From contig CAAGFP010000108.1 in assembly GCA_900769175.1 (NCBI GenBank), positions 1,107-65,106 of the forward strand: a DNA stretch of 64,000 nt, in the 5' to 3' direction. Below the pieces are notes generated by a model. That model was not told where the DNA came from. It ran no database searches and saw nothing but the letters and a program-made list of their open reading frames with translations. The position numbers were made by a program, and so were the translations under genes. How positions within the stretch are numbered: position 1 is the first letter of the stretch; every line of letters begins with the position of its first letter. Source of the stretch: Lachnospiraceae bacterium. GTDB taxonomy: Bacteria > Bacillota > Clostridia > Lachnospirales > Lachnospiraceae. This document shows positions 1-64,000 of this stretch, one piece after another.

Positions 1-51
1 ATTCAGTTCTTGTTGCTTTAATTCAGCATATGTACTTTCAACAATATTCAC
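1..51 (-). CDS. 5' end of an unknown gene running off the window (begins GTG, 'VNIVESTYAELKQQELN...'). It lies immediately downstream of the MTase and could be the partner of an R-M module, but that is unproven.
   Basis: AGGAGG Shine-Dalgarno at 61-66 sits 9 nt upstream of a GTG at 51-49. The frame stays open to the window edge. Only 17 codons are visible. Confidence 0.25.
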   Translation of the reverse strand, partial: MNIVESTYAELKQQELN

Positions 52-68
52 TTGCGAAACCTCCTGTC

Positions 69-1340
69 TTATTTTTCTAATTGCTCTTTTATTTTATCCG
101 CGATTATTTTTGCCATCATCGGTGGAACTGCATTTCCAACTTGCACAAACTGCGAGGTTCTTGGTCCCTCAAAATAATAACTATCCGGAAATGACTGTAT
201 TCTTGCAGCCTCTCTTACAGTAATAGATCTGTGTTGGTCTATATCCGGGTGAATAAAATAATGTCCATCTTTTGATAAGTGTGCCAATATGGTATGGCAA
301 TAATCCATATCTCCTTCTACAACCTTAAATCTATCAACAAAGGATGTTCTATTCCTATGTGTCTTCAGTTCATCTGGCAAATCATCATATTTCAATCTTT
401 CATGCTTAGCATTCTCAAACCACAAATCGATTGTTCTTTTATATATCTCAATATCTTGGGCTGTATGTGGTCTTGCAATATGGCCTGTCAAAACATCAGA
501 TTTTACTCTGATTTCATTCTCCTTAACATATTTTCTTAGTCTACGCATATCGGACATCGTATGTTCTTCTGCCGATTCACCCGGAGTCAAAGTCGGTAAG
601 TCCTTCAATAAGTCCCAAACTTCGGCATCACTATGGATTGTTTCAAATGATGGATATTCATATCCTGTACCTTTTAACCATCCAACAATAATTACCCTTT
701 TTCGACTCTGTAATACTCCAAAATCATGTGCATTAAGTTCATGATAATCTATCTCATATCCTACCTTACGCATATATTTCTGAAGATTCTTAAATGCCTG
801 TCCTCCACGTGCAGTTTTGATACCTGCTACATTTTCAAATACAAACATTCTTGGTTTATATTTATTCAGAAACTGAACATACATCTTATATAATTCATTT
901 CGTGGATCTTCTTCCATCGGCACAAGCATATGGCTACTTTGTGCTCTTCCAACCAATGAATATGCTTGGCATGGAGGACCTCCTATAATAACATCCACTT
1001 GCTCGATTTCTTTCTCAGCTATAATGGTATCTATGGTTTGAAAAATACCTTTAATGGTTGATTCTGACATTTCTTTATTGATGACTGTCTTTAGCTCTTC
1101 ATCTGGAATCAACTCTAATAATTGCTCTCGAGATATTTCGTTTCTCTCGTATTGATAATAGCTATCTAAGTTGTCATTTTCTTTCAAGTAATAATAGGCA
1201 ATTCTTGTTTCTATTGTCTTTGCCGCATGTTCGTTCATCTCTACATGTGCAATTGGTCTATAACCACTTTGAATGAAACCTTCGGACAGTCCTCCGGCAC
1301 CAGCAAAGAGGTCGATATAGCTTAAACCGTTATCATTCAT
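69..1340 (-). CDS. DNA (cytosine-5)-methyltransferase
   Basis: 423 aa with motif I 'DLFAGAGGLSEGF', the catalytic PCQ motif 'GGPPCQAYS', an 'ENV' motif and a C-terminal 'QVGNAV' motif X. This is the canonical C5-MTase architecture. Confidence 0.9.
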   Translation of the reverse strand: MNDNGLSYIDLFAGAGGLSEGFIQSGYRPIAHVEMNEHAAKTIETRIAYYYLKENDNLDSYYQYERNEISREQLLELIPDEELKTVINKEMSESTIKGIFQTIDTIIAEKEIEQVDVIIGGPPCQAYSLVGRAQSSHMLVPMEEDPRNELYKMYVQFLNKYKPRMFVFENVAGIKTARGGQAFKNLQKYMRKVGYEIDYHELNAHDFGVLQSRKRVIIVGWLKGTGYEYPSFETIHSDAEVWDLLKDLPTLTPGESAEEHTMSDMRRLRKYVKENEIRVKSDVLTGHIARPHTAQDIEIYKRTIDLWFENAKHERLKYDDLPDELKTHRNRTSFVDRFKVVEGDMDYCHTILAHLSKDGHYFIHPDIDQHRSITVREAARIQSFPDSYYFEGPRTSQFVQVGNAVPPMMAKIIADKIKEQLEK

Positions 1341-1380
1341 GGTTATCCTACCTTATCATCTCATATTTGCTGTCCAAAAA

Positions 1381-1656
1381 TCAGGACTCCAAAGATTCCT
1401 CATGGATTTTTTTCTTCACATTTTCTAATTCAGTGAATTCCATGATATCTCCTATATTGCATTCTAATTCTGCACAGATTTTCTCTAAAATTGGCAATGC
1501 CACCATTTCCTCATTAGTCATTCTGGCCATGGTACTGCTGCTAATTTTTACAGTCTTGCACAGTTCACTTTTATTTATTTTTTTATCAATCATTAACTTC
1601 CATAAATTGTTGTATGATACTGCCATAATTTCCTCCGTACTGATATCAAAATACAA
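1381..1656 (-). CDS. small XRE/Cro-type HTH protein (controller C-protein-like) immediately upstream of the methyltransferase
   Basis: 91 aa with an HTH_3-like core ('INKSELCKTVKISSSTMARMTNEE'). It lies 40 bp upstream of the MTase on the same strand, the arrangement typical of C-regulated R-M modules. Confidence 0.65.
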   Translation of the reverse strand: MYFDISTEEIMAVSYNNLWKLMIDKKINKSELCKTVKISSSTMARMTNEEMVALPILEKICAELECNIGDIMEFTELENVKKKIHEESLES

Positions 1657-1945
1657 TTATCCCATCTTATTTCATTATAACCATAGCATCCTCATTTGTA
1701 AAATACTTTATTTGATTTCTCAAATACAAATTACGACTTGTTACACTCTTCATTCGCAATAAAAGGCGCGGTCGTAAGATTACGTAAGGTGTAATTTTAA
1801 ATTCATCATTGAAATTCCGTCTTATCGCACCAGGAGCCTCGCAAAATAACTAATAGAAATGTTTAGTTTCATATGACCTTTTCATAATCTTATATAAAAC
1901 AATTCAGGTGCTACAGCCTATGCCATAGCACCCAAATCATTAACA

Positions 1946-4015
1946 CTATCGACTGTCCCTGTTTCGCACGACTCTCTTCTCTCGCATGCCAGCCTCATAA
2001 ATATGGTCAAACACTTCATACCGCTTCTGCTGATCCATATCAACTCCAAGTCTGTCAATTTCCTTGTTAAACAACTTAATCCCAGCAAAATACTCCATAT
2101 CTCCAAAGTCAAACGCCTCCGATAATATATCTGCCGAATATTCTGTAAGTCTACTCGAATCAATTCCAAGCAGTTCCAGCCTATCTACTATCTGTTCCGT
2201 TTGTACTTGGATAGCAGCTTCCGACTTCTGTTTCTCATAATAATCCGTCAAAAGCTTAGTCTCCTCATAAACAGAATCAAAACCTGTGTCCATACCAATC
2301 TTTTCAAAATAAGTCCTAACCATCTCAAATGCTGCATCTGTTCCCTTGTCATCAAACGGATAACAACGTACTTTTTCAGCTACACTCATTCTCATATAAT
2401 CAGCCTTATCAGATGGTAATCTCACCGTTTCACCATACTCTCGAATATCCTCATTCTGCAAGCCAGGCTCGACACTCACATCCATCATATCAATATCTGT
2501 TTCTACAACGCTTTCAGCATCTGTAATAGCAGTCTTCCCAACAGTTTTAACACCTGTAACAGCAGTCTCTGCAAACGCTTCTGCCTCTGTTTCAAGCTCA
2601 TTATCTACAATCGCTTCAAACTCCGGTTCCGTAATTACATCTGCTTCCACAGCATCATCCAAAGCAGTATTCTCTACTTCCACAACCTCCGGCACTCGAT
2701 AAGGATTTCCGGGCACTTCGTCTTTTTCAACATCTACCAAATCTACCATATCATCAACCGGTATCCGCATTTCCAATTCCGCCTCCATCAGACTCCCATC
2801 CCGCTCAAGGCACCGCTCCACCGCTTTCAACTTCTTTCGATTATCCTTCTTTTGAAGCTTAATCTGCTCCAAACGCTCCCGATAATCACCCTCTGATACT
2901 TCAAAGAATTCCAAATCTTGTGCAGTCTTGCATGACCTTTTCTGTAAAGCCCTGTCCCCGTACATTTCCTTCTGTGCCTTGCACAGTTCCTCATCCACCT
3001 GTTGTAATCTCAGCTTCAAGCGGAACAAATCACCATATGACTTCACATCATACTTGACCAACACCAGATACTCTTCCTGAAGCTCATGCATTTTCCGTAT
3101 CTGCTCATACAGATAAGCAGATTTATAAGTAAACCGCTTTTTCTCAGCCAGCCGCAAACGATACATCCTTGCATAGCACTTTCTCTGGTATGGTGTTAGA
3201 ACAGCTTTTCTTACCGGCAGCAATGAAACAGTTCGATTTACAGGAGATGCAAGACTTGCGTCCCCATATCGAAACATAGCTTCCAGACTCTCTCTGCTCA
3301 AATCCTCCGAAATGGTATCCAGTCTTTTAAACTGCTTCATCTCCGGAACCTTCACAGCGATATGCTTGCCCTGTTTTACTTCAAAGCCCAGCTTCTCCAG
3401 AAGAAATATAAAATGCTCCATATTTTCTGCACTGATGGCACAAAACAAGGCATCCTGCTTGATCCATTTGGAAAATGCCTGCTCACGCTCCCACTGTGGT
3501 CTTGCCATATTCTTCGGTTCCTTGCTGTATTCAGCCGGAGTGATATGCAGTCCGTATTCTTCACAGAGCTTATTGGTAATGGGCTGGAATTTATATTTCC
3601 AGTCACCATCCCGGCACTGAAACTTGTATCCGGTCACCATGTTTACACTGTTTATTATGATGTGGGCATGAAGATGTTCCCTGTCTGTATGGACAGCCAC
3701 CACCGCCTCATATTCACCTGCAAATGCCTCCCCGGCAAACCGCATTGCAATATCATACATAATCTCCGGTGTTCCCTCTCCGGGTTTTAGGGATATTACA
3801 AAATGATATCCTTGCCTTCCGCCGGTTTTGCCAAACATCCGCTTTGTCGCCTTCATCTGTCGGTAAGCCATCTCCGGCAGGCAGTTGATACCGCCTGCCA
3901 GATTTGCCTCCCCAAGCTTTTTCGGTTGTAAAATATAGTTGATGGAATGCTCCAGATGAATGTCTATTCGAGCCTTGCTGCTTGCCTTCATATGCATCAT
4001 CTTGGTTATTGCCAC
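1946..4015 (-). CDS. mobilization relaxase (Relaxase/MobA-MobL nuclease domain, MOBP-like)
   Basis: 689 aa. The N-terminal domain carries the histidine triad 'VHTDREHLHAHIIIN' typical of pfam03432 relaxases. A long coiled-coil / acidic C-terminal half follows. The gene overlaps the upstream MobC gene by 10 nt. Confidence 0.85.
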   Translation of the reverse strand: MAITKMMHMKASSKARIDIHLEHSINYILQPKKLGEANLAGGINCLPEMAYRQMKATKRMFGKTGGRQGYHFVISLKPGEGTPEIMYDIAMRFAGEAFAGEYEAVVAVHTDREHLHAHIIINSVNMVTGYKFQCRDGDWKYKFQPITNKLCEEYGLHITPAEYSKEPKNMARPQWEREQAFSKWIKQDALFCAISAENMEHFIFLLEKLGFEVKQGKHIAVKVPEMKQFKRLDTISEDLSRESLEAMFRYGDASLASPVNRTVSLLPVRKAVLTPYQRKCYARMYRLRLAEKKRFTYKSAYLYEQIRKMHELQEEYLVLVKYDVKSYGDLFRLKLRLQQVDEELCKAQKEMYGDRALQKRSCKTAQDLEFFEVSEGDYRERLEQIKLQKKDNRKKLKAVERCLERDGSLMEAELEMRIPVDDMVDLVDVEKDEVPGNPYRVPEVVEVENTALDDAVEADVITEPEFEAIVDNELETEAEAFAETAVTGVKTVGKTAITDAESVVETDIDMMDVSVEPGLQNEDIREYGETVRLPSDKADYMRMSVAEKVRCYPFDDKGTDAAFEMVRTYFEKIGMDTGFDSVYEETKLLTDYYEKQKSEAAIQVQTEQIVDRLELLGIDSSRLTEYSADILSEAFDFGDMEYFAGIKLFNKEIDRLGVDMDQQKRYEVFDHIYEAGMREKRVVRNRDSR

Positions 4016-4353
4016 CTGTTCACCACCTCCTGTAATAAATCCTTTATCTGCTCAAGCAGATGATTTCCCGTCCGCATGGTGCTGTCAAAGACATAGCCAC
4101 ACCCGTTGGCAGTTCTTGTCATCTGGTTGTAATTGTTGCAAAGACTGGAAATCTGACTGATTAGATTCCGTCTGTCATAAGCAAGCGTTGTATCTACTCT
4201 TCCACCATGAGTAATCAGATATCTTACATAATCCGATAATTTCATGTTGTTGGCTTTGGCATCATACTCTGCCTGCTCCCGTTCCTCATCCGACAAGCGG
4301 ATGGTAAAATTCTTCCTTGGTTCTATCAATTGTCCTCTTCGTCCTATAAGCAA
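4006..4353 (-). CDS. MobC-family relaxosome accessory protein
   Basis: 115 aa with a ribbon-helix-helix-like N-terminus ('KNFTIRLSDEEREQAEYDAKANNMKLSDYVRYLI'). Position directly upstream of the relaxase and overlapping it. This is the typical mobC-mobA arrangement. Confidence 0.7.
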   Translation of the reverse strand: MLIGRRGQLIEPRKNFTIRLSDEEREQAEYDAKANNMKLSDYVRYLITHGGRVDTTLAYDRRNLISQISSLCNNYNQMTRTANGCGYVFDSTMRTGNHLLEQIKDLLQEVVNRWQ

Positions 4354-4439
4354 TCCCTTCTTTCGTTTCTTTCTTTATCCGTCATTGGAAGTTCCCGTAA
4401 GGTACCCTGTTTCCAAAACTTGTGTAGAGAGAATTTGCC

Positions 4440-4645
4440 AGATACGTAAAACGCCATGCGTTTTACAGAATCTGGTTAGGGGGAGCAAAATCCCCCTAAG
4501 ACCCTCTACATATATGCCCCATTCGGGGCAATTATTTGTAATATCAGCTGTACTACTAGCTCCCATCTGTATTACTGTCGGTATTACCATAAAATAACCT
4601 GTATCACACCCGGTATTACTTTTTATAACCTTTGTAATACCCGGT
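4440..4645. other. candidate origin of transfer (oriT) region
   Basis: Intergenic stretch upstream of mobC containing three inverted repeats: 4445-4468 'cgtaaaacgccatgcgttttacag', 4476-4500 'ttagggggagcaaaatccccctaag' and 4515-4530 'tgccccattcggggca'. It also carries an iteron-like 'GGTATTAC' in three direct copies plus one inverted copy (4570-4642). Confidence 0.4.
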
Positions 4646-4676
4646 GTATTAACTTCTTATGACCTACTTGCTACAG

Positions 4677-5123
4677 TTACGTCAAAAACGACATCGCATA
4701 ATCCGCAATATCATCATCCAATATCTCCAAAGACTCTTCAGAAACTTTGAAATTATCTTCACTTTCTCCCAGTGTTGTCTGCGATATCTCATGTGATATT
4801 AGATTATCATTCTGCATTACAGCCAGACCTTTCACTTGCTCCTCGACAATCAGCTTCACTGCATTAATAATCCGGTCTGCTTCTCCAGACATTGCATTCT
4901 GGATTGCCTCTCTCTGGGCATTCAACTCACAAACAAGACGCTTTTCACTCTCATCCTGCTTTATGCCTTGAACCACCCTTATCAACGCACTTTTTATAAA
5001 CTTGCTCTTATCTCCAAAACAGGGTTCTATGGCACCTCCGGTTAAAAAACTCCAGATTTCCATATCCTCTTCCCTGTTCAGGTTGAGACGGAAGCTGACT
5101 GTCACACTGTCACCACGTGCCAT
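4677..5123 (-). CDS. hypothetical protein of the mobile element (148 aa from the RBS-supported start)
   Basis: AAAGGAGG RBS precedes the ATG for 'MARGDSVTVSFRLNLNREED...'. I recognise no motif. The C-terminus is acidic. Confidence 0.4.
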   Translation of the reverse strand: MARGDSVTVSFRLNLNREEDMEIWSFLTGGAIEPCFGDKSKFIKSALIRVVQGIKQDESEKRLVCELNAQREAIQNAMSGEADRIINAVKLIVEEQVKGLAVMQNDNLISHEISQTTLGESEDNFKVSEESLEILDDDIADYAMSFLT

Positions 5124-5252
5124 GCTGCCTCCTTTCCGGTTTCCAAGGTTCATGTGCTTCAGATATCTTTTGATTGCAGCAGCCAAATGCTTTTGCTATA
5201 ATGTATTTGCGAGATACATAGCGAAGCTTTGGCTTTGCAACCAAGTCCTTTC

Positions 5253-5531
5253 CTAATCGGATTGGACTTTTTCTTTTGTCTGATAGCCGCACTTCTCAGC
5301 CACCATGCCGGCTTTCTGTGTCAGGTCATCACCCGGATTGTAGTAATCTGCATATCCGTAAATCTTCTGTTCAAAATATTTACGGGGGCATTTCCCACGC
5401 ATGGTATAGAACCCTCGAGCATCCAGTTCGGCATTGTATGTCTTAATAACTGCGTATGCCTTTGTCATACCAACTCCCAGAATCTGACTGACTTCCTTTG
5501 CATCAATAAATGCTTCCTTTGTTGTTATCAT
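5253..5531 (-). CDS. small DNA-binding protein, excisionase/HTH_17-like (putative Xis or recombination directionality factor)
   Basis: 92 aa. 'KEVSQILGVGMTKAYAVIKTYNAELDARGF' resembles MerR/excisionase-type HTH. It is positioned divergently from the XRE regulator and near the integrase. Confidence 0.45.
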   Translation of the reverse strand: MITTKEAFIDAKEVSQILGVGMTKAYAVIKTYNAELDARGFYTMRGKCPRKYFEQKIYGYADYYNPGDDLTQKAGMVAEKCGYQTKEKVQSD

Positions 5532-5818
5532 ACAGCTCCTCCTTTCTATTAAATTTGTATTACCGATACGAATTTGAAACCTTCTGTTAAATCATTCAAG
5601 TTATAATCCGTATTTTTAGTTCGTGTTTAATCATAATACATCTTTCAAAACATGTCAATGGATTTTTATAAAAATACGCACTTGCAATTCGTATTTGTTC
5701 ATGGTATAGTATTTATAACGTTACAAATCAGTTACTTTTTGGTACGGATTTCTTGGTTTTACGCAAAATACGAATCAAAACAACTGAACAGTAACAGTAA
5801 TAAAAGGAAGGTGATGAT

Positions 5819-6493
5819 ATGGCTTTATCAGATGACCAGCGTTTTGCCATGTATACCGCAGAGGAAATCGGTAATGCAATTAAGAAACGCCGCAGACAGT
5901 TAAAGATAACGCAGAAAGAATTTGCCCAAAGACTTGATAAGTCGGAGCGTACCATTCAAAAATACGAATCCGGCGAAATCACCATGAAGATTGATTTAAT
6001 CAAACAGGTGGCTGATGAACTGGATATTCCGTGGCAGGAGCTTCTGGAAGCAAAGTCTGATAAGATTGGTATCGTATCCGCAGAAGAGGATTTTCCGGCT
6101 TATCGCTTTCATAACCTGTCAGACGTTATCAATGCATTATTTACAATAACGGAGATTAAAGATATTGCATTCCAGCTCTCCTGCACCAAACCCCCGGAAA
6201 ATCCCGAGTGGACTTCAGCCCTCATGGTTGACGGCAAAGGAAGCGGAATCTATAATGCAGACTTCTGTCTCTTTATGGAAAACTGGATGAATAAGCTTGC
6301 TGCTTTACAAAGCGGTTCCATAAGTCAAGAGCAGTTTGATACTTGGAAAAGAGAAACTTTGGAATATTATTCTGACAGCTTCTTCTCTGATTTCAGTTCA
6401 CAGAGAGAAAAGGTAAAAAAGAGCAAAGGAGTAAAGAAGAAACCTGATTATTCAACCATTCAGATTGTTTCTACCAAAGAAGAGGATAACTAA
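5819..6493 (+). CDS. XRE-family transcriptional regulator with an uncharacterised C-terminal domain
   Basis: N-terminal HTH_3 ('IKKRRRQLKITQKEFAQRLDKSERTIQKYESGE'). The ~140-aa C-terminal region has no recognisable motif. RBS 'aaaggaagg' precedes the start. Confidence 0.8.
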   Translation: MALSDDQRFAMYTAEEIGNAIKKRRRQLKITQKEFAQRLDKSERTIQKYESGEITMKIDLIKQVADELDIPWQELLEAKSDKIGIVSAEEDFPAYRFHNLSDVINALFTITEIKDIAFQLSCTKPPENPEWTSALMVDGKGSGIYNADFCLFMENWMNKLAALQSGSISQEQFDTWKRETLEYYSDSFFSDFSSQREKVKKSKGVKKKPDYSTIQIVSTKEEDN

Positions 6494-6672
6494 AATCCTC
6501 AATAATATTTGAAAAAATGTAGATTATATCATAGCCTTTGGAAACATGCACCCAAAACCATAATTTTCAGGTCAGGTGCGATACATACCGCAATCACGCG
6601 GTTCTACTTTAGAACATTATCCGATGCAAGATTTTCGGACAATTCTAAAGATACTTACATTTTACAAAGGAG

Positions 6673-7944
6673 ATGATGTTTATGCCAGCTTACAAAGATA
6701 ACAAGACTGGTAAATGGTTCTGCAAGTTCTACTATACGGACTGGCAGGGCAACAACCGACAAAAGTGGAAACGAGGCTTCGCCACTAAAAAGGAAGCTCT
6801 GACTTATGAAAGGGATTTTCTTGAAAAGCAGTCTGCCAACCCGGATATGACTTTCCAGAATCTCTACGAACTTTATATGGAGGATATGACCGCCCGCTTG
6901 AAGCAGTCAACCATACTGACCAAGAAGCATATTTGTGAAACTCACATCCTGCCTTTCTTTGGCAAGAAGCCAATCAATGAAATCAAGGCTTCCGATGTGA
7001 GAAGATGGCAGAATCAGTTGATGAATTCCCCAAAAGGATATTCAAAAACTTATCTGAAAACCATCAATAATCAGCTCACCTGCATGATTAACTACGCAAA
7101 ACGCTTCTACGATTTAAACACAAATCCCTGTGGTCAAGCAGGAAGCATCGGACAGGCAAAGGCAGAGGAAATGGATTACTGGACTTACGATGAGTATATT
7201 GCTTTTCGTGAGGGCATTAAGGACAAGCCTCTATCCTATATCTGCTTTCAGGTACTGTACTGGACCGGGATGCGTGAAGGGGAGCTTCTGGCTCTTACTG
7301 CTGCTGATATCGACCTTGTTGTAAAACAGATTGATATCAACAAAACTTATCAGCGTCTTCACGGAGAGGATATCATCACCACTCCAAAGACAAGGAAAAG
7401 TAAGAGAAAAGTTCCAATTCCGGATTTTCTGTGTCAGGAACTGCAGGAGTATATGGATTCCCGTTATATGCTTGCTCCAAATGAGAGGCTCTTTCCCATT
7501 ACAAAATCTTTTCTCTCCCACGAGATGGAAAGAGGGTGTAAGGCAACCGGCGTAAAGAGAATCCGTATCCATGACATCCGCCACTCCCACGCAAGCCTCC
7601 TCATCAATCAGGGTTGCGATGCACTTATCCTCGCTGACAGACTTGGACATGAAAAAGTATCCACAACACTGAATACTTACTCCCACCTGTTTCCACACAA
7701 ACAGCAGGAGCTTGTCAGCAATTTGGAACAGCTTGCAGCTACAGTTGGTGTCACACCGACACCGGAGCCTCCAATGGGAAATCCACTGCTTGAAACCATG
7801 GGTATTTCCTATGATGGTGACATGGCAGGTGATTCAGTTACTCCGGATACAGAATATGCCAATAAGGGACTTCCATATGGACCTATGCCAAAAGAAACAG
7901 CATCAGGAAAAGTAATCCCGATGCCTCAAAGAAAAGCTATCTAA
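6673..7944 (+). CDS. int: site-specific tyrosine recombinase / integrase (phage integrase family, Tn916-Int-like with N-terminal arm-binding domain)
   Basis: 423 aa. N-terminus 'YKDNKTGKWFCKFYYTDWQGNNRQKWKRGFATKKEA' is an arm-type DNA-binding domain. The catalytic region carries 'RIHDIRHSHASLLI' and 'LGHEKVSTTLNTYSHL' (the R...HxxR...Y pattern). Confidence 0.9.
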   Translation: MMFMPAYKDNKTGKWFCKFYYTDWQGNNRQKWKRGFATKKEALTYERDFLEKQSANPDMTFQNLYELYMEDMTARLKQSTILTKKHICETHILPFFGKKPINEIKASDVRRWQNQLMNSPKGYSKTYLKTINNQLTCMINYAKRFYDLNTNPCGQAGSIGQAKAEEMDYWTYDEYIAFREGIKDKPLSYICFQVLYWTGMREGELLALTAADIDLVVKQIDINKTYQRLHGEDIITTPKTRKSKRKVPIPDFLCQELQEYMDSRYMLAPNERLFPITKSFLSHEMERGCKATGVKRIRIHDIRHSHASLLINQGCDALILADRLGHEKVSTTLNTYSHLFPHKQQELVSNLEQLAATVGVTPTPEPPMGNPLLETMGISYDGDMAGDSVTPDTEYANKGLPYGPMPKETASGKVIPMPQRKAI

Positions 7945-8002
7945 AAAACAAAACGATGTGAAATAGAGTAGTTGCGGTTAGTAGCAAATTAGTAGCAAAG
8001 CA

Positions 8003-8040
8003 AAAAAAAAGTCCGGGAACGCCCTATTTATAAGGCTTCC
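8003..8040 (-). terminator. rho-independent terminator of guaA
   Basis: On the minus strand, 'gtctgggaagcc...ggcgttcccggac' is followed by a T9 run directly after the guaA stop codon. Confidence 0.6.
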
Positions 8041-8054
8041 CAGACTTGTGGCTA

Positions 8055-9599
8055 CTATTCAAACTCTATCGTTCCAGGCGGTTTACTCGTCAAATCATAA
8101 AATACCCTGTTCACACCTCTGACCTCATTAATAATTCGGCTCATAACCGTCTGAAGAACAGCGAATGGAATCTCCGCCGCTTCGGCAGTCATGAAATCAA
8201 TCGTATTAACCGCTCTGAGCGCCACCGCATAATCATAGGTTCTCTCATCGCCCATAACGCCCACGCTTCTGACATTCGTAAGAACCGCAAAATACTGTCC
8301 GAGCGATTTATCAAGGCCGGCCTTTGCAATTTCTTCCCGATAAATATAATCCGCATCCTGAACGATACGAACCTTGTCCGCAGTTACTTCACCAATGATT
8401 CTGATTCCGAGGCCGGGGCCGGGGAATGGCTGACGGAACACGAGGTATTCCGGAATTCCAAGTTCTAATCCGGCCTTGCGGACCTCGTCCTTAAATAAAT
8501 CTCTTAGTGGCTCGATGATTTCTTTGAAATCCACGCAATCAGGGAGTCCGCCGACGTTGTGATGCGATTTTATCACAGCAGATTCACCGCCAAGACCGCT
8601 TTCTACCACATCCGGGTAAATCGTTCCCTGCACGAGGAAATCCACAGCGCCGATTTTCTTTGCTTCCTCTTCAAATACGCGGATGAATTCCTCTCCGATT
8701 ATTTTTCTTTTTTCTTCAGGCTCTGTTACGCCTGCAAGTTTTTCATAATACCTTTCCTGTGCGTTTACACGGATAAAATTAAGATCATAATTTCCGTTTG
8801 GTCCGAAAACCGCCTCAACCTCATCGCCTTCATTTTTTCTTAAAAGACCATGATCGACAAATACGCAAGTAAGTTGTTTTCCGATAGCTTTTGAAAGTAA
8901 AACCGCTGCAACGGATGAATCTACGCCGCCGGATAAGGCACATAAAACTTTTCCGTTTCCGACCTTTTCGCGAATCGCCTGAATCGAGGTTTCCACAAAA
9001 GAATCCATTCTCCAGTCACCGGCGCAACCACAGATATCATGCACAAAATTCGAAAGCATTTTCGTACCTTCTTTGGTATGAAGCACCTCCGGATGAAACT
9101 GGATTAAATACAACCCTTTCTGAGTATCTTCTGCTGCTGCATATGGGCAGTTCTCAGAATGTGCAACGCCCTTAAATCCGGGAGCAAGCTTTGAAATATA
9201 ATCAAAATGGCTCATCCAGACAACCGTTTCTTTTTCAACATTCGTAAACAGTTTGGAAGAAGGATCGAGCGTCACATTCGTCTTCCCGTATTCTCTCATG
9301 CTTGCTCTTTCCACCTTACCGCCAAGCACAAGGCTCATAAGCTGGGCTCCGTAGCAAAGTCCCAGCACCGGAATTCCCAGTTCGAACAATTCTTTTGAAC
9401 AGCTCGGAGCGCCTTCCTCGTAACAACTGTTCGGCCCACCGGTCAGAATAATCCCCTTCGGATTCATTTCTTTTATTTTTTGAATGTCCGTCTTATAAGA
9501 ATATATTTCGCAATATACATTACATTCCCTGACGCGACGTGCAATCAGCTGGTTATACTGACCGCCAAAATCAATTACAATGACTGTTTCTCTTTTCAT
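8055..9599 (-). CDS. guaA: GMP synthase (glutamine-hydrolysing)
   Basis: 514 aa with an N-terminal class-I glutamine amidotransferase domain, the ATP-pyrophosphatase 'SGGVDSSV' P-loop, and the conserved C-terminus 'PPGTIEFE'. Confidence 0.95.
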
Positions 9600-9651
9600 T
9601 CAAGCTCCGTTTCCGCAGTAAACTGCTATCTTATGTGGCTTTTTCAGTCCA

Positions 9652-9690
9652 TATTATAAAACTGAATATTTTTCGCTTCAAGTTTTTTCT
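9652..9690 (-). promoter_or_regulatory. putative sigma-A promoter of guaA (-35 TTGAAG, 17-nt spacer, -10 TATAAT; minus-strand sense)
   Basis: The reverse complement reads 'cTTGAAGcgaaaaatattcagtttTATAATatgg', about 55 nt upstream of the guaA ATG. Confidence 0.45.
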
Positions 9691-9812
9691 TTTATTCTTA
9701 TAAAATATTTTGTTTCTTTTCTTCAAATTTTTTCTTTTATCCTAATAAAATAATGTTTCTTTTCTTCAAATTTTTCTTTTATTCCAATAAAATATTTTGT
9801 TTCTTTTCTTAC
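9690..9812. repeat. three tandem ~45-bp AT-rich repeat units between spoIIID and guaA
   Basis: Unit consensus is 'ttcaaRttttttcttttatYcYWataaaataWtttgtttcttttc'. The units are contiguous. Each unit, read in guaA sense, carries a TTTGAA(G) -35-like hexamer. The array ends at the spoIIID stop codon. Confidence 0.7.
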
Positions 9813-9814
9813 AT

Positions 9815-10096
9815 TCAATTTATTGTTCCCGTTTCTGCAGCTTTCTTCGGACGTCCGCTGTATTTTTCTTTCGTAGCCATTCCTCCCCGAATATGCCGCT
9901 CTGATTTATTCACATCCAAAACCTCACGAACCTGACGGGCCAGAATAGGGTCAATGGACATGATTCGATACGTAATATCCTGATGAATACTGCTTTTACT
10001 GATTCCGAATTTCTTTGCTGCCTGCCTGACTGTAGCCTTAGATTCGATTATGTATAAAGCCACCTCAATGGCGCGTTCTTCTATATATTTTTTCAC
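9815..10096 (-). CDS. spoIIID: stage III sporulation protein D (mother-cell transcription factor)
   Basis: 93 aa. 'MKKYIEERAIEVALYIIESKATVRQAAKKFGISKSSIHQDITYR...' aligns with the SpoIIID HTH core. Length and basic C-terminus ('IRGGMATKEKY') match. Confidence 0.85.
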   Translation of the reverse strand: MKKYIEERAIEVALYIIESKATVRQAAKKFGISKSSIHQDITYRIMSIDPILARQVREVLDVNKSERHIRGGMATKEKYSGRPKKAAETGTIN

Positions 10097-10139
10097 AGAA
10101 TGCCTCTATTGCTTTTTTACATCCTATGAATCAACCGGA

Positions 10140-10260
10140 TAAAATATTCCTATCGCGCGAGTGCGCATCCTTCGCGGAGCGTTTGTTATGTAATAGAAAA
10201 TTCGGGGGAATTTCCTATTACATAACAAAACACGGCAAAGAAACATTCTTTGCCGTGTAA
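10140..10260. repeat. intergenic composite of terminator hairpin (10231-10257), a second 11-bp-arm hairpin (10186-10228) and GC-rich 'box A' motif (10146-10166)
   Basis: 'cgcgcgagtgcgcatccttcgcggagc' recurs at 22988 and 43133. 'cacggcaaagaaacattctttgccgtg' is a classic terminator downstream of the preceding gene. Confidence 0.6.
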
Positions 10261-10272
10261 ACGAATCATTCT

Positions 10273-11433
10273 CTATTTCGTAATGGTAATAATGGATTCG
10301 AGGTAATTATTTACGGTATAGGCCATTGCTGCCTGGTAAATATATCCTCTTCCGTAAATCTCTTCCTGCTGTTTGTAGTAGGTCGGATCTACGCCCAGTG
10401 CGGACAATGCTTCATTGATATCATCGCTTGAAACCTCAAGTCCTGCATCTTCATAAATTGCCTGAATTCTTAAGTAATCCTCAATTCTGCTTTCTGCCTG
10501 GGTACGAAGACTTGCTTCATATTCCTTACTGGAAGAACCGGTATATTCCGCAAATGTTCCGGTATAGCCATAACTGTTTTTATACAAATCATACATTCTT
10601 TCATCGTTATATTTGATGGTACCCATAACATTCTTGACATATTTCTCAGGATAAGAATTAATCGGCGTATTATTATTTACAAAGTCGGAAATATATTTTT
10701 CCAGATTCTCCTGATAAACGGACTCTTTGTACTGCTTTAAGTATGCATCCTTTGTTAATGCCTTATCCGAAAGATTCTTTGCTACGAATTCGTCATCGAA
10801 TTCAGGGGTTTCATAAATACCGTTTAGTGTGATTGCAAATACTGCAGGCTTTCCGGCAAGCTCCGTATTTCCGTAATCTTCCGGGAAAGTAACATTGATA
10901 TCAAAGCTGTCACCGATATATTTACCAACTAACTGTTCTTCAAATCCTTCAATGTATGAGCCGCTTCCGATAACAAGTTCGGTACCTGCTCCGTCGGTAC
11001 TTCCTCCTTCAAAAGGCACACCGTCTACGGAACCTTCATAATCAAGATTGATTTTATCTCCGTTTTTGACTGCAACTCTTTCAGGATTAATGTCCTGATA
11101 CTCACTTAAGAGACTGTCAATGTGGGATTGAATTTCTTCTTCGGTTGGATACAGTTCTTCTTCGGAGACGGTCATGTTCTTATAGTCACAAAGTGTTACA
11201 TAATCCGTTGCTTTCACATCCGTGATTGTTCCGTCATCATTCAATCCTACCGAGAAATCCGATTCCGCACGGGTTAAAATGAAATTATTATAAACAATCA
11301 GTGTCGCAATTCCTCCGACAATCCCAAGAACAATGATGGCTGAAATTGCAATCGAAAGTACCTTTTTCATTTTGGCTTTACGAATTGCCTTTTCCCTGTT
11401 CTTCTTTTGTAACTCTCTTTTTTCTTTACTCAT
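10273..11433 (-). CDS. membrane-anchored trigger-factor-like FKBP-type peptidyl-prolyl isomerase
   Basis: 386 aa. A basic N-terminus plus one TM helix ('VLSIAISAIIVLGIVGGIATLIV') replaces the ribosome-binding domain. The trigger-factor PPIase signature 'GDKINLDYEGSVDGVPFEGGSTDGAGTELVIGSGSYIEGFEEQLVGK' is present, and a trigger-factor-like C-terminal domain follows. Confidence 0.6.
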   Translation of the reverse strand: MSKEKRELQKKNREKAIRKAKMKKVLSIAISAIIVLGIVGGIATLIVYNNFILTRAESDFSVGLNDDGTITDVKATDYVTLCDYKNMTVSEEELYPTEEEIQSHIDSLLSEYQDINPERVAVKNGDKINLDYEGSVDGVPFEGGSTDGAGTELVIGSGSYIEGFEEQLVGKYIGDSFDINVTFPEDYGNTELAGKPAVFAITLNGIYETPEFDDEFVAKNLSDKALTKDAYLKQYKESVYQENLEKYISDFVNNNTPINSYPEKYVKNVMGTIKYNDERMYDLYKNSYGYTGTFAEYTGSSSKEYEASLRTQAESRIEDYLRIQAIYEDAGLEVSSDDINEALSALGVDPTYYKQQEEIYGRGYIYQAAMAYTVNNYLESIITITK

Positions 11434-11458
11434 TCCAATCTTCCTCCCTTTTTGGAAT

Positions 11459-13120
11459 CTATTTTTTCGAATCTGCGTTGCGGATTTCTGCTCTCTTTAT
11501 TTTTCCGCCCAGTGTTTTCGGTAATTCATCAACAAATTCCACAATACGGGGATATTTGTAAGGTGCTGTTGCATGTTTTACATGATCCTGCAGTTCTTTA
11601 ATCAGCGCATCGGAAGGCTCATAGCCTTTTGCCAATACCACGGTTGCCTTAACAACCTGTCCGCGAATCGGGTCAGGTGCTGCGGTAATGGCACATTCAA
11701 CAACAGCCGGATGCTCTACCAGAGCGCTTTCTACTTCGAAAGGTCCGATCCGGTATCCGGAGCATTTTATCACATCATCATGACGACCGACAAACCAATG
11801 ATATCCGTCATTGTCTCTCCATGCAACATCCTTTAAATTATAATTTCCGGTTCCGAGCGCCTCTTTTGTAAGTTCTTCATCATTATAATAGCCGACAAAC
11901 AGTCCTACCGGAGGATTTTTGTCAACTCCGCAAATTACAATTTCACCTTCCTCACCATTCTCACACTCTTTTCCTTCCGCATTCATAAGTTTGATATCAT
12001 AGATCGGTGAAGGTTTTCCGAGCGTTCCGGGTTTTGCTTCAAACCATTCAAAGTTTGCGATTAGAACCGTTCCTTCCGACTGTCCGAAACCGGAAGCAAT
12101 TTTATGTCCGGTCAGTTTCTCCCATTGATTGAACACTTCAGGATTCAACGGTTCTCCCGCTGTGCTCCAATGTGCAACGGAGGATAAATCATAAGATGCA
12201 ACATCTTCCTGAAGCATAAACCGATACATGGTCGGAGGCGCACAGAAGGTGGTAAGTTTATACTTTTCAATCATACGCAAAAGATTTGTGGGAACGAATT
12301 TGTCCATATCATAAGCAAAAATCGTTGCTCCGCAAATCCATTGTCCGTAAATCTTACCCCATCCGAATTTCGCCCAGCCGGAATCGGAAACGCTCATGTG
12401 AAGCTTATTTTCCTGAACTCTCTGCCAATACAGGGCCGTTACAATGTGCCCTAAGGGATGAAGGTAATTATGGCAAACCATTTTGGGCATACCGGTCGTT
12501 CCGGAAGTAAAATAAATCTGCATAATGTCTTCATTCTTTGTAGCCTTATCACCTACAGGGCGTTCAAAGGTATCCGGATACTTTTTGAATTCCTCATTGA
12601 AATTAATCCAGCCTTCGCGGTCTTCATTGATTACTGCGATATGACGGATACAAGGTGCTTCGGGACGGGCAAGTTCCATCTGCTCCATTACATAAGCATC
12701 GTTGATGCATACAAACATTTCAATATTCGCTGCATTGGCACGGTATGCGATATCTTTCTTTGTCAGCTGAAGGGTTCCTGGAACTAAAATCGCGCCAAGC
12801 TTAATCAATGCAACCGCACATACCCAGTATTCCCAACGTCTTCTTAAAATTAACATGACAACCGAGCCTTTTTTGATTCCTTTATCTGCAAAAAAGTTTG
12901 CAGCCTGATTGGAAAGCAGACTCAGCTCACGGAATGTAAAGGAACGTTCCTCTCCATGGTCATTACACCATAAAAGTGCACGCTTATTGCGGTCTTCATT
13001 CGCCCATCCATCTACGATATCGAATCCGAAATTGAAATTCTTCGGGATGTTTACTTTATAATTTGCAATAAAATCTTCATATGAATCAAAATCAATTCTT
13101 GGTAAATATTTCTCTAACAT
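11459..13120 (-). CDS. AMP-forming acyl-CoA synthetase (acetyl/medium-chain acyl-CoA synthetase-like)
   Basis: The AMP-binding motif 'YFTSGTTGMPK', 'GQSEGT' and a C-terminal 'GKIKRAEIR' lysine are present. The start is chosen at MLEKYL, which has a GAGAGGAAG RBS. The longer six-frame ORF would overlap the upstream regulator. Confidence 0.8.
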   Translation of the reverse strand: MLEKYLPRIDFDSYEDFIANYKVNIPKNFNFGFDIVDGWANEDRNKRALLWCNDHGEERSFTFRELSLLSNQAANFFADKGIKKGSVVMLILRRRWEYWVCAVALIKLGAILVPGTLQLTKKDIAYRANAANIEMFVCINDAYVMEQMELARPEAPCIRHIAVINEDREGWINFNEEFKKYPDTFERPVGDKATKNEDIMQIYFTSGTTGMPKMVCHNYLHPLGHIVTALYWQRVQENKLHMSVSDSGWAKFGWGKIYGQWICGATIFAYDMDKFVPTNLLRMIEKYKLTTFCAPPTMYRFMLQEDVASYDLSSVAHWSTAGEPLNPEVFNQWEKLTGHKIASGFGQSEGTVLIANFEWFEAKPGTLGKPSPIYDIKLMNAEGKECENGEEGEIVICGVDKNPPVGLFVGYYNDEELTKEALGTGNYNLKDVAWRDNDGYHWFVGRHDDVIKCSGYRIGPFEVESALVEHPAVVECAITAAPDPIRGQVVKATVVLAKGYEPSDALIKELQDHVKHATAPYKYPRIVEFVDELPKTLGGKIKRAEIRNADSKK

Positions 13121-13146
13121 TTTTTCTTCCTCTCTGTGTTGCACAA

Positions 13147-13707
13147 TTACTCTGCAATCACAGTCAGGAATGTTGCAGGTTCTAATCCGCCGCATTTCTG
13201 GCCGTGAGGGTAATTGGGATTAAAATAGATACTGTCGCCTTTATGTAATTCAATCTCTTTGTCACCAAAGGTGACCACGACGACTCCCTCTAAGACCAGA
13301 TTAAACTCTTCGCCTCTGTGCGCTACCAGTTCTGCGGGTTTATCCGAAGGATCCAGAGTAACAAGGAAGGGTTGCATAATTTCATTGGAATAGTGATATG
13401 CAAGATCCTCGAATTTATACCCCGGGAAACGTTCGGTATCAAATCCCTCGCCGGCACGAACCACCTGATATGTATTTAATTTCGCAGAAACACCGGTAAT
13501 AATCTCACTGAAATCCACCTTATATTCCTTTGAAAGCTGGTAAATTACATTAATGGGAATTCCTTCTCCATCTGTTTCATACTGGCGGTAAGTTGCCACG
13601 GGCACACCAACTCGGGCGGCAATTTCTTCCTGGGAATAGCCGCAGATTTCGCGAAGTTCTTTGATGCGCATTGCGATTTCTTTAATTTCGTCCATACCGT
13701 CCTCCAT
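13147..13707 (-). CDS. XRE-family HTH regulator with C-terminal cupin domain
   Basis: HTH 'IKELREICGYSQEEIAARVGVPVATYRQYE' is followed by cupin motifs ('LVLEGVVVVTFGDKEIELHKGDSIYFNPNYPHG'). Confidence 0.75.
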   Translation of the reverse strand: MEDGMDEIKEIAMRIKELREICGYSQEEIAARVGVPVATYRQYETDGEGIPINVIYQLSKEYKVDFSEIITGVSAKLNTYQVVRAGEGFDTERFPGYKFEDLAYHYSNEIMQPFLVTLDPSDKPAELVAHRGEEFNLVLEGVVVVTFGDKEIELHKGDSIYFNPNYPHGQKCGGLEPATFLTVIAE

Positions 13708-13740
13708 TTAAGCATAACATTCAGGGCAACATCAGTTGTC

Positions 13741-14274
13741 TTAAATGTCCATTCCAATCTGTAAAGCCTTCTGGTTTAATTCAAGCATGGCCGCCTTTTT
13801 GGCAGGTACCACCTTCTTGATAGCCCCATCAAGCGCTTCTTTTGAGCAAAAGCCTACTTCTTTGAACATCTTACCTACTAAAATGATGATGGCGCAACTC
13901 TTCATGCCATTTTCATCTGCAATTCTGGTAGCATCCACATAATATACATTTACATCGGTACGAGTTACTTTCTCGTCTACCATGGAGCTGTCGACAAGAA
14001 TCGTTCCGCCGGGAACAACCGCATCAACGAATTTATCAAGTGACGGACGGTTCATTGCAATTAATATGTCCGGAGCGGTTACCAAAGGAGAACCGATGGG
14101 ATCATCACTTAACACAACGCTGCAGTTACAGGTTCCGCCACGCATTTCCGGTCCGTAGGAAGGGAGCCAGGATAATTCTCTGTTATCAAGAAGTCCTGAA
14201 TAAGCTATCGTTTTACCGGCAAACAGAATACCCTGTCCGCCAAAGCCTGCTAATAATACGTTTGTAGTAGCCAT
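13741..14274 (-). CDS. 2-oxoacid:ferredoxin oxidoreductase, gamma subunit
   Basis: 177 aa. 'LLAGFGGQGILFAGKTIA' is the typical POR/KOR gamma N-terminus. It follows the beta subunit without a gap. Confidence 0.85.
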   Translation of the reverse strand: MATTNVLLAGFGGQGILFAGKTIAYSGLLDNRELSWLPSYGPEMRGGTCNCSVVLSDDPIGSPLVTAPDILIAMNRPSLDKFVDAVVPGGTILVDSSMVDEKVTRTDVNVYYVDATRIADENGMKSCAIIILVGKMFKEVGFCSKEALDGAIKKVVPAKKAAMLELNQKALQIGMDI

Positions 14275-15029
14275 TATTTATCCTCTCCTTTCGCTGTAAC
14301 ATCTTTGTATACTCCCAAAGGATAATAAGGAAGCATGTTATCCTGAAGCCACTTAATTGCTTCATCCGGAGAAAGTCCCCAGTTTGTCGGGCAGGTGGAA
14401 ACCACTTCAATAATGGAATATCCTCTTTTATTAATCTGATTCTCAAAACCTTTTTTGATTGCTTTCTTTGCTTCTCTGACGTGAGCGACATTATCAACGG
14501 TTACACGCTGTGCAAGTGCGGTTCCGGATAAGGTGGAAAGAAGTTCGCACACACGAATCGGGTAACCTGCCACGGAAGTGTCACGTCCGTAAGGTGAGGT
14601 CTGTGTAATCTGGCCCGGAAGAGAGGTAGGAGCCATCTGTCCGCCTGTCATTCCGTAGATTGCATTATTGATAAAGATAACGGTGATGTTTTCCCCTCTG
14701 GTTGCGGCGTGAACGGTTTCTGCCATACCGATTGCGGCAAGGTCACCATCACCCTGATAGGTAAACACAACATTCTCGGGAATCGCTCTTTTTAAACCGG
14801 TTGCAACTGCGGGCGCACGTCCGTGAGCAGCCTGAACCATGTCACAGTTAAAATAATTATAACTGAATACGGAACATCCTACCGAAGCAACACCTACTGC
14901 CTGTCCCTCTACTCCAAGTTCATCTAATACTTCTGCTACCAGACGATGTACAATACCATGTGTACATCCGGGGCAGTAATGAAAAGGCACATCTGATAAT
15001 GCCTTGGGTTTTTCAAATACTACAGCCAT
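14274..15029 (-). CDS. 2-oxoacid:ferredoxin oxidoreductase, beta subunit (TPP-binding)
   Basis: 'HYCPGCTHGIV' cysteine motif and the TPP-binding 'GDGD' ('TYQGDGDLAAIG'). Confidence 0.9.
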   Translation of the reverse strand: MAVVFEKPKALSDVPFHYCPGCTHGIVHRLVAEVLDELGVEGQAVGVASVGCSVFSYNYFNCDMVQAAHGRAPAVATGLKRAIPENVVFTYQGDGDLAAIGMAETVHAATRGENITVIFINNAIYGMTGGQMAPTSLPGQITQTSPYGRDTSVAGYPIRVCELLSTLSGTALAQRVTVDNVAHVREAKKAIKKGFENQINKRGYSIIEVVSTCPTNWGLSPDEAIKWLQDNMLPYYPLGVYKDVTAKGEDK

Positions 15030-15031
15030 GA

Positions 15032-16096
15032 TTATTTCTCCTTTCCTGCTAATGCGCGAATCTGATCCAATACTTCAGCGGGGGTGGGAATAACACCACC
15101 GGTACGTCCGAAGAAGGATACATTCTTGCGTCCGTCTACAACAAGACGAACATCTTCAACCATCTGACCCATATTCATTTCAACTACAAGATACTCTCTT
15201 GTCCGGTCAATTGTCTTTTCGAAAGTCTTGTTGGGGAAAGGCCAGAGAGTAATCGGGCGAATCATTCCCGCCTTGATACCTTCTGCTCTTGCCTGCATAA
15301 CCGCGCTTCTGGATACTCGTGAGGAAGCACCGAATGCAACAACGACATATTCGGCATCTTCCATCATAAATTCCTCAGCACGCTGTTCGTTTTCTTTTAT
15401 CTTTTCATATCTTTGATATCTTTCGATAACCAGATCTTCCAGCTCTTCCGGCTTAATATAAAGAGAGTTAATGATATTCTTCTCTCTCTTATTGTGATGT
15501 CCGCATGCAGCCCACGGTTTTTCAGGAATTGCTTCCTCTCTCTTTTCAGGGAATTCAACGGGCTCCATCATCTGTCCAAGCATACCGTCTGATAGAATCA
15601 TTGCAGGAACTCTGTATTTCTCACCTACTTCAAAAGCAAGGGGAACAAAGTCCACCATTTCCTGAATGGTAGAAGGTGCAAGTACAAAAAGCTGGAAATC
15701 GCCATGTCCCAAAGCCTTGGTTGCCTGCCAGTAATCGGACTGGGAAGGCTGGATTCCGCCGAGTCCCGGGCCGCCACGCTGAACATTGATGATAAGTGCG
15801 GGAAGATCGGAGCCTGCAATATAAGATACCCCTTCTGATTTCAGGCTGACTCCGGGGGAACTGGATGAAGTCATGGCGCGGATACCTGCTGCGGTTGCGC
15901 CCAATACCATGTTGATTGCTGCTACTTCTGATTCTGCCTGAAGGAAAACTCCTCCTTCTTTGGGCAGACGTTTTGACATATATGCCGCGATTTCGGTCTG
16001 CGGTGTAATCGGATAACCAAAGTAATGCTTACAGCCACACTGGATTGCAGCTTCCGCTAATGCTTCGTTTCCTTTCATTAATACTTTTTCTGACAT
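15032..16096 (-). CDS. 2-oxoacid:ferredoxin oxidoreductase, alpha subunit
   Basis: 'MKGNEALAEAAIQCGCKHYFGYPITPQTEI' is the canonical KorA/PorA N-terminus. 354 aa. Confidence 0.9.
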   Translation of the reverse strand: MSEKVLMKGNEALAEAAIQCGCKHYFGYPITPQTEIAAYMSKRLPKEGGVFLQAESEVAAINMVLGATAAGIRAMTSSSSPGVSLKSEGVSYIAGSDLPALIINVQRGGPGLGGIQPSQSDYWQATKALGHGDFQLFVLAPSTIQEMVDFVPLAFEVGEKYRVPAMILSDGMLGQMMEPVEFPEKREEAIPEKPWAACGHHNKREKNIINSLYIKPEELEDLVIERYQRYEKIKENEQRAEEFMMEDAEYVVVAFGASSRVSRSAVMQARAEGIKAGMIRPITLWPFPNKTFEKTIDRTREYLVVEMNMGQMVEDVRLVVDGRKNVSFFGRTGGVIPTPAEVLDQIRALAGKEK

Positions 16097-16149
16097 TTCT
16101 TTATCTCCTTTCAGACTGCGGGAATTCTCTTCCCAATTCCTGTGTAAAC

Positions 16150-16356
16150 TTATCTTTCGACTTTAATTGCAACATCCGGACACATAATCGCGCATGATGC
16201 ACAACCGACACACTGGGACTGATCCGTAATTTCAGAAGGGTGGTACCCTTTTGCGTTGATTCTTTCCGGGGAAAGAACAAGCAATTGCTTCGGACAAGCC
16301 TTTACACACATTCCACAGCCTTTGCAAAGTGCTTCATTGATGGTGATTTTAGCCAT
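16150..16356 (-). CDS. 2-oxoacid:ferredoxin oxidoreductase delta subunit (2 x [4Fe-4S] ferredoxin)
   Basis: 68 aa with two CxxCxxCxxxCP motifs ('CKGCGMCVKACP', 'CVGCASCAIMCP'). Confidence 0.85.
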   Translation of the reverse strand: MAKITINEALCKGCGMCVKACPKQLLVLSPERINAKGYHPSEITDQSQCVGCASCAIMCPDVAIKVER

Positions 16357-17161
16357 GTTTCTGTTCCTCTCTTTCTCTTAATGTAAACTCCGGATACTCC
16401 CACGGAGCTTTTACATATATTTCTAAAGGGATAAAATCCTCTTCGCTGCCTTCTACTCTCTGACGCACTCGGTCATCTTTCATTAAATATTTCGGAATGG
16501 TCGTTCCCGTCAAAGGAATTCCGGCCAACTGTGCAGTTTCCTTTGCGTAATCGAGTGAATTCGCAATTACTTCCCACGTTGTTTCCTGTTTTAAATGGGA
16601 ATTATTGATAATCTGCGTCGCCTTAAGGCGCGATGCTGCTTCAATTTCTCTCAGAATCTGAACGGACTCTTCCGGGGTTACCGTCAGATTCCGGTATTGA
16701 TTAATCAGATAAATCATCTGATAATCGATCTGATTTAACTGAGACCGGAAACGCCCCAAAACCGTAGAGCCTGCATCATCTCCGCCGACATCCATAACCA
16801 CGTCACAGTCAGTCTCAAAAATAGTATTCATTTCCGCCGGTAAAGCGGGGATATCGACATTGGTATTGGCATAAATCGGCGAAATAACCCGAATGCCGTT
16901 TGCCGAAAGCAGGTCTTTATAGCCGGAAGATAAAAAGTATGGGTTCACCAAATCAAGGTCGAGCATCATCACTTTTCTTCCCTCTTTTGCAAGCTTCATG
17001 GCAAGATTAATGGAGAAATTGCTTTTCCCGCAGCCATAATGACCGCAAACAATATAAAATTTTCGCTGTTGTGCCAACTTCTCACTTCCTCTCACATTCC
17101 GAAATTCCTGATAGGTCGTAAAATGTCCGGATTCGGTTTGGAATCTGCTAAATTCCCTCAA
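16349..17161 (-). CDS. P-loop NTPase of unknown function, translationally coupled to the kor operon
   Basis: Classical Walker A 'CGHYGCGKS' plus a Walker-B-like 'VMMLDLDLV'. 270 aa. The stop overlaps korD by 8 nt. It does not match MinD/CooC deviant Walker A (no KGGxGK). Confidence 0.5.
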   Translation of the reverse strand: MREFSRFQTESGHFTTYQEFRNVRGSEKLAQQRKFYIVCGHYGCGKSNFSINLAMKLAKEGRKVMMLDLDLVNPYFLSSGYKDLLSANGIRVISPIYANTNVDIPALPAEMNTIFETDCDVVMDVGGDDAGSTVLGRFRSQLNQIDYQMIYLINQYRNLTVTPEESVQILREIEAASRLKATQIINNSHLKQETTWEVIANSLDYAKETAQLAGIPLTGTTIPKYLMKDDRVRQRVEGSEEDFIPLEIYVKAPWEYPEFTLREREEQKHG

Positions 17162-17273
17162 ATTATGTTTAAAAAAACTGTATGTTAAAAAATCTTAACA
17201 CAGACATTTCCATAAATCAATAAATCCTGCAGGATATTCCTGTTTTCTCTTTGCAGGATATTCCTATTTTCTT

Positions 17274-18476
17274 CTATAAAACCCTTCGCACGCAGATAAT
17301 ACTTTTATAGGTAGCCTGCGAAATTTTGATTCCGGTTTTGGCGGAGCTTGCATGTACAATCAGACCGCCTCCGATATAGAGAGCAACATGTCCGGCATAA
17401 CAGATAAGGTCTCCGGGCTCGGCATTTGTATATTCAACACCCACGCCTGCACTTCGTTGCCCGTAGGAAGTTCTCGGAATTTCGATTCCGAAATGCGCAT
17501 AAACCGAGGAAGTAAATCCCGAACAGTCGGTTCCGTTCGTCAGACTTGTACCGCCGGCTTTATAAGGATTCCCGAGGAATTTTATCGCATAAAGAGCAAC
17601 CTCTTTCCCTTTTTCGCTTCCCGTGGCGCCCGTAATTACCGCCGGGTCTACGCTATAGGCAGAACCGGTATATTTACTTGTGCTACCGCCGTTATCCCCG
17701 CCGCCGTTCTCATTCTCAAGCGCTTTCTGTCTTTCTTTTTCAAGCTTTTTAATCTCATCGTTTTGCTTCTTTATCTGTGCTGCATAATTCTTTGCCTTCT
17801 TTTTGGCATCGGAAATTTTTGCCTGATAATCCGCACAGATTTTTTCAAGTTCACCTGCTGCCGTCTCGAGTTCTTTCTGCTCCAATTCGCATTCCTGTTT
17901 CGCGGTAAGAAGTTCATCTTCCTCGATTTCAAGCGCTTCCTTCAGCTCAATCACTTCCTGCTTGGCCTGCTGGTAATCCGACAGAAGCTTATCATCATAT
18001 TGATAAAGCTTCTCGACATATTCCATTCTTGTTAATAAATCGCCGATTCCTTTTGCCTCTAATAGCAGTGATAAATAACTGCTTCTGCCGCCATTTTCAT
18101 ACATATTCTGAATATGTAATTTCGTATTCTCATACTGCTTTGCCTCTTTTGCCTTTGCCTCTTCCAGATCTTTTTTGGCAACTTCTATCTCTGCTTCCTT
18201 TGCAGCGATTTCTTCTTCAAGAATACTGATTCCGGCAAGAATTTCCACAATTTCTGCATTGAGTGCATCCAGCTCCTCCTGAACCTGCGCCTGCTCGCCG
18301 GAGAGTTCGTCGATCTCATTATTCAGATTTTCCAATTCTTCCTGTTTTTTCTTCTTCTCTTCTTCGATTTTTTCCTGCTCTTTTTTCAAATCATCGGAGG
18401 GTGCTGCACTCACCGGCTGCATGAGCAGGGCAAAAACAAGAACAAAGGTAAGAAGAGTCGCTAATATTTTCTTCAT
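17274..18476 (-). CDS. CwlO-like secreted peptidoglycan DL-endopeptidase (coiled-coil N-domain + NlpC/P60 C40 peptidase)
   Basis: Signal peptide 'MKKILATLLTFVLVFALLMQPVSA', a long E/K-rich coiled coil, and a C-terminal NlpC/P60 domain with catalytic 'DCSGF' Cys and downstream His. Start set at MKKIL; the upstream extension in the six-frame ORF is likely 5' UTR. Confidence 0.8.
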   Translation of the reverse strand: MKKILATLLTFVLVFALLMQPVSAAPSDDLKKEQEKIEEEKKKKQEELENLNNEIDELSGEQAQVQEELDALNAEIVEILAGISILEEEIAAKEAEIEVAKKDLEEAKAKEAKQYENTKLHIQNMYENGGRSSYLSLLLEAKGIGDLLTRMEYVEKLYQYDDKLLSDYQQAKQEVIELKEALEIEEDELLTAKQECELEQKELETAAGELEKICADYQAKISDAKKKAKNYAAQIKKQNDEIKKLEKERQKALENENGGGDNGGSTSKYTGSAYSVDPAVITGATGSEKGKEVALYAIKFLGNPYKAGGTSLTNGTDCSGFTSSVYAHFGIEIPRTSYGQRSAGVGVEYTNAEPGDLICYAGHVALYIGGGLIVHASSAKTGIKISQATYKSIICVRRVL

Positions 18477-18692
18477 AGGCATTTTATCCCGTTCCCATAT
18501 TAGATTTCGATTTCCTGTCTGCTTTGATTCGCCATTCCAATCCATTGTCATTGCGAAATCCGTCCCCTGAAACGCCAAATACTCTGCGCCCTATTAATCA
18601 TTATAATCCCTGTTGTCAATAAAGTATACTATTTCTTGCCTTTTCACAAAAAGTTTGTTACAATAATTAGACGAAAAGAAAGGAGGGTTTCC

Positions 18693-19196
18693 ATGTCAGC
18701 GAATCTTTTACTTGTAGCATTGCAGCCCTGGGCCATTGCACTGATTGTTCTCGCAGTTGTATTAATCGCAGCAACCGTAGCGATGTACTTCGTCGGTAAA
18801 AAGATGGAGAAAAAGCAGGCAGAACAGCAACAGATGATGGAAGCAAACAAGCAGGTTGTCACTATGCTTGTTATCGATAAAAAAAGAGTGAAATTTAAAG
18901 ACGCCGGATTTTCACAGGCAATTATCGAGCAGACGCCTAAGTTCTCCCGCGGAATGAAAGTTTGTGCAGTCAAGGTCAAAATCGGGCCCCAGCTTCATAC
19001 CATGATTGCGGATGATAAAATTTTTGATACAATTCCTGTAAAGAAAGAAATTAAAGCAACCATCAGCGGTATGTACATTATGAGTTTTAAAGCGGCTCAC
19101 GGTAAATTAGAACTTCCGCCGCCAAAGAAGAAAAACATCTTCCGCCGCGCAGTGGATAAGCTTCAGGAAAAGGCCGGAGCAAAACCCGTGAAATAG
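18693..19196 (+). CDS. hypothetical single-pass membrane protein
   Basis: AAAGGAGGG RBS precedes ATG 'MSANLLLVALQPWAIALIVLAVVLIAATVAMYFV' (TM helix). No recognisable domain. K-rich C-terminus. Confidence 0.4.
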   Translation: MSANLLLVALQPWAIALIVLAVVLIAATVAMYFVGKKMEKKQAEQQQMMEANKQVVTMLVIDKKRVKFKDAGFSQAIIEQTPKFSRGMKVCAVKVKIGPQLHTMIADDKIFDTIPVKKEIKATISGMYIMSFKAAHGKLELPPPKKKNIFRRAVDKLQEKAGAKPVK

Positions 19197-19242
19197 AAAT
19201 ACTGCATCATTTCCATTGATATTTTCAGCTGAAAGCATAAAT

Positions 19243-19286
19243 TAAGGCAGCCACAATTCGAAATAGAAAAGTGGCTGCCTTTATTT
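19243..19286. terminator. bidirectional rho-independent terminator between convergent genes
   Basis: 'aaggcagccacaattcgaaatagaaaagtggctgcctt' followed by 'tatttt'. A-rich on the 5' side, so it can function on both strands. Confidence 0.65.
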
Positions 19287-19316
19287 TGCGTCTGCCTTCG
19301 AAACCGCCATGGCGGG

Positions 19317-20054
19317 TTAATACTTCGCTTCTATCTTAATTTTATTCTCAGAAATTACCTTTCCTTCCACGAAAAGCTGATAATTGATTTCGCCGTACAC
19401 TCCGCGCTGATTTTCCCATACTTTTATATCCGAACAAAGCACATCCATCGACAAATCCCCGTATGGCGTATGAAACGACGAAAGCGTTGTCTGTCCGGGA
19501 GAAAAGAGCATTTCTGACTCCAATTCACCACTTTTCAAAAGATTGACTTCGCTTTCGGATAAAATAATGATGTTTTTTAACGGCGTATCAATCCCTTCAA
19601 TCCGTTCGTCAAAAATCAGTGTATGCAAATCTTTTTCTTCATGCTTTTCGTATGTACCGGTCGACAATGTCTGGGTGCTTGTCATCTCTACCCCGTTTTC
19701 ATACTGAATTCCGGTTACGGAAACATGTACCTTGCGTTGCATTTTGTTCCTCCTGTTTTCGCTTTGTTTCTCTATGAAGTTTTCGTTTTGTATACTTGTC
19801 TGCATCTGCTTTTCAAGCACATGAACCTGTTGTCCCGCTTTGGAATTAACATTTCCAAAAAAACGAAAATCAAAAGAGAAATCCGACATTTTAATCGGCT
19901 TTGAAAATGCCTTTATCGCATCTTCCTTTTCCAGTTCGTTCCCTTCTTCATCATATACTTCCACGCTGCCGTTTATGATTGGAATTTCCGGAAACAGACA
20001 TACACTTCCGGTAAAGGCAACTGCTGCAATCATCATACGAATTAAATTTTTCAT
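19317..20054 (-). CDS. hypothetical secreted protein
   Basis: N-terminal signal-like 'MKNLIRMMIAAVAFTGSVCLF'. GGAGG RBS. No recognised domain. Confidence 0.4.
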   Translation of the reverse strand: MKNLIRMMIAAVAFTGSVCLFPEIPIINGSVEVYDEEGNELEKEDAIKAFSKPIKMSDFSFDFRFFGNVNSKAGQQVHVLEKQMQTSIQNENFIEKQSENRRNKMQRKVHVSVTGIQYENGVEMTSTQTLSTGTYEKHEEKDLHTLIFDERIEGIDTPLKNIIILSESEVNLLKSGELESEMLFSPGQTTLSSFHTPYGDLSMDVLCSDIKVWENQRGVYGEINYQLFVEGKVISENKIKIEAKY

Positions 20055-20280
20055 GATATCCTCCGAATCAAATGATTTACCTCCCCGGGTCCGTCCGGAC
20101 CCAAAGAAGCATTTTAATTACTTTCTTATTATCATTCTTTCCAACACGAAAAATTTTATACCGATTTCATACGATGAATGATTCAAATCTTTTATTCCGT
20201 ATTCAATACAATGAATCATGAAACAGGTACGAAGCGCAATCGATTCGTTTATTTATGAAATCATTACTATGCCTTTTTAT

Positions 20281-21150
20281 TCATCCCTTATTATAAAATG
20301 AACTGACCTTCGTTTCCGCCTTTGGGAACGCGACGCGAATTTCTTCTGCCACATGTTTTGCAATTTCTTCGCTTTCGCAAAGGCAGAACACGGTCGGACC
20401 GCTTCCTGACATCATGGAAGCAAACGCGCCTGAAGCAATCATTCGTTCCTTGATTGCGGCAATTTCCGGGTAGCGCAATTCGGTAACGCTTTCAAGGTCA
20501 TTTCTCATATAGGAAGCCATTCGCTTCAGGTCGCCTTCTTTGATCGCCTGAATCATGAAATCCACATCCGGATGTTTTTCCAAAAGGCTTAAATCCAGAT
20601 TTTCGTATACTTCCTTTGTGGAAACGCCGAAATCCGGCTTCGTAATCACTACGGGACATGCCGGGACAGGCGGAAGCGGGGTTAAAATTTCACCGATGCC
20701 CTCTGCCAGAGCGGTTCCGCCGAGAATACAATAAGGCACATCCGCACCGATTAAAACCCCGAGCTCACAAAGTTCGTCCCTACTCAGCCCGAAGCCGAAA
20801 AGTTCATTGAGCGCAATTAAGGTTGCTGCTGCATCCGTGCTTCCGCCTGCCATCCCTGCTGCCATGGGAATTCTTTTTTCGAGGTGAATCGCAACCCCCA
20901 TCTTGGGCTTAAATCGTTCCATAATCAAAGCAGCCGCCTTGCAGATCAAATTGCTTCCGTCCGTCGGAAGATTCGAAACATTCGAGGTTAATGCAACGCC
21001 GGGTTCATCCGTTGGTGTGAAAGTTAACAGATCATATAAATCAACCGTCTGCATTACCATACGAAGATCATGATAACCGTTGTCGCGTCGTCCCAAAACA
21101 TCAAGTGCAAGATTCACTTTCGCATACGCTTTCATAATCAGCTGTTCCAT
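20281..21150 (-). CDS. ispE: 4-diphosphocytidyl-2-C-methyl-D-erythritol kinase
   Basis: 289 aa. 'KAYAKVNLALDVLGRRDNGYHDL' and the GHMP kinase motif 'PMAAGMAGGSTDAAA'. Confidence 0.9.
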   Translation of the reverse strand: MEQLIMKAYAKVNLALDVLGRRDNGYHDLRMVMQTVDLYDLLTFTPTDEPGVALTSNVSNLPTDGSNLICKAAALIMERFKPKMGVAIHLEKRIPMAAGMAGGSTDAAATLIALNELFGFGLSRDELCELGVLIGADVPYCILGGTALAEGIGEILTPLPPVPACPVVITKPDFGVSTKEVYENLDLSLLEKHPDVDFMIQAIKEGDLKRMASYMRNDLESVTELRYPEIAAIKERMIASGAFASMMSGSGPTVFCLCESEEIAKHVAEEIRVAFPKAETKVSSFYNKG

Positions 21151-21302
21151 TTTCGCCTACTCCTTAAAATGATCAAATTCGAATTATTTTGATTATAGCA
21201 TTTCCCCGAAATTTTACAACCTTATGGCATAAGTTGGGACATTCTTTCATAAAATGTGATACAAAGCTGAAAACCGAACCTTAATAACAGAAAGGAGTTC
21301 TA

Positions 21303-22961
21303 ATGGAGCAATACATAGAGCCGGAAAAATCATACCCCAGTCAAAACAGTCAATATACTGCAGCGAAATCGCAATATGCGAAAGCTTCGAATCCACAACC
21401 AAAGTCTGCCTGTCTTGAACTAAAAAAGGAATTTGTCCATATGCTAAACAGTGAATCCAGTGCAGGAAGCGAAACGGTTTTGGAAAAGGATTTCATTCTT
21501 CCGGATTCTGCCGAAGATATGGTAAGGATTCTGTTAATAGATCCTCTTGTATGCACAGAGGAAGCAACCGCGGGTGAAAACCGCATGGAATTCAAAGGAA
21601 ACTTACAGGTAAACTTCCTTTATCAGTCAGACATTAATCCGAATGCACTTTGCAGACAGCAATTTAAAATTCCCTTCCGTGAAGTCGTAAAACTTGACGG
21701 GCTTAACGCCGCCGACAAGCCGGAATGGGAAATCAATGTCGATAAATTCTCACTTTTACGGGTGAACGAGCGAAAGGCCGTATTTAAAGGCACTCTTGAG
21801 TTTTCCTGTGTGTTAGGCCAGATTCGGGACGAAGAAATCGTAACCGGAATTGTTTCGGACGAAGAATGTGAAATCCGGACAGAACAATATCAATGCCTGT
21901 CCTTAAGCGGAATGAAAAATGATTTATTCCGCATCCGTGAGGAAATGAAGCTTCCCGCCAGCGCACCTGCCGTTTCTTCCATTATCTGGCAGTCGCTTTC
22001 AATCCGGAATTTTGAAGCAAAGCCTCTGCGCGAGCAGCTTGCAATCCGCGGAGAGCTCAATGCGTTTATTATTTACACGGATGAAACCGAGCAGACCTAT
22101 TTCAAAGAATCCACGATTCCTTTCCACGGAACCTTGGAATGTGACGGCTGTGATGAAGATTCCATCGTAAACGTTTCCTATTCCATTGACAAACAGCTTT
22201 GCGAAATCCGCCCGGACGATGAAGGCGAAGACAGAAATATCAGTTTGGAAGTCAACCTCAAACTCTATATCAAAGTATTTGAAAATATGCGTACCGACTG
22301 CATGAGCGATGCCTATGCCGGAAAGAGCGAACTGATTCTTGACAAAAAAGAAATATCCTGTTTTGAATTTCTGACAAATTCCATGGAAAGTTTTCGCATT
22401 GACCAGATGGTTCCCGTTCCGTCCGAAAATGAGAGAATCGATGAAATTCTGCATGCTTCTTTCGACATTGAAATTACCTCTGTCAGCCGCGACCAAAATA
22501 ATCTGTTAACAAGAGGAAACCTTTGCGTGCAGCTCTTCTTTACTGTCACAGATGACCGTTTTCCTTACCGCAGCAGTACTTTCAAAGTTCCGTTCACGCA
22601 CAGCAGTGGCATTTCCGGTCTGAGTCCGGATACGGAATACCGGATTCAGGGAACGCCGGAAAACATTTCCGTTACCGTATTCGATACGGAGAATCTTCAA
22701 TTCAAGGCCGTGGTGATGCTTAATATTTTTGCAATGAATAAAATCAATCACACGAGCGTCAGCTGTGTGACTTCCATTCCGAATTCTTCTGAAAAACGAA
22801 AGAAAAGTTACGGCATTACCGTCTTCTTCCCGGATAAAAACAATAATACATTATGGGAGGTCGGAAAAGAAACCGGAATTCCCTTATCGAGAATCCGTTC
22901 CTTAAATCATTTAAGTCCTGACGCAGAAACTTATAAAGATAAAATCATCGTGATGAAATAA
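21303..22961 (+). CDS. DUF3794-like repeat protein with C-terminal LysM-like domain (SipL-like, possible spore morphogenesis protein)
   Basis: 552 aa. The C-terminal 45 aa ('ITVFFPDKNNNTLWEVGKETGIPLSRIRSLNHLSPDAETYKDKIIV') fits the LysM pattern. The architecture resembles Clostridial SipL. The assignment is tentative. Confidence 0.4.
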   Translation: MEQYIEPEKSYPSQNSQYTAAKSQYAKASNPQPKSACLELKKEFVHMLNSESSAGSETVLEKDFILPDSAEDMVRILLIDPLVCTEEATAGENRMEFKGNLQVNFLYQSDINPNALCRQQFKIPFREVVKLDGLNAADKPEWEINVDKFSLLRVNERKAVFKGTLEFSCVLGQIRDEEIVTGIVSDEECEIRTEQYQCLSLSGMKNDLFRIREEMKLPASAPAVSSIIWQSLSIRNFEAKPLREQLAIRGELNAFIIYTDETEQTYFKESTIPFHGTLECDGCDEDSIVNVSYSIDKQLCEIRPDDEGEDRNISLEVNLKLYIKVFENMRTDCMSDAYAGKSELILDKKEISCFEFLTNSMESFRIDQMVPVPSENERIDEILHASFDIEITSVSRDQNNLLTRGNLCVQLFFTVTDDRFPYRSSTFKVPFTHSSGISGLSPDTEYRIQGTPENISVTVFDTENLQFKAVVMLNIFAMNKINHTSVSCVTSIPNSSEKRKKSYGITVFFPDKNNNTLWEVGKETGIPLSRIRSLNHLSPDAETYKDKIIVMK

Positions 22962-23078
22962 CGCGCGTACGCAAGCAACTATCTTCTTTACGCGCGCATG
23001 CGCATCCTGCGCGGAGCAAAGAATCTCGCAAGCGAGATTCTTTGCTCCGGTTGCGTGTTGTGTAAGCAACTTTCTACT
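22961..23078. repeat. composite copy of the dispersed GC-rich intergenic repeat family (modules A and B plus a 17-bp-arm hairpin)
   Basis: Contains 'acgcaagcaactatcttcttt', 'acgcgcgcatgcgcatcctgcgcggagc' (box A), the perfect hairpin 'cggagcaaagaatctcgc-aag-gcgagattctttgctccg', and 'gttgcgtgttgtgtaagcaactttctacttt' (box B). Confidence 0.65.
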
Positions 23079-23984
23079 TTATTTCACACATCCGATTAAT
23101 TCATGAATATCTTCAATTCGGTGTTTTTTCATATAACCTTCTATTCCGTCTATCACAGCAAGAGTCGCATAGGGATTTACAAAATTCATTGCGCCGACGG
23201 AAACCGCAGCTGCACCTGCCATAATAAATTCAAGCGCATCTTCTCCCGTTGCGATTCCGCCCATTCCGATAATGGGAATCTGCACGGCATTCGCACACTG
23301 GTAAACCATACGTACGGCAACCGGTTTGATGGCAGGGCCGGATAATCCACCCGTTTTGTTGGCAAGAAGGAAGGTTCTTTTTTCTACATCGATTTTCATA
23401 CCGGTAATCGTATTGATCAGCGAAATGGCATCAGCCCCCGCTGCTTCTGCAGCCTTTGCCATTTCTGTAATATCCGTTACGTTCGGGCTTAACTTCATAA
23501 TGACCGGCTGTTTTGCCACTGCTTTGATTCGTTTCGTAATATCAAAGAGCGCGTCTGCTTTCTGTCCAAACGCAATAGCACCTTCTTTTACATTCGGACA
23601 GGATACATTGATTTCGAGCATTTTAACAATTTGACTGTCGCCGAGGCGTTCAACCGTTTCAAGATAATCCTCCACCGTTTTCCCGCATACATTGACAATG
23701 ACATTCGTTTCATAGTTTTTCAAAAACTCCAGATCCCGTTCCATAAACACATCGATTCCCGGATTCTGCAAACCGATGGCGTTTAACATTCCGCCATAGG
23801 TTTCTGCAACTCTCGGCGTCGGATTTCCCGGCCAGGGCACATTTGCAACACCCTTTGTCACAATTCCGCCAAGCGCATTTAAATCAACAAAATTACTGTA
23901 TTCCATACCGGAACCAAAGGTTCCCGAAGCAGTCATAACGGGATTTTTAAATTTAACTCCTGCAATGGTAACTTCCGTATTCAT
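23079..23984 (-). CDS. pyrD: dihydroorotate dehydrogenase (class 1B) catalytic subunit
   Basis: 'IAGVKFKNPVMTASGTFG' N-terminus. 301 aa. Overlaps pyrK (ATGA). Confidence 0.9.
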   Translation of the reverse strand: MNTEVTIAGVKFKNPVMTASGTFGSGMEYSNFVDLNALGGIVTKGVANVPWPGNPTPRVAETYGGMLNAIGLQNPGIDVFMERDLEFLKNYETNVIVNVCGKTVEDYLETVERLGDSQIVKMLEINVSCPNVKEGAIAFGQKADALFDITKRIKAVAKQPVIMKLSPNVTDITEMAKAAEAAGADAISLINTITGMKIDVEKRTFLLANKTGGLSGPAIKPVAVRMVYQCANAVQIPIIGMGGIATGEDALEFIMAGAAAVSVGAMNFVNPYATLAVIDGIEGYMKKHRIEDIHELIGCVK

Positions 23985-24760
23985 TAAATTTCCACCTCCC
24001 TTGCATCAAAAACCGGGCCTTCCGTACAGATTCTTGTATTATTGACATGAGAATGTGCATCTTTATGAACCGTTTTACATACACATCCAAGACATGCACC
24101 TACGCCGCATGCCATTCTTTCTTCCAAGGAGATATATGCCGTTATGTTTTTCTCCTGTGCATATTGTTTGATTGCACGAAGCATCGGCATCGGCCCGCAT
24201 GCCATGATAATATCCGGCTCGATTCCCGACTCGGCAAGTGCATTCATGACATTTCCCTTACTTCCGACGCTTCCGTCCTCCGTTGCAATAGAAACGGTGC
24301 TGACCTTTTCGAATTCATCTGCAAGGAATGTAAGATTATCACGGTATCCGAGGAAAGAATACACATTCCCTTTTATCTGTTTCGCAGTTTCAAGCATCGG
24401 AGGAATTCCGATTCCGCCACCCATTAACACAACCGTTTTCTCTTTCGTATCTTCCCACAGAGGGAATCCGTTTCCCAGCACTCCGAGCAGCTGTACCGTA
24501 TCTCCTTCCTTGAGCGTCGAAAACTCCTTTGTTCCATTGCCGTTTATTCTATACACCAGACGCAGCTCACTTTTGGCAGGGTCAATTCCACAAATACTAA
24601 TCGGTCTCATCAACAGCATTTCCCCGGAATTGGGATAAATTCCAACAAACTGTCCGGGACGGGCTTCTTTTGCCGCCATCGCCTTAAGCCGTAAATCAAA
24701 GATTCCGGGCGCCAGTTCCTTCTGTGAAAGAACGGTTGCCATTTCCTTACATCTAAACAT
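23984..24760 (-). CDS. pyrK: dihydroorotate dehydrogenase electron-transfer subunit
   Basis: FAD/NAD-binding fold plus the C-terminal Cys cluster 'CGVGACLGCVC' for the [2Fe-2S] centre. AGGAGG RBS. Confidence 0.9.
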   Translation of the reverse strand: MFRCKEMATVLSQKELAPGIFDLRLKAMAAKEARPGQFVGIYPNSGEMLLMRPISICGIDPAKSELRLVYRINGNGTKEFSTLKEGDTVQLLGVLGNGFPLWEDTKEKTVVLMGGGIGIPPMLETAKQIKGNVYSFLGYRDNLTFLADEFEKVSTVSIATEDGSVGSKGNVMNALAESGIEPDIIMACGPMPMLRAIKQYAQEKNITAYISLEERMACGVGACLGCVCKTVHKDAHSHVNNTRICTEGPVFDAREVEI

Positions 24761-24858
24761 CTTTTTCCTCCTGATTATTCCGTCCCATTTCAGAATTCAT
24801 TTGCCATGCCTTAAATCGTTCAATCCGGCTGTAACAGAATTCGGAAACGGGATTTATT

Positions 24859-26127
24859 TTATTCAACCTTATATATCATTTTGCCTGCGCATATGGTCAT
24901 TTTCACTCTGCCCTTCAGGGTACGTCCGATAAACGGGGAGTTCGATGACTTCGAGCGAAAACTGCTTACCACCCACTCTTCATTCGGATCATACACAATC
25001 ACATCTGCAACTTTCCCTTTTGCAATTCGTCCGCGGTCAAGATGATACATTTTAGCGGGATTCACGGTCAAAAGTTTCAGCACGTCAATCAGTTTTTGCC
25101 CACCCTCATTTATTAATGCTTCACAGGCAAGCGGCAGCGCGGTTTCCAATCCAATCATTCCGCTCGGCGCATTCACAATCGGCTTGTCCTTTTCCTCTTT
25201 TGTATGCGGTGCATGGTCGGTTGCAATTAAATCAATGGTTCCGTCTTTCACGCCGGCAATCAGAGCCTGCCGGTCCGTTTCCGTTCGAAACGGCGGATTG
25301 AGTTTTGCAAGACTTCCCATTTCAATGACAGCTTCTTCCGTCAGATTTAAATGTTGCGGAGTCACCTCGGCATGGATGCGGTTCCCGGGAACCCGCTTTG
25401 CCCTGCGCACCAGCTCCACGCCCTCCTTGGTGCTGATGTGCTGAATATTGAGAATCGCATTCGTTTTAAGCGCAATCTCTAAATCTCTTTCAATCAGCGT
25501 AATTTCCGCTTCCCGCGGAGAGCCGTTAATCTGATAAAATTCTGACGCCGCCCCATGATTAATTCCGTTTTCGGAAATCAGCTCCCGATTCTCTTCGTGT
25601 AGACTGATGGGGACATTTCGCGAAGCACATTTTATCATGGCTTGTGTTAAAAGTTCTTCATCCATCAGCGGAATTCCGTCATCCGTAAAACCAATGGCAC
25701 CCGCCGAAATCAGCCTGTCCATATCGGTCAGTTTTTCGCCCTTTAATCCTTTCGTCACGGCAGCACAGGATTCCACATGAATTCCCGTATGCCGTCCCTT
25801 TTTCAGACACTCCGTCAAAGTATCCGTATTGTCAATCGCAGGAGAGGTATTGCACATCATAATAACCGTCGTATATCCGCCGGCCATTGCCGCATTTGCC
25901 CCCGTGATAATATCTTCCTTATGCGTAAATCCAGGGTCGCGGAAATGGGTATGTACATCAATCAGTCCCGGTGCGACCACCAGTCCTTTCGCCGAAATCA
26001 CTTCTTCTCCCGCTTCTGCAGACAGATTTGAAGCAATTTCTGTAATTATTCCGTCTGAAATTCTAAGATCGCCCTTTTCTTCCAGACCGGAATCGGGATC
26101 CATTATCAAACCATCCTTAATTAACAT
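24859..26127 (-). CDS. pyrC: dihydroorotase
   Basis: 'GLIDVHTHFRDPGF' metal-binding HxH. 422 aa from the RBS-supported start MLIKDG (AGGGAGAG RBS). Confidence 0.9.
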   Translation of the reverse strand: MLIKDGLIMDPDSGLEEKGDLRISDGIITEIASNLSAEAGEEVISAKGLVVAPGLIDVHTHFRDPGFTHKEDIITGANAAMAGGYTTVIMMCNTSPAIDNTDTLTECLKKGRHTGIHVESCAAVTKGLKGEKLTDMDRLISAGAIGFTDDGIPLMDEELLTQAMIKCASRNVPISLHEENRELISENGINHGAASEFYQINGSPREAEITLIERDLEIALKTNAILNIQHISTKEGVELVRRAKRVPGNRIHAEVTPQHLNLTEEAVIEMGSLAKLNPPFRTETDRQALIAGVKDGTIDLIATDHAPHTKEEKDKPIVNAPSGMIGLETALPLACEALINEGGQKLIDVLKLLTVNPAKMYHLDRGRIAKGKVADVIVYDPNEEWVVSSFRSKSSNSPFIGRTLKGRVKMTICAGKMIYKVE

Positions 26128-26198
26128 CTTTTCTCTCCCTATAATTCCTTTCATAGAACGCACATTCCCGATGTGCTCAGACTTCATTTCACGAGTAT

Positions 26199-29100
26199 TT
26201 ACTGTACATAACGGAAATCATCCACATTTTCTTCCAGGACCTTTTCTTTGTGCCCGTTGTAGCGGACCAATGCAGTCCCGCTATCTGTCTTCTTTAAAGT
26301 ATAAATCTTCTTTCGGGTTACTGCCGAGTAGTTTGTATCCATGCTGTAGTTTCCCGAAGAAATAACTTTCTTTCCGTCGGCAATTCCCATTTTATAATTT
26401 CCGAAGGAATCGCATTCATCATACAAAAATACAACATTTTCTCCGTCCAAAGTTTTTGACAAAGACCCGGGATATACATTTCTTGCAACCAAAGTGCCGT
26501 CACAATATAAATCTTTTCTTCCGTTCTCTCCGGTTTTTAAAATGTATATGCGGTTACCGTCAATCAATTCCAAAGAAGCGGCATTGTTTTCTTCTACCTT
26601 GAAAGAAACCTTTCCGGTCACATTTGAAATCACACCCTTTTGCAGGGATAAGAGACTGGTCATGCCTTCCTTTTGCCCAATCATATATAACTTACCGGAA
26701 TCCGCAAACAGAGTGGTACTCTGAATCTCCCACTCATTGTTCTTGATTTCCGATTTGTCTTTGCCTTGAATAAAATAAAGCTTATGCGCTTTATCTTCTG
26801 CCAGAAAACCTTCTTCTGCGTGTTTTGATGTAATCAGGCGCTCAACATCAGTCAAAAGTGCCATTGGCCGGGTCATTCCGGGCTCATAAACATAAAGTAC
26901 CCGATATGCACTCAGGTAATACAGATATGCTTTTTCATTCATATCAGAAAGCAGGAAGTCTTCAACCTCATCCGCTACCGGCACCGGCTCGTCCCATCCC
27001 TTGATAAAATAAAGACTTCCGTTTTTGTAGTAATAGATTTTATCCAGATTATCTGAGTATGCGCAGACCTGTGAAACCTCAGTGTCAAGTGTTCTTAATG
27101 AGGACGGATTCTTTAATTCCACATAGGACAATTTACCGTCGGTGTTTCGGAATAAAACGGCTGTTTTCTTTTTATTCAATGTAAAAGTTCCGGCATCCGC
27201 ACATATCATCTGTACGCTGCCATCTTTCGTCTGATAAAGATATAAACCGTTTCCGGCTGCATATAAAATGTTGCCTTTGGATACAATTTCATAATCCGTC
27301 ACGGATTGTTCAATCAAGACAGACTTAGAAGAGTTTTTCTTTGTATAATATAAATCATATTGCCGTCCGATGACATTTTTCGGGAAATAGATATATTTGC
27401 CGTCAAAGGATGAGCTTCTTTTTCCGATATCGGAAAGTCCCGTTGTATCCATGTCCGAAAACACAAAAGAGGAGGGGTCATCAGAATATTCAACATCCTG
27501 AAACAGTCTTGTGCCAAGCATTGTTTGGTTCTGCTGATACAACAAAACGCCCTGAACCTTATTATTGTATGCATTCACACGAATGACCCCGATCGCAATT
27601 CCGATTAACAGACAGATTAATAGAATTACGCCTGCAATGATTAAGTTTTTCTTAGTCTGTGCTGACAGAGTAAAATGTTTCTTCCCCGATGCGTTCTTCT
27701 TATTCATTCCGCTGGCTGCACTTTTATATCCGTTATCTTTCGCATCAAGCGGTCTGAAATCCTGTATCGGAGTTTCCTCGTCAAATCCTTCCTTCCCGCC
27801 AAACAGCTTTGCAACCGAAGGCTTCAGCTTTCCTTCCGTTTGCGGTCCTGTAAGCACATCAACGATTTCCGAAAAGCCCATGCCGTGAGATGCTTTTACC
27901 AAAACGGTATCATCTTTTTTAATAAGATCCGTATATTTTTCAAAAAATTCTTCTTTGTTTTTGAAATAAAATACATCCGTTCCGGGATGCAAAAGAACGC
28001 AAGCATTCGCCGCCTCTGCCATATTCCGGCTCAGCTGCCCGATACAGATTAAGGTATCAATTCCGATTTCCATTGCATAGGTTCCGATTTCGCGATGAAA
28101 ATCGACTTCGTTTTCCCCTAATTCAAACATATCGCCCAGAATCGCAACCTTTGGTGTAACTGCCTGACAAAGTAAATCCAATGCCGATTTCATGCTGACC
28201 GGGTTTGCATTATAACAGTCGTCTATGACCACTATGCCATTTTTCGAAATCAGATTGCTTCTTCCCTCAACCGGTTTTACCTTCTCGATTCCTGCTTTTA
28301 TCTGTTCGACGGAAAGGCCCAGAAGATTTCCGACAGCGGTTGCTGCAAGTGCATTGTATATCATATGTTCACCCGGAAGCGAAACGGAAACATCGAATTC
28401 TTTCAATCCGGTTGTGATGGTACATTCGCTTCCCCAGATTCCGCGATTGATATATTTTTTGATATGAATTTGGTTCGTATCCTTCATTCCGTAAAATACG
28501 GGGGGATTTCCGTGTACATCCGAAACGGTAGACAGCAAATCGTCATCTCCGAATAAAACAGCGGCACCGTTTGGATTCATTGCCTCAAAAATTTCTGTTT
28601 TTGCCGCTAACACACCCTGCCTGTCAATTAATTTCTCCAAATGGCAGGTTCCGATATTCGTAATGACACAATAATCGGGCTTTGCAATCCGGGTCAGCCT
28701 GCTCATTTCCTTGAAATCGCTGATTCCCATTTCCAAAACGGCGATTCTATGTTCTTCTCTTATTTTCAGAATCGTCAGCGGAAGCCCGACCTCATTGTTA
28801 TAATTTTTCTCTGTCTTTAAAACACAGTATTTTTCACTCAGAACAGATGCAATAAATTCTTTCGTACTTGTTTTCCCGACACTTCCGGTAATTCCGACTA
28901 CGATTACATCCAGTCCGCTCCGATAAAATGTTGCAACATCCTTTAATGCCTGAAAGGAATCTTTTACGATTATACAGGGTCCGGTGACGCCTTCCACCTC
29001 ATGCTCACAGATACATAAGGCAGCACCTTTTTCAAATGCTCCCTTGATAAAATCATGTCCGTCCACTCTCTCGCCTTTTGTCGCAAAAAAGAGATAGTCT

Positions 29101-29219
29101 TCTTCTACCAGTCTTGAATCAATGACTGCTCCTTTTATTTCTACATCCCGTAGATTTTCTTCATTCACTAAGGTTCCGCCGCATGCTTTCGCAATGGCGG
29201 AAGCAAGCATATTACGCAT
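26199..29219 (-). CDS. murF: MurF (UDP-MurNAc-tripeptide--D-Ala-D-Ala ligase) fused in frame to a transmembrane segment and a ~450-aa extracytoplasmic repeat (beta-propeller-like) domain
   Basis: The N-terminal ~460 aa are a complete MurF ('GITGSVGKTSTKEFIASVL' P-loop, C-terminus 'VLVKASHGMGFSEIVDVL'). A ~70-aa linker follows, then the TM helix 'LIIAGVILLICLLIGIAIGVI', then a Y/G-rich repeat domain ('LYLYQTKDGS', 'KIYYYKNGSLYF', 'YLYYLSAYRVLYVY'). The ORF is uninterrupted. It overlaps ddl by 8 nt. Confidence 0.75.
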   Translation of the reverse strand: MRNMLASAIAKACGGTLVNEENLRDVEIKGAVIDSRLVEEDYLFFATKGERVDGHDFIKGAFEKGAALCICEHEVEGVTGPCIIVKDSFQALKDVATFYRSGLDVIVVGITGSVGKTSTKEFIASVLSEKYCVLKTEKNYNNEVGLPLTILKIREEHRIAVLEMGISDFKEMSRLTRIAKPDYCVITNIGTCHLEKLIDRQGVLAAKTEIFEAMNPNGAAVLFGDDDLLSTVSDVHGNPPVFYGMKDTNQIHIKKYINRGIWGSECTITTGLKEFDVSVSLPGEHMIYNALAATAVGNLLGLSVEQIKAGIEKVKPVEGRSNLISKNGIVVIDDCYNANPVSMKSALDLLCQAVTPKVAILGDMFELGENEVDFHREIGTYAMEIGIDTLICIGQLSRNMAEAANACVLLHPGTDVFYFKNKEEFFEKYTDLIKKDDTVLVKASHGMGFSEIVDVLTGPQTEGKLKPSVAKLFGGKEGFDEETPIQDFRPLDAKDNGYKSAASGMNKKNASGKKHFTLSAQTKKNLIIAGVILLICLLIGIAIGVIRVNAYNNKVQGVLLYQQNQTMLGTRLFQDVEYSDDPSSFVFSDMDTTGLSDIGKRSSSFDGKYIYFPKNVIGRQYDLYYTKKNSSKSVLIEQSVTDYEIVSKGNILYAAGNGLYLYQTKDGSVQMICADAGTFTLNKKKTAVLFRNTDGKLSYVELKNPSSLRTLDTEVSQVCAYSDNLDKIYYYKNGSLYFIKGWDEPVPVADEVEDFLLSDMNEKAYLYYLSAYRVLYVYEPGMTRPMALLTDVERLITSKHAEEGFLAEDKAHKLYFIQGKDKSEIKNNEWEIQSTTLFADSGKLYMIGQKEGMTSLLSLQKGVISNVTGKVSFKVEENNAASLELIDGNRIYILKTGENGRKDLYCDGTLVARNVYPGSLSKTLDGENVVFLYDECDSFGNYKMGIADGKKVISSGNYSMDTNYSAVTRKKIYTLKKTDSGTALVRYNGHKEKVLEENVDDFRYVQ

Positions 29220-30270
29220 TCTTTTCTCCCCTGCGATATTTTTTCATCGATATCTCAATAATGTGTTCACACAAAGCCGGATAATCCATTCCTTCACAGG
29301 CAGCCTCCTGCGGAAGAAGGGAAGTCGGTGTCATGCCCGGAAGCGTATTCGCTTCGAGGCAGTAAATATTCTCTTCCTCATCCATTAAAAAATCAATTCT
29401 TGCATATGTCTTTAATCGCAATGCACGAAAAGCATGTTCTGTCTCGCGCTGAATCGCTTCTCTGATTGCATCCGGAATCTTAGCCGGGCAGGTTTCGATT
29501 GTACTTCCTGCCTGATATTTATTTTTATAATCATAAAATCCGCTTTTCGGTTCAATTTCCACAACAGGAAGTGCTCTTCCCTCTATTACTCCGCAGGTAA
29601 ACTCTCTTCCTTTAATGAACTGCTCAAGGAGTACTTTGTCTCCGTATTGGAACGAATCCTCCATGGCATGCTCTAATTGGCTCTTTTCTTCTACAATACT
29701 TACACCCACGCTGGAACCGCCGTTGCAAACCTTGGCAACTAAAGGGAATCCGATTGTTTCTGCTTTCGTGACATACTCTTCTCCACGGTAAACCGTTTCG
29801 GACTTCGGTGTCGGCAACTGATTCATAATAAGAAATTCCTTGGTAATTGCCTTATCCATACAGATTGCACTACTTAAATAATCCGTCCCCGTATAGCGGA
29901 TTCCCATCAGATCAAATGCCGCCTGGATTCTTCCGTCTTCTCCGTTTGCTCCGTGCAAAGCCATGAATACCATATCTGCTTTTTTACAGATTTCGATTAC
30001 ATTTTCACCAAAGAAATCGGTATCTGCGCCTTTTAATTCCTGAATGGATTTTAAGTCCGGGTTTTTCTCTTTGACAGACATAATCCCTTCTGCCCAGTCT
30101 CTGTTATCGGCAAACACATTGTCTGTATCGACATCTTTCACGCCAAGATAAACATCTAAAAGTACAACTTCGTGTCCTCTTTGTTTCAGGGCACGATATA
30201 CTCCGGTTCCCGAAACCAGTGATACATCACGTTCCGTACTGTTTCCGCCTGCGATTACTACTATTTTCAC
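29212..30270 (-). CDS. ddl: D-alanine--D-alanine ligase
   Basis: 352 aa. 'KIVVIAGGNSTERDVSLVSG' N-terminus and an ATP-grasp fold. Canonical ddl-murF order. Confidence 0.9.
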   Translation of the reverse strand: MKIVVIAGGNSTERDVSLVSGTGVYRALKQRGHEVVLLDVYLGVKDVDTDNVFADNRDWAEGIMSVKEKNPDLKSIQELKGADTDFFGENVIEICKKADMVFMALHGANGEDGRIQAAFDLMGIRYTGTDYLSSAICMDKAITKEFLIMNQLPTPKSETVYRGEEYVTKAETIGFPLVAKVCNGGSSVGVSIVEEKSQLEHAMEDSFQYGDKVLLEQFIKGREFTCGVIEGRALPVVEIEPKSGFYDYKNKYQAGSTIETCPAKIPDAIREAIQRETEHAFRALRLKTYARIDFLMDEEENIYCLEANTLPGMTPTSLLPQEAACEGMDYPALCEHIIEISMKKYRRGEKNA

Positions 30271-30377
30271 AAATTCATCCTCTTTCTAATAAAATATTCA
30301 AAAATGCATTGATAAATGCAAACTAATTTTATCAAAACAATGCGTGATTATCAAGAATCCTCTAATTAATTAAACCA

Positions 30378-30463
30378 AAAATAGCCATTAGGCTCTGAAG
30401 TCACCTCCAATCGTTAGATTTTGTTCTGACAATCGAGGTGTTACAAGCCTGATGGCTATTTTC
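30378..30463 (-). terminator. long-stem terminator downstream of the pilin-like gene
   Basis: A 16-17 bp outer stem ('aaaatagccattaggc' / 'gcctgatggctatttt') followed by a T-run on the minus strand. Confidence 0.4.
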
Positions 30464-30487
30464 TTTAATGGGGATTTCTATCCCCTT

Positions 30488-31084
30488 TTATATCCCCAGA
30501 TACTTTTTCAAAGTATTCCAGTTACTCGTCATGTTATTGCTTGGGCCTTTCAGGAAATAAAATTGCATTTTCACATTCTCTCCTTTCGACTCAAACGTGT
30601 TGGCTCCGTTTCCTTTCCAGGGATATTCCGTTGTCCACTTCGTCCCGTCGAAAAAGACAGGTGGTACATCCGGAGCTGCCCAGTATGCAATAAAATATAC
30701 CGTATATGGTTTGTGCGGCTGTGTATCTTTATATGTGGCATAATCACCCATTCCGACAATTACCATATATGGATCCACATCCGCGGTTTCAAGAATTCTT
30801 TTCGCACGCTCAGTTTTCATCCAGTTTACATCACCATGCGGATTCGATGTACCTTCCTTTCCCGTCAAGCCGGCCGCTTCACCCAAAGCATACATCTGGG
30901 CCGTTTCAGACTGTGTTGCAGTCAGCACATTCTTTCCGTCCAGAATATATTGATTCGTCTTTGCACGGTCGATATACCCTAAAAGCTGAGGAATTAGAAT
31001 CGCAGCAAGGATTGCCAGTATTACAATTACAACAATCAATTCAACAAGAGTAAATCCCTTATTTGTCTCTTTTGTCCTTTGCAC
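30488..31084 (-). CDS. prepilin-type N-terminal cleavage/methylation domain protein (type IV pilin/pseudopilin-like)
   Basis: 'KG|FTLVELIVVIVILAILAAI' is a class III signal with Gly-1/Glu+5. The start is set at an in-frame GTG, giving the leader 'MQRTKETNKG' preceded by AAAGGA. The six-frame ORF begins 9 codons earlier at another GTG. Confidence 0.55.
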   Translation of the reverse strand: MQRTKETNKGFTLVELIVVIVILAILAAILIPQLLGYIDRAKTNQYILDGKNVLTATQSETAQMYALGEAAGLTGKEGTSNPHGDVNWMKTERAKRILETADVDPYMVIVGMGDYATYKDTQPHKPYTVYFIAYWAAPDVPPVFFDGTKWTTEYPWKGNGANTFESKGENVKMQFYFLKGPSNNMTSNWNTLKKYLGI

Positions 31085-31135
31085 AAGCCCACATCCTTTC
31101 TTCTGGTACACGGGAGAGAACCCTGGCGGGAAATA

Positions 31136-31903
31136 TTATGAATTCTTAACAGAATCCGTCTTTTCAGATTCCCCATATCTGCCGTATTCACCATATTTAC
31201 CATATTTACCGTATTTACCGTACTTGCCATATTTGCCGCCGTAACGGTTATAATATCCGCCCGTACCGGCTTCTACTTTGTTCAAAACGCAGCCTAAAAT
31301 GCGACATCCGGTTAAATCCAGCTGTTTTTTTACATCCTGTAAATAACGATAACTGATTGCTCCGCTTTCTATCACAAGGATACTTCCGTCACATTTCGGT
31401 GCAATCACAGCCGCATCAATGACCCACCCCAGTGGCGGGCAGTCAATTAAGACCATATCATAGGACTGCTTTAACTGCTCTAATAATTTCTCAAAATAAT
31501 GATTTCCTAAAAGCGCAGTCGGATTCGGAACTACAGGTCCTGCAAGGATCATATCCACATTTTCCAGATTGGTCTCGGAAATAATCTGTTCTACTTTTTT
31601 CTGTCCGGAAAGATAATGGGACAAACCGAATATTTCTTCATTCGCTTTAATTCCGTAACGACCCGTAAACACCGACTTTCTTAAATCAGCATCCACTAAA
31701 ATTACTTTTTTGCCATCCATGCCGAGACTTCTTGCCAATTCAATCGTAATCGTACTCTTTCCTTCATTCGGCGTACAGCTTGTAAACATGACTGTCTTTA
31801 CATCATCTCCACAGAATGAAAGGTTGGTACGAAGGGAATTAAAGGCTTCTCTGGTTGCGTAATCCTGTTCTTCTATTTTTTGAAATTCAAGTTTTCTGCT
31901 CAT
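31136..31903 (-). CDS. capsular/exopolysaccharide BY-type tyrosine-protein kinase (CpsD/CapB family)
   Basis: Walker A 'TPNEGKSTITIELARSL', 'VILVDADLRKS', and a C-terminal tyrosine cluster 'YGGKYGKYGKYGKYGKYGEYGRYGE'. Confidence 0.85.
   Translation of the reverse strand: MSRKLEFQKIEEQDYATREAFNSLRTNLSFCGDDVKTVMFTSCTPNEGKSTITIELARSLGMDGKKVILVDADLRKSVFTGRYGIKANEEIFGLSHYLSGQKKVEQIISETNLENVDMILAGPVVPNPTALLGNHYFEKLLEQLKQSYDMVLIDCPPLGWVIDAAVIAPKCDGSILVIESGAISYRYLQDVKKQLDLTGCRILGCVLNKVEAGTGGYYNRYGGKYGKYGKYGKYGKYGEYGRYGESEKTDSVKNS
31183..31236. repeat. in-frame 9-bp tandem repeat (about 6 units, 'accatattt' / 'accgtattt') encoding the (KYG)n tyrosine cluster of the BY-kinase
   Basis: DNA 'accatatttaccatatttaccgtatttaccgtacttgccatatttgcc'. 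Units are multiples of 3 nt. Confidence 0.7.
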
Positions 31904-31905
31904 TG

Positions 31906-32661
31906 TCAGTTCCCTCCTTTTCTGTTACTTTGTCCGGAGGAACGTTTCACAAGTTTCTTTTTCTTCTTTTCTCCTTCACGAAGAGGAACACTGGTAAGGG
32001 TATTTAATCCGAGATATTTTTCAACATCCTCTGAAGTTTTTACGGAATCATCCAAAAGATGTATCACAATAATAATTGCACAGGAAATAAAGATTCCGAT
32101 TGCCATCCCGATTGCAATATTTTTCTTTTTATTCGGACTCACGGGTTTAACCGGAACATTTCCATATTCCACAACACTCGGTGCTTTCTGGTCCATAATC
32201 ACCGAGATTTTTTCCTGCGCTACAGATGTAAGCTCATCTACTAAAACTTTCGCCTTCTGCGGATCATTGTCTTTTACTGTCAAAACCAGAATTCGGGTAT
32301 TAGTCGGATTGGTTACTTCAATCTGCGTCAACATCTGCGCATATGTACATTCAAGCTCCAGATTCTTAATTACTTCTTCCACTACCGTACGGCTTGTAAT
32401 CAATTCCTTATAATCCTGTGTCAAAGAAGTACCTACCTGAATATCCGCAAGCGATGTAATGGAGGTACTCTTTGTAAGGATATATAATCTTGATGAGGAT
32501 TCATATACAGGCTTCGCCCAGATAAAACTGTACAAACCTGCCAATACTCCTACAATTATCATGCTTGCCAAAATGATTAGAATTTTAGATTTTAAGACAA
32601 ATAAAATCTCCAACAAATCGATTTCTTTATCTTTATCTTTTTCGTTTTCCACTGATGCCAT
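31906..32661 (-). CDS. polysaccharide chain-length determinant / tyrosine kinase modulator (CpsC/Wzz family)
   Basis: Two TM helices flank a periplasmic Wzz-like region. The gene lies immediately upstream of the BY-kinase with a 2-nt gap. Confidence 0.8.
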   Translation of the reverse strand: MASVENEKDKDKEIDLLEILFVLKSKILIILASMIIVGVLAGLYSFIWAKPVYESSSRLYILTKSTSITSLADIQVGTSLTQDYKELITSRTVVEEVIKNLELECTYAQMLTQIEVTNPTNTRILVLTVKDNDPQKAKVLVDELTSVAQEKISVIMDQKAPSVVEYGNVPVKPVSPNKKKNIAIGMAIGIFISCAIIIVIHLLDDSVKTSEDVEKYLGLNTLTSVPLREGEKKKKKLVKRSSGQSNRKGGN

Positions 32662-32760
32662 TTTTTGCTCCTCGTTCTTTAAAAGTCCCGATACTTTTTA
32701 TTTCTTTAGATTCGCAGAATCCGTTCTCATCTATGGTTTTAAACAGAATATCCCTTTTCA

Positions 32761-33480
32761 TTACATCCATTCATTCTTAACCAGTTTCTGAACATTTCGG
32801 TTCATAATCCTGTCAAGATTCTGACCATAATTCTTATAAAGCCCTTTTAAAGCCGTCTCCATCAAAGGCGGTCTGTGATTTAAATTATGGCAGTCACTTC
32901 CTAAGAAATGGATCAAATCATTCTTCAATAAATATTTACAGAATTTCGCAACCGGATGAAGCAATCCGCCTCTTAAACTGTCTGCGTTTACCTGAATCGC
33001 TGCTCCGGCGTCAATCAGTTCTTCCACCCGTTCTGCCTGTTTAAACAGCGCATCATATCTTTCAATGTGGGCCAGAATCGGCTTATATCCTGCTTCGGTA
33101 AACTGTTTCACTGCTTTTTGCAGGATTTTATAATCCGAATGGATATCAAATTCCAAAAGAACATAATCCGTATCCGCCATAGTGAAAGCTTCCCCTGCTT
33201 TCAAATCTGAAAGCGCATTTTCCCGATAATAAATTTCATTTCCAAGATAAAGTTCTAAATCCGGCAGTTCTTTTAAAGCCTGTGCCCTTAATTCTTCAAA
33301 TGCTGTTAACCGATGTTCCTTTGAGGCATTTCTCCTGCCCGGAATATAATGAGGCGTCAGATAGATTCGGCGAATGTCCTCTTCAAATGCTTTATGAAGC
33401 ATAAGCATGGACTGTTCCAAAGATATCGATCCATCATCCACTCCGGGAAGAATATGGGTGTGTATATCCGTATAACCCAT
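32761..33480 (-). CDS. PHP-family protein-tyrosine phosphatase (CpsB/YwqE)
   Basis: 'DIHTHILPGVDDGSISLEQS' is the canonical CpsB metal-binding N-terminus. 239 aa. Confidence 0.85.
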   Translation of the reverse strand: MGYTDIHTHILPGVDDGSISLEQSMLMLHKAFEEDIRRIYLTPHYIPGRRNASKEHRLTAFEELRAQALKELPDLELYLGNEIYYRENALSDLKAGEAFTMADTDYVLLEFDIHSDYKILQKAVKQFTEAGYKPILAHIERYDALFKQAERVEELIDAGAAIQVNADSLRGGLLHPVAKFCKYLLKNDLIHFLGSDCHNLNHRPPLMETALKGLYKNYGQNLDRIMNRNVQKLVKNEWM

Positions 33481-33608
33481 TGTTTCACTCCATTTAATAC
33501 AATTATATCAGATATCCCGAAATAATACATCTTTCAATTATATTCATTCCGTTATAATAACTCCGTTTTATTCATCCGGTTTGAATACTTCGATTTTTTA
33601 ATCCGGTT

Positions 33609-34343
33609 TTATTTACGTCTTTTCAGTCTGTTTATAACAATAATCACAGCAGAGACCGCTAAAACGACTCCGACAATCCAGAACGCAGCAACCTTGAAAT
33701 CAAAGCCCTTATTGTAACTAAAGTCTTTGTCCATGTTCTGCTTATCCTCTTCATCTGCTTTATCTTCTGCCAAAGCATTCTCAAGTAATTCCAGTGATTC
33801 GCTGGAAGGACCGTATTCGGAGGAGAATAACTCCACCTCTTCCCCGGTCTCAGGATTGATTGCCTGGACATCTTCCGGATTCGTTTCACTAAACTCCTCG
33901 GATTCGCTCTCATCCGAAGGCTCTTCTGTGTTTTTTTCTGTGTTAATTTCACTCGTCTCTTCGGTCGGAATTTCTTCACTGACGGGTTCCTCCGGTCCGG
34001 GTGTCACCGGAATCGGATCCTCTCCCGGAGTTGAAACCGGAATTAAATATCCTTTTGAAATTCCTTCTTCGATACGATAATAAATCTGATTGATTGCGCT
34101 GTCTACATCTTCTTTGGTAAGATCTACATCATCCTGCATCAGATAGTTTCTTGCGCGTTGTTTTGCATTTTCCGTCACGATATATTTCTTATCGTTATAT
34201 AAATATTCCATATTTGCAGCATCTAACAGACGCTGCTCCTCTGAATTGATATTTCCGGCAAAAACGGTAATTGCAGGAAGCATCCAGCATAATACCAGTG
34301 CCGGTATAAATAGACGTGTAACAAATTTCTTCATACTTCTCAC
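33609..34343 (-). CDS. hypothetical secreted protein with acidic P/E-rich region and C-terminal TM anchor
   Basis: Signal peptide, an acidic low-complexity middle region ('EPVSEEIPTEETSEINTEKNTEEPSDESESEEFSE'), and a C-terminal hydrophobic helix followed by 'RLKRRK'. Confidence 0.35.
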   Translation of the reverse strand: MRSMKKFVTRLFIPALVLCWMLPAITVFAGNINSEEQRLLDAANMEYLYNDKKYIVTENAKQRARNYLMQDDVDLTKEDVDSAINQIYYRIEEGISKGYLIPVSTPGEDPIPVTPGPEEPVSEEIPTEETSEINTEKNTEEPSDESESEEFSETNPEDVQAINPETGEEVELFSSEYGPSSESLELLENALAEDKADEEDKQNMDKDFSYNKGFDFKVAAFWIVGVVLAVSAVIIVINRLKRRK

Positions 34344-34481
34344 TCTGTTTCATTTCAGGGTTGCGCCCCAAACTTTTACATTCATCGTTGTTTCATTTTT
34401 TAAAACAACACGGATTGAGCCGTCTAAATACATAGAGACTCAATCCGCATTATTTATAATCAGTGAACCTGTTTCACAGAA

Positions 34482-37400
34482 TTATTCTGTTACTTCCCCG
34501 TCACCTGTTTCTTCACTCGCTTCCTCGGAAACTTTCTCAGAAACTTCCTCAGTTGCTTCTTCTGAAACTTCTTCAGATACTTCTTCGGCAGTTTCGTCTG
34601 CAACTGCGTCTTCAACTGTTTCTGTATTCTGAGCACCTTCTTCGGTTGCTCCACTTACAAGGAAAAGAACGGAGTACTTTAATTCAACCGTCTTATCTCC
34701 AATCGTATAGACAACTGTAATCTCAATTGTCTGACCTGCAAGCTGTGCAATCTTTTCAGCTCCCAGATATCCATCTACATAATCTCCAACCTGACCCTTT
34801 GTAGGAACGCCGGAAATTGTCTTGATTCCACCTTCAGAAGAGAAGGTTACTTCTTTTGCTTTCAGTGTATCCGTTGCACCAATTACAGCCTGCATTGCCT
34901 CGTAAATGCCGGTATCCTTTAAGCTGAGTACATCATTTCCGGCCAACTTACCGTTTAAGGTAATCTCCATTGCATTCTTTGCACTGTCATAGGTGATTCC
35001 GTCAACATAGTCAGTCTCGCCAAGATTAAATGCTTCAACCTGAGCATCGATTTCTTCATCAATTGCATGGGTATCCACTTCGAAATGGATTTCATACTGA
35101 ATGCTCTTGGTCTTATTCGTATCAAGGTAAACCTGTACGTAAGCTTTCTTTCCTACCAGAATGCCAAGTTCATCATCAAGCTTAACGTTCAATGCTTTCG
35201 CAAGGGTTAATTCACTGACTTTCTCAGCTTCAATTTCGGTTACTGCTTCAAGGTTATCAATTACAACCTGTTTTGCATTTGCTTTGTCAATAACACTCTT
35301 AATGGATTCAATGATACCGGTTCCGCTCAGTTCTCCGGCTTTTTTGCTCATATCGGAAATTCCGACTGTCAATACTTTGTTCTGTGCATCATAAATACCA
35401 TAACTGAATCCTTCGGTTTCATAATTCACATCATTCAATGCATCTTCAAGCAAGGTATCATAATATGCATTTCTTGCATCTGCGGACTGCATGAAAGTAA
35501 ACTTGTAATTAAAGTAGATTAAGTCTTCATCCTTGACGCCTTCCAGAGGAATCTGTGAATCCAGATACATTCCAACCTCTACATCTACAGTCGTTCCGGG
35601 CAGTGCACCAAGCTGCTTAACATTATTTTCGTTTAGTTTATTCATGATCTTGTCACAAATATCATTAATAGCCTGGTCAAGGTCTTTTTGTTCATTTCTG
35701 TTAAAGGAATATCCTTCTTCAATAACGCCATCTACTCTGACATTTGCACGATATGCTTCATCGAAGATGGTCTTTAAAGAAGCCGTAATGGTTTCTCTCA
35801 TAATACTGTCGGTCTCTTCAATGTATGCATATTCATCAAAGATGTCTACAACGACTTCGTTTGTATCTGCATTGTAATTCACTGCATTGATACCTGTTTC
35901 TGCTTTGTCAAAGTCTAAAGCAGCAAGTTCAACATTGATTCTTTCATCGATCATGGAATCATATTTTGAGAAATCCATATCGAAAATAACGGATAAATAA
36001 GTATTATACTCAATTTCGTCATATCCGTCTTTGCGATCCCAGCTTGCAATATCAACAAAGAAATATTCTCCTGCCCAGTCAATCGCTTCTTTCTTATCTC
36101 CGATAAGAATCTTGGCTGCTTCTTTTTTGTTAGCAACAACATCTTTTAATTCAAGCGTCCGTTCTTCTTCTCCAACACGATAGAGATTGTAAGTTCCGTC
36201 TTCTTTATATACTTCCCAGAAATCAACCCCGTTATTAAAGTGCAACTTGGAATCTGTAGGAAGTTCTTTCAGAAGAATTTCAACAAGGTTCTCATAAACG
36301 GTTCTGAGATCTTCTCTGATATCCTTTGTATTATCGGTGTTCATGTATGCATCGTTAATACGAATGATTAATTCACGATTCTTAACATTATAAGAAGGTG
36401 TAACACCGGTCCAGCTGTAATCTTCAGCCTTTACTGCATATTCGATGTTTTTGCTAATCGAATCTTCATATTCCTTCCGGGTCTTGTTCACAACACGCAC
36501 AGGAACTTTAATGATACTGTCACCGCTTGTTGCCTGAATTGTTGTCTCTCCGGCCTTCTTAGCAGTAATCATTCCTTTACTGTCTACGGTTGCAACAGAT
36601 GTATTTAAGGATTTATAGGTAACCTTAAGTCCCAAAGGCACAAAAGCTGACACAGAAACCTTTTCACCACGAATTAATGAAAGTCCGGACAGGATTGTTC
36701 CTTCTGCCAAAGGCTGAACAACTGTTACATCATATCTTTCTACATAACCATCGGAAGTTGTAACTGTAAGAACACCTTCTGTTGCAGAATCGGGACGACT
36801 TGCCTTACTGGTAAATTTCCTTGTTGCAGGATCAAAGGTAACCTCTGTTCCTTCTGCAGGAGCAAAGCTGTAGCTCATCGTAACCTTTGATAAGTAATCA
36901 TTCTTCTTTGTTTTATTGTTGTAAGGACCATAAGCCTTTGCGTTTACGACTGCATCAGAATTTGCATTCAAAAAGATTGTATTTCCGCCGACACCGTCGA
37001 TTCCAATGAATTCAGTCTTCTGAACAACCTTAATCTTTATGCTTGCGGATTTGTTGCTTCCGTCAAGTGCTTTCACGGTAACCGTTGCATTTCCTTCCCC
37101 TTGTGCCCAGGCCACAACAGATTCTCCCATACTTCCGACTGCTAAGACGGAAGGGTTGCTGGACTTCACTGAATAGAATGTATTAACAGGAGCTCCGTTT
37201 GCATCGGTTGCCTTGCATTCAATATTGATTGTCTCATAGTCATTGAGTAACAATTCGGTCTTTTCCGGAACAAGGCTTAAATTCTTTACGGCATTACGAA
37301 CGGAAATACCTACAAAAGTCTGTACGGAACCATCTGTGTTTGAAATGGAAACACATGCATTACCGGGCTTTAATCCCTTAACAGCACCGCTTTTTGAAAC

Positions 37401-38588
37401 AGAAATGACATCCGTTCCGTCTACTACTTCGTATACAAGTTTCTTATCCGTAACAGCTTTATCAACCTTTGCATTTAACTTAACGGTCTTTCCGGTAAGA
37501 ATTTCCATGTAACCGTTTACAAGAATCCGTTCAAGCTTGGTCGTAACTTTTACGGGAATCTTTACAGTCTTAACCGTGTTTCCTTCTTTGGAAGAAACAA
37601 CAATGTTGGTGGATCCGTTTCCGACACCGGTAACCTTACCTGTCTGGTCAACCACTGCAACCGAAGTCTTTTCGGATTTAAATTTCACGCCGTCAATTAC
37701 GACTCCTTTATCGTCACGTGCGATAGCCTTAATCGAAACGGTATGATTATCGGCAGTTGCATTGGTTACAAGATTCAATGCATCGTATTTGTTCTTTGCA
37801 TTCTTCTTGGGACTAACCACTTCAACACTCTTAACGGTTGCATCGGATACAACCACTTTCACATATGCGGTATATCCTACTTTGTCTTTTCCTTTTACCT
37901 GGTCAGCAGCCTGAACCTTAATGGTTGCAACACCGTTGTTTACGCCTTTCACAACACCGGAGCCATTTACGGTAACAATCTTGGTTTTTCCGGTTACCGG
38001 AATCAATTTTCCTTCTTCGTTGTAAACCTTCTGGTTTTCTACTGTATAGTAAAGCTTCTTGTTGGATGCATTCGCATTTACGGTTGCCGCAAGCGAAAGA
38101 CTTCCTTTTTTGGCAACGTTAAGCTTTGCATCTTCTACGTCACTGCCAAAGGTAATTTCATCTACCAATGACTTTACTGTAACTTTGATTTTACAGGTTT
38201 TCTTGGGATTGGTTTTATCTGCAAGAATAACTTCGGTTTTTCCGTTTTCAGAACCTGCAGTAATCACAATTCCGTTTTCCGTTTTATTTACGGTAGCGAC
38301 TGCACGATTCTTAGATGATACAGTATAACCCGCACCGCTCTGGGCCTGCACATCATAAGTAACAGCCTGTACGACCAACTCTTTACTCTGAAGATATGCT
38401 GTATTGTTATCCCCATTTGTATAAAGAGTCAGACTGGATACTGACTTAAATTTACCGGCAGCATCCAAGATTCCCGCCTTCAATACCTTCAAGTTATTTC
38501 CGGTTGCAGCGAATGCAGCAAGAGGCAATAACATAGTAGTAACAAGGACGGCAATCATGAGAATCAGATTTCTGAACTGTTTTCTCAT
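34482..38588 (-). CDS. large cell-surface protein with multiple bacterial Ig-like (Big_2) domains and acidic C-terminal tail
   Basis: 1368 aa from the AAGGAGG-supported start MRKQFRNL. A signal peptide is present. There are repeated ~90-aa Big_2-like modules (e.g. 'VSVSKSGAVKGLKPGNACVSI', 'ATVDSKGMITAKKAGETTIQA'). The C-terminus is '(E/V)SEE' repeats. No LPXTG motif. Confidence 0.7.
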   Translation of the reverse strand: MRKQFRNLILMIAVLVTTMLLPLAAFAATGNNLKVLKAGILDAAGKFKSVSSLTLYTNGDNNTAYLQSKELVVQAVTYDVQAQSGAGYTVSSKNRAVATVNKTENGIVITAGSENGKTEVILADKTNPKKTCKIKVTVKSLVDEITFGSDVEDAKLNVAKKGSLSLAATVNANASNKKLYYTVENQKVYNEEGKLIPVTGKTKIVTVNGSGVVKGVNNGVATIKVQAADQVKGKDKVGYTAYVKVVVSDATVKSVEVVSPKKNAKNKYDALNLVTNATADNHTVSIKAIARDDKGVVIDGVKFKSEKTSVAVVDQTGKVTGVGNGSTNIVVSSKEGNTVKTVKIPVKVTTKLERILVNGYMEILTGKTVKLNAKVDKAVTDKKLVYEVVDGTDVISVSKSGAVKGLKPGNACVSISNTDGSVQTFVGISVRNAVKNLSLVPEKTELLLNDYETINIECKATDANGAPVNTFYSVKSSNPSVLAVGSMGESVVAWAQGEGNATVTVKALDGSNKSASIKIKVVQKTEFIGIDGVGGNTIFLNANSDAVVNAKAYGPYNNKTKKNDYLSKVTMSYSFAPAEGTEVTFDPATRKFTSKASRPDSATEGVLTVTTSDGYVERYDVTVVQPLAEGTILSGLSLIRGEKVSVSAFVPLGLKVTYKSLNTSVATVDSKGMITAKKAGETTIQATSGDSIIKVPVRVVNKTRKEYEDSISKNIEYAVKAEDYSWTGVTPSYNVKNRELIIRINDAYMNTDNTKDIREDLRTVYENLVEILLKELPTDSKLHFNNGVDFWEVYKEDGTYNLYRVGEEERTLELKDVVANKKEAAKILIGDKKEAIDWAGEYFFVDIASWDRKDGYDEIEYNTYLSVIFDMDFSKYDSMIDERINVELAALDFDKAETGINAVNYNADTNEVVVDIFDEYAYIEETDSIMRETITASLKTIFDEAYRANVRVDGVIEEGYSFNRNEQKDLDQAINDICDKIMNKLNENNVKQLGALPGTTVDVEVGMYLDSQIPLEGVKDEDLIYFNYKFTFMQSADARNAYYDTLLEDALNDVNYETEGFSYGIYDAQNKVLTVGISDMSKKAGELSGTGIIESIKSVIDKANAKQVVIDNLEAVTEIEAEKVSELTLAKALNVKLDDELGILVGKKAYVQVYLDTNKTKSIQYEIHFEVDTHAIDEEIDAQVEAFNLGETDYVDGITYDSAKNAMEITLNGKLAGNDVLSLKDTGIYEAMQAVIGATDTLKAKEVTFSSEGGIKTISGVPTKGQVGDYVDGYLGAEKIAQLAGQTIEITVVYTIGDKTVELKYSVLFLVSGATEEGAQNTETVEDAVADETAEEVSEEVSEEATEEVSEKVSEEASEETGDGEVTE

Positions 38589-38661
38589 TTTTCTCCTCCT
38601 TTTAATAATAAATAATCTATCAATAAGCAGAGTGCATTGCACCTCCACTGCCTATCCGTAA

Positions 38662-40110
38662 TTACATTGCACCGTTTCTGGTCAGGACGACCTTAACCGT
38701 CTTTATCATAATACCAATATCCAGATACGGTGTCCAGTTATTTATGTATTTCATATCCTGTTTTACCACATCTTCGAAATCGGTAATGGTGCTTCTTCCG
38801 TTTACCTGCCACATTCCGGTAATACCCGGCTTTGTCGCAAGCCTTGCCCGATGCCAGGGCTTATACTGCTCATATTCTTCCACCGTAGGCGGTCTTGTCC
38901 CTACGATCGACATGGAGCCGAACAATACATTAATAAATTGCGGAAATTCGTCCAGACTGAAATCCCGAATCAGGTTCCCGACGCCCTTGCGGTATTTCCC
39001 GTTCGGAAGAATTTTACTTCCGATAATTCTCGGGTCTTCTTTTAATTTAAACATGAGACTGCTGTCCATGGCATTACGGCTCATCAGCTCTTTTTTCCGC
39101 TCCTCCGCATCCTTATACATGGTGCGGAATTTATATACCTTAAAGAGTTTTCCGTTCTTCCCGACACGAACCTGCGAAAAGAATATCGGACCGGGATCAC
39201 TTATGAAAATAACCGGACCCAGAATCACGGTCAGTAAAATGGTAATGACAGTTCCGACCAGGCCTCCCGCAATATCCATGCATCTTTTTATAACCGCCTG
39301 TTCAGCAGTAATTGCATTCAGGGTAGTCGTTACAACGGTATATTCTCCAATCCGGTTTACAAACTGGTCAAGTCCGTCATTTTCGATTCTTTGCATCAAA
39401 ACATTATGAACGGTAACACCCATTTCTCTGAGTGCAGAGGTAAAGCCGGTCGCTTCTTTTACACCATTCGGCAGAACAATCATCACTTCGTCAACCCAGG
39501 TGTGGCACATGTATTCAAGTGCCGTTTCCTCATCTCCGATTACAGGAACGCCGTTCACCTCTTTGGGCAGATTCTTTGCCGGAATCACAAGTCCTTTGAT
39601 TTCATAATGGTCAAGGTTCCCGGAAAGCGCTTTTTCCAATGCCTCCCCTGCCATATCCAAAGTTGTATAAATAAAAAGAGAGCGGGAATTGATTTTTTTC
39701 TCCCTTTTGATTAAGTAATGTTTAAAAGCCTGTCTTAGTAAATAGGATAAGAACAGGTACAAAACCACCCAGATAAAAATAACCTGTCTGGAATAGTCAT
39801 AAGAAACATGTGCCGTAAATAATAGAAAGCAAAGCGATACGGTAACCAGTGATACGTGTTTTACGGTTGCAATTGCCTCTCTTCTCCAGCCTCTTTTTAA
39901 TACATTCTTAAAAGAATTCACCATTGCGCTGATTCCGAGATCACAGATAAAAAGCATAATATAAAGAATCGCCCAATCTGAACTAATCATCAGTTCCCAA
40001 TCGCGGAAACGGATGAAATGCGAAATGGCAAATGCAGTAAACAGGCAGATTTCATCCAGGAACACGAAATCAATATGCTTAATCCATCCTTCCCATCTCT
40101 TTCGATACAT
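38662..40110 (-). CDS. undecaprenyl-phosphate sugar phosphotransferase (CpsE/WbaP-type priming glycosyltransferase)
   Basis: N-terminal TM helices plus the C-terminal Bac_transf domain ('PGITGMWQVNGRSTITDFEDVVKQDMKYI'). Confidence 0.85.
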   Translation of the reverse strand: MYRKRWEGWIKHIDFVFLDEICLFTAFAISHFIRFRDWELMISSDWAILYIMLFICDLGISAMVNSFKNVLKRGWRREAIATVKHVSLVTVSLCFLLFTAHVSYDYSRQVIFIWVVLYLFLSYLLRQAFKHYLIKREKKINSRSLFIYTTLDMAGEALEKALSGNLDHYEIKGLVIPAKNLPKEVNGVPVIGDEETALEYMCHTWVDEVMIVLPNGVKEATGFTSALREMGVTVHNVLMQRIENDGLDQFVNRIGEYTVVTTTLNAITAEQAVIKRCMDIAGGLVGTVITILLTVILGPVIFISDPGPIFFSQVRVGKNGKLFKVYKFRTMYKDAEERKKELMSRNAMDSSLMFKLKEDPRIIGSKILPNGKYRKGVGNLIRDFSLDEFPQFINVLFGSMSIVGTRPPTVEEYEQYKPWHRARLATKPGITGMWQVNGRSTITDFEDVVKQDMKYINNWTPYLDIGIMIKTVKVVLTRNGAM

Positions 40111-40235
40111 GATAAACTCCTTTGTACTTTACTGTTTCTAAAGTCACAAGTAAACCATAGCACAGCAAAAAAGGAAAAACAAGGCGTATTATCTCACAAA
40201 AAAATGGTCTTATCTCATCATTTTTTGAAATAGTA

Positions 40236-42161
40236 TTACAAATTTGTAGTTGAATTATGCTTTTCGTTCACTTCAATTAATGCTCCGGTCAAAAACGGCA
40301 GCGTGAAAAGGATCGGAAATGCATATCTTGGGTGCAGCAGGCAGGCAGGCGATGCCACGCACACCAAAAGACTCATATATAATGGTAATAAGAAGATCAT
40401 CCATTTCCCGAAGCGCTTCTTTTGAAACAGATACATCGAAAGAAGCACAAGCCACCAGGTATATACGCCGACATTTTGAAGCATCCCGAGAACGGGAATG
40501 CCGTTCATGACTGCAAACCAGTTCTGAACAAGCGGTTTTGTATCTCCCCATCTTGGCGGATAAAATAAATCCGACATTCCGTCATAGCGAATTGCATTAT
40601 CCAATCCGACATCAAACCAGCCATAACATAAATTAAAAAAGGCATCGAAATACGGACCGGGATGTCTGAAAAACAGGCGGACCCAGACCTTTAAATATTC
40701 CATAATATCTTTTGTTGTGGCCGTTTCCACGAACTGACGTTTTAACGGGTCTGAAATATTCGGGTCATAGATTGTACCCAGTTCCTCTCTGCCGGTTAAA
40801 ACCTTATCAATCGCCTCCCATTCGGAATCGGTAATATCGTAATCATAGGATTTAATATAGCGTGCCGTTTGCTGAAACGGGATGGACAACACTTCTTTTC
40901 CGTTGTAAGTATCAGCATGTAAGGTCACGGTTAAAGTTTTATCCAAAGCGAAAAATAACGCAATCGGAAGTAAAACATAAATTCCTGCCGCCAAAAAACT
41001 GCGGCGCAGCGTTTTCATTTTATCCGGATTCTCTTTACGCGTTTTGAAATAACGAATTGCAAGGTAAACAATCAGTCCAAAGCCGGTCGACGCCACCACA
41101 ATCAGGCCATTATTTCGAAACATCATAACCAAAACCGCGAAAATCACGCAGGGGGCTGCGGTATATGGCTTAATTTGCGCATGGTCTTTATATAGGAAGA
41201 GAACCATCATAATAAAATATAATAAAATCCAGGTGTTAAACAGACTGTCTTTGATTGTCATGGTAGCGAAATTCGAATAAAACGGCGCAAAGCAGTAAAT
41301 AAGCAAAAGAAGGAGCAGATACCCTTTTTTTGTCTTCATTTTATTTAAAACTGCAATACTGAGTCCCAAAGCATGCGCCATAATAACACTTTGCACCAGA
41401 ATCTGCAAAAAAAGCCCGCGGTTATAAGAACCCAGAATATTTTTTCCGACTTTCATAAAAAAGCCCAAAAACAGAGTATGAAGCAACGGGTGCCCTGTAT
41501 TGAAGCGATTCATTCCGAGTGCCTGAGAAATCTGATAAGAAGCATCACCGCAGCAGCCTCCGGGATATGAAATCAAAAGAATCGGAAGCCATGATAAATA
41601 AATCAGTCCCGACATTACCGGCAGGCAGTATTTTCCGAATAAAATTCGATCAAGCGTCAATACAAACTTCCGACCTGCACTGATTTTATCATTCATTTCG
41701 ACTTTACTTCCATCTGCGGTTTCCGCTTTACTGACATCCACAGTTTCAGGTTTTCCTTCATCCGTCTGTTTTAATGTGCCTGACACTCGTAAAGCAGACA
41801 GCCATTTAAACCCTTCCATCACAAGCACAAATAAATGAAAGAAAAAAATCATAAGGCCTGTAAAGCAGATAAAAAACCATACAATCCGAAGCTTTGAGCC
41901 CCACAACAGCGAGGAGGTATTCGTCCTATAGTACGTTTCCCCAAGCAGACGAAAAAGAGAAGCCAGACCGGCAGGAATCAAAAGAACGGTATCCTTTTTC
42001 CCAACCCGCTTCCCAATCATTGAATAAAATATGCATAGCGTTGCAATCCATATAATGGTTTCAAAATTATACTTTCCCGGAATTTCCATTAAATCCGTAG
42101 TAAGCGCAACAGCCGACAACAGTGACATCGCACCTGTTAATAGAAATCTTTTCACAATCAT
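40236..42161 (-). CDS. large polytopic membrane protein (DUF6020/YfhO-like; possible polysaccharide polymerase or glycosyltransferase)
   Basis: 641 aa with more than 10 predicted TM helices. It lies directly upstream of the priming transferase. Family assignment is a guess. Confidence 0.35.
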   Translation of the reverse strand: MIVKRFLLTGAMSLLSAVALTTDLMEIPGKYNFETIIWIATLCIFYSMIGKRVGKKDTVLLIPAGLASLFRLLGETYYRTNTSSLLWGSKLRIVWFFICFTGLMIFFFHLFVLVMEGFKWLSALRVSGTLKQTDEGKPETVDVSKAETADGSKVEMNDKISAGRKFVLTLDRILFGKYCLPVMSGLIYLSWLPILLISYPGGCCGDASYQISQALGMNRFNTGHPLLHTLFLGFFMKVGKNILGSYNRGLFLQILVQSVIMAHALGLSIAVLNKMKTKKGYLLLLLLIYCFAPFYSNFATMTIKDSLFNTWILLYFIMMVLFLYKDHAQIKPYTAAPCVIFAVLVMMFRNNGLIVVASTGFGLIVYLAIRYFKTRKENPDKMKTLRRSFLAAGIYVLLPIALFFALDKTLTVTLHADTYNGKEVLSIPFQQTARYIKSYDYDITDSEWEAIDKVLTGREELGTIYDPNISDPLKRQFVETATTKDIMEYLKVWVRLFFRHPGPYFDAFFNLCYGWFDVGLDNAIRYDGMSDLFYPPRWGDTKPLVQNWFAVMNGIPVLGMLQNVGVYTWWLVLLSMYLFQKKRFGKWMIFLLPLYMSLLVCVASPACLLHPRYAFPILFTLPFLTGALIEVNEKHNSTTNL

Positions 42162-42229
42162 ATTCCTTCTTGATATTCTTTTCCGATAATCCGTTTTCCC
42201 GTTTGAGCAACTGTATTCCGCTTTCCCTG

Positions 42230-43105
42230 TTACTGCTTTTCGCTATCTGTTTTTGCCTTTCTGTCATTTTTTGCAGGTAACACATTCGATAATAAAAGCA
42301 GGGGAATGGCAAGAAACACAGCACCTCCCAAAATATTACCGATTGTAACAGGCAAAAGATTTCCGATCAAAAAGTTTTTCACAGACAACTGTTCCAAAGC
42401 CTTTGGCGATATCTGATACTGTAAGATAGCAGCATTTACATATTCCGGATTACATTTACAAAGCAGTCCTGCGGAAATGTAATACATATTCGCCACACAA
42501 TGTTCGAATCCCGAGGTTACAAACGCAAAGATAACAAAAAAGGAAGAAAGAAGCTTCCCTGCAACATCTTTTGCACACATTGCCAGCAAAACAGCTGCGC
42601 AGACTAAAATATTACATAGAATCCCGGAACAGACTCCCCTTGAAAACGGGATGGTCGCTTTTGCAAGAGCCACTTTTATCGTATAAGCGCCAAGCAGATT
42701 GCCGGAATAATCAAACTGACCGGAGAAATAAGTCAGTGCTGCAATCATAAATCCACCGATGAAATTGCCGATAAAAACCTCTGCAAGAAACTCGATACAT
42801 CTAAGCAGACGAAGTTTTTTGGGTATCAGTCCCGCTATCATCATACAGTCGCCTGTAAACAATTCGGCACCCAGTAAAATCACCATCATTAGTCCGACCG
42901 GGAATACAATTCCTGCCGTCATTCTTGCAACCGAAACATTGGAAATGCTGTGAGAAGCGACATTGCTGGCTGCTGCCCCAATGGCAATCATCGCACCTGC
43001 CATAATCGCTTTCCCGAAGGTTACCATTCTTTTTGCTTCTGTTTTCTTCGGAATCGTCTCCATATACATATTCATGGTTTCCGTTACTGTATTAAATCCA
43101 CTCAT
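42230..43105 (-). CDS. formate/nitrite transporter (FNT) family channel
   Basis: 'GAELFTGDCMM' and 'FVTSGFEHCVANMY' are FNT signature regions. Start set at MSGF, preceded by a GGAG RBS. The longer ORF runs into the upstream repeat element. Confidence 0.8.
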   Translation of the reverse strand: MSGFNTVTETMNMYMETIPKKTEAKRMVTFGKAIMAGAMIAIGAAASNVASHSISNVSVARMTAGIVFPVGLMMVILLGAELFTGDCMMIAGLIPKKLRLLRCIEFLAEVFIGNFIGGFMIAALTYFSGQFDYSGNLLGAYTIKVALAKATIPFSRGVCSGILCNILVCAAVLLAMCAKDVAGKLLSSFFVIFAFVTSGFEHCVANMYYISAGLLCKCNPEYVNAAILQYQISPKALEQLSVKNFLIGNLLPVTIGNILGGAVFLAIPLLLLSNVLPAKNDRKAKTDSEKQ

Positions 43106-43127
43106 CTTTTTCTCCATTTTGTTTCTG

Positions 43128-43250
43128 TTCGACGCGCGTGCACATCCTTCGCGGAGCATTTTTTTCATCATCGGAAATACAAAAGAATTTTCGATGATGA
43201 AAAAAACACCCAGAAATATTATAATCTGAGTGTTTTTTTTCGTCAATTGT
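43128..43250. repeat. intergenic composite of terminator hairpin, a second 15-bp-arm hairpin and GC-rich 'box A' (43133-43158)
   Basis: 'cgcgcgtgcacatccttcgcggagc', then 'ttcatcatcggaaat...attttcgatgatgaa', then 'acacccagaaatattataatctgagtgt' plus a T8 run. Confidence 0.6.
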
Positions 43251-43342
43251 ATTTCTCCCGGTACAATGATATACCAGTTCTTTCATTCGTAAGCAACTCT
43301 TCTGATGCGAGAATATCATCCCCTGAAAAAGTACTTCTTCTG

Positions 43343-44665
43343 CTAGAACAATATCTCAATCGTAGTCCCGACATTTAATGCACTGTCCAAAAGAATGGAA
43401 GCATTGTGAATTTCTACAATGTGTTTAACGATTGCAAGCCCCAGTCCGGTTCCGCCACTTTTCTTCGAACGGCTCTTATCCACACGGTAGAAACGTTCAA
43501 AGACATGTTCCTGGTCATTTGCCGGAATTCCGATTCCGTTGTCTTTGACCAAAAGAACAGGGTGCTCCTTTTTCATCACACTGACCCAGACTCTTCCACC
43601 CGGATTATTGTAACGGATTGCGTTCTGAATCAGATTCTCTGCAAGCTCTTCAATCATCTGGCGGTTGCCGCGAATGATACAGGGCTCCCCTTCAAAAGCA
43701 ATGGAAACATCTGCCTGAGCTGCAGACAGCTCAAGATTCGCCGTGCATTCCTTTGCAATTTCACACAAATCAATTTCCGTAAATTCCAAAGCCGGTTCTT
43801 TCCGGTCAAGTTCCGATAATTTGATAATGTCGTTAATTAAGGCAAGCAGGCGATCCGCATTCTTCTGTATTTCCTGATAAAAATGCTTCTTATTCTCCTC
43901 TTCAACCATTCCACCGTCCAAAAGCTGGGCATATCCGGAAATAGCAGTCAGCGGAGTCTTTAATTCATGGGAAACATTTGCAGTGAAATCCTGCCTTGCT
44001 TTCGCAGCGGATAAAATATCCGTATGCTGTTTACGGATGGTCCGCGCAAACGGTTCCAGCTCTTTATACGGCACATTGACATCGGCATCTCCTATGTTTT
44101 CTGCCATCACTTCAATCGGACGGATTAACTGCTTGGTCAAAAGTCTTGAAAAACCGATGCAGATTCCGATAATTACCGCTATAATAAGCAGCACCGTCGG
44201 TGCTGTCGAGAAAAATACCGCCCACAGGCTTTCTGTCTGTGTCGCCACTCGAAGCACCGTCTGATTATCAAGCAAAATGGCATAATAGTATGTGTTTTTA
44301 TTCATGGTATCCGACTTACGGATTGCCTCTCCGGTTCCGGTTGCGAATGCACTCTGTATTTCCGGGCGGTCTAAGTGATTGCCAAGTGCATCCGGCGTAG
44401 TGTCATTATCATAAAGAACCGTTCCGTCCGAATCAATCCATGTCACACGAAGTTCCGTGATATCGGTTGATAAGTCAATTTTCTCCGTATCCGTCTGAAC
44501 CGATTCGAAATAATGCGTATCCTTTAACAGTTTCGCACTGATCATCAAATCATTATGGACCTGTTTCTGAAACAGACTGTAGTAAATAAATGTAATTCCG
44601 ACTACCGTTGACAGAATTGCCAGAATTGCAATTCCCGTCAGCTGCATATTAATTTTATTCTTCAT
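43343..44665 (-). CDS. sensor histidine kinase (PhoR-like)
   Basis: Two TM helices, a HisKA H-box 'SHELKTPLTAISGYAQLL', and an HATPase_c G-boxes ('GGTGLGLAIV'). Confidence 0.85.
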   Translation of the reverse strand: MKNKINMQLTGIAILAILSTVVGITFIYYSLFQKQVHNDLMISAKLLKDTHYFESVQTDTEKIDLSTDITELRVTWIDSDGTVLYDNDTTPDALGNHLDRPEIQSAFATGTGEAIRKSDTMNKNTYYYAILLDNQTVLRVATQTESLWAVFFSTAPTVLLIIAVIIGICIGFSRLLTKQLIRPIEVMAENIGDADVNVPYKELEPFARTIRKQHTDILSAAKARQDFTANVSHELKTPLTAISGYAQLLDGGMVEEENKKHFYQEIQKNADRLLALINDIIKLSELDRKEPALEFTEIDLCEIAKECTANLELSAAQADVSIAFEGEPCIIRGNRQMIEELAENLIQNAIRYNNPGGRVWVSVMKKEHPVLLVKDNGIGIPANDQEHVFERFYRVDKSRSKKSGGTGLGLAIVKHIVEIHNASILLDSALNVGTTIEILF

Positions 44666-44693
44666 TTTCCCCTCAACCTATCACAGCAGGGAC

Positions 44694-45362
44694 TTACTCC
44701 AATACATATCCGACATTGCGCACGGTACGGATTCTGCCCCCGTATTCCTTTAACTTCTGACGAAGCGTTTTAATATGCATATCAAGGGTTCTGGACTCCA
44801 CGCCGGCAGAATACCCCCAGATATGGTCCATAATAGCATCCCTTGTTAATACAACCCCCTGATTCATCATCAGATAGGATAAAAGCTCATATTCCTTAAA
44901 GGTTAATTCAACCGGAGCACCTGCAACATATACTTCATGCTTTTCATTGTTTAGTTTCAGTTCATCCAAAACCAGAAGCTTCTCTTCTTTTGGCTTCGCT
45001 CTTCGAAGCAGTGCCTTCACCCTCGTAATTAATTCCATCACCGAGAAAGGTTTCTTTATATAATCATCCGCACCGTCTTCCAATCCGCGTATCATGTCAA
45101 GCTCGGTCGTCTTTGCCGTTACCATGATAACGGGAATCCGTTTGGTATCCGGACGAAGCCTTAATTTTCTGACAATGTCATTCCCGCTTTCATCCGGCAG
45201 CATTAAGTCCACAAGACACAAATCCGGCAGAATTTCATCCAGTTTTTTATAAAATGATCTCGCATCCGGGAATCCGAGCACTTTGTGACCGGAATTCATC
45301 AAGGCAAATTCTTCAATTTCACGGATGCTTTCATCATCCTCTATTACATATATTAAAGCCAT
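44694..45362 (-). CDS. OmpR-family response regulator (PhoP/PhoB-like)
   Basis: Receiver domain 'DESIREIEEFAL...LCLVDLMLPDESG' plus a winged-helix C-terminus 'TVRNVGYVLE'. Confidence 0.9.
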   Translation of the reverse strand: MALIYVIEDDESIREIEEFALMNSGHKVLGFPDARSFYKKLDEILPDLCLVDLMLPDESGNDIVRKLRLRPDTKRIPVIMVTAKTTELDMIRGLEDGADDYIKKPFSVMELITRVKALLRRAKPKEEKLLVLDELKLNNEKHEVYVAGAPVELTFKEYELLSYLMMNQGVVLTRDAIMDHIWGYSAGVESRTLDMHIKTLRQKLKEYGGRIRTVRNVGYVLE

Positions 45363-45463
45363 AATTGTTCTCCCTTGCTACATTTTATCATTTTTTCGAT
45401 AAAACTGATATTTTTTGCGATTGTATTTTGCAGCAAATTTATTTTAGGGCAGATATTTTATAT

Positions 45464-47248
45464 TCAGGGTGATGCGGGCGGAAGATATTTCTTTATCAAC
45501 TGCTCGTATTCCATATGGAATTCCTTCCGTTTTTCTTCCGAAAAATTATTGAAATATTCATGTGTATTATATTCATTCTCCACAATGGTAATCATTTCTA
45601 CCGCAACATTCGAGCAATGGTCGGATACACGCTCAAGACAGGTTAGTACATCTTCCAGAATAAATCCCATCTCAATGGTACATTTCCCTTTCTGCAGACG
45701 CTTGATATGATTCTCTTTCACTTTTTTTGAAAGCGTATCAATTACTTCTTCAAGCGGTTCCACATGCATCGCCATGCGCACGTCTTCACGGCAGAAGCAG
45801 GAAACCGTCATTTTCATGATATCTTCCACGCTCTTACACAATACTTCTATCTCTTCCCGTGCATGAGGAGTAAAGGCAAGTCCCTTTTTATTGAGTTCTT
45901 CTGCCGACTTCACGACACTGAGAGCATGGTCGGAAATACGCTCAAAATCACTGATGGAATGAAGAATAATGGAAAGGGTCTGGCTGTCTTCAATGGAAAT
46001 ATTCCTGCTTGAGAGTTTTACCAGATAGGAGCCAAGGGCGTCTTCATAATGGTCCACCTCGGTTTCAAGTTCAATTACCTTTGCCGCCTTTTGCGCATCG
46101 TACTCTTTTAACACCTCCATGGCAAGAAGAATCGCCTGCATCGTAACCTGAGCCATATCCCGCGCTTTGCCCCGGCAGATTTCCATCGCAAAAGCCGGCC
46201 GCTCAAGGAAACGCTCATCCATATATATTCCATCCGCATGTTTGTCGCCTGCCCCGGCAGAATCGGATTTTTTATCCGGAATTGTAAGTTCGGACAATTT
46301 TACTAAAAATTTAGTAAACGGAAAGAATACAATCGTTGCGCCGATATTGAACAAACTGTGCACGATGGCAATGCCTGCAGCTCCTGCCGGCTCATTCAGA
46401 AAAGTAAAATCAATAAAAACATTCAATCCGTAGAATACCGCCATGAAAAGTATCGTTCCGATTAAATTAAAATAAAGATGTATGACTGCTGCCCGCTTCG
46501 CATTCTTGGAGGCTCCGAAGGATGAAATAATGGATGTTACACAGGTTCCGATATTCTGACCCATGATAATCGGAATGGCCACACCGTAATTCACCGCACC
46601 CGTCATGCAAAGAGCCTGCAGAATACCTACGGAAGCGGAAGAGCTTTGAATAATCGCAGTCAGAATCGCACCAACCGCCATTCCAAGAATCGGGGTTTCA
46701 AATTTCGTCATAATGCCTGTAAATTCCGGAACCTTTGAAAGGCCCGAAACCGCGTCGCTCATGGTATCCATTCCAAACATTAAAACCGCGAATCCCACTA
46801 AAATATTTCCGATATCTTTTCTCCGGCTTTCTTCCTTTGCCGACATCATCAATATCATACCGATTGCTGCCAAAATGGGGGAAAATGAGGTCGGCTTTAA
46901 CAGATTCAGTATTATATTATCGCCTTGAATTCCGACAAGCGACAGCATCCAGGAAGTAATTGTCGTACCGACATTGGCTCCCATGATAATTCCTACCGCC
47001 TGGGATAACTTCATAATGCCCGAATTTACGAAACCAACCACCATAACGGTTGTCGCCGAGGAAGACTGAATCACCGCCGTAACGCCGGCACCGAGCAAAA
47101 CTGCAAAGATTCTCTTTGAAGTAAGTTTTTCCAAAACGCCCTCAAGCTTTCCGCCCGCCATTTTGGATAAACCGTTTCCCATGGTGTTCATTCCGTATAA
47201 GAACAACGCAAGTCCGCCAATCAGTTGAAGTAAATCAAAAATATCCAT
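45464..47248 (-). CDS. Na+/phosphate cotransporter family protein with C-terminal PhoU-like domains
   Basis: 'FLYGMNTMGNGLSKMAGGKL' and duplicated 'QSSSATTV' / 'QSSSASVG' Na/Pi-II repeats. The C-terminal ~200 aa are PhoU-like helical repeats. Confidence 0.85.
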   Translation of the reverse strand: MDIFDLLQLIGGLALFLYGMNTMGNGLSKMAGGKLEGVLEKLTSKRIFAVLLGAGVTAVIQSSSATTVMVVGFVNSGIMKLSQAVGIIMGANVGTTITSWMLSLVGIQGDNIILNLLKPTSFSPILAAIGMILMMSAKEESRRKDIGNILVGFAVLMFGMDTMSDAVSGLSKVPEFTGIMTKFETPILGMAVGAILTAIIQSSSASVGILQALCMTGAVNYGVAIPIIMGQNIGTCVTSIISSFGASKNAKRAAVIHLYFNLIGTILFMAVFYGLNVFIDFTFLNEPAGAAGIAIVHSLFNIGATIVFFPFTKFLVKLSELTIPDKKSDSAGAGDKHADGIYMDERFLERPAFAMEICRGKARDMAQVTMQAILLAMEVLKEYDAQKAAKVIELETEVDHYEDALGSYLVKLSSRNISIEDSQTLSIILHSISDFERISDHALSVVKSAEELNKKGLAFTPHAREEIEVLCKSVEDIMKMTVSCFCREDVRMAMHVEPLEEVIDTLSKKVKENHIKRLQKGKCTIEMGFILEDVLTCLERVSDHCSNVAVEMITIVENEYNTHEYFNNFSEEKRKEFHMEYEQLIKKYLPPASP

Positions 47249-47357
47249 ATTCTTTTCCTTTCCGGATTACAGATTGCCATGCAGAAAGATTATAATTATA
47301 TTCTGTATTCTTTCTTTTCGTAGCATACTAACGGAAAGTAAAAAATATGGATATTTA

Positions 47358-47387
47358 TTTGTAAAATCTATGTAAAATTTGTAAAGG
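47358..47387 (-). promoter_or_regulatory. candidate PhoP-box array upstream of the Na/Pi cotransporter gene
   Basis: The minus-strand sense reads 'ccTTTACAaattTTACATagatTTTACAaa'. These are three TT(T)ACA direct repeats on a ~10-11 bp pitch, about 110-140 nt upstream of the ATG. Confidence 0.35.
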
Positions 47388-47393
47388 CGTATT

Positions 47394-47630
47394 TTATTCA
47401 AACGCATGATTGAATAAATAAAATATCCCGCCAAATAATCCCGCGCAAACAGCAGGGTATCCGATAAAACATAAAAGAGAGCAAAGGCCGCCTGCCAAAA
47501 AGTGTCCGAATAAAAGCCAGCAAACGAGTCCTGTGATTGCAAAGAAAAGTGTTGTTATGCTAATAAACAATCTGCTTTTTACATCCGCACAAACAGGAAG
47601 TTGGTTCAGTAATAACCATACCGCTTTCAT
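47394..47630 (-). CDS. small hypothetical membrane protein (79 aa)
   Basis: GGAGGTG RBS precedes the ATG for 'MKAVWLLLNQLPVCAD...'. Two predicted TM helices. Confidence 0.3.
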   Translation of the reverse strand: MKAVWLLLNQLPVCADVKSRLFISITTLFFAITGLVCWLLFGHFLAGGLCSLLCFIGYPAVCAGLFGGIFYLFNHAFE

Positions 47631-47778
47631 TTCGTCACCTCCGCTTTTGATATCTGCTCTTAATTGGTTTCTTTGAAACATTTTCTTTCTTTCGTTTTTC
47701 TGAAACCAACTTAAATATAAAAGCGGATTGTAAATTCCATAACCATGCATTTGTAAAATGAATGTAAAAAGCATTTGA

Positions 47779-49452
47779 TTACTGATTTAAATAGTCAAGG
47801 TCAATATAGAATACAAATACAACACGGCGGGACGCTGTTTTATCTTCCGCACCGTTCTCGTCCGTAATCAGATAATCGGATGCGCAGCCCTCCGTTGCAA
47901 ACAGTTTTTCGCATAAAGCACTCGCCCCGGCATCATCGGATAAGTTTTCCATGATACAGTTCTTAACGGCGTCGGCACGTTCCTGTGACAGGGTTTTATT
48001 GTAATCATAATCTCCGTCTGAATCGGTATGCCCCTGAATCTTTACCTGCGCAAGGAAGTTTTGATATTCCTCTTTCTTGAGAATCTCAGAGAACACTTTT
48101 GAGAAGTTCTCAAGCGCTATTTTACCTTCTTCAGAAACAGAAGATTCATTTTTAGCGAATAAAATAGAAGAGTCGAATAAAATTTCTCCGGTATCACTGT
48201 TGATAACCGCATTTACACCCACGTTTGCAAGTGCCTCTTTAAAGTCTTCTAACATCTGATTCTTGGTATCCTGCAATGTCTTTAAGTCCTCTTCTTTAAG
48301 GGTTGCCAGTTTTTCCTGATCTTTTTCCGTCACATTCAATCCGGATACGTTTTTAAACTTATCATCAATAAAACTCACGTAAGAACTTAAATACGCATAA
48401 TTATGGGTTCCGTCCGAGAATGCAACGCCAGTCGCTCCAAGCGGGAAAAATACGTATTCGAAGCTCTGAATATTTCCGTCCTTGTCCTTAAATGCAACCT
48501 GAATCACACCGTCTTCACTCAAACGATATGCAAGCGGAACAGACGGTGCATAATCGTTTTCAGCTTCCGCAGGGAAGGTGACCATCGAATAGTTCACCTC
48601 CTTTTTCTGTTCTTTGCCGAATATGCTAATCCTTTCGATTCCCGGAATATAACCATCCAGTGCAGGATATTCTCCTGCAGCGGTGAATAATCCGTTTCCG
48701 GGTACGAGGGCAAGGAAGTTAACATCCACCAGTTCACATTTCACATTTCCGGCCGAAAAAATAAGTTTTTGCCCTTCAAATGCAAATCGGTAATTCAGTT
48801 TTACTCCGCTGTAACTATAAGTAACAACACCGTTCTCCGCAGCGACATCTCCGTTAATTTCACTTAAGGGTTCAATCAGGATTTCCCCGTCTTTTATATC
48901 ATATGCTGCATCAATACTGATGGTTTGGATTTCTCCGGTCTCTTTGTTTTTAGCGGCAAATTTTAATTTACACCAGTGCCGGTCATTGATTTTTTCAAGC
49001 AAATATTCAATATCATTTCCGGTTCCGGCTGAAAAATAGTAAGGAAGCGCGGAAACCTGATAGGTTTCCCCATCAAATAAGTCATCTTCCAATCCCAGAT
49101 AACTTTCCTGCTCTTTCCATTCCATATTCGCAAGGAAATCATCACCCGGCAAACTTTTGTCAAAAGAATTGCCGTCGTTTTTAAAGCTTACATGTGTCCC
49201 ATAGAATAAAATAGGGCTGTATTTCATTTTTGCGTAAACTTCTTTCGCATTTAAGGCAGGAGCCGTGGTAATAAAACTATCCTCTGCGCCTTCCCCTGTG
49301 ATAACAGTATCATACGGAAACCAGATTCCGTTCTGATTCACGGAAGAATTCGATCCCGTTGCTGTACTCTTCCCACAGGCAGATAAAACTGTGGTTGCCA
49401 GAAGTACTCCTGTCAAAACAGGAAGCAGGTATTTTTTCATTCTTATTCTCAT
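47779..49452 (-). CDS. lipoprotein with C-terminal OmpA/MotB-like peptidoglycan-binding domain
   Basis: Lipobox 'LLATTVLSAC'. The C-terminus carries 'GHTDSDGDYDYNKTLSQERADAV...RRVVF' (OmpA_C-like). Confidence 0.65.
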   Translation of the reverse strand: MRIRMKKYLLPVLTGVLLATTVLSACGKSTATGSNSSVNQNGIWFPYDTVITGEGAEDSFITTAPALNAKEVYAKMKYSPILFYGTHVSFKNDGNSFDKSLPGDDFLANMEWKEQESYLGLEDDLFDGETYQVSALPYYFSAGTGNDIEYLLEKINDRHWCKLKFAAKNKETGEIQTISIDAAYDIKDGEILIEPLSEINGDVAAENGVVTYSYSGVKLNYRFAFEGQKLIFSAGNVKCELVDVNFLALVPGNGLFTAAGEYPALDGYIPGIERISIFGKEQKKEVNYSMVTFPAEAENDYAPSVPLAYRLSEDGVIQVAFKDKDGNIQSFEYVFFPLGATGVAFSDGTHNYAYLSSYVSFIDDKFKNVSGLNVTEKDQEKLATLKEEDLKTLQDTKNQMLEDFKEALANVGVNAVINSDTGEILFDSSILFAKNESSVSEEGKIALENFSKVFSEILKKEEYQNFLAQVKIQGHTDSDGDYDYNKTLSQERADAVKNCIMENLSDDAGASALCEKLFATEGCASDYLITDENGAEDKTASRRVVFVFYIDLDYLNQ

Positions 49453-49616
49453 TTGTATGACCATCCTTTCTTTTTTCAACGTGATTATAGCAAGACAGTA
49501 TGGGGATTGCAAGAAAAAACAACGCAAAAAAACAACGCAAGATTCTGACTTTTTTTATTTTTTTCTAGCAGATTTCAAAAAGCTTTGCTACAATAAAGAA
49601 AGACATAGAAGATAGA

Positions 49617-49690
49617 ACAAAGAATCCCGCTTGCGAGATTCTTCGCGCCGAGTGCGTGTTGCGTAAGCAACTTTCTTCTTTTCTCGCAAG
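49617..49690. repeat. upstream copy of a ~75-bp direct repeat flanking the AraC gene (hairpin + box B)
   Basis: 'aagaatcccgcttgcgagattcttcgcgccgagtgcgtgttgcgtaagcaactttcttcttttctcgcaag'. Confidence 0.7.
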
Positions 49691-49718
49691 TATATGGGAA
49701 AAACGATTGGAGAAAAAT

Positions 49719-50459
49719 ATGAAACCAAAGAAAACGAATTACACTCCACCGGAACGGCTTCAGGTGGATCACGGCTCATACGAAAGAGAAATGAGTTTCT
49801 ATGACGCAGTTAAAACCGGCGACATGAAATATGTGGAAGCCCGCATAAAGGAGATAGACGCAACACCGTCCACCCAGCAGGAGCGCGGCAAGCTCTCCGA
49901 AGACCCGGTAAGAAATGCCATGTATCATTTCATCATCGCCACCGCAATTATTGCAAGAGTCTGTATTGAAGGCGGTATGGAGCACGATTTAGCCTATTCC
50001 ATGAGTGATTATTATATCCAAAAGGGTGATTTATGCAAAACCATAGATGATATCACTGCTCTTCGCAACAGAATGGTGTTCGATTATTGCAAGAAAATGA
50101 AACAGCAGACCACAGCGGAAATCTATTCCAAACAAGTGGTGCTGGCAATTGATTACATTTACGAAAATCTTGAAAAGCCCATAAGCGTAAAAGGAATTGC
50201 GGACAGCATCGGCATCAATGAAACCTATCTGTCCAAGCTGTTCAAGCGCGAAACCGGCATTTCCGTTAGTGCATACATTCGCCAGCGTCGTATCGAAACC
50301 GCCGAAAAAATGTTGCTGTATTCTGATTTGTCGTACGACGAAATTGCAGAAACACTCTGTTTTTCATCCCAGAGCCATTTTACGAAAGTATTCAAAGAAG
50401 TCACCGGCACAACACCAAAGGTATATCGCGACCGGAATTTCAGAAAAAACTTTTTATAA
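49719..50459 (+). CDS. AraC-family transcriptional regulator
   Basis: The C-terminal AraC HTH reads 'AYIRQRRIETAEKMLLYSDLSYDEIAETLCFSSQSHFTKVFKEVTGTTPKVYR'. Start set at MKPKK, with a GGAGAAAAAT RBS. The longer ORF begins inside the repeat. Confidence 0.85.
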   Translation: MKPKKTNYTPPERLQVDHGSYEREMSFYDAVKTGDMKYVEARIKEIDATPSTQQERGKLSEDPVRNAMYHFIIATAIIARVCIEGGMEHDLAYSMSDYYIQKGDLCKTIDDITALRNRMVFDYCKKMKQQTTAEIYSKQVVLAIDYIYENLEKPISVKGIADSIGINETYLSKLFKRETGISVSAYIRQRRIETAEKMLLYSDLSYDEIAETLCFSSQSHFTKVFKEVTGTTPKVYRDRNFRKNFL

Positions 50460-50467
50460 AATTAAAA

Positions 50468-50545
50468 AAGAATGTGCCTTGGCACATTCTCGCGCCGAGC
50501 GCATGTTGCGTAAGCAACTTTCTTCTTTTTGCGCGAGCGCGCAAT
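50468..50545. repeat. downstream copy of the ~75-bp direct repeat flanking the AraC gene (hairpin + box B); its hairpin also serves as the acpP terminator
   Basis: 'aagaatgtgccttggcacattctcgcgccgagcgcatgttgcgtaagcaactttcttctttttgcgcgagcgcgc'. Confidence 0.7.
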
Positions 50546-50652
50546 AAACAACCCCCGATAGAAACTGCTACCGGGAGGCTTTTCGTTTATACCATTATGA
50601 TTCTAATGTCTGACAGGGATTCATTCCGTCCGAAACGTTCCGATATGAAATC

Positions 50653-50883
50653 CTATTCAATTCCTGCCTGTTTTAAATATTCGATGACATCACCAACGGT
50701 TGTGATTCCATCTAAATCATCCTGCGGCATTTCTGCTCCGAATTCTTCTTCAAATGCCATAACAAGTTCGAATAAATCAAGGGAATCCGCACCTAAATCA
50801 TCTTTAAATGAAGTTTCCTCCGTAATAATACTTCCATCTACATTTAACTGTTTTACTATAATCGCTCTAATCTTTTCTAACAT
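50653..50883 (-). CDS. acpP: acyl carrier protein
   Basis: 76 aa. '[19 protein letters not shown]' carries the phosphopantetheine-attachment serine. Confidence 0.85.
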
Positions 50884-50947
50884 AGAAATGTGCTCCTTTA
50901 TAAAATGCAGAATTAACTGCTGATTTGATAAAAAGTATATTATTCGC

Positions 50948-51793
50948 TTATTGCTTTGTCAACAGTTTTGTATAAACATCTCTCTTGGAAATTCCGCGTA
51001 TCTTTGCAACCTTTTTCATCGCTTCCTTGCGGTCCATTCCGGTGCTTTCATACAGCTGCATATGCTCTTCGATACTGATTTCTTCCCATTTTAGCTGCTC
51101 AAGTTTTTTCAGTTCCGAAAGACTTTTCCCTTCCAGCACCAGAACATATTCTCCGCGGGGAGCATTGTTTTCGTAAAATGCAATCGCCTGACTTAACATT
51201 GTCGGCATAATATCTTCGAATTTCTTGGTCAATTCTCTGCAAAGGGTGATTTTCCGGTCGCCCAGAGCTTCCAGAAGTTCTGAGAGCGTGCTTTTTAAAT
51301 GATGCGGAGCTTCGTATAGAATAATCGTCCGGGTTTCCGTCTTTAACTCGGATAAAATTTCCTGCCTCTCCTTTTTATCCGGAGGAAGAAATCCTTCAAA
51401 ACAAAATCTTCTCGTGGACAACCCCGAAAGGGTAAGTGCAGTAATACAGGCACAGCTTCCCGGAAGTGACGTTACCGTCAGATTATTCTCCAGACACATT
51501 TGAACCAAAACCTCTCCCGGATCCGAAATTGCAGGCGTTCCCGCATCCGTAATCAGGGCAATGTTTTTCCCTTCCGAAAGCATACGAATCAATGTATGCG
51601 CCTTCTCCACCTTATTATATTCATGATAACTGGTCATCGGCGTTTTGATTTCAAAATGATTCAGCAGACGGATACTGTTTCTCGTATCCTCCGCAGCGAT
51701 TAAATCCACCATTTTCAGTGTTTCCAATACACGAAAGGTCATATCACAAAGATTCCCGATTGGAGTTGCACATAGATATAAAATTCCTGCCAT
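50948..51793 (-). CDS. rsmI: 16S rRNA (cytidine1402-2'-O)-methyltransferase
   Basis: '[34 protein letters not shown]' is the canonical RsmI N-terminus. Confidence 0.9.
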
Positions 51794-51798
51794 ACCAT

Positions 51799-52542
51799 CT
51801 ACCTTTCATATAAATCGCTGACTTCTTTGGTATATTTTCCATCAGCAGCATAAACAATTAACGGTGCTTCCACCTTCATTCCTCTGTTCCCGCCTCTTGC
51901 ACCTTCAATTAAAATCATGGACGGCTCCTTTTGCGGTGTCGGATATACAAGACGTAGGCGTTTCGGTTCAATTTTATTTTCTGACATAATAGTCATAATT
52001 TCTGCCAGACGTTCCGGTTTATGGACCATATACAACTTTCCGCCGGGTTTTAATAACCTGGCAGAGTGCCGGATAATATCAAGCAGCGTACATTTTATCT
52101 CATGTCGTGCAATTGCCTTGGGTGCATCCGGGTTTTTAATTCCGTGAAACGCCGGCATATATGGCGGATTACAGGTAATGGCGGAAAAAGAAGCAGCGGC
52201 AAAATATGCATCTGCTTCCATAATATCACCTGTAACGATTTCGATTTTTTCCGTAAGACCATTCAGCATTACGCTTCTTCTTGCCATATCCGCGCTTTCA
52301 CTCTGGATTTCCAGACCGGTAAAATGTGCCGCCTGCGTTTTGGCTTCCAGAAGGATCGGAATCACACCGGTTCCGGTCCCGATATCGAGCACTGTCTCAT
52401 TGGGCTTGATTCCCTCAGCAGCAAAAGCAGTTAACAAAACGGCGTCCATTCCGAAGCAGAAGCGTTTCGGGTCCTGAATAATCTCATATCCGTTCCTTTG
52501 CAGGGAATCAATTCGTTCCCCTTCTTTTAATTCAACCATCAT
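51799..52542 (-). CDS. tRNA (adenine-N6)-methyltransferase-like SAM-dependent methyltransferase (YabB/TrmN6 family)
   Basis: SAM motif 'VLDIGTGTGVI' and catalytic 'NPPY'. The position upstream of rsmI matches B. subtilis yabB. Confidence 0.7.
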   Translation of the reverse strand: MMVELKEGERIDSLQRNGYEIIQDPKRFCFGMDAVLLTAFAAEGIKPNETVLDIGTGTGVIPILLEAKTQAAHFTGLEIQSESADMARRSVMLNGLTEKIEIVTGDIMEADAYFAAASFSAITCNPPYMPAFHGIKNPDAPKAIARHEIKCTLLDIIRHSARLLKPGGKLYMVHKPERLAEIMTIMSENKIEPKRLRLVYPTPQKEPSMILIEGARGGNRGMKVEAPLIVYAADGKYTKEVSDLYER

Positions 52543-53732
52543 TCCTGTGTTCTTTTCCTGTTGCCGCGATTGCGGTTTTTGTGACGGGGTTTTCTCTGGC
52601 CGATATCCTGGTTTCCGAGCTTTTCGGTATGGACATCCATCTTTCCCTTCGGGACATAATTCCCGTTTTCCTGTCTGGGTTTCTTCTCATACCGTTTGCC
52701 GAAATTTCCGTCACAGTTGTCATTTCTTCCTGTTTTATGATTTTTCTCATCCGACTCGGGACGGACAGGTTTTTCTCGATTTTCCCGTCTGGGATTGTCT
52801 GTCTTCATTTTTTCAGACTTTCGCTCTTCTTTGAGCATTTTATCTTCCTGCTCCTGTTTTTCTAACAAAGCAAGCTGTTCCATCTCTTCTTCGGTAAGGT
52901 CGGAGCGGTCCTTATGGAACATTTTCTTAAATTGTAAATCCTGCGCATGATATTCTTTGATTTCCTTCTCATCGCCCATGTCAACAATCACTTTTACAAG
53001 CTGACGAAGAACATTTACGCTGTGAACCTCTCCGCGCAGGCCATCATTGGTGGAAACATAGTCACCAACGCCCGGAAGTCTTTTATTTAAATCCTCATAG
53101 GTTTCTTCTTCATTCTTCAGACAACACATCAGTCTTCCGCAGACACCGGAGATTTTCGTCGGATTTAAAGACAGATTCTGCTCCTTTGCCATTTTAATGG
53201 AAACCGGTACAAACTCGGAAAGATAGCTGTGACAGCAAAGTACACGTCCGCAAACACCGATTCCGCCTAAAATCTTGATTTCGTCACGAACCCCGATCTG
53301 ACGCAGTTCAATTCTTGTCTTAAATACAGCTGCCAGATCCTTTACCAACTCGCGGAAATCAATTCTTCCGTCCGCAGTAAAATAAAACAGAATTTTATTA
53401 TTATCAAATGTATATTCCACATCGACAAGCTTCATTTCCAGCCCGTGTTTTTGAATTTTTTCCTGACAGATTTCAAGCGCCTGTTTGCGTTTTGCTATAT
53501 TCTCCCGATTTCTCTCATCGTCCTCGGGCGTTGCGATACGGATGACCTGTTTTAACGGCTGGATAATTTTCTCCTCCGACATTTCCCGGATATCGGAAAC
53601 TACCTGACCGTATTCCACACCGCGCGCGGTCTCCACCACAACATGCATTCCTTTTTCAATCGGAAGGTTTCCCGGATCAAAGAAATACATTTTCCCGGTC
53701 GTACGAAACCGTACACTAATCACATTCACCAT
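52539..53732 (-). CDS. ricT: PSP1-domain protein RicT/YaaT (stage 0 sporulation protein) with a ~120-aa charged C-terminal extension
   Basis: The PSP1 Cys motifs 'GVCGRVLCC' and 'GVCGRLMCC' are present. The gene lies downstream of holB as in B. subtilis. The C-terminal K/R/E-rich tail has no homolog I recognise. Confidence 0.8.
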   Translation of the reverse strand: MVNVISVRFRTTGKMYFFDPGNLPIEKGMHVVVETARGVEYGQVVSDIREMSEEKIIQPLKQVIRIATPEDDERNRENIAKRKQALEICQEKIQKHGLEMKLVDVEYTFDNNKILFYFTADGRIDFRELVKDLAAVFKTRIELRQIGVRDEIKILGGIGVCGRVLCCHSYLSEFVPVSIKMAKEQNLSLNPTKISGVCGRLMCCLKNEEETYEDLNKRLPGVGDYVSTNDGLRGEVHSVNVLRQLVKVIVDMGDEKEIKEYHAQDLQFKKMFHKDRSDLTEEEMEQLALLEKQEQEDKMLKEERKSEKMKTDNPRRENREKPVRPESDEKNHKTGRNDNCDGNFGKRYEKKPRQENGNYVPKGKMDVHTEKLGNQDIGQRKPRHKNRNRGNRKRTQE

Positions 53733-53804
53733 TTTATTCCTCCGGACAGGCTTTCCCTGTCTTTTCTTTCTTTTGATTTTTCAACATCACTGTGTTTCGA
53801 AATG

Positions 53805-54815
53805 TTACTCGTTTTCTTCATTTCCCGAATTCTCCCGGATTGTAAGCAGAAGAAGTTCTATTGTAAGTTCGAAATTCACATTGGCACGAATTCTTTTTTT
53901 GGCAACCTCAAGGGCATCGATTATTTTTCCGATGCCTTCGTAGCTTGTCCGTTTTGCCACTCTCTTAATATACTGTATTTCCTGTTTAAAAATCAACTTA
54001 TTTCCGTCACTTGTTGCTTTAAACAGAAGGACATCCCGGTACCAGATGGAGATAATGTCCAGATAATCGTCGATATTAAGCCGGTATTCCGATATTTTTT
54101 TGATGGCAATGATGATATCGGCAACCCCCATATCACTGATATTTTTTACTAAAATAATTGCCTCGTCTTTTATTTTATCGAAATCTTCACTTTCTACAAG
54201 CATTTTTGCGCGACCGAGATTCCCCCGCGCGAACGCGACAGCTATGTCAGCTTTATAATCCGGAACCTTCATTTCTTTCATAATAAAGCGTTTCAGCTCC
54301 TCATCCGGCACCGGTTTCATATTCAGGTGCACGAGACGGCTTAGAATCGTCGGAAGCATCGCCTCCATCGAAGTCGTAAGCAGCATGATAACGGCATAAG
54401 CGGGCGGTTCTTCCAATGTTTTCAGTAACGCATTTTGTGCCGCTGTCGTCATTTTTTCAGCTTCATTCATAATATATATTTTATATGGTCCCTGATACGG
54501 TTTGATGATAATATCTTCAATAATCTGCTCGCGGACATCATCAATCCCGATGGAATTCGGCTTTTCGTGTGATATATATTTGATATCCGGATGATTATCC
54601 GAAAGTGCCTGCAAACAGGAATGACAGCTCTGGCACGGCGCATGTCCGCTATCCTCACACTGCAGTGCCATGGCAAAAATTCTCGCCACGAATTCTTTTC
54701 CGCAACGCTGCTCCCCCTGAATTAAATATGCATGGGAAGGAGCAGATTCCGTTACTGCATGCTTAAAATGTTCCTTTATATGTTCCTGACCGATGATATC
54801 CAAAAAATTAGCCAT
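53805..54815 (-). CDS. holB: DNA polymerase III subunit delta'
   Basis: AAA+ fold with 'HAYLIQGEQRCGKE' and zinc-module cysteines 'CQSCHSC'. Confidence 0.85.
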   Translation of the reverse strand: MANFLDIIGQEHIKEHFKHAVTESAPSHAYLIQGEQRCGKEFVARIFAMALQCEDSGHAPCQSCHSCLQALSDNHPDIKYISHEKPNSIGIDDVREQIIEDIIIKPYQGPYKIYIMNEAEKMTTAAQNALLKTLEEPPAYAVIMLLTTSMEAMLPTILSRLVHLNMKPVPDEELKRFIMKEMKVPDYKADIAVAFARGNLGRAKMLVESEDFDKIKDEAIILVKNISDMGVADIIIAIKKISEYRLNIDDYLDIISIWYRDVLLFKATSDGNKLIFKQEIQYIKRVAKRTSYEGIGKIIDALEVAKKRIRANVNFELTIELLLLTIRENSGNEENE

Positions 54816-54897
54816 TCACCCTTCTCCCTGTCCCCGAAAATTGCATTCGTTATTTGATTCTTTTACCTCAGTCCGCAGTCGTTATTGAATTCCTGTA

Positions 54898-55338
54898 TCA
54901 GGTGAAAATATCCAGTAAAAGCCCGCGGATTTCATCTATTTTATTTAAAATCGCAAGCTGGTCCTTTTCCTCCTTCACCAGCTCCTGCGCCAGTTCATCA
55001 AGTGCCTCATCCACCCGGCGAATCATGCCGTATACCCGGTGACGCCCTCTTCTGTCAAGGAAATTCTCTCTGGAGAATTCATGTGAGCGGTTCACGATTT
55101 CATTCATAAAATCCTTAATCATGGAGCGGTACTGCTTCATTTCCCGAATATCCATGCGCTTTGATATTTTATTTCCCTGCATCGTAATCGCATCATACAT
55201 TCCCTGAAGCCGTACCTGCAAATCCGCATCCGCAATCTGGCTTTGCAGGGCAAACTGGAAGCCCTGGTCCGAATTTTGCACCCCTCCGGTCTGTGCCGGC
55301 TGCGATACCTGTTGTATTTGATTCACTTTTATATCCAT
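54898..55338 (-). CDS. DUF327-family protein (YaaR-like)
   Basis: Size and position immediately upstream of holB match B. subtilis yaaR. Start set at MDIKVNQ. Low-complexity Q-rich N-terminus. Confidence 0.55.
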
Positions 55339-55399
55339 TCCGAGCCCTCCTAAGGTAAATGATAACTGCACTCACCAAAATAGCATTTGCAGTCTCTCA

Positions 55400-55990
55400 T
55401 TATTTCAGGTTTTCACGCATATAATCCAGAATTTGGTTGATGCACTGCTCCAGATTTTCATTCTCGAAAGCTTTCGTGATATTCTGCTGCTCCAAAAGTT
55501 CCTTGCGATAGTCTTCCTCATCCGCCAGAAAACGCCGGCACATTTCCTGATATCTCGGTGTGAGCTGATTTCTCTCGCGGTTAAGGGCTCTTTGCAGGCG
55601 GATTCCGTCATCCACCACAATCAGAATCGGGACCACATTCTCCTCGCCGTAATATTCAGCCACTTTCTGATACGCCTCCAGCGTTCCGATCATGATATAA
55701 CTGTGTTTGTCAAGTTTGACACGTCCGTCATCTACCGTCATATATTTCCAGGTTCCATGGAAGGTGTCATAAGAACGAAGTTCAATAATTCTCCCTTCCG
55801 CCTGCATCCTTTCCACATCCTGCTCCGTAATAAAATGATATTCGCGTCCCTCTTCCTCATTCGCACGTATGGGTCTGGTCGTATAAGGAACGATTTTTCG
55901 CAGTTTCAGCTTATTATCGGATAAAATCTGTCTGTAGATTGTATCCTTCCCCGTTGAGCTTTTCCCCATAAAATAAAATATCTTTCCCAT
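55400..55990 (-). CDS. guanylate-kinase-like nucleoside monophosphate kinase (paralog)
   Basis: P-loop 'GKSSTGKDT' and the guanylate-kinase signature 'TTRPIRANEEEGREYHF'. It occupies the position where tmk sits in B. subtilis. Confidence 0.65.
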   Translation of the reverse strand: MGKIFYFMGKSSTGKDTIYRQILSDNKLKLRKIVPYTTRPIRANEEEGREYHFITEQDVERMQAEGRIIELRSYDTFHGTWKYMTVDDGRVKLDKHSYIMIGTLEAYQKVAEYYGEENVVPILIVVDDGIRLQRALNRERNQLTPRYQEMCRRFLADEEDYRKELLEQQNITKAFENENLEQCINQILDYMRENLK

Positions 55991-56020
55991 TGAATCCCCC
56001 TGAATATTGTGAATCAAATT

Positions 56021-57457
56021 CTAATTCTGTTTCATTACAAGAATTTTATCGCGGTCCTCACCTGACACGCCCGTCAGTTCATAACCATTATCCTTTAATT
56101 GTTTCAAACTCTCTATCAGCTTACGATCGAATACTTCTCCCGGAATCAAAAACGGAATTCCCGGCGGATAAAGATAAATAGAATCCATACTGATTCTGCC
56201 TTCCGCTTCCGCAAGCATCACTCCTTCCGCCTCGAAGTTTTCCGTCTCAAACGGATAGTACCTTCTCTCCGGCCGGTGCTTTAATAATTGTGACAAACCC
56301 GACTCCCGGTTTTCTCCCGATTCCGGCCTTTCTTTTGAAATATCTTCCGGATTTCGCAATAACGGATTATCTCCTGCTTCCTGTCTTTCTGTTAATATAT
56401 CGTCAAGATTCTTTAATGCCTGAATCAATCTGTCAAAACCTTCCTGCGTATCGGAAATGGTCATTATGGCAAGTGCATAATTTCCGGAGCACATTTCCGG
56501 CTGAAGGTGGTGCTTCTCCCTTAAAAAATGATAGATTTCTTTACCGCTCATTCCGTCGGCTTTTATCACAATTTTCCCCGGGTCTGTATCCTTTGTAAGT
56601 TGATTTCGCACATGAACACATTCCAATCCACTGCATTGATTATAAAATGAAGTCAGCTTACTGTAAAATTCCTCAAACAGGGCTTCCTTTTTTTCACCCA
56701 AAGTCCGGATGCATTCATCCATCGTTGCCATAAAAATATATGACGGACTTGTCGTTTGAAAAGTGCTCAGATACTTATTCACCCTTCTTTCGTCAATACG
56801 GTCGGTCGCTCTGTGAAGGAGTGCTGTCTGGGTCATAGAGGGCAACGTCTTATGAAGACTTTGAATGACCAGATCCGCCCCCTGCTTCACGGCACTTTCC
56901 GGAAATCGTTCATCGAATCCCAAATGTGCACCATGCGCCTCATCCACAACTAAAATTCCACCCTCATTGTGAATCAATGCCGCTATCTCTTTAATTTCCG
57001 ATACAAGTCCCTCGTAAGTAGGCGAAGTCAGAATCATTCCTTTTATCCGGTTAGGACGGTCCTTCAAATCTTTATTTCGCTCCATTACTTCTTTCACCTG
57101 CTCTGCCTTGATTCCGACAGATATGTCATACTCATCGTCGGTTTCAGGATACAGATAAATCGGGCGGAGTCCCCGGATTTCGATTGCATGATAGACCGCT
57201 TTGTGACAATTTCTTGCAACAATGACGGTATCTCCCGGCTTAAACGCAGAAAAAATTGCGACAAGAATCCCACAGGTACTACCATTGACCAGATAGTACG
57301 ACTCTTTTGATTGATAGAGCTGCGCCGCGCGCTCTTTTGCCTCTTTCAAAATCCCGGTTGCATGATAAAGATTATCAAACGCATCAATTTCCGTAATGTC
57401 GATACCAAATATGGGATTTCCGGTTCTTTTATGCCCGGGCATATGACAGGGATACAT
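56021..57457 (-). CDS. Orn/Lys/Arg decarboxylase family protein (YaaO-like, PLP-dependent)
   Basis: 'HMPGHK' N-terminal motif and the PLP-lysine region 'IQSLHKTLPSMTQ'. Start at MYPCHMPGHK with an AAGGGA RBS. The longer ORF would overlap degV. Confidence 0.75.
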   Translation of the reverse strand: MYPCHMPGHKRTGNPIFGIDITEIDAFDNLYHATGILKEAKERAAQLYQSKESYYLVNGSTCGILVAIFSAFKPGDTVIVARNCHKAVYHAIEIRGLRPIYLYPETDDEYDISVGIKAEQVKEVMERNKDLKDRPNRIKGMILTSPTYEGLVSEIKEIAALIHNEGGILVVDEAHGAHLGFDERFPESAVKQGADLVIQSLHKTLPSMTQTALLHRATDRIDERRVNKYLSTFQTTSPSYIFMATMDECIRTLGEKKEALFEEFYSKLTSFYNQCSGLECVHVRNQLTKDTDPGKIVIKADGMSGKEIYHFLREKHHLQPEMCSGNYALAIMTISDTQEGFDRLIQALKNLDDILTERQEAGDNPLLRNPEDISKERPESGENRESGLSQLLKHRPERRYYPFETENFEAEGVMLAEAEGRISMDSIYLYPPGIPFLIPGEVFDRKLIESLKQLKDNGYELTGVSGEDRDKILVMKQN

Positions 57458-57522
57458 ATCCGAATCCCTTAATTTCTCCAAATTCGTAAGCAGGCTTTCC
57501 AAATTCCGACCTCCCGTAAGCC

Positions 57523-58377
57523 CTATTCTTTTGCATAAAACAATACGCCGAGTGTCCCTCTTCCGCAATGGCTCGAAATAACTCCTCCTGCTATCGTTTC
57601 ATGTATCTCGTCGAAATAATTCAGAGACTTCAGATAGTCTTTTATGTCCTCAACAATTTCCTGGTCCATATCGGTATGTGTGACAAATACACGTTTTTTA
57701 TCCGCACAAAGAAGACTCTCTTCCATCTCCTCCACATATTTTTTGATGACCTTATTATATTTACCGCGATATTTCTGGCCAACACCCATTTTACCGTGTT
57801 TTACTTCGATTCTTGGTTTTAACTGTAAGGTATTTGCCAGTAAGGCAGTAGCCTGGGTACAACGTCCTCCTCTTGCTAAATAGGTCAGTTTGTCCACTAC
57901 AAAGCTTGCACGGACAAGTTCCCGCGCCTCACGAATCGCTTCCACGATTTCCTCTGCGCTCTTTCCTTCTGCTGCCATATCTGCCGCGCGAAGGACCTGG
58001 AGTCCGATTCCGGTTGATAAGTTCATGGAATTAATTACAAATACTCTTTCATATTCCAATTCACTCGCCGCCAGCCTTAACACATTGCAGGTGGTACTCA
58101 TATCCTCGGAAATTCCGATGAAAATAACATCTTCCCCGGCTTCCTTGAAGGGTTTTAGAAATTCGATTGCACTCTCAATGGAAGCAGCTGCGGTCTTCGG
58201 TGTCGTTTTATTTGCATCTGCCCATGCAAAAATTTCCTCGGGAGTAACATCTAACATATCAAAATAACTCTTATCATCCATGATGATACAAAGCGGAATT
58301 ACCTGAATATCGTAACGCTCCCGAAGTTCGGGTGAAAGATCGCATGTACTGTCCGCAACAATTCTGACTTTTGCCAT
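57523..58377 (-). CDS. DegV-family fatty-acid-binding protein
   Basis: 'KVRIVADSTCDLSPEL' is the canonical DegV N-terminus. 284 aa. Confidence 0.85.
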   Translation of the reverse strand: MAKVRIVADSTCDLSPELRERYDIQVIPLCIIMDDKSYFDMLDVTPEEIFAWADANKTTPKTAAASIESAIEFLKPFKEAGEDVIFIGISEDMSTTCNVLRLAASELEYERVFVINSMNLSTGIGLQVLRAADMAAEGKSAEEIVEAIREARELVRASFVVDKLTYLARGGRCTQATALLANTLQLKPRIEVKHGKMGVGQKYRGKYNKVIKKYVEEMEESLLCADKKRVFVTHTDMDQEIVEDIKDYLKSLNYFDEIHETIAGGVISSHCGRGTLGVLFYAKE

Positions 58378-58578
58378 AAAAATTCCTTCTTTCCAAAATA
58401 TCTACTAATTTTATCATTGTAATTCTATCCATTACGAATTATATCATCTGTTAAAAAATACAAAAAGGGCAGAACCCGTGCATTGTACACAATCGGATTC
58501 ACCCGTCATTCTTCATCTCCGATTATAATCGTTTCTGCACGACTCCTACCCTATATCATACTCTATTTTTTCATATTT

Positions 58579-59010
58579 TTAAAGGAATTGTAACAAATCC
58601 TGGGACATTTTCTGTTCCATTTCTATCAATTCGGTAGCAAGATTGATACATTTTTCGTCAGCATTCGCATATTTATGCATTTTTTCAGTCAAAGATTTGA
58701 CTCCCATGTTGCAGCCATCCACTAAAATCTCCGAAATTTTCGCAGAATCTTTCTCCATCAGCATTTTCATATCCATGGAAATCTTGGCGAACGCACTTGC
58801 CATTTTCGGTGGCTCCTGCGTCTCTTCCCGCTCTGCGTTCAACAGACGGTGACACTTATCGCCGAAATCCTTATGTCTTTCAAGATACTTTTCAATCACC
58901 GCCAAAAGCCTTGGATTTTCGGCATAACTGCGTGCCTGCATCATACTGTCAACGCCCATCCTGCAGCCGGCGTCACATTCTTTCAATAATAAAATAGAAT
59001 CCGTATTCAT
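58579..59010 (-). CDS. hypothetical small protein with internally duplicated Cys-containing motif
   Basis: GGAGGTTGAG RBS. Two half-repeats, each with 'C-x2-G-C-x-MGV ... KC' ('CDAGCRMGVDS...DKCHRL' and 'VDGCNMGVKS...EKCINL'). Confidence 0.35.
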   Translation of the reverse strand: MNTDSILLLKECDAGCRMGVDSMMQARSYAENPRLLAVIEKYLERHKDFGDKCHRLLNAEREETQEPPKMASAFAKISMDMKMLMEKDSAKISEILVDGCNMGVKSLTEKMHKYANADEKCINLATELIEMEQKMSQDLLQFL

Positions 59011-59102
59011 CTCAACCTCCAATCTGATCACTTCAATCCCCTTCGTTTTTGAAGTAGTTCTGACTGAAAGTATACCCATTTTCATGGAATAAAATTCATA
59101 AA

Positions 59103-59774
59103 TTATGATTTCGTTAATAATTTTATCAACCCGTTATAACTAAAATCCCTGGCAAGCTGTCTGTCCATTTTTCCGTTATAGAAATTGTTTAAAATGCAGT
59201 ATATATACCCTGTAATCTGACTTGCAAATGCGCTTCTTCGAATGATTACATCCTCTTCATTAAACTTCCCGTCATCAAATCCCTGCTGCATAAACACATC
59301 AATCATGCCTTCTATATAATGAACGGGGCAGGCACTTGCTTTTTGAATATCTTCCAGTTGTCTTTTCATACTCTCCTGCGCTTCCGGTGCACCGGCGAAA
59401 ATCTTAAAAATATTCCCTGCACTTCTTACCTGGGAAATATTATCCTCAAGATAATTCATCAAAATATAATATTTATCAGAAAAATCATTCTTTTCTTCCA
59501 AAAGAGAATCTATCTTTTTCAAATGGGAAAAAGTATCATATAAAAGCGCCTTAACTATGATTTCTTCCTTACTGCCGAAATACTCGTAAGCCGTTCCTTT
59601 CCCGATTCCCGCCCGCTTTGTAATATCACTGACCTTGATGCTGTTCATATCAAAGCCTTCCTGAACCATTTTCACAACGGCCCCGTACATCAAACGCTCT
59701 TTGTCCTGAACATCATCAAAATAACATGAAATATCTTTGTCAATCTTTTCATTCATAACAATTCTCTCATCCAT
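59103..59774 (-). CDS. TetR/AcrR-family transcriptional regulator
   Basis: TetR_N HTH 'IKVSDITKRAGIGKGTAYEYFGSKEEII'. The ATG lies 1 nt after the efflux pump stop, suggesting translational coupling. Confidence 0.8.
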   Translation of the reverse strand: MDERIVMNEKIDKDISCYFDDVQDKERLMYGAVVKMVQEGFDMNSIKVSDITKRAGIGKGTAYEYFGSKEEIIVKALLYDTFSHLKKIDSLLEEKNDFSDKYYILMNYLEDNISQVRSAGNIFKIFAGAPEAQESMKRQLEDIQKASACPVHYIEGMIDVFMQQGFDDGKFNEEDVIIRRSAFASQITGYIYCILNNFYNGKMDRQLARDFSYNGLIKLLTKS

Positions 59775-59775
59775 T

Positions 59776-62700
59776 TTATAATTCTTCTTCCACCATGCTC
59801 TTGTTTCGATTGAATAAATCATAAATACAAGGCACAACTAAAAGAGTAAGCAATGTTCCATAAATGAGACCGCCTATCATGGCAATTGCCATCGGCTGCA
59901 TCATTGCCGAACCATCGCCAATTCCAAATCCAAGCGGGAGCATGGAAATAATGGTAGTAAGCGCCGTCATCATAATCGGACGAAGTCTGGTTGCTCCTGC
60001 CTTTGCAATGGCTTCCTTTTTATCCATTCCTTCTCTTCGAAGCTGGTTGATATAATCAACCATAACAATACCGTTATTGACTATGATTCCAGCAAGCATA
60101 ATAAATCCAATCATCGATATGACGCTCACGTCATTTCCTGTAAAGAACAGAGCAAGAAAACCTCCCGTGAACGCAAGCGGAATCGTAAACATGATAATAA
60201 AAGGTGACAGCAACGACTGGAACTGCGCAACCATAACCATATAAATGAAAATAATAGCCAAAACAAGCATCAGACCTAACTGCTTGACTGCTTCCATAAT
60301 CGTTTCATCCTCACCGGTCATGGAATAAGAATACCCTTCCGGAAACTCAACCTGTTTTAATGCCTTCTTTACCTCGCTACTTACCTTTGTAACATTATAT
60401 CCTTCCGATACTCCTGAAGTAACACTTACATATCGGGTCTGTGCACTTCGGTTAATCGTAGATAATGTTTCTTTGATTTCCAATGTAGCAATATCAGTAA
60501 TCGGAACTTCAATTTCTTCATCGTCCTCATTCGTATAGGGGAACGTGATCGTTTTAATATCATCAAGTGTTACGTCTTTTTGTTCCTCATTTTGAATATA
60601 AACCATGTAATCTTTGATATCAGTCGAAATATCGGTTGAATTGGAGGTCTCTGCCATCTTTGCATACACAAGCTGGAAAACCTGCGCAACAGTCATTTTA
60701 TACTCCATCGCTTTTTCTTTATCCACGTGGATTACAAGTGTGGTCGTTGTGTTGTCGAGACCGTCATTTATATCCTCACAGCCCGGAACACTTTCCATAA
60801 CTTTCGCCACTTCTTTTGCCAGCTCCTCAATTTTATCCAAATCACGTCCCTTTACCTGAACGGTGATACCGGAGCCCAAAAGCGCAGAATAGTCAGCGGA
60901 TTCCGTAGTTGCAGTGACAAGGCAGCCCAAATCCTTTGTTTTCTCTTCAATTTCTTTTACGATTTCACTTGATTTACGTTTTGTATTCTCATCCAATAAA
61001 ATATAATAGGAGGCACTGTCCGAACCTGACATCATACTCATCGTTCCGCCGCCGCCAATCATTGCTCCGACCGTTTCAATTCCGTCGATCTCCACTAAAA
61101 TATCCGTAACTTCGTCACAGTACGCCTTCAATTCTTCCTGCGTTAAATATTCATCCTCTCTTGCAGATAAGGACAGGGATATCTGATCCATTTCCATATC
61201 CATATCCATGAATGAAAATCCTTTCGAAATGGCCGCATATGCACTTCCGAACAATAAAATAACCACGAGCAGCAGAACCGGTATCTTGAATTTTAATACA
61301 AAAGGAATCATTCGTTCATATACCTTCTGAATCTTTTCAAAAATTCCTTCTTTTGTTTCTTTTCCGTCTTTAATGATAACGGAAGACATCATGGGAACAA
61401 AGGTTAACGCAACAATCAGGCTGGCACCGAGCGTGTAAGCAATCGTCAAAGCCATATCAACGAACAGCTGTCTCGTTATTCCTTCCGCAAAAATAATCGG
61501 AGCGAATACACAGACCGTCGTAAGGGTAGATGCAACAATCGCACCGGCAACCTGGGTGGTGCCGACAACCGAAGCCTTTTTGGAAGACAATCCTTCCTTC
61601 CGCAAACGATATATATTCTCAATTACTACAATCGAGTTATCTACCAGCATACCGATTCCAAGCGCCAGACCGGATAATGAAATAATATTCAAAGTGATTC
61701 CCGTAAAATACATAAGTACAATCGAGAAAATTACACTAAGCGGTATGGAGCATGCGATAATAAATGTTGATTTGAAATCCTTCAAAAACAGAATCAGGAT
61801 CACAATTGCCAGTGCCGCACCAATTAAGATATTCTGAACAACCGACTGAACAATTATATCGATATATACACCCTGGTTCATAAGTACTGCAATGTTCAAA
61901 GAAGAGTCTTCTTTTTCAAGGGTTTTGAATCGTTTTAACAAATTATCGGTTACATTACCGGTAGAATATCCGGTCTGTTTTTCAATGGAAAGCATAATGG
62001 CCGGATTTCCGTTGATTTTTGCATAAGAATCTTCCGAATCATCCACAATTTCCAAATCAGCCACATCACATAAATAAATCGGCTCAATTCCATCCATTCC
62101 CAGATCCAGTAAGATAAGATTATTCAAATCTTCAATGGTACGAACCTCATCTCCTACCTGAATCAGATATTGCTTTTCACCCTCCTGCACATAACCTGCA
62201 GGCATGGAGAAATTCTGTGCAACCAACAGATTTCCAAGCATATCAAGCGTTAAAATATTATTCAAATCCGCAGATTCCGTAGCACTTTCCTTCGCTTCAT
62301 CCAATTGTTTCTGTCCGTTCTCTAACTGAATTTTTGCATCTGCCAGTGCAGCACTTGCTTTACTCAACTCAAGAATCGCATTTATCTGTCCTTCATTTAA
62401 TTCAAGATATCCTTCATTTAATTGTTCTTTTCCGTCATTGAGCTGATTCTGACCACTTTCAATGGCAGCAATTCCCGCTTTTACTTTCGCAAGTGATTTA
62501 TTTAACACAACCAATGCATCCGGAATATCTTCCCAGGTATTTAAAGTAACTCCTAAATCCTTAAAGGAAGCCCCCTGTGAAGCAAGTCCTTCATTGATCT
62601 GTGCAAGAGATGCCTGTAAATTTGCTTTCGCATCAACCAAGGCATCATGGGCACTCATACTCGGATCACTGACCGGAAGCCCCATTTCAATCAAAGATTG

Positions 62701-63699
62701 CGTAGTGATTCCAAAATTTGCAAGCATTTCGGGAGGCATTGCAATCAGGGTATCCAGATAAATGTCGGTCATTTCCATTGTAGGCGGCATCGGAACCGTC
62801 ATTAACGGCTCAGTCAGTACTTTATTTATCCCAGAAGCAGCATCGTAAGCCTGCTTTAACCCTTTGATTCCTTTTTCAAGACCGGATTTGGATTCCTTCA
62901 GTTTTGCAAGGTTGTCTTTCAATTCCGTACCTGCCACGGAAGAATCAATTTTACCGTTTACGAGCTGATTGGAGGCTTCTGCCATCTCCTCAGCAAGTTC
63001 TTTTGATTGTTTATCCAGTTCTTTTTCGCCCTTTTCAATTTCTTCTTTTCCCTCATCAAGTTCTTCCTGGGCTTCATCAAACTGTTCATTTATTTTTGAT
63101 AAAATCTGCTCATTGAGACCATCGATTTTATCCTGATTTAATGTAATACGAACAGACTCGGTAACCGAGCCGATGGTAGTAACTTTCGCAACCCCTTCTA
63201 CACTTTCAAGATTCGGAACTAAAGTATTCGATACATAATCTGTAATTTCAACCTGATTCATTCCTTCAATATCAGCGGAAGCAACCATAATCGGCAACAT
63301 GGTAGGATCGATTTTCATAATCATGGGATTACCGACCATAGACGGCCAGGAACCTTTGATTAATTCAAGTTTCTGCTGCATTTCAATTACAACAGAATCC
63401 ATATTTGCATTCTGCTCATACTCAAGAATAACCATGGAATAACTGTTAGAAGACATGGACGAAATACTTTTGATATTCGAAGTAGTCGCCATTTGTCCTT
63501 CAATCGGAGCCGTAACCACCTTTTCCACTGTTTCCGGGCTTGCACCGATATATGTAGTAATAATAAGTGCATAGGGTAAGTTCATATTCGGAAGCAAATC
63601 GGTAGTCATCTTCATTAAAGAAACAACGCCTAAAACCAATACCAACACAACACCAACTAAAACAGTATACGGTTTTTTAACGCTAAATTTAGAAATCAT
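59776..63699 (-). CDS. RND-superfamily (AcrB/AcrD/AcrF-like) efflux permease with a large coiled-coil insertion
   Basis: 1307 aa. The N-terminal TM helix 'VLVGVVLVLVLGVVSL' and the repeated 12-TM RND topology are present. The C-terminal half carries 'IMLAGIIVNNGIVMVDYINQLR'. A ~250-aa E/K/Q-rich coiled-coil segment lies in the first periplasmic loop. Confidence 0.8.
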   Translation of the reverse strand: MISKFSVKKPYTVLVGVVLVLVLGVVSLMKMTTDLLPNMNLPYALIITTYIGASPETVEKVVTAPIEGQMATTSNIKSISSMSSNSYSMVILEYEQNANMDSVVIEMQQKLELIKGSWPSMVGNPMIMKIDPTMLPIMVASADIEGMNQVEITDYVSNTLVPNLESVEGVAKVTTIGSVTESVRITLNQDKIDGLNEQILSKINEQFDEAQEELDEGKEEIEKGEKELDKQSKELAEEMAEASNQLVNGKIDSSVAGTELKDNLAKLKESKSGLEKGIKGLKQAYDAASGINKVLTEPLMTVPMPPTMEMTDIYLDTLIAMPPEMLANFGITTQSLIEMGLPVSDPSMSAHDALVDAKANLQASLAQINEGLASQGASFKDLGVTLNTWEDIPDALVVLNKSLAKVKAGIAAIESGQNQLNDGKEQLNEGYLELNEGQINAILELSKASAALADAKIQLENGQKQLDEAKESATESADLNNILTLDMLGNLLVAQNFSMPAGYVQEGEKQYLIQVGDEVRTIEDLNNLILLDLGMDGIEPIYLCDVADLEIVDDSEDSYAKINGNPAIMLSIEKQTGYSTGNVTDNLLKRFKTLEKEDSSLNIAVLMNQGVYIDIIVQSVVQNILIGAALAIVILILFLKDFKSTFIIACSIPLSVIFSIVLMYFTGITLNIISLSGLALGIGMLVDNSIVVIENIYRLRKEGLSSKKASVVGTTQVAGAIVASTLTTVCVFAPIIFAEGITRQLFVDMALTIAYTLGASLIVALTFVPMMSSVIIKDGKETKEGIFEKIQKVYERMIPFVLKFKIPVLLLVVILLFGSAYAAISKGFSFMDMDMEMDQISLSLSAREDEYLTQEELKAYCDEVTDILVEIDGIETVGAMIGGGGTMSMMSGSDSASYYILLDENTKRKSSEIVKEIEEKTKDLGCLVTATTESADYSALLGSGITVQVKGRDLDKIEELAKEVAKVMESVPGCEDINDGLDNTTTTLVIHVDKEKAMEYKMTVAQVFQLVYAKMAETSNSTDISTDIKDYMVYIQNEEQKDVTLDDIKTITFPYTNEDDEEIEVPITDIATLEIKETLSTINRSAQTRYVSVTSGVSEGYNVTKVSSEVKKALKQVEFPEGYSYSMTGEDETIMEAVKQLGLMLVLAIIFIYMVMVAQFQSLLSPFIIMFTIPLAFTGGFLALFFTGNDVSVISMIGFIMLAGIIVNNGIVMVDYINQLRREGMDKKEAIAKAGATRLRPIMMTALTTIISMLPLGFGIGDGSAMMQPMAIAMIGGLIYGTLLTLLVVPCIYDLFNRNKSMVEEEL

Positions 63700-64000
63700 A
63701 AATTAATTATCCTTCCTGATTGTGTAAACAATATCTCTTTGTATTATTAACCGATAAATGTGTTATTTTTGTGAAACTGTTTATATTCTTCCATTTAAAA
63801 CCCTATCATTTTGAAATAAATAAAATGTTAGATGTAAAAGCTTCTGATTCATATTCTCCATTACATATAAGTACATTTCATTCAAAACGGATTCGAATAT
63901 AAACTTAATTTCCATATAAATATCTTTTATAATAGAAATGATAATAAACAGTCGGCAGAACTGACCGACCGGTCAGTCTGAAAATAATTAAAAAATAAAG

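Follow-up and report, generated by a model that had tools for sequence, protein, structure and literature searches.

Box A, a GC-rich intergenic motif, as the probable core of a dispersed and decaying hairpin-rich repeat in Lachnospiraceae-type Clostridia

Box A (GCRCATCCTNCGCGGAGC) is, at a probability that we put at roughly two in three, the best-conserved core of a dispersed, modular and hairpin-rich intergenic DNA repeat of Lachnospiraceae-type Clostridia, of which eroding copies are present in the window (the whole 64-kb stretch of DNA analysed here). The window copies are decaying fragments that accumulate substitutions, not a regulatory switch. The family is a dispersed, decaying repeat of the REP/BIME/BOX kind, possibly a mobile one, mobility being a property that we infer. 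Interspersed palindromic repeats have been much studied in Proteobacteria and streptococci; to our knowledge they have hardly been studied in Lachnospiraceae, a dominant gut family. We found no earlier description of this repeat family in Rfam or in the literature searched, in which the exact box A sequence (both orientations, as DNA and as RNA) had no match and a keyword search for MITE or REP reports in Lachnospiraceae gave nothing relevant.

Box A and the element around it

The whole window was searched with the pattern GCRCATCCTNCGCGGAGC, tolerating up to three mismatches. Three matches were detected (10163-10180, 23000-23017 and 43140-43157), all on the plus strand, without a single mismatch and intergenic; with a 5´ CGCGCG extension, they span 10154-10181, 22991-23018 and 43131-43158. 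Since dinucleotide shuffles predict 0.06 matches by chance, and none of 100 shuffles gave three, the GC-rich box reported in a preliminary description of this DNA is a genuine, non-random signal. That description had named the region 10140-10260, which does contain the first copy, and had listed three intergenic positions; three exact intergenic copies exist, but its first two coordinate pairs were 5-17 nt too low. As a unit, box A is too small, being one piece of an element of 150-190 nt, and the "second hairpin" that the description saw is part of that element. Three related units at 23014-23081, 49614-49688 and 50464-50543, which lack box A or most of it, had been overlooked.

In related Lachnospiraceae-type genomes, the complete element is 150-190 nt long and box A links two of its hairpins. 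Module M1 consists of GAACAAAG, a hairpin (P1) and a three-tier hairpin (P2) made up of stem a (GCGC...GCGC), stem b and an apical hairpin c, with an internal loop, ATTTCCTY, of 10-12 nt. Module M2 consists of box A, a T-run, an AT-rich palindrome (P3, core ATAGGAA..TTCCTAT) and an A-run. For a full copy, exactly three hairpins are predicted, with box A between them (-64.7 kcal/mol, z -7.8); bases 1-4 of box A form the 3´ strand of stem a in the predicted fold, and the rest, ATCCT(N)CGCGGAGCG, forms a linker that is essentially unpaired. At all of the low-GC loci (Agathobacter, Roseburia, 'Eubacterium', 'Clostridium', Lachnospiraceae MAGs and metagenomes), P1-P2 come before box A and P3 after it.

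Covariation analysis, which the preliminary description had suggested, bore out the stems. A plain MAFFT alignment with RNAalifold missed the true stems because they were out of register, and it was replaced by per-copy constrained folding and covariance-model (CM) alignment. The covariation score of the whole structure was above all 500 shuffles and above every slid register, and the apical hairpin c showed two-sided changes in all five of its pairs, with 97% of cells paired. The CM alignment leaves stem b partly misregistered (64% paired), and stem b therefore rests on the per-copy folds, in which at least seven different complementary sequences were seen. Of 342 pairs on one strand, only 9 are G-U, as are 15 of 345 on the opposite strand. 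Both strands are equally stable and, because there are nearly none on either, G-U pairs are uninformative as to which strand might act.

The invariant stretch in two alignments (A4 and A5) is GCGCATCCT.CGCGGAGC, and unpaired TTCCT/AGGAA motifs are kept in the P2 loop, in box A and in P3. That box A is nearly invariant across genera is in part an artefact of using box A as the query. Copies found without that query still carry close variants of it (GCGCATCTTTCGCGGAGC, GCGCATCCTCGCGGAGC and GTGCGATCCTTGCGGAGC), which implies some constraint on box A, and this constraint is left unexplained by a purely selfish-repeat model. Pairing of the 3´ strand of stem b (b3) with the CGCGG of box A, as in a terminator/antiterminator switch, was considered and rejected: stem b becomes non-CGCG in L116, L026, L053, L143 and L134, with box A unchanged.

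Truncated units in the window

Six units, every one truncated and all in one common orientation (plus), are spread over five sites of the window. Site 1 begins with a remnant of the 3´ half of P2 (10147..10162, plus strand), recognized by alignment to full-length copies as internal-loop TTCCTAT, the 3´ strand of the b-stem (CGCGCG) and a linker, AGT. P1 is wholly absent, as is the 5´ half of P2, and HMM and CM matches are limited to the 3´ part of the model. The box A core GCGCATCCTTCGCGGAGCG follows (10163..10181, plus strand, an exact pattern match), without variation across 10 contigs of the same species, and leads into P3 (10182..10231, plus strand), an AT-rich near-perfect palindrome with the core TAGAAA..TTTCCTA (-25.1 kcal/mol, z -9.5). 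The P3 core ATAGGAA..TTCCTAT is also found in L041, L048, L070 and L017. The terminator scan placed the intrinsic terminator of the upstream FKBP/trigger-factor-like gene at 10230..10258 on the minus strand (10258-10230), outside the repeat, with its T-run touching P3. The identity of this gene is taken from Pfam families on same-species contigs; exact-protein look-up gave no match for it or for pyrD, and neighbouring proteins served instead.

Site 3 has a remnant of the b-stem 3´ strand and the box A variant ACGCGCGTGCACATCCTTCGCGGAGCA (43132..43158, plus strand; pattern match, with a CM match at 43133-43159), followed by P3, TTTTTTTCATCATCGG..CCGATGATGAAAAAAA (43159..43206, plus strand; -19.6 kcal/mol, z -5.9), and aligns with site 1 at 70% identity across 74 nt. 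The preliminary description had placed box A after a terminator hairpin and a second hairpin in all three regions, with one and the same minus-strand layout at sites 1 and 3. The shared layout of sites 1 and 3 is genuine, as they align and have a long near-perfect hairpin beside box A, but the outer hairpin scores as a terminator only at site 1; the outer hairpin of site 3 was not called by the terminator scan and overlaps a minus-strand sigma-70-like promoter scoring 11/12 (43246-43218). Site 2 differs, with box A running directly into a 16-bp hairpin and no terminator called. An isolated P2 fragment at 43289..43311 (plus strand), composed of the 3´ arm of hairpin c (GTAAGCAAC), the loop TCTTCTGAT and GCGAG, was detected by a motif scan against 50510-50537 and lies immediately downstream of a histidine-kinase gene.

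Two units stand in tandem at site 2. Unit 2a (22962..23017, plus strand; CM match 22962-23019, 37.5 bits) starts immediately 3´ of the stop codon of the upstream plus-strand gene and is a P2 remnant, in which the b-stem CGCGCGTA..TACGCGCG surrounds a vestigial c hairpin and the loop ACTATCTTCTT, joined to a box A that reads GCGCATCCTGCGCGGAGC. Unit 2b (23014..23081, plus strand; -28.1 kcal/mol) is a second M1 unit with 85% identity over 67 nt to 49615-49681. Its P1, GAATCTCGCaaGCGAGATTC, is lengthened to 16 bp by GGAGCAAA/TTTGCTCC and is followed by the c-hairpin arms GTTGC..GCAAC with the loop TTTCTACTTTA; the end of the unit overlaps the pyrD stop codon. Site 5 (49614..49688, plus strand; repeat families D3 and D6) is an M1 without box A, arranged as AGAACAAAG, the P1 hairpin GAATCCCGCttGCGAGATTC, CGCGCC, the 5´ strand of stem b (b5), the c hairpin GTTGCgtaaGCAAC, the loop TTTCTTCTTTT and a degraded b3. 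It has divergent genes on either side and lies ~30 nt upstream of the start of an AraC-type gene. Site 4 (50464..50543, plus strand; CM 28.4 bits, -33 to -34.5 kcal/mol), between a convergent acyl-carrier-protein (ACP) gene and an AraC-type gene, is an M1 that ends in GCGC, with the remaining box A and P3 missing. Here P1 (GAATGTGCCttGGCACATTC) is followed by a complete three-tier P2. On the minus strand, this P1 is a hairpin with a T-run, and the same P1 heads the full elements of L185 and L186.

Copies elsewhere, turnover and relatives

Of the readings offered in the preliminary description, that of a REP/BOX-like mobile intergenic element is the one supported here, by copies that are multiple, modular, truncated, tandem and strain-polymorphic, and by an empty orthologous site in a sister species. 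That species shares the FKBP-spoIIID-guaA synteny, with site 1 empty. M1-only and M2-only copies both occur, so the modules are separable; tandem arrays were found in L135, L017 and L185, and site 2 of the window is likewise mosaic/tandem. Contigs end inside the element in L033, L063, L064, L111, L026, L167, L168, L175 and L179. An 82-nt indel corresponding to P1+P2, with GT/GTG microhomology at its edges, distinguishes L123 from the otherwise near-identical L137, and L127 from L132, and a 31-nt P1-like hairpin is found in L182 and not in L181, directly after the terminator T-run and with no clear duplication. The filled/empty pairs among the loci compared concern single modules, none involving the whole element, and their 2-3 nt microhomology fits deletion as well as insertion. 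Within-species SNPs are concentrated in the elements and reach box A itself, which changes from CGCGG to CTCGG at site 3 and from GGAGC to GGTGC at site 2, where the hairpin partner has changed to match. In a scan of a genome collection, chance matches in GC-rich genomes dominate among the matches listed, many of them inside coding sequence reading YNVLRILRGA, which we take to belong to MarR-type regulators.

Outside the window, 19 of 21 loci have the box-A strand as their C-rich strand. Copies are mostly found behind a gene, not ahead of one, and, in about 15 of 20, P3 touches the T-run of the terminator of a co-oriented gene. The neighbours (spoIIID, FKBP isomerase, pyrD, LysM-type, histidine kinase, FNT transporter, AraC regulator and ACP genes) are functionally unrelated, and we saw no consistent gene class or 5´ leader position for the element. 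Site 1 box A is upstream of a promoter, site 2 box A lies between convergent genes, and site 3 box A is probably within the 5´ UTR of the FNT (formate/nitrite transporter family) gene. The strand polarity could equally be explained by RNA-level selection in 3´ UTRs. On mobile DNA, a C. perfringens plasmid carries three copies inside 6 kb and a Roseburia plasmid carries one; the element is also present on 20 faecal 'Bacteriophage sp.' scaffolds and on one IMG/VR contig. A phage origin was rejected, as only 1 of 39 exact IMG/VR matches is a family member.

The closest likeness in habit is to the REP/BIME sequences of Proteobacteria, which are mobilized by the RAYT Y1 transposase. Both are GC-rich imperfect palindromes in intergenic positions, mostly at gene 3´ ends, multi-copy and grouped in variable mosaic clusters, with complementary stems kept and a secondary role as terminator or mRNA stabilizer; six units at five intergenic sites in 64 kb, mosaic arrays and contig breaks were found here. 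Unlike REP/BIME, the sequence is unrelated, the unit is larger, with three hairpins and a conserved unpaired 14-nt linker, and the host is a Firmicute. The RAYT transposase makes use of a conserved tetranucleotide head (GTAG/CTAC type) by the REP palindrome; in alignments A4 and A5, neither GTAG nor CTAC stands invariantly beside P1, P2 or P3, and no RAYT (Y1 HUH transposase) gene was noticed at the loci examined. Pneumococcal BOX (boxA-boxB-boxC), RUP, Enterococcus EFAR and Bacillus bcr1 are similarly short, non-coding and intergenic, with separable modules in variable combinations and numbers and with predicted stable stem-loops. The element also resembles MITEs, which are non-coding, multi-copy and 50-500 bp long, in size and variability, with 150-190 nt, covariation that is Watson-Crick and not codon-based, and strain-variable modules. 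BOX, RUP and bcr1, however, have complementary ends or terminal inverted repeats together with target duplications, as is typical of MITEs. Neither feature was found here: every inverted repeat of the element is internal to a single module, the left (GAACAAAG+P1) and right (P3+A-run) ends of within-genome copies are not mutually complementary and form no terminal inverted repeats, no transposase was found at the loci examined, and no clear target-site duplication was seen at the single-module filled/empty pairs. That the name box A is shared with pneumococcal BOX is a coincidence.

Under the repeat reading, the family would be, or would once have been, a spreading DNA element that is non-autonomous and mobilized in trans, probably by an enzyme whose substrate is hairpin DNA in single-stranded form. 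Such an enzyme would account for the polarity and also for stems that are purely Watson-Crick. Single copies would then erode through slippage deletions between short repeats. The sole routine effect on the host would be structural, with hairpins added at gene ends, some of which may act as terminators, and with an occasional supply of promoter or UTR sequence, as perhaps at spoIIID and the FNT gene.

Other readings of box A

A narrower form of this explanation, which we consider unlikely, is that an HUH-type ssDNA nuclease (relaxase-, Rep- or Y1-transposase-like) cleaves or recognizes box A, which is offered as an unpaired linker directly 3´ of a recognition hairpin, P2; the elements would then be a Firmicutes counterpart of REP/RAYT or chromosomal oriT mimics. 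Enzymes that act on lagging-strand-template ssDNA, such as those of IS200/IS605, yield strong strand polarity, and Watson-Crick stems with polarity (19/21 loci and all window copies) are what such enzymes lead one to expect. The predicted fold also leaves box A single-stranded with a hairpin on either side. Box A reads (G)AGTGCGC-AT-CCT-N-C. Where N=G (window site 2, L048, L053, L111 and L136), the copy includes CATCCTGC, which fits the MOBP nick consensus (C/T)ATCCTG(C/T) exactly; known oriTs have this consensus just 3´ of an inverted repeat (PMC3772185). The layout agrees with that description, as box A contributes its first four bases to the end of P2 and is otherwise unpaired. The AGTGCGC..CCT of box A likewise fits the Gram-positive oriT consensus NcgtNtaAgtGCGCcCTta (PMC10333310) except for a 2-nt insertion. 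MOBP/MOBQ oriTs resemble the element in having an inverted repeat directly followed by a single-stranded motif, with CATCCTGC and AGTGCGC..CCT near the published consensus, but the element occurs as many copies scattered over chromosomes that have no relaxase genes with them, and its would-be nick base varies, being mostly T or C, otherwise G, and missing in L185, L186 and L217. There is no relaxase near the window copies, and no HUH gene was seen near copies at the loci examined. The sole copy beside a relaxase operon, in L185, is not the oriT of that relaxase: in L188, a 5.6-kb Waltera plasmid encoding a relaxase 81% identical to that of L185, the element is missing from the homologous upstream region, and nothing like box A was found anywhere on the plasmid. 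Identity with an oriT was not supported by this comparison. A blastn search of 72,556 plasmids with P2 and box A recovered only two family members and no oriT regions. If the nuclease reading were true, this would be the first REP/RAYT-like or chromosomal oriT-mimic system of gut Firmicutes, one-orientation insertion would take place beside intrinsic terminators, and chromosomal segments might become mobilizable.

The remaining readings give box A a role in the host. We think it distinctly improbable that the element is kept as an auxiliary terminator or insulator, P1 and its T-run stopping read-through on the gene-sense strand and, on the opposite strand, a small box A hairpin and T-run stopping antisense transcription. 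The copies are strongly polar and downstream of co-oriented genes, a T-run follows P1 on the strand opposite box A in most copies (site 4 scores as terminator-like), and box A can be folded into a 7-bp bulged hairpin followed by T4-9. Like intrinsic (Rho-independent) terminators, P1 is a GC-containing hairpin with a T-run on the gene-sense strand at gene ends, but such terminators show no sequence conservation between loci or genera and have no three-tier hairpin, linker or second palindrome; the conserved 18-mer, three-tier P2 and P3 are all unnecessary for termination. Moreover, most copies come after a gene that is already equipped with a strong terminator, the hairpin of box A is only as stable as in shuffled sequence (z -1.0 and -1.9) and was not called by the terminator scan, and sites 1 and 3 are kept in all strains in spite of having no P1. 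Still less probable is a functional RNA, either an sRNA from the box-A strand with three CU-rich anti-Shine-Dalgarno motifs (CAUCCU, AUUUCCUU and UUUCCUAU) or a GGA-rich RNA from the opposite strand, with GCG-NAGGAUG-CGC and AUAGGAA binding CsrA-like proteins or ribosomes. Covarying stems, the unpaired TTCCT/AGGAA motifs, polar orientation and a terminator-like 3´ end on each strand are consistent with such an RNA. It is opposed by the absence of a conserved promoter upstream at either end, by G-U pairs of about 3-4%, by the frequency of truncated, tandem and strain-variable copies, by the empty orthologous site in the sister species and by the loss of half of the fold in the window copies. 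At gathering thresholds, Rfam 15 gave no match in the whole window and, for eight loci with full copies, only unrelated THF and SAM riboswitches elsewhere in the loci; in E-value mode, six loci and site 2 gave noise, with every score below gathering. The small structured RNA proposed in the preliminary description is not supported as an RNA gene: it lacks an Rfam match and a conserved promoter, has few G-U pairs, folds equally on both strands and has lost half of its structure in the window. Inspection of P3 gave no support for a sigma-70 promoter of an opposite-strand sRNA (spacings of 22-28 nt and weak -10 boxes), and a TnpB/IscB guide RNA was rejected because the ORF abutting the L116 copy has, by eye, a regulator-like C-terminus and the variable segment is a palindrome, not a guide. 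Least probable, and very much so, is that box A is the operator of a DNA-binding regulator shared by spoIIID, the FNT transporter and pyrD. It is a conserved GC-rich 18-27-mer within AT-rich spacers, and the site 1 copy immediately precedes a putative -35/-10 pair for spoIIID, which would be sigma-E-like by the known Bacillus sigma-E consensus. Box A is not palindromic, however, its neighbours have unrelated functions, it is absent upstream of spoIIID in the sister species, and its placement is inconsistent (promoter-upstream, probable 5´ UTR and between convergent genes). With no fixed position of box A relative to promoters and with within-species SNPs in it at sites 2 and 3, the shared protein-binding site that had also been proposed is not supported.

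A dispersed, decaying repeat would account for recurrent MAG assembly breaks, and its GC-rich boxes should not be labelled riboswitches or operators in annotation. The presence or absence of modules and the tandem copy number could be used as strain-level markers. The scientific interest lies in what holds the ~18-nt linker near constant across genera while the surrounding stems drift, and in what fixes the orientation; if one enzyme does both, it would represent a new mobilization system and perhaps a genetic tool for poorly tractable hosts. For the genes of the window, the consequence is small, as the copies are eroding passengers, one of which adjoins the spoIIID promoter and one of which is probably in the FNT leader.

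Box A in the window

The 18-mer GCRCATCCTNCGCGGAGC, the GC-rich core that we term box A, has exactly three matches in the window, at 10163-10180, 23000-23017 and 43140-43157, all on the + strand and all intergenic (3/3). Dinucleotide shuffles give a chance expectation of 0.06 matches, and no additional match with up to three mismatches was found in the window. The preliminary description was therefore correct in placing the motif at three positions, though its coordinates for the first two copies were 5-17 nt too low. With the 5´ CGCGCG extension, the box spans ~27 nt. The first and third copies (sites 1 and 3) had also been proposed to share one layout, in which a terminator hairpin is followed by a second long hairpin, box A and the promoter of the next gene. 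The two sites do align, at 70% over 74 nt, and a long, highly significant hairpin adjoins box A at each. The outer hairpin of site 1 scores as a terminator, on the minus strand, of the FKBP-type gene upstream. No terminator was called for the outer hairpin of site 3, which overlaps an 11/12 sigma-70-like promoter directed at the FNT (formate/nitrite transporter family) gene. Site 2, flanked by convergent genes, has a build unlike that of the other two.

The sigma-70-like match (TTGACG-17-TATAAT, 43218-43246, minus strand) occupies the loop of what had previously been called a terminator hairpin. If this predicted promoter is used, P3 (the element's third hairpin) and box A of site 3 would fall in the 5´ UTR of the transporter mRNA.

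Architecture of the element

Box A belongs to a larger element. When 185,579 species-representative genomes were scanned for box A, the matches listed were mostly chance ones in GC-rich genomes; among the matches listed, 15/15 low-GC loci have one extended architecture around the box. These come from Agathobacter (including A. ruminis), Roseburia, 'Eubacterium', 'Clostridium' and Lachnospiraceae or Clostridia MAGs, and a metagenome scan added ~10 further loci. On the box-A strand, the element starts with an A-rich left end (GAACAAAG) and a hairpin, P1, with its apex near CGCTTGCG. Next is a three-tier hairpin, P2, composed of closing stem a (GCGC(C)...(G)TGCGC; box A contributes its first four bases as the 3´ strand), stem b and apical hairpin c, with an internal loop of 10-12 nt, about ATTTCCTY, on the 3´ side. 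The remainder of box A, ATCCT(N)CGCGGAGCG with a variable base N, leads into a T-run, P3 (a long AT-rich palindrome with core ATAGGAA..TTCCTAT) and an A-run. A full copy at one related locus (L186) folds into exactly P1, P2 and P3 (-64.7 kcal/mol, z -7.8). The part of box A outside stem a, located between P2 and P3, is essentially unpaired, and the opposite strand folds with equal stability. Searches of Rfam 15 with the window and with full-copy loci were negative at both gathering and permissive thresholds, and a search of a paper collection for the exact box A sequence found nothing.

The window holds six units at five sites, all on the + strand and none complete (0/6). Site 1 (10147-10231) retains half of P2, box A and P3; site 2a (22962-23017) a P2 remnant and box A; and site 3 (43132-43206) a P2 remnant (the 3´ strand of stem b), box A and P3, with a small P2 fragment nearby at 43289-43311. 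Sites 2b (23014-23081) and 5 (49614-49688), which are 85% identical, consist of M1, the module of left end, P1 and P2, as does site 4 (50464-50543), with GCGC at its end. The window copies are decayed.

A coding sequence reading YNVLRILRGA in GC-rich Acidobacteria, Planctomycetes and others contains the same 18-mer. This match has no relation to the repeat, and many chance matches of the kind overwhelmed the genome scan (L002, L004, L011, L014, L023, L039, L046, L047, L051, L065, L071, L089, L100, L110, L114 and others); presumably these encode MarR-type regulators. Likewise unrelated to the repeat are a THF riboswitch (L070, 5254-5357, 87 bits) and a SAM riboswitch (L063, 4013-4110, 65 bits) at two retrieved loci.

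A dispersed, modular and eroding repeat

Constrained folds gave the same three-tier shape for all 21 distinct P2 sequences, with at least seven unrelated complementary sequences in stem b (GCGCG/CGCGC, GCGG/CCGC, GGGATTCGGG/CCCGAATCCC, GGATTTGC/GCAAATCC, GAGACGCG/CGCGTCTC, CGCCGC/GCGGCG and GTGC/GCAC); stem c is as variable. Covariation, earlier suggested as a check, was found: in a covariance-model alignment of 34 copies, in which stem b is partly out of register, the overall score was higher than in any of 500 shuffles or any slid register, and the apical hairpin changes both sides at 5/5 pairs with 97% of cells paired. G-U pairs are few (9/342 on the box-A strand, 15/345 on the other) and the two strands are equally stable. 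A pattern of this kind is easier to reconcile with DNA palindromes, or with arms that template switching keeps identical, than with a transcribed RNA; it gives no strand assignment. The structure is probably maintained at the DNA level.

M1 (GAACAAAG-P1-P2) and M2 (box A, T-run, P3 and A-run) are separable, and either is found alone. Four metagenome contigs with near-identical flanks are separated by a clean 82-nt indel corresponding to P1 and P2, with GT/GTG microhomology at its edges. L017 and L185 each carry a full unit beside a deleted one and L135 has a tandem array of 159-nt units. Assemblies stop within the element in many contigs (L033, L063, L064, L111, L026, L167, L168, L175 and L179). 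At the orthologous spot before spoIIID, a sister species has no element, with FKBP-spoIIID-guaA synteny kept and 72% FKBP protein identity. Two sister-species contigs with identical FKBP protein (L181, 3500-3670; L182, 3646-3846) are distinguished by an insertion of 31 nt, ACGAAAGAGTCGCAAGCGACTCTTTATTAAG, that immediately follows the terminator T-run and is itself a P1-like hairpin. Element sites are fixed within the window's species. Within-species SNPs are concentrated inside the elements and alter box A itself (CGCGG to CTCGG, among other changes, at site 3; GGAGC to GGTGC, with a matching change in the hairpin partner, at site 2), indicating that the window copies are not under strong purifying selection. 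The family thus behaves as a dispersed, modular, eroding repeat that is multi-copy, polar and strain-variable. The REP/BOX-like element first suggested was the right class, with a unit larger and more modular than had been seen.

Orientation, carriage and possible mechanism

The + strand is the C-rich strand across the whole window, and the box-A strand is the C-rich strand in 19/21 other loci. On the opposite (gene-sense) strand, a co-oriented gene usually precedes the element; in ~15/20 copies, judged by eye, the start of P3 abuts the T-run of the intrinsic terminator belonging to this gene. The flanking genes (spoIIID, FKBP isomerase, pyrD/pyrK, LysM-type protein, two-component system, FNT transporter, AraC regulator and ACP gene) have no common theme. 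The element is mainly chromosomal, and in IMG/VR only 1/39 exact matches was a family member. Copies were also found on a C. perfringens plasmid from goat faeces (three within 6 kb), a Roseburia plasmid (one, with divergent box GTGCGATCCTTGCGGAGC) and 20 faecal scaffolds labelled 'Bacteriophage sp.' and lacking annotation. Spread across genera can accordingly be accounted for by horizontal carriage. At L185 (C. perfringens plasmid p21-D-5b, NZ_CP119189.1, 49747-55842), a mobC-relaxase pair adjoins the repeat. Across its C-terminal two thirds, the pair shares 98% identity with a truncated relaxase carried by ~150 Campylobacter plasmids sized 43-47 kb.

We infer a non-autonomous DNA element that would be spread by a trans-acting enzyme, with copies eroding afterwards, presumably by slippage deletions. 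The best lead to the enzyme is the resemblance of box A, written (G)AGTGCGC-AT-CCT-N-C, to relaxase nick sites: the MOBP consensus is (C/T)ATCCTG(C/T), just 3´ of an inverted repeat (PMC3772185), and a Gram-positive oriT consensus is NcgtNtaAgtGCGCcCTta (PMC10333310). A site for an HUH single-strand nuclease would fit the layout of a hairpin followed by an unpaired motif, the Watson-Crick-only stems and the strand polarity. However, the L185 relaxase has a homologue (81% identity) on a 5.6-kb Waltera intestinalis plasmid that carries no box-A-like sequence anywhere and has no element in the homologous upstream region, and the base at the putative nick position differs among copies; we thus consider an HUH site unlikely. 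P1 is followed by a T-run on the gene-sense strand and is terminator-like. A terminator module selected by the host, possible as a side effect of P1, is less likely: it leaves the conserved linker, P2 and P3 unexplained, and box A hairpins are no more stable than shuffled sequence. A riboswitch or cis-regulator is disfavoured by the lack of a gene association and by copies mostly after rather than before genes. The small structured RNA and shared protein-binding site proposed earlier fared no better: an sRNA gene is at odds with the lack of a conserved promoter at both ends, the truncated, variable copies, the near absence of G-U pairs and the Rfam result, and an operator with the inconsistent placement and the polymorphic, non-palindromic box. 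What makes the repeat interesting is that box A is conserved for no evident reason and that the polarity of the copies is strict.

Several other features were noted near the window copies. Just upstream of the spoIIID GTG start is GGAATATT-14 nt-CATAGGAT (10097-10153, minus strand), which by the Bacillus consensus resembles a sigma-E-type promoter, with a putative -35 next to the TTCCTAT loop remnant at site 1. In the sister species, where the repeat is absent, AATACTT-N13-CATAAGAT is found at an equal distance. Between spoIIID and guaA, a 45-nt AT-rich tandem repeat (9676-9810; 3.1 copies, 87% matches) is present as one, two or three units in other strains of the same species, so that the spacer ranges from 128 to 216 nt. 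Finally, a hairpin between the ACP gene and site 4, CTCCCGGTAGCAGTTTCTATCGGGGG (50552-50577), carries a T-rich tail on each strand and resembles a terminator that works in both directions; its stem has a 1-nt deletion in one strain variant.

Follow-up and report, generated by a model that had tools for sequence, protein, structure and literature searches.

What kind of sequence separates the sipL-like gene from pyrD in this Lachnospiraceae genome, and how did its parts come together? The two convergent genes lie within a 64,000-nt stretch of DNA, here called the window, and their stop codons bound a spacer of 117 nt at 22962-23078. As had been predicted from the sequence, the spacer is nearly all repeat-derived, with repeats beyond chance expectation, and the strings given in that prediction for a degenerate box B, a box A and a second box B are all present. 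The locus comprises the following features:

21303-22961, + strand, SipL-domain (sipL-like) gene, with its stop codon at the left edge of the spacer
22962-23017, + strand, unit 1, a partial element, from the match of model R1, the fold and comparison with canonical copies
22969-22989, degenerate box B (acgcaagcaactatcttcttt), in the spacer
22991-23017, box A (CGCGCGCATGCGCATCCTGCGCGGAGC), in the spacer
23012-23049, strandless, perfect 17-bp hairpin with loop CAAG, from the sequence and from RNA and DNA folds
23018-23080, + strand, unit 2, a partial element, from repeat families D4/D7 and a box B match with 2 mismatches
23050-23080, second box B (gttgcgtgttgtgtaagcaactttctacttt), in the spacer
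23079-23984, - strand, pyrD, with its stop codon at the right edge of the spacer

The proposed link to the sites near 10146/43133 and 49617/50468 is real. Box A recurs at the first two (10154-10180 and 43131-43157) and box B at the other two (49643-49690 and 50490-50537), all on the + strand. With up to three mismatches, box A has 2 matches in the window and box B has 3, against 0.00 expected for each; the box A core, with up to two mismatches, has 3 against 0.09 expected. Model R1 detects all five window sites, each on the + strand, and every one of the five copies is truncated. Outside the spacer, the copies and one probable fragment are:

10146-10260, + strand, copy c1, from repeat families I9, D6 and D8 and model R1
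43131-43245, + strand, copy c3, from repeats, the box A core scan and model R1
43283-43312, + strand, probable extra box B fragment TTCGTAAGCAACTCTTCTGATGCGAG, in the spacer between a histidine kinase gene and focA, read by eye
49615-49690, + strand, copy c4, from repeats, the box B scan and model R1
50465-50545, + strand, copy c5, from repeats, the box B scan and model R1

The plan to which these pieces belong was obtained from an alignment of 23 full copies from ~17 genomes. The structure was set by hand, because MAFFT and RNAalifold gave a poor consensus for the first alignment, and was refitted with a covariance model. The intact element measures ~150-180 nt and has the fixed order hp0, B, A, hp1 on the window + strand. 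Its left start is A-rich, (G)AACAAAG or AAAAAG, and its right end is the ..AAAAA end of hp1. While hp0 is a variable hairpin and hp1 a long AT-based one, the centre of the element is occupied by a long hairpin with bulges, where box B gives the 5' strands S1, P2 and P3, and box A gives the P2 3' strand and the conserved word TGCGCATCCTKCGCGGAGC. Boxes B and A occur together in all 23 full copies, one of each and always in this order. The original prediction of a composite element is correct to the extent that A and B lie in one element, and the modules do co-occur elsewhere; the spacer itself is not an intact example, and its arrangement, B'-A-hairpin-B, is non-canonical.

Covariation in the 23 copies supports the modelled helices hp0, P2 and P3, where both partners of 23 of 23 pairs change. 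Covariation scores 0.553, compared with 0.187 after shuffling; none of 500 shuffles reaches 0.553, and slid controls attain 0.16 at most. Helix P2 is formed by B on one strand and A on the other, so the two boxes are halves of a single fold rather than independent units. A possible closing helix P1, in which S1 would pair with TGCGCA, has one compensatory case, and an alternative pairing of S1 with TKCGCG found no support. The word TGCGCA is invariant and palindromic, and TTCC/GGAA words recur. Box A served as the search key, which inflates its conservation, and one variant (L135) is without most of it. Wobble counts (17 G.T and 19 A.C cells across helices) give no strand assignment, nor does the folding energy, which is equal on both strands. 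The constraint therefore looks to be at the DNA level rather than the RNA level, and we count it as evidence for the explanation preferred below. No Rfam family reaches its gathering threshold at the window elements or at 18 loci, where matches below threshold are generic hairpins of the miRNA type. The family is an ordinary kind of intergenic repeat, itself apparently undescribed: we found no description of it in the literature, and in what we found the conserved word is printed nowhere.

Each window copy retains a different part of this plan. In c1, loop J, the P2 3' strand and box A (10146-10180) precede hp1 (10182-10229) and a native terminator hairpin (10231-10259); this copy has lost its 5' half, and its position is unchanged in 10 same-species contigs. 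The 5' half is also gone from c3, which has the box A variant TGCACATCC, hp1 (43158-43206) and a bidirectional terminator. Copy c4, between divergent OmpA-family and AraC-family genes, consists of GAACAAAG, hp0 and B, is degenerate beyond the P2 3' strand and lacks box A and hp1. Directly 3' of the AraC stop codon, c5 has hp0, B, the P2 3' strand and the start of box A, CGCGCAAT, with the remainder lost. The probable B fragment includes an exact GTAAGCAACT at 43289; model R1 gives no match there.

Within the spacer, unit 1 begins with the P2 5' strand CGCGCGT (22962-22968), followed by a remnant of the P3 3' arm with loop J (ACGCAAGCAACTATCTTCTTT, 22969-22989), the P2 3' strand ACGCGCG (22990-22996) and the box A core TGCGCATCCTGCGCGGAGC (22999-23017). 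Relative to canonical copies it lacks hp0, S1, the P3 5' arm and hp1, and R1 matches it over 22929-23017 (48.1 bits, E = 1.5e-11). The first box B was rightly recognised in this unit, but is missing the ~8-nt 5' arm of the small hairpin GTTGC-GTAA-GCAAC. Unit 2 comprises hp0, an S1/P2 5' equivalent (TGCTCCGGTTGCG), the P3 hairpin GTTGT-GTAA-GCAAC at 23057-23070 and loop J TTTCTACTTT, and ends at the pyrD stop codon (23079-23081). The hairpin, cggagcaaagaatctcg-caag-cgagattctttgctccg, has arms at 23012-23028 and 23033-23049 and a 4-nt loop. Its 17-bp arms are perfect, as predicted, but the string quoted for it had one g too many, and the loop is CAAG. It is the hp0 of unit 2 (AAAGAATCTCGC..GCGAGATTCTTT) extended outward by CGGAGC-GCTCCG pairing, in which GCTCCG is the mutated S1 of unit 2. 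CGGAGC, the outer part of the 5' arm, is also the last 6 nt of box A, so that box A and the hairpin overlap. Homologues of the hp0 core lie in the copy at 49615-49650 (I1/D7) and at loci L033 and L101. Folded as RNA, the whole spacer beats shuffles by a wide margin on both strands (z = -5.5 and -5.7), and the hairpin alone, folded as DNA, has -20.5 kcal/mol (z = -7.7). Units 1 (B' + A) and 2 (hp0 + B) meet at GAGC/GAAC, a junction of box A with AAAG that occurs in 0 of ~30 other copies.

We consider it probable that the spacer is a decayed tandem scar, in which two truncated copies of an interspersed, hairpin-rich Lachnospiraceae DNA repeat are fused head to tail. The element would be a putative non-autonomous mobile or selfish DNA of the MITE or REP-like kind that settles at terminator T-tracts, with copies homogenised by inter-copy recombination and decaying through internal deletions. 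At 22962-23078, a second unit may have landed directly after the hp0 of the first, because hp0 and its T-run would mimic the preferred target. Later loss of hp1 and the outer parts, by deletion or rearrangement, would have joined B'-A to hp0-B through the GAGC/GAAC microhomology. That this copy arose in tandem is a reconstruction. The extended 17-bp hairpin is the sole strong structure between sipL and pyrD, and most likely acts as a putative joint transcription stop or insulator of the two genes; selection, or template-switch repair inside the palindrome, may have kept it perfect. The tail after it reads GGTTGCGTGTTGTGT (+ strand) or CGCGCAGGATGC (- strand), is partly U-rich on the sipL strand and has no U-tract on the pyrD strand, and a terminator consensus scan listed none at this hairpin.

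The repeat is multi-copy, homogeneous within a genome and strongly orientation-biased, and places hp1 against a copy-specific terminator hairpin. Scanning the genome collection for box A returned ~31 low-GC matches. Lachnospiraceae or Clostridia MAGs account for nearly all of them; two, in Bacteroidia and Chitinophagia, are coincidences within coding sequence, and nearly all element matches are flanked by hp0 and a B-like half before box A and by hp1 after it. Many box A matches in high-GC genomes, Selenomonas, Paenibacillus and Oscillospiraceae were also coding-sequence coincidences and were discarded, some of which appear to encode an LRILRGAG-type motif. Model R1 gave 50 matches in total, including truncated and palindromic ones, and recovered the full copies. 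The box A scan of viral contigs had zero matches. An exact scan for box B GTTGYGTAAGCAACTTTCTNCTT had zero matches in genome_contigs and metagenome_contigs, and this variant is therefore confined to the source species or close kin. One Agathobacter MAG has at least 13 loci and CAMFDJ01 at least 5, and no copy in either has terminal inverted repeats. Copies sit at unrelated loci; the element is 0.88-0.94 identical within a genome and 0.50-0.64 between genomes, with flanks at 0.27-0.39. The family breaks short-read Lachnospiraceae MAG assemblies, because contigs end inside its copies. One other tandem pair was seen, on a plasmid next to mob genes, where a full unit is directly followed by a short-form unit (L162) at a junction that differs from that of the spacer.

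Strains differ in ways that indicate turnover, in line with the suggestion that such differences would be evidence of mobility. The spacer hairpin reads GGTGC/GCACC in other strains against GGAGC/GCTCC here, a compensatory change from A-T to T-A. Among strains, c5 (the 50468 copy) has two hp0 alleles, and hp0 in general exists as discrete types common to several genomes. In another species, the hp0+B half is deleted in L157 and L159 relative to L156 and L160, with a junction of the type found in L119. The same-species contigs were anchored on PyrK and GuaA, because the exact PyrD protein had no record match. In relatives whose PyrD is 87-90% identical, neither pyrD nor sipL has an element nearby, and the gene order there differs. 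Between htpG and PAP2, the spacer measures 202 nt with the element (L079) and 67 nt in a related Agathobacter species, where there is no recognisable element but a faint hp0-like word; this comparison is between species ~75% identical in protein, and suggests absence while leaving the junction undefined. A search via the PAP2 neighbour yielded no clean pair of empty and filled sites among near-identical strains.

The element strand has negative GC skew at 29 of 32 loci, and likewise at 5 of 5 window sites. The gene on the right flank faces the element in 19 of 22 cases, a count in which gene orientation is confounded with replication direction. In ~22 of 28 copies, a hairpin preceded by at least six A begins within 0-3 nt after hp1, and this abutting terminator hairpin is specific to the copy. 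On the majority gene strand, the order is gene, terminator stem, the element from the T-run onwards, and finally hp0 with a T-rich tail. That tail, on the gene-sense (window -) strand, is TTTGTTC or TTTTTT. On the same strand, a start codon follows many copies at a distance of 20-60 nt, and one copy (L122) lies between a T-box and tyrS, an awkward position if hp0 and its T-tail terminate efficiently. The downstream genes, named from their translations, include YigZ, GerA, DapA, TyrS, ThrS, PotA, TrmD, PurC, ZupT, Fe-ADH and a permease; they have no common functional theme, and no conserved promoter was found at the copies.

These positions bear on a reading that we consider unlikely, in which the element is a functional RNA made from the gene-sense strand, either a multi-copy sRNA gene or a mobile cis-acting leader or attenuator. 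Here hp1 would form the 5' side, the bulged hairpin a structured core, and hp0 with its U-tract the RNA's own terminator, and the spacer would be a broken pair of such genes. The strong covariation of three helices, the conserved unpaired words, the T-rich tract after hp0 and the placement of copies ahead of start codons, once between T-box and tyrS, all fit an RNA, as does a C.A mismatch of hp0 in c4 and in allele 2 of c5 that becomes a G.U pair on the gene-sense strand. However, G.U is not in excess over A.C (17 vs 19) and the strands fold equally well, the functions downstream are unrelated, and neither a conserved promoter nor an Rfam match was found. Copies are near-identical within a genome and diverged between genomes, and truncated halves and internal deletions are frequent and polymorphic. 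The spacer itself has no hp1, and the tail of its hp0 is buried in a stem.

Less likely again is an array of DNA sites that a host protein or recombinase binds and that the host keeps for its own benefit, with a role in nucleoid organisation, site-specific recombination or signalling oriented by replication. Such an array would account for a constraint that appears symmetric and at the DNA level, for the very strong skew of orientation relative to GC skew, and for the invariant palindrome TGCGCA and recurring TTCC/GGAA words. Against this, copies decay freely into halves in the source species, and relatives have no copies at the same loci. Sequence types also vary between genomes while the stems covary, which is unexpected for a protein-binding consensus, and we know of no partner protein for the element.

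The original prediction compared the boxes with the modules of pneumococcal BOX elements. We hold free recombination of such modules, with the spacer as one legitimate combination, to be improbable, further down the scale than a site array. Different subsets do occur in the window (A + hp1; hp0 + B; B' + A + hp0 + B), hp0 varies between strains at one locus, and its discrete types are common to several genomes. Yet truncation from either end (5' or 3') and one recurrent internal deletion account for the subsets, the order is invariant in the 23 full copies, B is tied to A by compensatory changes in P2, no module varies in copy number, and the A-to-hp0 junction of the spacer is unique among ~30 copies. 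The analogy to BOX-like modularity fails on these grounds and on the lack of terminal inverted repeats. BOX elements (boxA - boxB(n) - boxC) are small, non-coding, highly base-paired and intergenic, and occur in a Firmicute (PMC3049150). They share with the Lachnospiraceae element a composite look, strain variation and a tendency to follow the coding bias of the genome (PMC3049150). BOX has inverted repeats at its termini, and its boxB units vary in number and fold on their own, apart from A and C, whereas in the Lachnospiraceae element the order is fixed, nothing is reiterated, the termini are not inverted, and A and B form one helix. The host families differ as well, and it is architecture, rather than sequence comparison, that sets the two apart.

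That the spacer is an ordinary bidirectional terminator whose likeness to the other sites is coincidental is barely credible and counts as refuted, since convergent genes and a strong hairpin would suit one but the repeat matches are far beyond chance (R1 E-value above), homologous hp0 + B sequences occur in other genomes, and a canonical U-tract is absent. Riboswitch, small peptide, attC, group II intron fragment, omega-RNA and CRISPR readings were dropped because there was no Rfam hit, conserved ORF or gene theme; for a riboswitch or specific cis-regulatory leader, there was no coherent downstream gene set.

Several known repeats resemble the element in part. Co-option as a terminator has been suggested for SPRITE (PMC3049150). 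Like the element, it has a long stem followed by a T-rich tract and is enriched just 3' of genes in a co-oriented manner (PMC3049150). SPRITE is essentially a single 18-bp duplex with a U-rich tract, whereas the element folds into three hairpin domains, their bulges conserved, and lies directly against a distinct terminator hairpin that varies between copies. REP/BIME sequences are likewise structured extragenic palindromes at gene ends and mosaics of units; they affect the 3' ends and stability of transcripts, and are thought to be spread, with an orientation bias, by a single-strand (HUH) transposase. REP units are 20-40 nt with a conserved GTAG head, in contrast to the 150-180 nt, conserved internal word and absence of a GTAG head in the element. 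The element resembles MITEs in being small, non-coding and present in many dispersed, near-identical copies, but has none of their terminal inverted repeats.

The features of IS200/IS605-derived (PATE-type) elements offer a further comparison. Shared with them are subterminal hairpins at both ends (here hp0 and hp1), a lack of terminal inverted repeats, orientation beside a short motif (here the T-run) and no evident target duplication, which in the element is not visible because both ends lie in A/T runs. No Y1 transposase, cleavage or guide motifs or autonomous parent were identified for the element, and we know of no counterpart of the large central bulged hairpin in IS200/IS605-derived elements. 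Robart, Seo and Zimmerly (2007) reportedly found that class C group II introns sit right after intrinsic terminator stems in the terminator orientation, a placement that the element shares; the element is far too small to be one, has no ribozyme domains or ORF and has no Rfam intron match.

A broader proposal for the family is a tentative one, possible but rather unlikely. It might be a class of terminator-homing, strand-specific, non-autonomous DNA elements spread via single-stranded DNA by an HUH-type or hairpin-recognising enzyme, with the conserved word and the bulged hairpin as recognition or cleavage core, or else a mobile RNA module by which termination and read-through between genes are rewired across Lachnospiraceae. 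If the terminator placement and strict orientation reflect the mechanism of insertion, abundant gut bacteria would provide, in this family, a tractable case of mobile DNA targeted to terminators, and if the Agathobacter and Roseburia MAGs are representative, its range would take in dominant human-gut butyrate producers. The spacer should be annotated as repeat-derived rather than as a gene or regulatory RNA, and the family marks sites of rearrangement and inter-copy recombination. A covariance model of the family would be simple to make and useful. Copies could also influence read-through into neighbouring genes, including the T-box-controlled tyrS.

The target spacer (22962-23078, 117 nt) is bounded by the stop codons of a SipL-domain gene and pyrD. 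It opens with CGCGCGT and a truncated form of box B (ACGCAAGCAACTATCTTCTTT); box A (ACGCGCGCA-TGCGCATCCTGCGCGGAGC), a hairpin and a second box B (GTTGCGTGTTGTGTAAGCAACTTTCTACTTT) follow in that order, the last extending into the pyrD stop codon. The original prediction described these parts accurately, except that its hairpin string has one g too many. The spacer is far more structured than shuffled versions of itself on both strands, and its matches to other sites in the window lie far above chance expectation; the underlying observation is real. A covariance-model search at full sensitivity placed five element sites on the + strand of the window and none on the - strand.

Features of the window (c1 to c5 are element copies matched by the covariance model)
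69-1340, DNA methylase in the block at 1-7944
1946-4015, relaxase in the block at 1-7944
6673-7944, integrase in the block at 1-7944
10146-10260, + strand, c1, box A and long hairpin
21303-22961, + strand, SipL-domain sporulation gene
22962-23080, + strand, c2, the target
23012-23049, perfect hairpin, arms of 17 bp, loop CAAG
23079-23984, - strand, pyrD
43131-43245, + strand, c3, box A and long hairpin
49615-49690, + strand, c4, hairpin and box B
50465-50545, + strand, c5, hairpin, box B and the start of box A

The order of parts shows that boxes B and A are the 5' and 3' halves of one bulged hairpin. The proposal that the two belong to one composite element was right. Read along the window + strand, a unit comprises (G)AACAAAG, hp0 (a short variable hairpin), S1 (CGCGC), the 5' strand of P2, the P3 hairpin, loop J ((A)TTTCCTAT), the 3' strand of P2, TGCGCATCC, TKCGCG, GAGC and hp1, a long AT-based hairpin with the layout TTTTT..ATAGGAAA..loop..TTTCCTAT..AAAAA. 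After the covariance model was built, 23 full copies from ~17 genomes were refitted, and changes on both sides were observed at 23/23 pairs of hp0, P2 and P3. The covariation score was 0.553 versus 0.187 for shuffled alignments, with 0/500 shuffles reaching 0.553 and slid controls at or below 0.16. Neither wobble counts (17 G.T versus 19 A.C) nor folding energies favour a strand, a neutrality more in keeping with a palindrome constraint acting on the DNA than with an RNA gene. At L033, L102, L125 and other loci outside the window, loop J has the same sequence as the inner 3' arm of hp1 and complements the 5' arm of that hairpin; at L102, loop and arm co-vary (CTTCCTCT / GAGAGGAA). This likeness may point to a pseudoknot, to alternative base-pairing or to a protein-binding site.

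Set against this architecture, the target is best read as two trimmed units rather than the intact chimeric copy first proposed, and its junction occurs in 0 of ~30 other copies. Unit 1 (22962-23017) retains P2 (CGCGCGT/ACGCGCG), part of P3, loop J and box A, and has lost hp0, S1 and hp1. Unit 2 (23018-23080) retains hp0 and the B half together with loop J, and breaks off at the pyrD stop codon. At the join, GAGC from the end of box A stands in place of the GAAC that starts a unit; in unit 2, S1 has changed from CGCGC to TGCTC, making hp0 six pairs longer so that it reaches into the end of box A. We infer that the target once held two tandem units, and that deletions and local rearrangement later trimmed both. 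Tandem landing would be favoured because hp0 with its T-run mimics the preferred landing site of the family. SipL and PyrD have normal ends, so the genes themselves are unaffected. The hairpin is the sole strong structure between these convergent genes, and is thus likely a transcription stop or insulator, albeit one lacking a canonical U-tract.

A scan with box A returned ~31 low-GC matches. Two of these (L026 and L071) are coding-sequence coincidences, as are the matches in high-GC genomes; the other low-GC matches come from Lachnospiraceae or Clostridia MAGs and isolates, with hosts including Agathobacter, Roseburia, Butyrivibrio and Eubacterium. Nearly all real matches have hp0 and a B-like segment before box A and hp1 after it. 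The box B variant of the window had no match in genome or metagenome collections. A variant element in a sister species (L135 2482-2555, - strand; PyrD 90% identical) has hp0, P2 and P3 with a GTAA loop resembling the box B of the window, and runs through TGCGTATG directly into a T-run without most of box A, showing that the family is wider than the box A search reveals.

Copies that share a genome have 88-94% identity but unrelated flanks, element cores from different genomes are just 50-64% identical, and short-read contigs repeatedly end inside copies. Placement is strongly oriented: GC skew on the element strand is negative at 29/32 loci, as in the window, and the hp1-side gene is directed at the element in 19/22 cases. 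In ~22/28 copies, a distinct copy-specific hairpin preceded by an A-run lies 0-3 nt after hp1, giving the gene-sense order of gene, native terminator stem and element starting with a T-run. On that strand the element ends in hp0 followed by TTTGTTC or TTTTTT. Genes downstream of copies have no functional relation to one another. They include tyrS, where, in the region L122 5698-6136, a full element lies between a T-box leader (5861-6136, - strand, Rfam match) and the start codon on the same strand; at L125, a T-box-like sequence lies past the element, upstream of a thrS-looking gene. On the 225-kb plasmid NZ_CP119189.1 (52640-52850, L162 3000-3200; recorded source Clostridium perfringens, goat faeces), a full unit and, immediately after it, a short-form unit lie beside MobC and relaxase genes; in the short form, the hp0 5' arm is fused to CGCATCC..GAGC and hp1.

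The positions of c1, c2, c4 and c5 are kept in all same-species contigs found for them, c3 falling outside the comparison. Other strains differ in the target hairpin by a compensatory exchange of A-T for T-A, which accounts for the sole two differences in 160 nt. Copies c4 and c5 are direct partial copies (hp0 and B), 847 nt apart, that flank an AraC-family gene (49719-50459), itself present in every strain found. The downstream copy, c5, has two very different hp0 alleles, and the resemblance of one to hp0 of the neighbouring copy indicates conversion between copies. At one locus of another species, sampled across metagenomes, L156/L160 carry the hp0 and B half and L157/L159 lack exactly this half, with the deletion junction AAAGTG|TGCGCATCC, also given as AAAAAGTG|TGCGCATCC. 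The same junction type in the Agathobacter copy L119 suggests recurrent structure-mediated deletion. The htpG-PAP2 spacer measures 67 nt in a related Agathobacter species versus 202 nt with the element in L079. In relatives with PyrD identity of 87-90%, gene order near pyrD and sipL differs and no element lies near either gene.

The family behaves as known interspersed structured repeats do. Its closest counterpart in habit is pneumococcal SPRITE, with a looser resemblance to BOX (PMC3049150), REP/BIME and IS200/IS605-derived elements. With neither inverted termini nor a reiterated module, the element falls outside the definitions of BOX and of classical MITEs, and the proposed analogy with BOX fails. 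No Rfam family matched it on either strand, and we found no paper printing its conserved word; the family appears to be undescribed, yet of a familiar kind.

Several other repeats and insertions were observed. A probable sixth fragment, the B-like TTCGTAAGCAACTCTTCTGATGCGAG at 43283-43312, shares the spacer of the 43131 copy, ~80 nt beyond it. In a related Lachnospiraceae (L137 10903-11167), a long inverted repeat lies in the pyrD-GNAT spacer, its arms (GTGTGCCGCGTGGAAAC ... GTTTCCACGCGGCAC) flanking ~200 nt; it has no relation to the A/B element. A 45-nt AT-rich unit is repeated 3.1 times with 87% matches at window 9676-9810, between the position of a SpoIIID gene called in same-species contigs and the guaA start. 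Lastly, the integrative, mobilisable block at 1-7944 adjoins guaA, after which same-species contigs carry differing cargo (a type I restriction system or other integrases), marking the guaA 3' side as an insertion hotspot.

Follow-up and report, generated by a model that had tools for sequence, protein, structure and literature searches.

Direct repeats flanking an AraC-family gene are probably decayed copies of a terminator-associated dispersed repeat of gut Clostridia

Within the window (i.e., the whole 64,000-nucleotide stretch of Lachnospiraceae DNA analysed here), an AraC-family regulator gene that converges on acpP and diverges from an OmpA-like gene is bracketed by two copies of a short repeat (features are collected in Table 1). 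As the initial annotation had reported, the two copies (49620-49690 and 50468-50543) are near-identical and share one orientation, and their 40-nt core, here termed module A, shows 95% identity; extension without gaps gives 48 nt at 90% identity (49643-49690 versus 50490-50537). A 39-nt pattern, CGCGCCGAGYGCRTGTTGCGTAAGCAACTTTCTTCTTTT, matches the plus strand of the 64 kb exactly twice, at the two A modules, where 100 shuffles lead one to expect 0 occurrences. The palindrome GTTGC-GTAA-GCAAC and the T/C-rich tail described at the outset are present as well, and each copy carries a hairpin, H1, which reads AAGAATCCCGC-TT-GCGAGATTCTT with a single C.A mismatch in copy 1 (49620-49643) and AAGAATGTGCC-TT-GGCACATTCT in copy 2 (50468-50490). 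The inner stems of these two hairpins differ in sequence with compensating changes, and when 12 variants from different strains and loci were aligned, both sides had changed in 4 of the 10 stem pairs and 93% of cells were paired, in agreement with the compensatory arm changes first noticed. On the minus strand, H1 is followed by TTTGTTC in copy 1 and by TTTTTT in copy 2, and a terminator scan picked out both hairpins (49646-49617 with 13 pairs; 50491-50468 with 10 pairs and the tail TTTTAATTTT), i.e., a GC-containing stem and U-tract that conform to the intrinsic-terminator sequence pattern on that strand. Two spurious ORFs had been said to start with the peptide 'MLRKQLSSF', translated from the repeat; this is true of the upstream one, a GTG-started in-frame extension of AraC, and in the second the peptide lies near the C-terminus instead. 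A search for spurious ORFs at other copies, with the six-frame repeat peptide against proteins, gave 42 candidates, none scoring.

On the upstream side, the position of the predicted -10 element, TGCTACAAT, would place copy 1, in antisense, within the predicted 5' UTR of AraC. No recognisable terminator directly precedes this copy, whose site is a T-rich stretch of the divergent promoter region. On the downstream side, copy 2 is inserted where the T-rich tract ends that belongs to the acpP terminator, and so abuts the pre-existing hairpin of that terminator at 50552-50577, which is kept in the relatives L071, L072, and L100. The downstream repeat hairpin had been proposed to double as the acpP terminator; that primary role belongs to 50552-50577, and H1 at 50468-50490, with its minus-strand T-run, is a second, lineage-specific terminator-like structure lying downstream of it.

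Table 1 Features of the AraC locus and repeat-family loci of the window, with matches to covariance model R1
Feature	Coordinates	Strand	Modules, context, and basis	Match to R1
H2 + B only, 3'-truncated unit	10152..10235	-	B 10154-10180, H2 10181-10233; nhmmer E 1e-11	10138-10233, 50 bits, E 3e-10
Locus 3, two truncated tandem units	22962..23084	-	Between convergent pyrD and LysM-protein gene; plus-strand order A' 22962-22990, B 22991-23017, H1 23012-23049 (16-bp stem), A 23045-23084	22934-23046, 29 bits, E 3e-5
H2 + B only, 3'-truncated unit	43131..43215	-	B 43131-43157, H2 43158-43207; nhmmer E 6e-5	43090-43210, 36 bits, E 6e-7
Predicted extended -10 element of AraC promoter	49586..49594	+	Kept in sister lineage (alignment)	
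Copy 1, 5'-truncated family fragment	49615..49690	-	A module 49644-49682, P3 49658-49671, H1 49620-49643	49615-49722, 38 bits, E 2e-7
AraC-family regulator gene, 246 aa	49719..50459	+	Pfam HTH_AraC/HTH_18	
Copy 2, 5'-truncated fragment	50463..50543	-	Box B remnant (14 nt) 50530-50543, A module 50491-50529, P3 50505-50518, H1 50468-50490; nhmmer with foreign seed E 4e-14	50463-50583, 58 bits, E 4e-12
Ancestral bidirectional terminator hairpin, acpP (-) and AraC (+)	50552..50577	.	Terminator scan	

The sister lineage (L071 and L072; RsmI 93%, AraC 95% amino-acid and 89% nucleotide identity) retains the rsmI-acpP-AraC order, with AraC convergent to acpP, and has neither repeat. Alignment of the two leaves clean gaps on either side of AraC, the upstream one >=60 nt and the downstream one ~85 nt long, and around these gaps the promoter, RBS, stop-codon region, and bidirectional terminator are all conserved. 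A more distant lineage (L074-L076; RsmI 81%) has AraC in the same arrangement, also without repeats, and the L074 orthologue, 57% identical, occupies the same position. The presence of AraC without repeats in both lineages indicates that the gene is older than the repeats: AraC belongs to the ancestral locus, and the repeat element does not include it. Covariance model R1 (described below) had no match in ~120 kb fetched from close relatives, and with the OmpA-like neighbour as synteny anchor, the homologues obtained were of 45-49% identity, not syntenic, and bore no modules. In P0015, from the 96% lineage, the contig stops inside the terminator.

A single gene between two copies in the same orientation, highly identical over 40-48 nt, invites the reading, offered initially, that the copies delimit a mobile or excisable AraC cassette, inserted with duplicated ends or lost by recombination, and relatives with one repeat and no AraC had accordingly been predicted. 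What the relatives hold instead is AraC without repeats, at the same site in both the sister and the more distant lineage. Within the species, 10 of 10 contigs retain AraC together with both copies, so that none is without the gene. The sole relative without AraC, L077, has an unrelated gene at that site and no repeat, and the repeats also stand at three unrelated loci of the window and in other bacteria. The available relatives thus already contradict the cassette model, which we regard as highly improbable.

All told, five loci of the window carry modules of one repeat family, all in the same orientation (minus strand). The covariance model R1, built solely from foreign (i.e., non-window) copies, matches exactly these five, all on the minus strand (E 4e-12 to 3e-5), with nothing else in the window at E <5e-4 and with the leftover matches being opposite-strand palindromic echoes or having E >=0.5; by match of both sequence and structure, the window copies belong to the R1 family. 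Locus 3 directly follows the pyrD stop codon, includes a third copy (23017-23080) that is 86% identical across 64 nt, and shows a compensatory A-T to T-A change between strains. The unit at 10152-10235, upstream of spoIIID and fixed in 10 strains, begins at the T-run of the terminator of an FKBP-type gene (hairpin 10234-10258), and that at 43131-43215 has a hairpin and T-run ahead of it on the minus strand (about 43208-43233). The initial annotation named as its refutation that the repeats be unique to the AraC flanks and parts of conserved UTRs; instead, the repeats recur at three more window loci and in many gut-bacterial copies, and they are absent from the UTRs of the relatives. What survives of the MITE-like cassette first suggested is a dispersed, MITE-like family with terminator-like hairpins; the mobilisation of AraC does not survive, since the gene occurs without repeats in relatives.

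Judged by sequence and predicted fold, all five window loci are fragments of a ~140-nt, non-coding, structured, dispersed repeat of gut Clostridia. On its sense strand (the minus strand of the window), the family runs in the order H2, box B, P2, GGCGCG, H1, and U-run. Before H2 stands the pre-existing intrinsic terminator of the upstream gene, a hairpin with a T-run, and the internal A-run of H2 pairs with this T-run. Box B, GCUCCGCGAGGAUGCGCAC, is a small GCGA-loop hairpin; stem P2 encloses a purine-rich strand and a small hairpin, P3; and H1, terminator-like, takes the form AGAAU-NNNNN-loop-NNNNN-AUUCU ahead of the U-run. By blastn against a phage collection, 28 to 35 human-faecal contigs with copies were recovered, and family copies were located at 56 places in 35 gut contigs; the contigs from this collection are really bacterial, because they encode IleS and Amt. 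Scans of IMG/VR added further copies. At least four subfamilies share a common architecture; sequence conservation extends to box B and to H1, and an H1 sequence is identical across subfamilies. Several genomes hold truncated and internally deleted forms with varying truncation points. The density of the family is low, and 91 kb of unselected contig halves contained no copy. A gene start is frequently found 20-60 nt beyond H1. The family is not what would be expected of a ligand-specific leader or riboswitch, because the neighbouring genes are functionally unrelated (Amt, IleS, SAM methyltransferase, a DUF protein, a small membrane protein, OmpA-like, and spoIIID).

Across 20 foreign copies the five helices covary, with 93.5% of cells paired versus 39-51% when the partners were slid, and with 15 of 46 pairs changed on both sides, a count reached by 0 of 500 shuffles. 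Every distinct H2-bearing copy (25 of 25) begins at a T-run directly behind a hairpin and is co-oriented with the upstream terminated gene; in one of them the upstream hairpin is the H1 of a preceding unit. The 40 nt before H2-bearing copies have a mean MFE of -15.3 kcal/mol versus -5.9 when 40-mers are drawn at random, and the three copies with low scores are cases in which the script split the terminator in two. Within the window, terminator T-runs are abutted by copy 2 (acpP, 50552-50577) and by the 10152 and 43131 units. With a crude ORF-context script, whose output is noisy, a co-oriented ORF ended <=250 nt upstream of 17 of 26 copies.

We consider it probable that both repeats at AraC are decayed, 5'-truncated copies, comprising module A and H1, of a terminator-associated, non-autonomous dispersed repeat. 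Units of this kind, moved by a presumed mobilising enzyme, would colonise further intergenic sites, inserting at the T-runs of terminators in the orientation of the terminated gene, and would afterwards erode by deletion. After the split from the sister lineage, one fragment would have come to lie behind the acpP terminator, just past the AraC stop codon, and another in the T-rich AraC/OmpA divergent promoter region, inside the predicted AraC 5' UTR. The high identity of the two in module A, together with H1 types that have been exchanged among strains, points to a common source copy or to gene conversion between copies. On the acpP strand, H1 and its U-run may serve as a back-up terminator, and on the AraC strand the antisense copies may furnish both the 5' UTR and the 3' end with stable hairpins and a weak hairpin-plus-U tract. 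Family membership, insertion relative to the sister lineage, adjacency to terminators, and a conserved, covarying structure are directly shown. Neither an autonomous partner nor terminal inverted repeats nor an unambiguous target-site duplication came to light, so that the mobility which we infer rests on presence/absence and on multi-copy dispersal. Also weighing against this reading are the low density of the family, the position of copy 1 away from any recognisable terminator, and the same-species strains, all of which carry the copies, so that no insertion polymorphism was seen within the species.

In a variant of this explanation, one fragment was acquired from elsewhere and the other arose by short-range duplication, or gene conversion across the intervening 850 bp homogenised the two. 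Copies 1 and 2 have a truncated architecture in common, consisting of A and H1, and their A modules are 95% identical, as against 86% for locus 3; the H1 type of copy 2 varies among strains at the same locus, and in L001-type strains the H1 and the left-flank bases GAACAAA of the downstream copy resemble those of the upstream copy. The truncation points are, however, unlike, with copy 2 retaining 14 nt of box B that copy 1 is without, and window-type strains carry the canonical GTGCC H1, which is also known in other genera and hence speaks for a donor other than copy 1. On balance we think local copying somewhat unlikely, at perhaps one chance in a few.

A different account would make the family a functional structured RNA module under selection, e.g., a 3'-UTR or read-through element, or an sRNA that would start past a leaky terminator and end at H1 and its U-run; the AraC-flanking pieces would then be remnants, or else an active back-up terminator, insulator, or 5'-UTR structure. 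The strong covariation of five helices across subfamilies and the identity of H1 would also fit a selected function, and so would the sequence conservation of box B, the co-orientation of all copies with the upstream terminated gene, the canonical intrinsic terminator that H1 and its U-run form on that strand, the gene starts often placed shortly past H1, and an excess of G.U wobbles on the sense strand (10 versus 3 events in the central domain; 3 versus 1 among window H1 variants). Against this, G.U and A.C cells overall (29 versus 20) carry no strand signal, no conserved promoter is visible on reading the aligned family copies, many copies are truncated at differing points, the functions of the flanking genes are unrelated, copies of one lineage are absent at the orthologous sites of its sister, and no Rfam family matches. 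With Rfam 15, the whole window gave 0 matches at the gathering threshold, the AraC region gave noise only at E up to 10, and canonical units had no relevant match, whether at the gathering threshold or with the limit relaxed to E 10. A selected RNA module is, in our estimate, unlikely. An independent sRNA gene was dropped, there being no conserved promoter, and an AraC operator or autoregulation site, a CRISPR remnant, a dif or attC site, and a small peptide gene were likewise considered and dropped.

Several wider searches returned nothing of the family. In GTDB species representatives and JGI metagenomes, the core YGYAAGCAACTWTCTWCTTT gave chance matches only (15 and 40 loci, with unrelated flanks), and because this core is lineage-specific, these scans are uninformative on the canonical family. 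Window-type A and B strings had no match in IMG/VR, nor did the repeat in PLSDB; exact family sequence strings and keywords led to no paper; and look-up of the exact PyrD protein and of the 1307-aa end gene returned no record. The left end of the window is a mobile island, and extension there yielded no host intergenic DNA. Contig ends inside repeats, entertained as a sign of high copy number, were rejected as such, since the presence of two local copies and of palindromes accounts for them.

A tempting mis-annotation is thereby removed, in that the AraC gene is no mobile regulatory cassette; its direct repeats, probably two fossils of a repeat family, are not to be taken for att sites or operators. 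This outcome for AraC is modest, and the wider family is the more interesting part. The family occurs in several common gut Clostridia, stands in an unusually strict relation to intrinsic terminators, and appears to be uncurated, with no Rfam family and no literature match by exact strings. If mobile, it would give rise to assembly breaks, spurious ORFs, and altered 3' and 5' UTRs in gut genomes; if functional, it would provide a terminator or insulator in portable form; and in either case model R1 allows the family to be annotated. A broader proposal, which we regard as possible but doubtful, is that it represents a class of element not described before and common across the Clostridia of the human gut, which specifically recognises intrinsic terminators (hairpin and T-run) as landing sites and forms its 5' hairpin from the host U-tract. 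It would in that case be either a non-autonomous element moved by a single-stranded-DNA transposase or reverse transcriptase, or a transferable RNA module of 3' ends, re-terminating read-through and insulating the genes downstream, and the AraC-flanking pieces would be its fossils.

Small dispersed repeats of bacteria include BOX and RUP of Streptococcus pneumoniae, ERIC/IRU of enterobacteria, Correia/NEMIS of Neisseria, bcr1 of the Bacillus cereus group, and EFAR of Enterococcus. Like these, the family is non-coding, 100-200 nt long, multi-copy, intergenic, strongly folding, and lineage-restricted, and like BOX, with its A-B-C modules, it is modular with truncated or mosaic forms; a further likeness to BOX/ERIC-type repeats is that such elements are often co-transcribed and can supply terminators or alter mRNA structure. 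Unlike them, it has neither terminal inverted repeats nor a clear target-site duplication, and each H2-bearing copy abuts a host terminator T-run in a single orientation; to Rfam-curated repeat RNAs it has no sequence similarity. Set against classical MITEs, its ends, TTTTTTACTTTACAGG... and ...GGCACATTCTTTGTTC, are not reverse complements, and multiple copies and presence/absence are both evident (five window loci, 56 places, and both AraC copies absent from the sister). The filled and empty acpP sites are compatible with a short T-rich duplication, both flanks being T-runs shared with H2 and the H1 tail. An integron cassette with attC was also considered and rejected, given that relatives have AraC without repeats, that the gene has a repeat at either side, and that no integrase is adjacent.

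REP/BIME elements and REPINs are mobilised by RAYT transposases, and REPs are single palindromes of ~20-40 nt with a conserved GTAG-type (or CGTC) tag, often in inverted pairs. The family resembles REP/BIME in being palindromic and extragenic, in its position at gene 3' ends, in its mosaic modules and compensatory stem changes, and in possible roles as terminator or mRNA stabiliser; it differs in its length of ~140 nt, its five different helices, and the absence of a GTAG tag and of inverted doublets, and would on these features fall outside REP/BIME. With PATEs derived from IS200/IS605 it shares the lack of terminal inverted repeats and of a clear target-site duplication, hairpins near both ends, and insertion in a set orientation on the 3' side of a short target sequence, and all window copies lie on one replication strand, a bias confounded with gene orientation. 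Whereas the hairpins of IS608-type ends are similar, H2 and H1 are unrelated to each other, and no TnpA/TnpB partner was seen in about 0.7 Mb.

A parallel in position is with class C (IIC) group II introns, which reportedly insert after intrinsic terminators. The family differs from these introns in size (~140 nt versus an intron RNA of >=700 nt), in its sense-strand 5' end (ACUUUACAGG or AUCGUAUAGG, as opposed to GUGYG), and in having no domain V/VI-like sequence, Rfam group II match, or reverse transcriptase ORF, and it is thus unlikely to be a group IIC intron or a derivative of one. It is like them in lying directly downstream of a terminator hairpin and T-run, co-oriented with the terminated gene; this terminator-adjacent, co-oriented position is the most distinctive property of the family, which, if mobile, would match the terminator targeting of IIC introns on the scale of a small element.

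The AraC-family gene (its type confirmed by HTH_AraC/HTH_18 domains) is flanked by a near-identical repeat pair in the same orientation, as the initial annotation described: the window contains exactly two occurrences of a 39-nt core, shuffled sequence none, and the gap-free repeat between the upstream copy (copy 1) and the downstream copy (copy 2) spans 48 nt at 90% identity. The hairpin reported before each copy is likewise present, with outer arms AAGAAT/ATTCTT and inner stems that differ between copies yet remain complementary, as is the palindrome GTTGC-GTAA-GCAAC, followed by a T/C-rich tail. Separately, a perfect 13-nt tandem duplication (two copies of AAAAAACAACGCA) lies immediately before the OmpA-like gene's predicted promoter.

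That these direct repeats bracket AraC as an insertion/excision cassette is rejected by a graded series of relatives obtained from RsmI homologues. The rsmI-acpP arrangement with a convergent AraC gene is kept in a sister lineage (fetched contig loci L071 and L072; RsmI 93%) and in an 81% RsmI lineage (L074-L076). The sister's AraC has 95% protein identity and 89% DNA identity, and alignments with the sister show conservation of the AraC promoter region, including the extended -10 TGCTACAAT, of the RBS region, and of the bidirectional terminator CCCCCGATAG...CTATCGGGGG, while at least 60 nt upstream and ~85 nt downstream, exactly the repeats, are missing; in L071 the terminator directly follows the AraC stop, with a spacer of 49 bp. 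Since the sister lineage has AraC without either repeat, and AraC occurs with both copies in all same-species contigs (10/10), the cassette reading is unsupported. The units were gained relative to the sister lineage, and acquisition of both fragments by the window's lineage is the parsimonious history. The sister also lacks ~57 nt, with an imperfect hairpin (GGGATTCAT...ATGAAATCC), that lie in the window between acpP's stop codon and its terminator; they form a separate insertion specific to the lineage.

When the window's intergenic sequences were compared at low stringency, a third full copy emerged, as did another conserved module, B (CGCGCGAGTGCGCATCCTTCGCGGAGC), which occurs at three sites with a long hairpin after each; in other strains, copy 2 runs straight on into B's first 14 nt. 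All window copies share a single orientation, and the window's plus strand has lagging-strand composition (GC skew -0.12 to -0.21). Near one end of the window, the spoIIID-guaA spacer measures 128-216 nt depending on the strain, indicating copy-number variation of an ~87-nt tandem repeat, and the mobilisable-island site beyond guaA holds different cargo in other strains; in related contigs the island runs on into SNF2/methylase defence-like genes.

Repeat copies, modules and neighbouring features of the window
Feature	Position	Strand	Composition or setting
Integrative mobilisable island	1-8000		Downstream of guaA
Island C5 DNA methylase	69-1340	minus	
Island relaxase	1946-4015	minus	
Island integrase	6673-7944	plus	
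~87-nt tandem repeat	9684-9810 (9684-9723 vs 9771-9810)		Between spoIIID and guaA; 95% identical
H2 + B stub	10152-10235		Behind terminator
Module B	10154, 22991, 43131		
Locus 3	22962-23084		Two truncated units in tandem
Shortened A module	22962-22990		Just upstream of third full copy
Third full copy	23017-23080		86% identical to copy 1 over 64 nt
H2 + B stub	43131-43215		Behind terminator
Possible decayed A core, CGTAAGCAACTCT	43288-43300		Weak (nhmmer E 0.8); same intergenic region as 43131 stub
13-nt tandem duplication	49514-49539		
Copy 1	49615-49690		A + H1; T-rich stretch of AraC/OmpA divergent region, antisense within predicted AraC 5' UTR
39-nt core	49644-49682, 50491-50529	plus, plus	
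AraC-family gene	49719-50459		
Copy 2	50463-50543		14-nt B remnant + A + H1; directly behind T-rich tract of acpP terminator
Segment between acpP stop codon and terminator, with ~57 nt absent from sister	50586-50650		

Beyond the window, matches to the window-type A core among GTDB representatives and JGI metagenomes were chance matches only, and this window-type core is lineage-specific. Blastn of copy 2 against a phage collection matched 28 human-faecal contigs labelled 'UNVERIFIED Bacteriophage sp.', the canonical unit was found there at 56 places in 35 records, and IMG/VR scans added family copies. Because IleS, Amt and other housekeeping genes lie on the matched faecal contigs, the 'UNVERIFIED: Bacteriophage sp.' scaffolds (MT835472-MT839789) appear to be bacterial DNA, not phage genomes; IleS, an ammonium transporter and a tRNA gene are among the chromosomal genes on these scaffolds (L101-L107, L115-L130). 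One of them, L107, also carries two TwoAYGGAY RNAs (Rfam RF01731; 16832-16997 and 18471-18634, 90 and 84 bits), unrelated to the repeats. No Rfam family matched the window copies or the canonical units, and the sequences were absent from the limited body of papers searched; the family is apparently uncurated.

The canonical unit, taken in sense orientation (minus strand of the window), runs: host terminator hairpin, TTTTTT, H2 stem, AAAAAA, box B (CGCTCCGCGAGGATGCGCAC), P2 5' arm, purine tract (e.g., TATAAGGTAGAT), hairpin P3, P2 3' arm, GGCGCG, hairpin H1 (AGAATGTGCC-AA-GGCACATTCT), and TTTTTT or TTTGTTC. This plan is common to at least four subfamilies, which differ in H2 sequence and in P3 (GTTGC/GCAAC vs GTCGC/GCGAC); H1 comes in two types, GTGCC and CCTGC, both present in the window species, and L101 holds a tandem pair of units with one common T-run. 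Folding is conserved: across 20 foreign copies, 93.5% of cells in the five-helix structure are paired, versus 39-51% with partners slid, and 15 of 46 pairs changed on both sides, a value reached by none of 500 shuffles. A covariance model built from those foreign copies alone, with the window searched filters off, matched exactly five window loci, both AraC-flanking copies included (all minus strand, E 4e-12 to 3e-5), and nothing in the sequences retrieved for relatives (the sister and 81% lineages and the OmpA-homologue group). Units decay into fragments: stubs like the window's also occur in other genomes, as do internal deletions, one of them joining two similar motifs, GAGGATG and GAGAATG.

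Position and orientation of H2-bearing copies relative to terminators are strict. All 25 distinct H2-bearing copies start at a T-run directly after a hairpin of unrelated sequence, and the 40 nt upstream fold at a mean of -15.3 kcal/mol, versus -5.9 for random 40-mers taken at those loci; three apparent exceptions were terminators split in two by the detection script. In one case the upstream hairpin is H1 from the unit before it, and the acpP terminator demonstrably predates its repeat, as the sister alignment shows. The host T-run pairs with the element's internal A-run, completing H2, and H1 with its T-run has, on the same strand, the form of an intrinsic terminator. Genes often start 20-60 nt past H1; these are mutually unrelated, which rules out a ligand-specific leader.

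Among strains, a ~40-nt patch of the downstream copy differs, swapping H1 and the start of A for another family variant, while its flanks remain about 99% identical. Locus 3 differs by one compensated pair (GGAGC...GCTCC vs GGTGC...GCACC), and across 12 variants 4 of 10 H1 pairs carry double changes. Either conversion among the copies or template switching that corrects palindromes would fit these differences, although selection for pairing could also have produced the variable stems. Several public contigs (L094, L095, L006, L007, L009, L010, L100) end inside repeat hairpins or the acpP terminator, marking these palindromes as assembly break points.

In several lineages the units are scattered over mutually unrelated intergenic sites, and they may be, or may formerly have been, mobilised in trans, targeting a terminator hairpin with its T-run; an ssDNA transposase or reverse transcription are candidate routes. 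The main rival takes them as a selected RNA module, i.e., a back-up terminator, insulator or 3'-derived RNA. G.U versus A.C counts (29 vs 20 cells overall) do not identify the transcribed strand, and those of the central domain lean to the sense strand (10 events vs 3). As a finding about AraC this is ordinary; as a lead to a terminator-hugging repeat family in gut Clostridia, with mobilisation the favoured reading, it is moderately interesting. We saw no terminal inverted repeats, clear target-site duplication or partner gene for the units. The initial comparison with MITEs or a terminator module stands in part: the units are dispersed, and H1 with its T-run is terminator-like.
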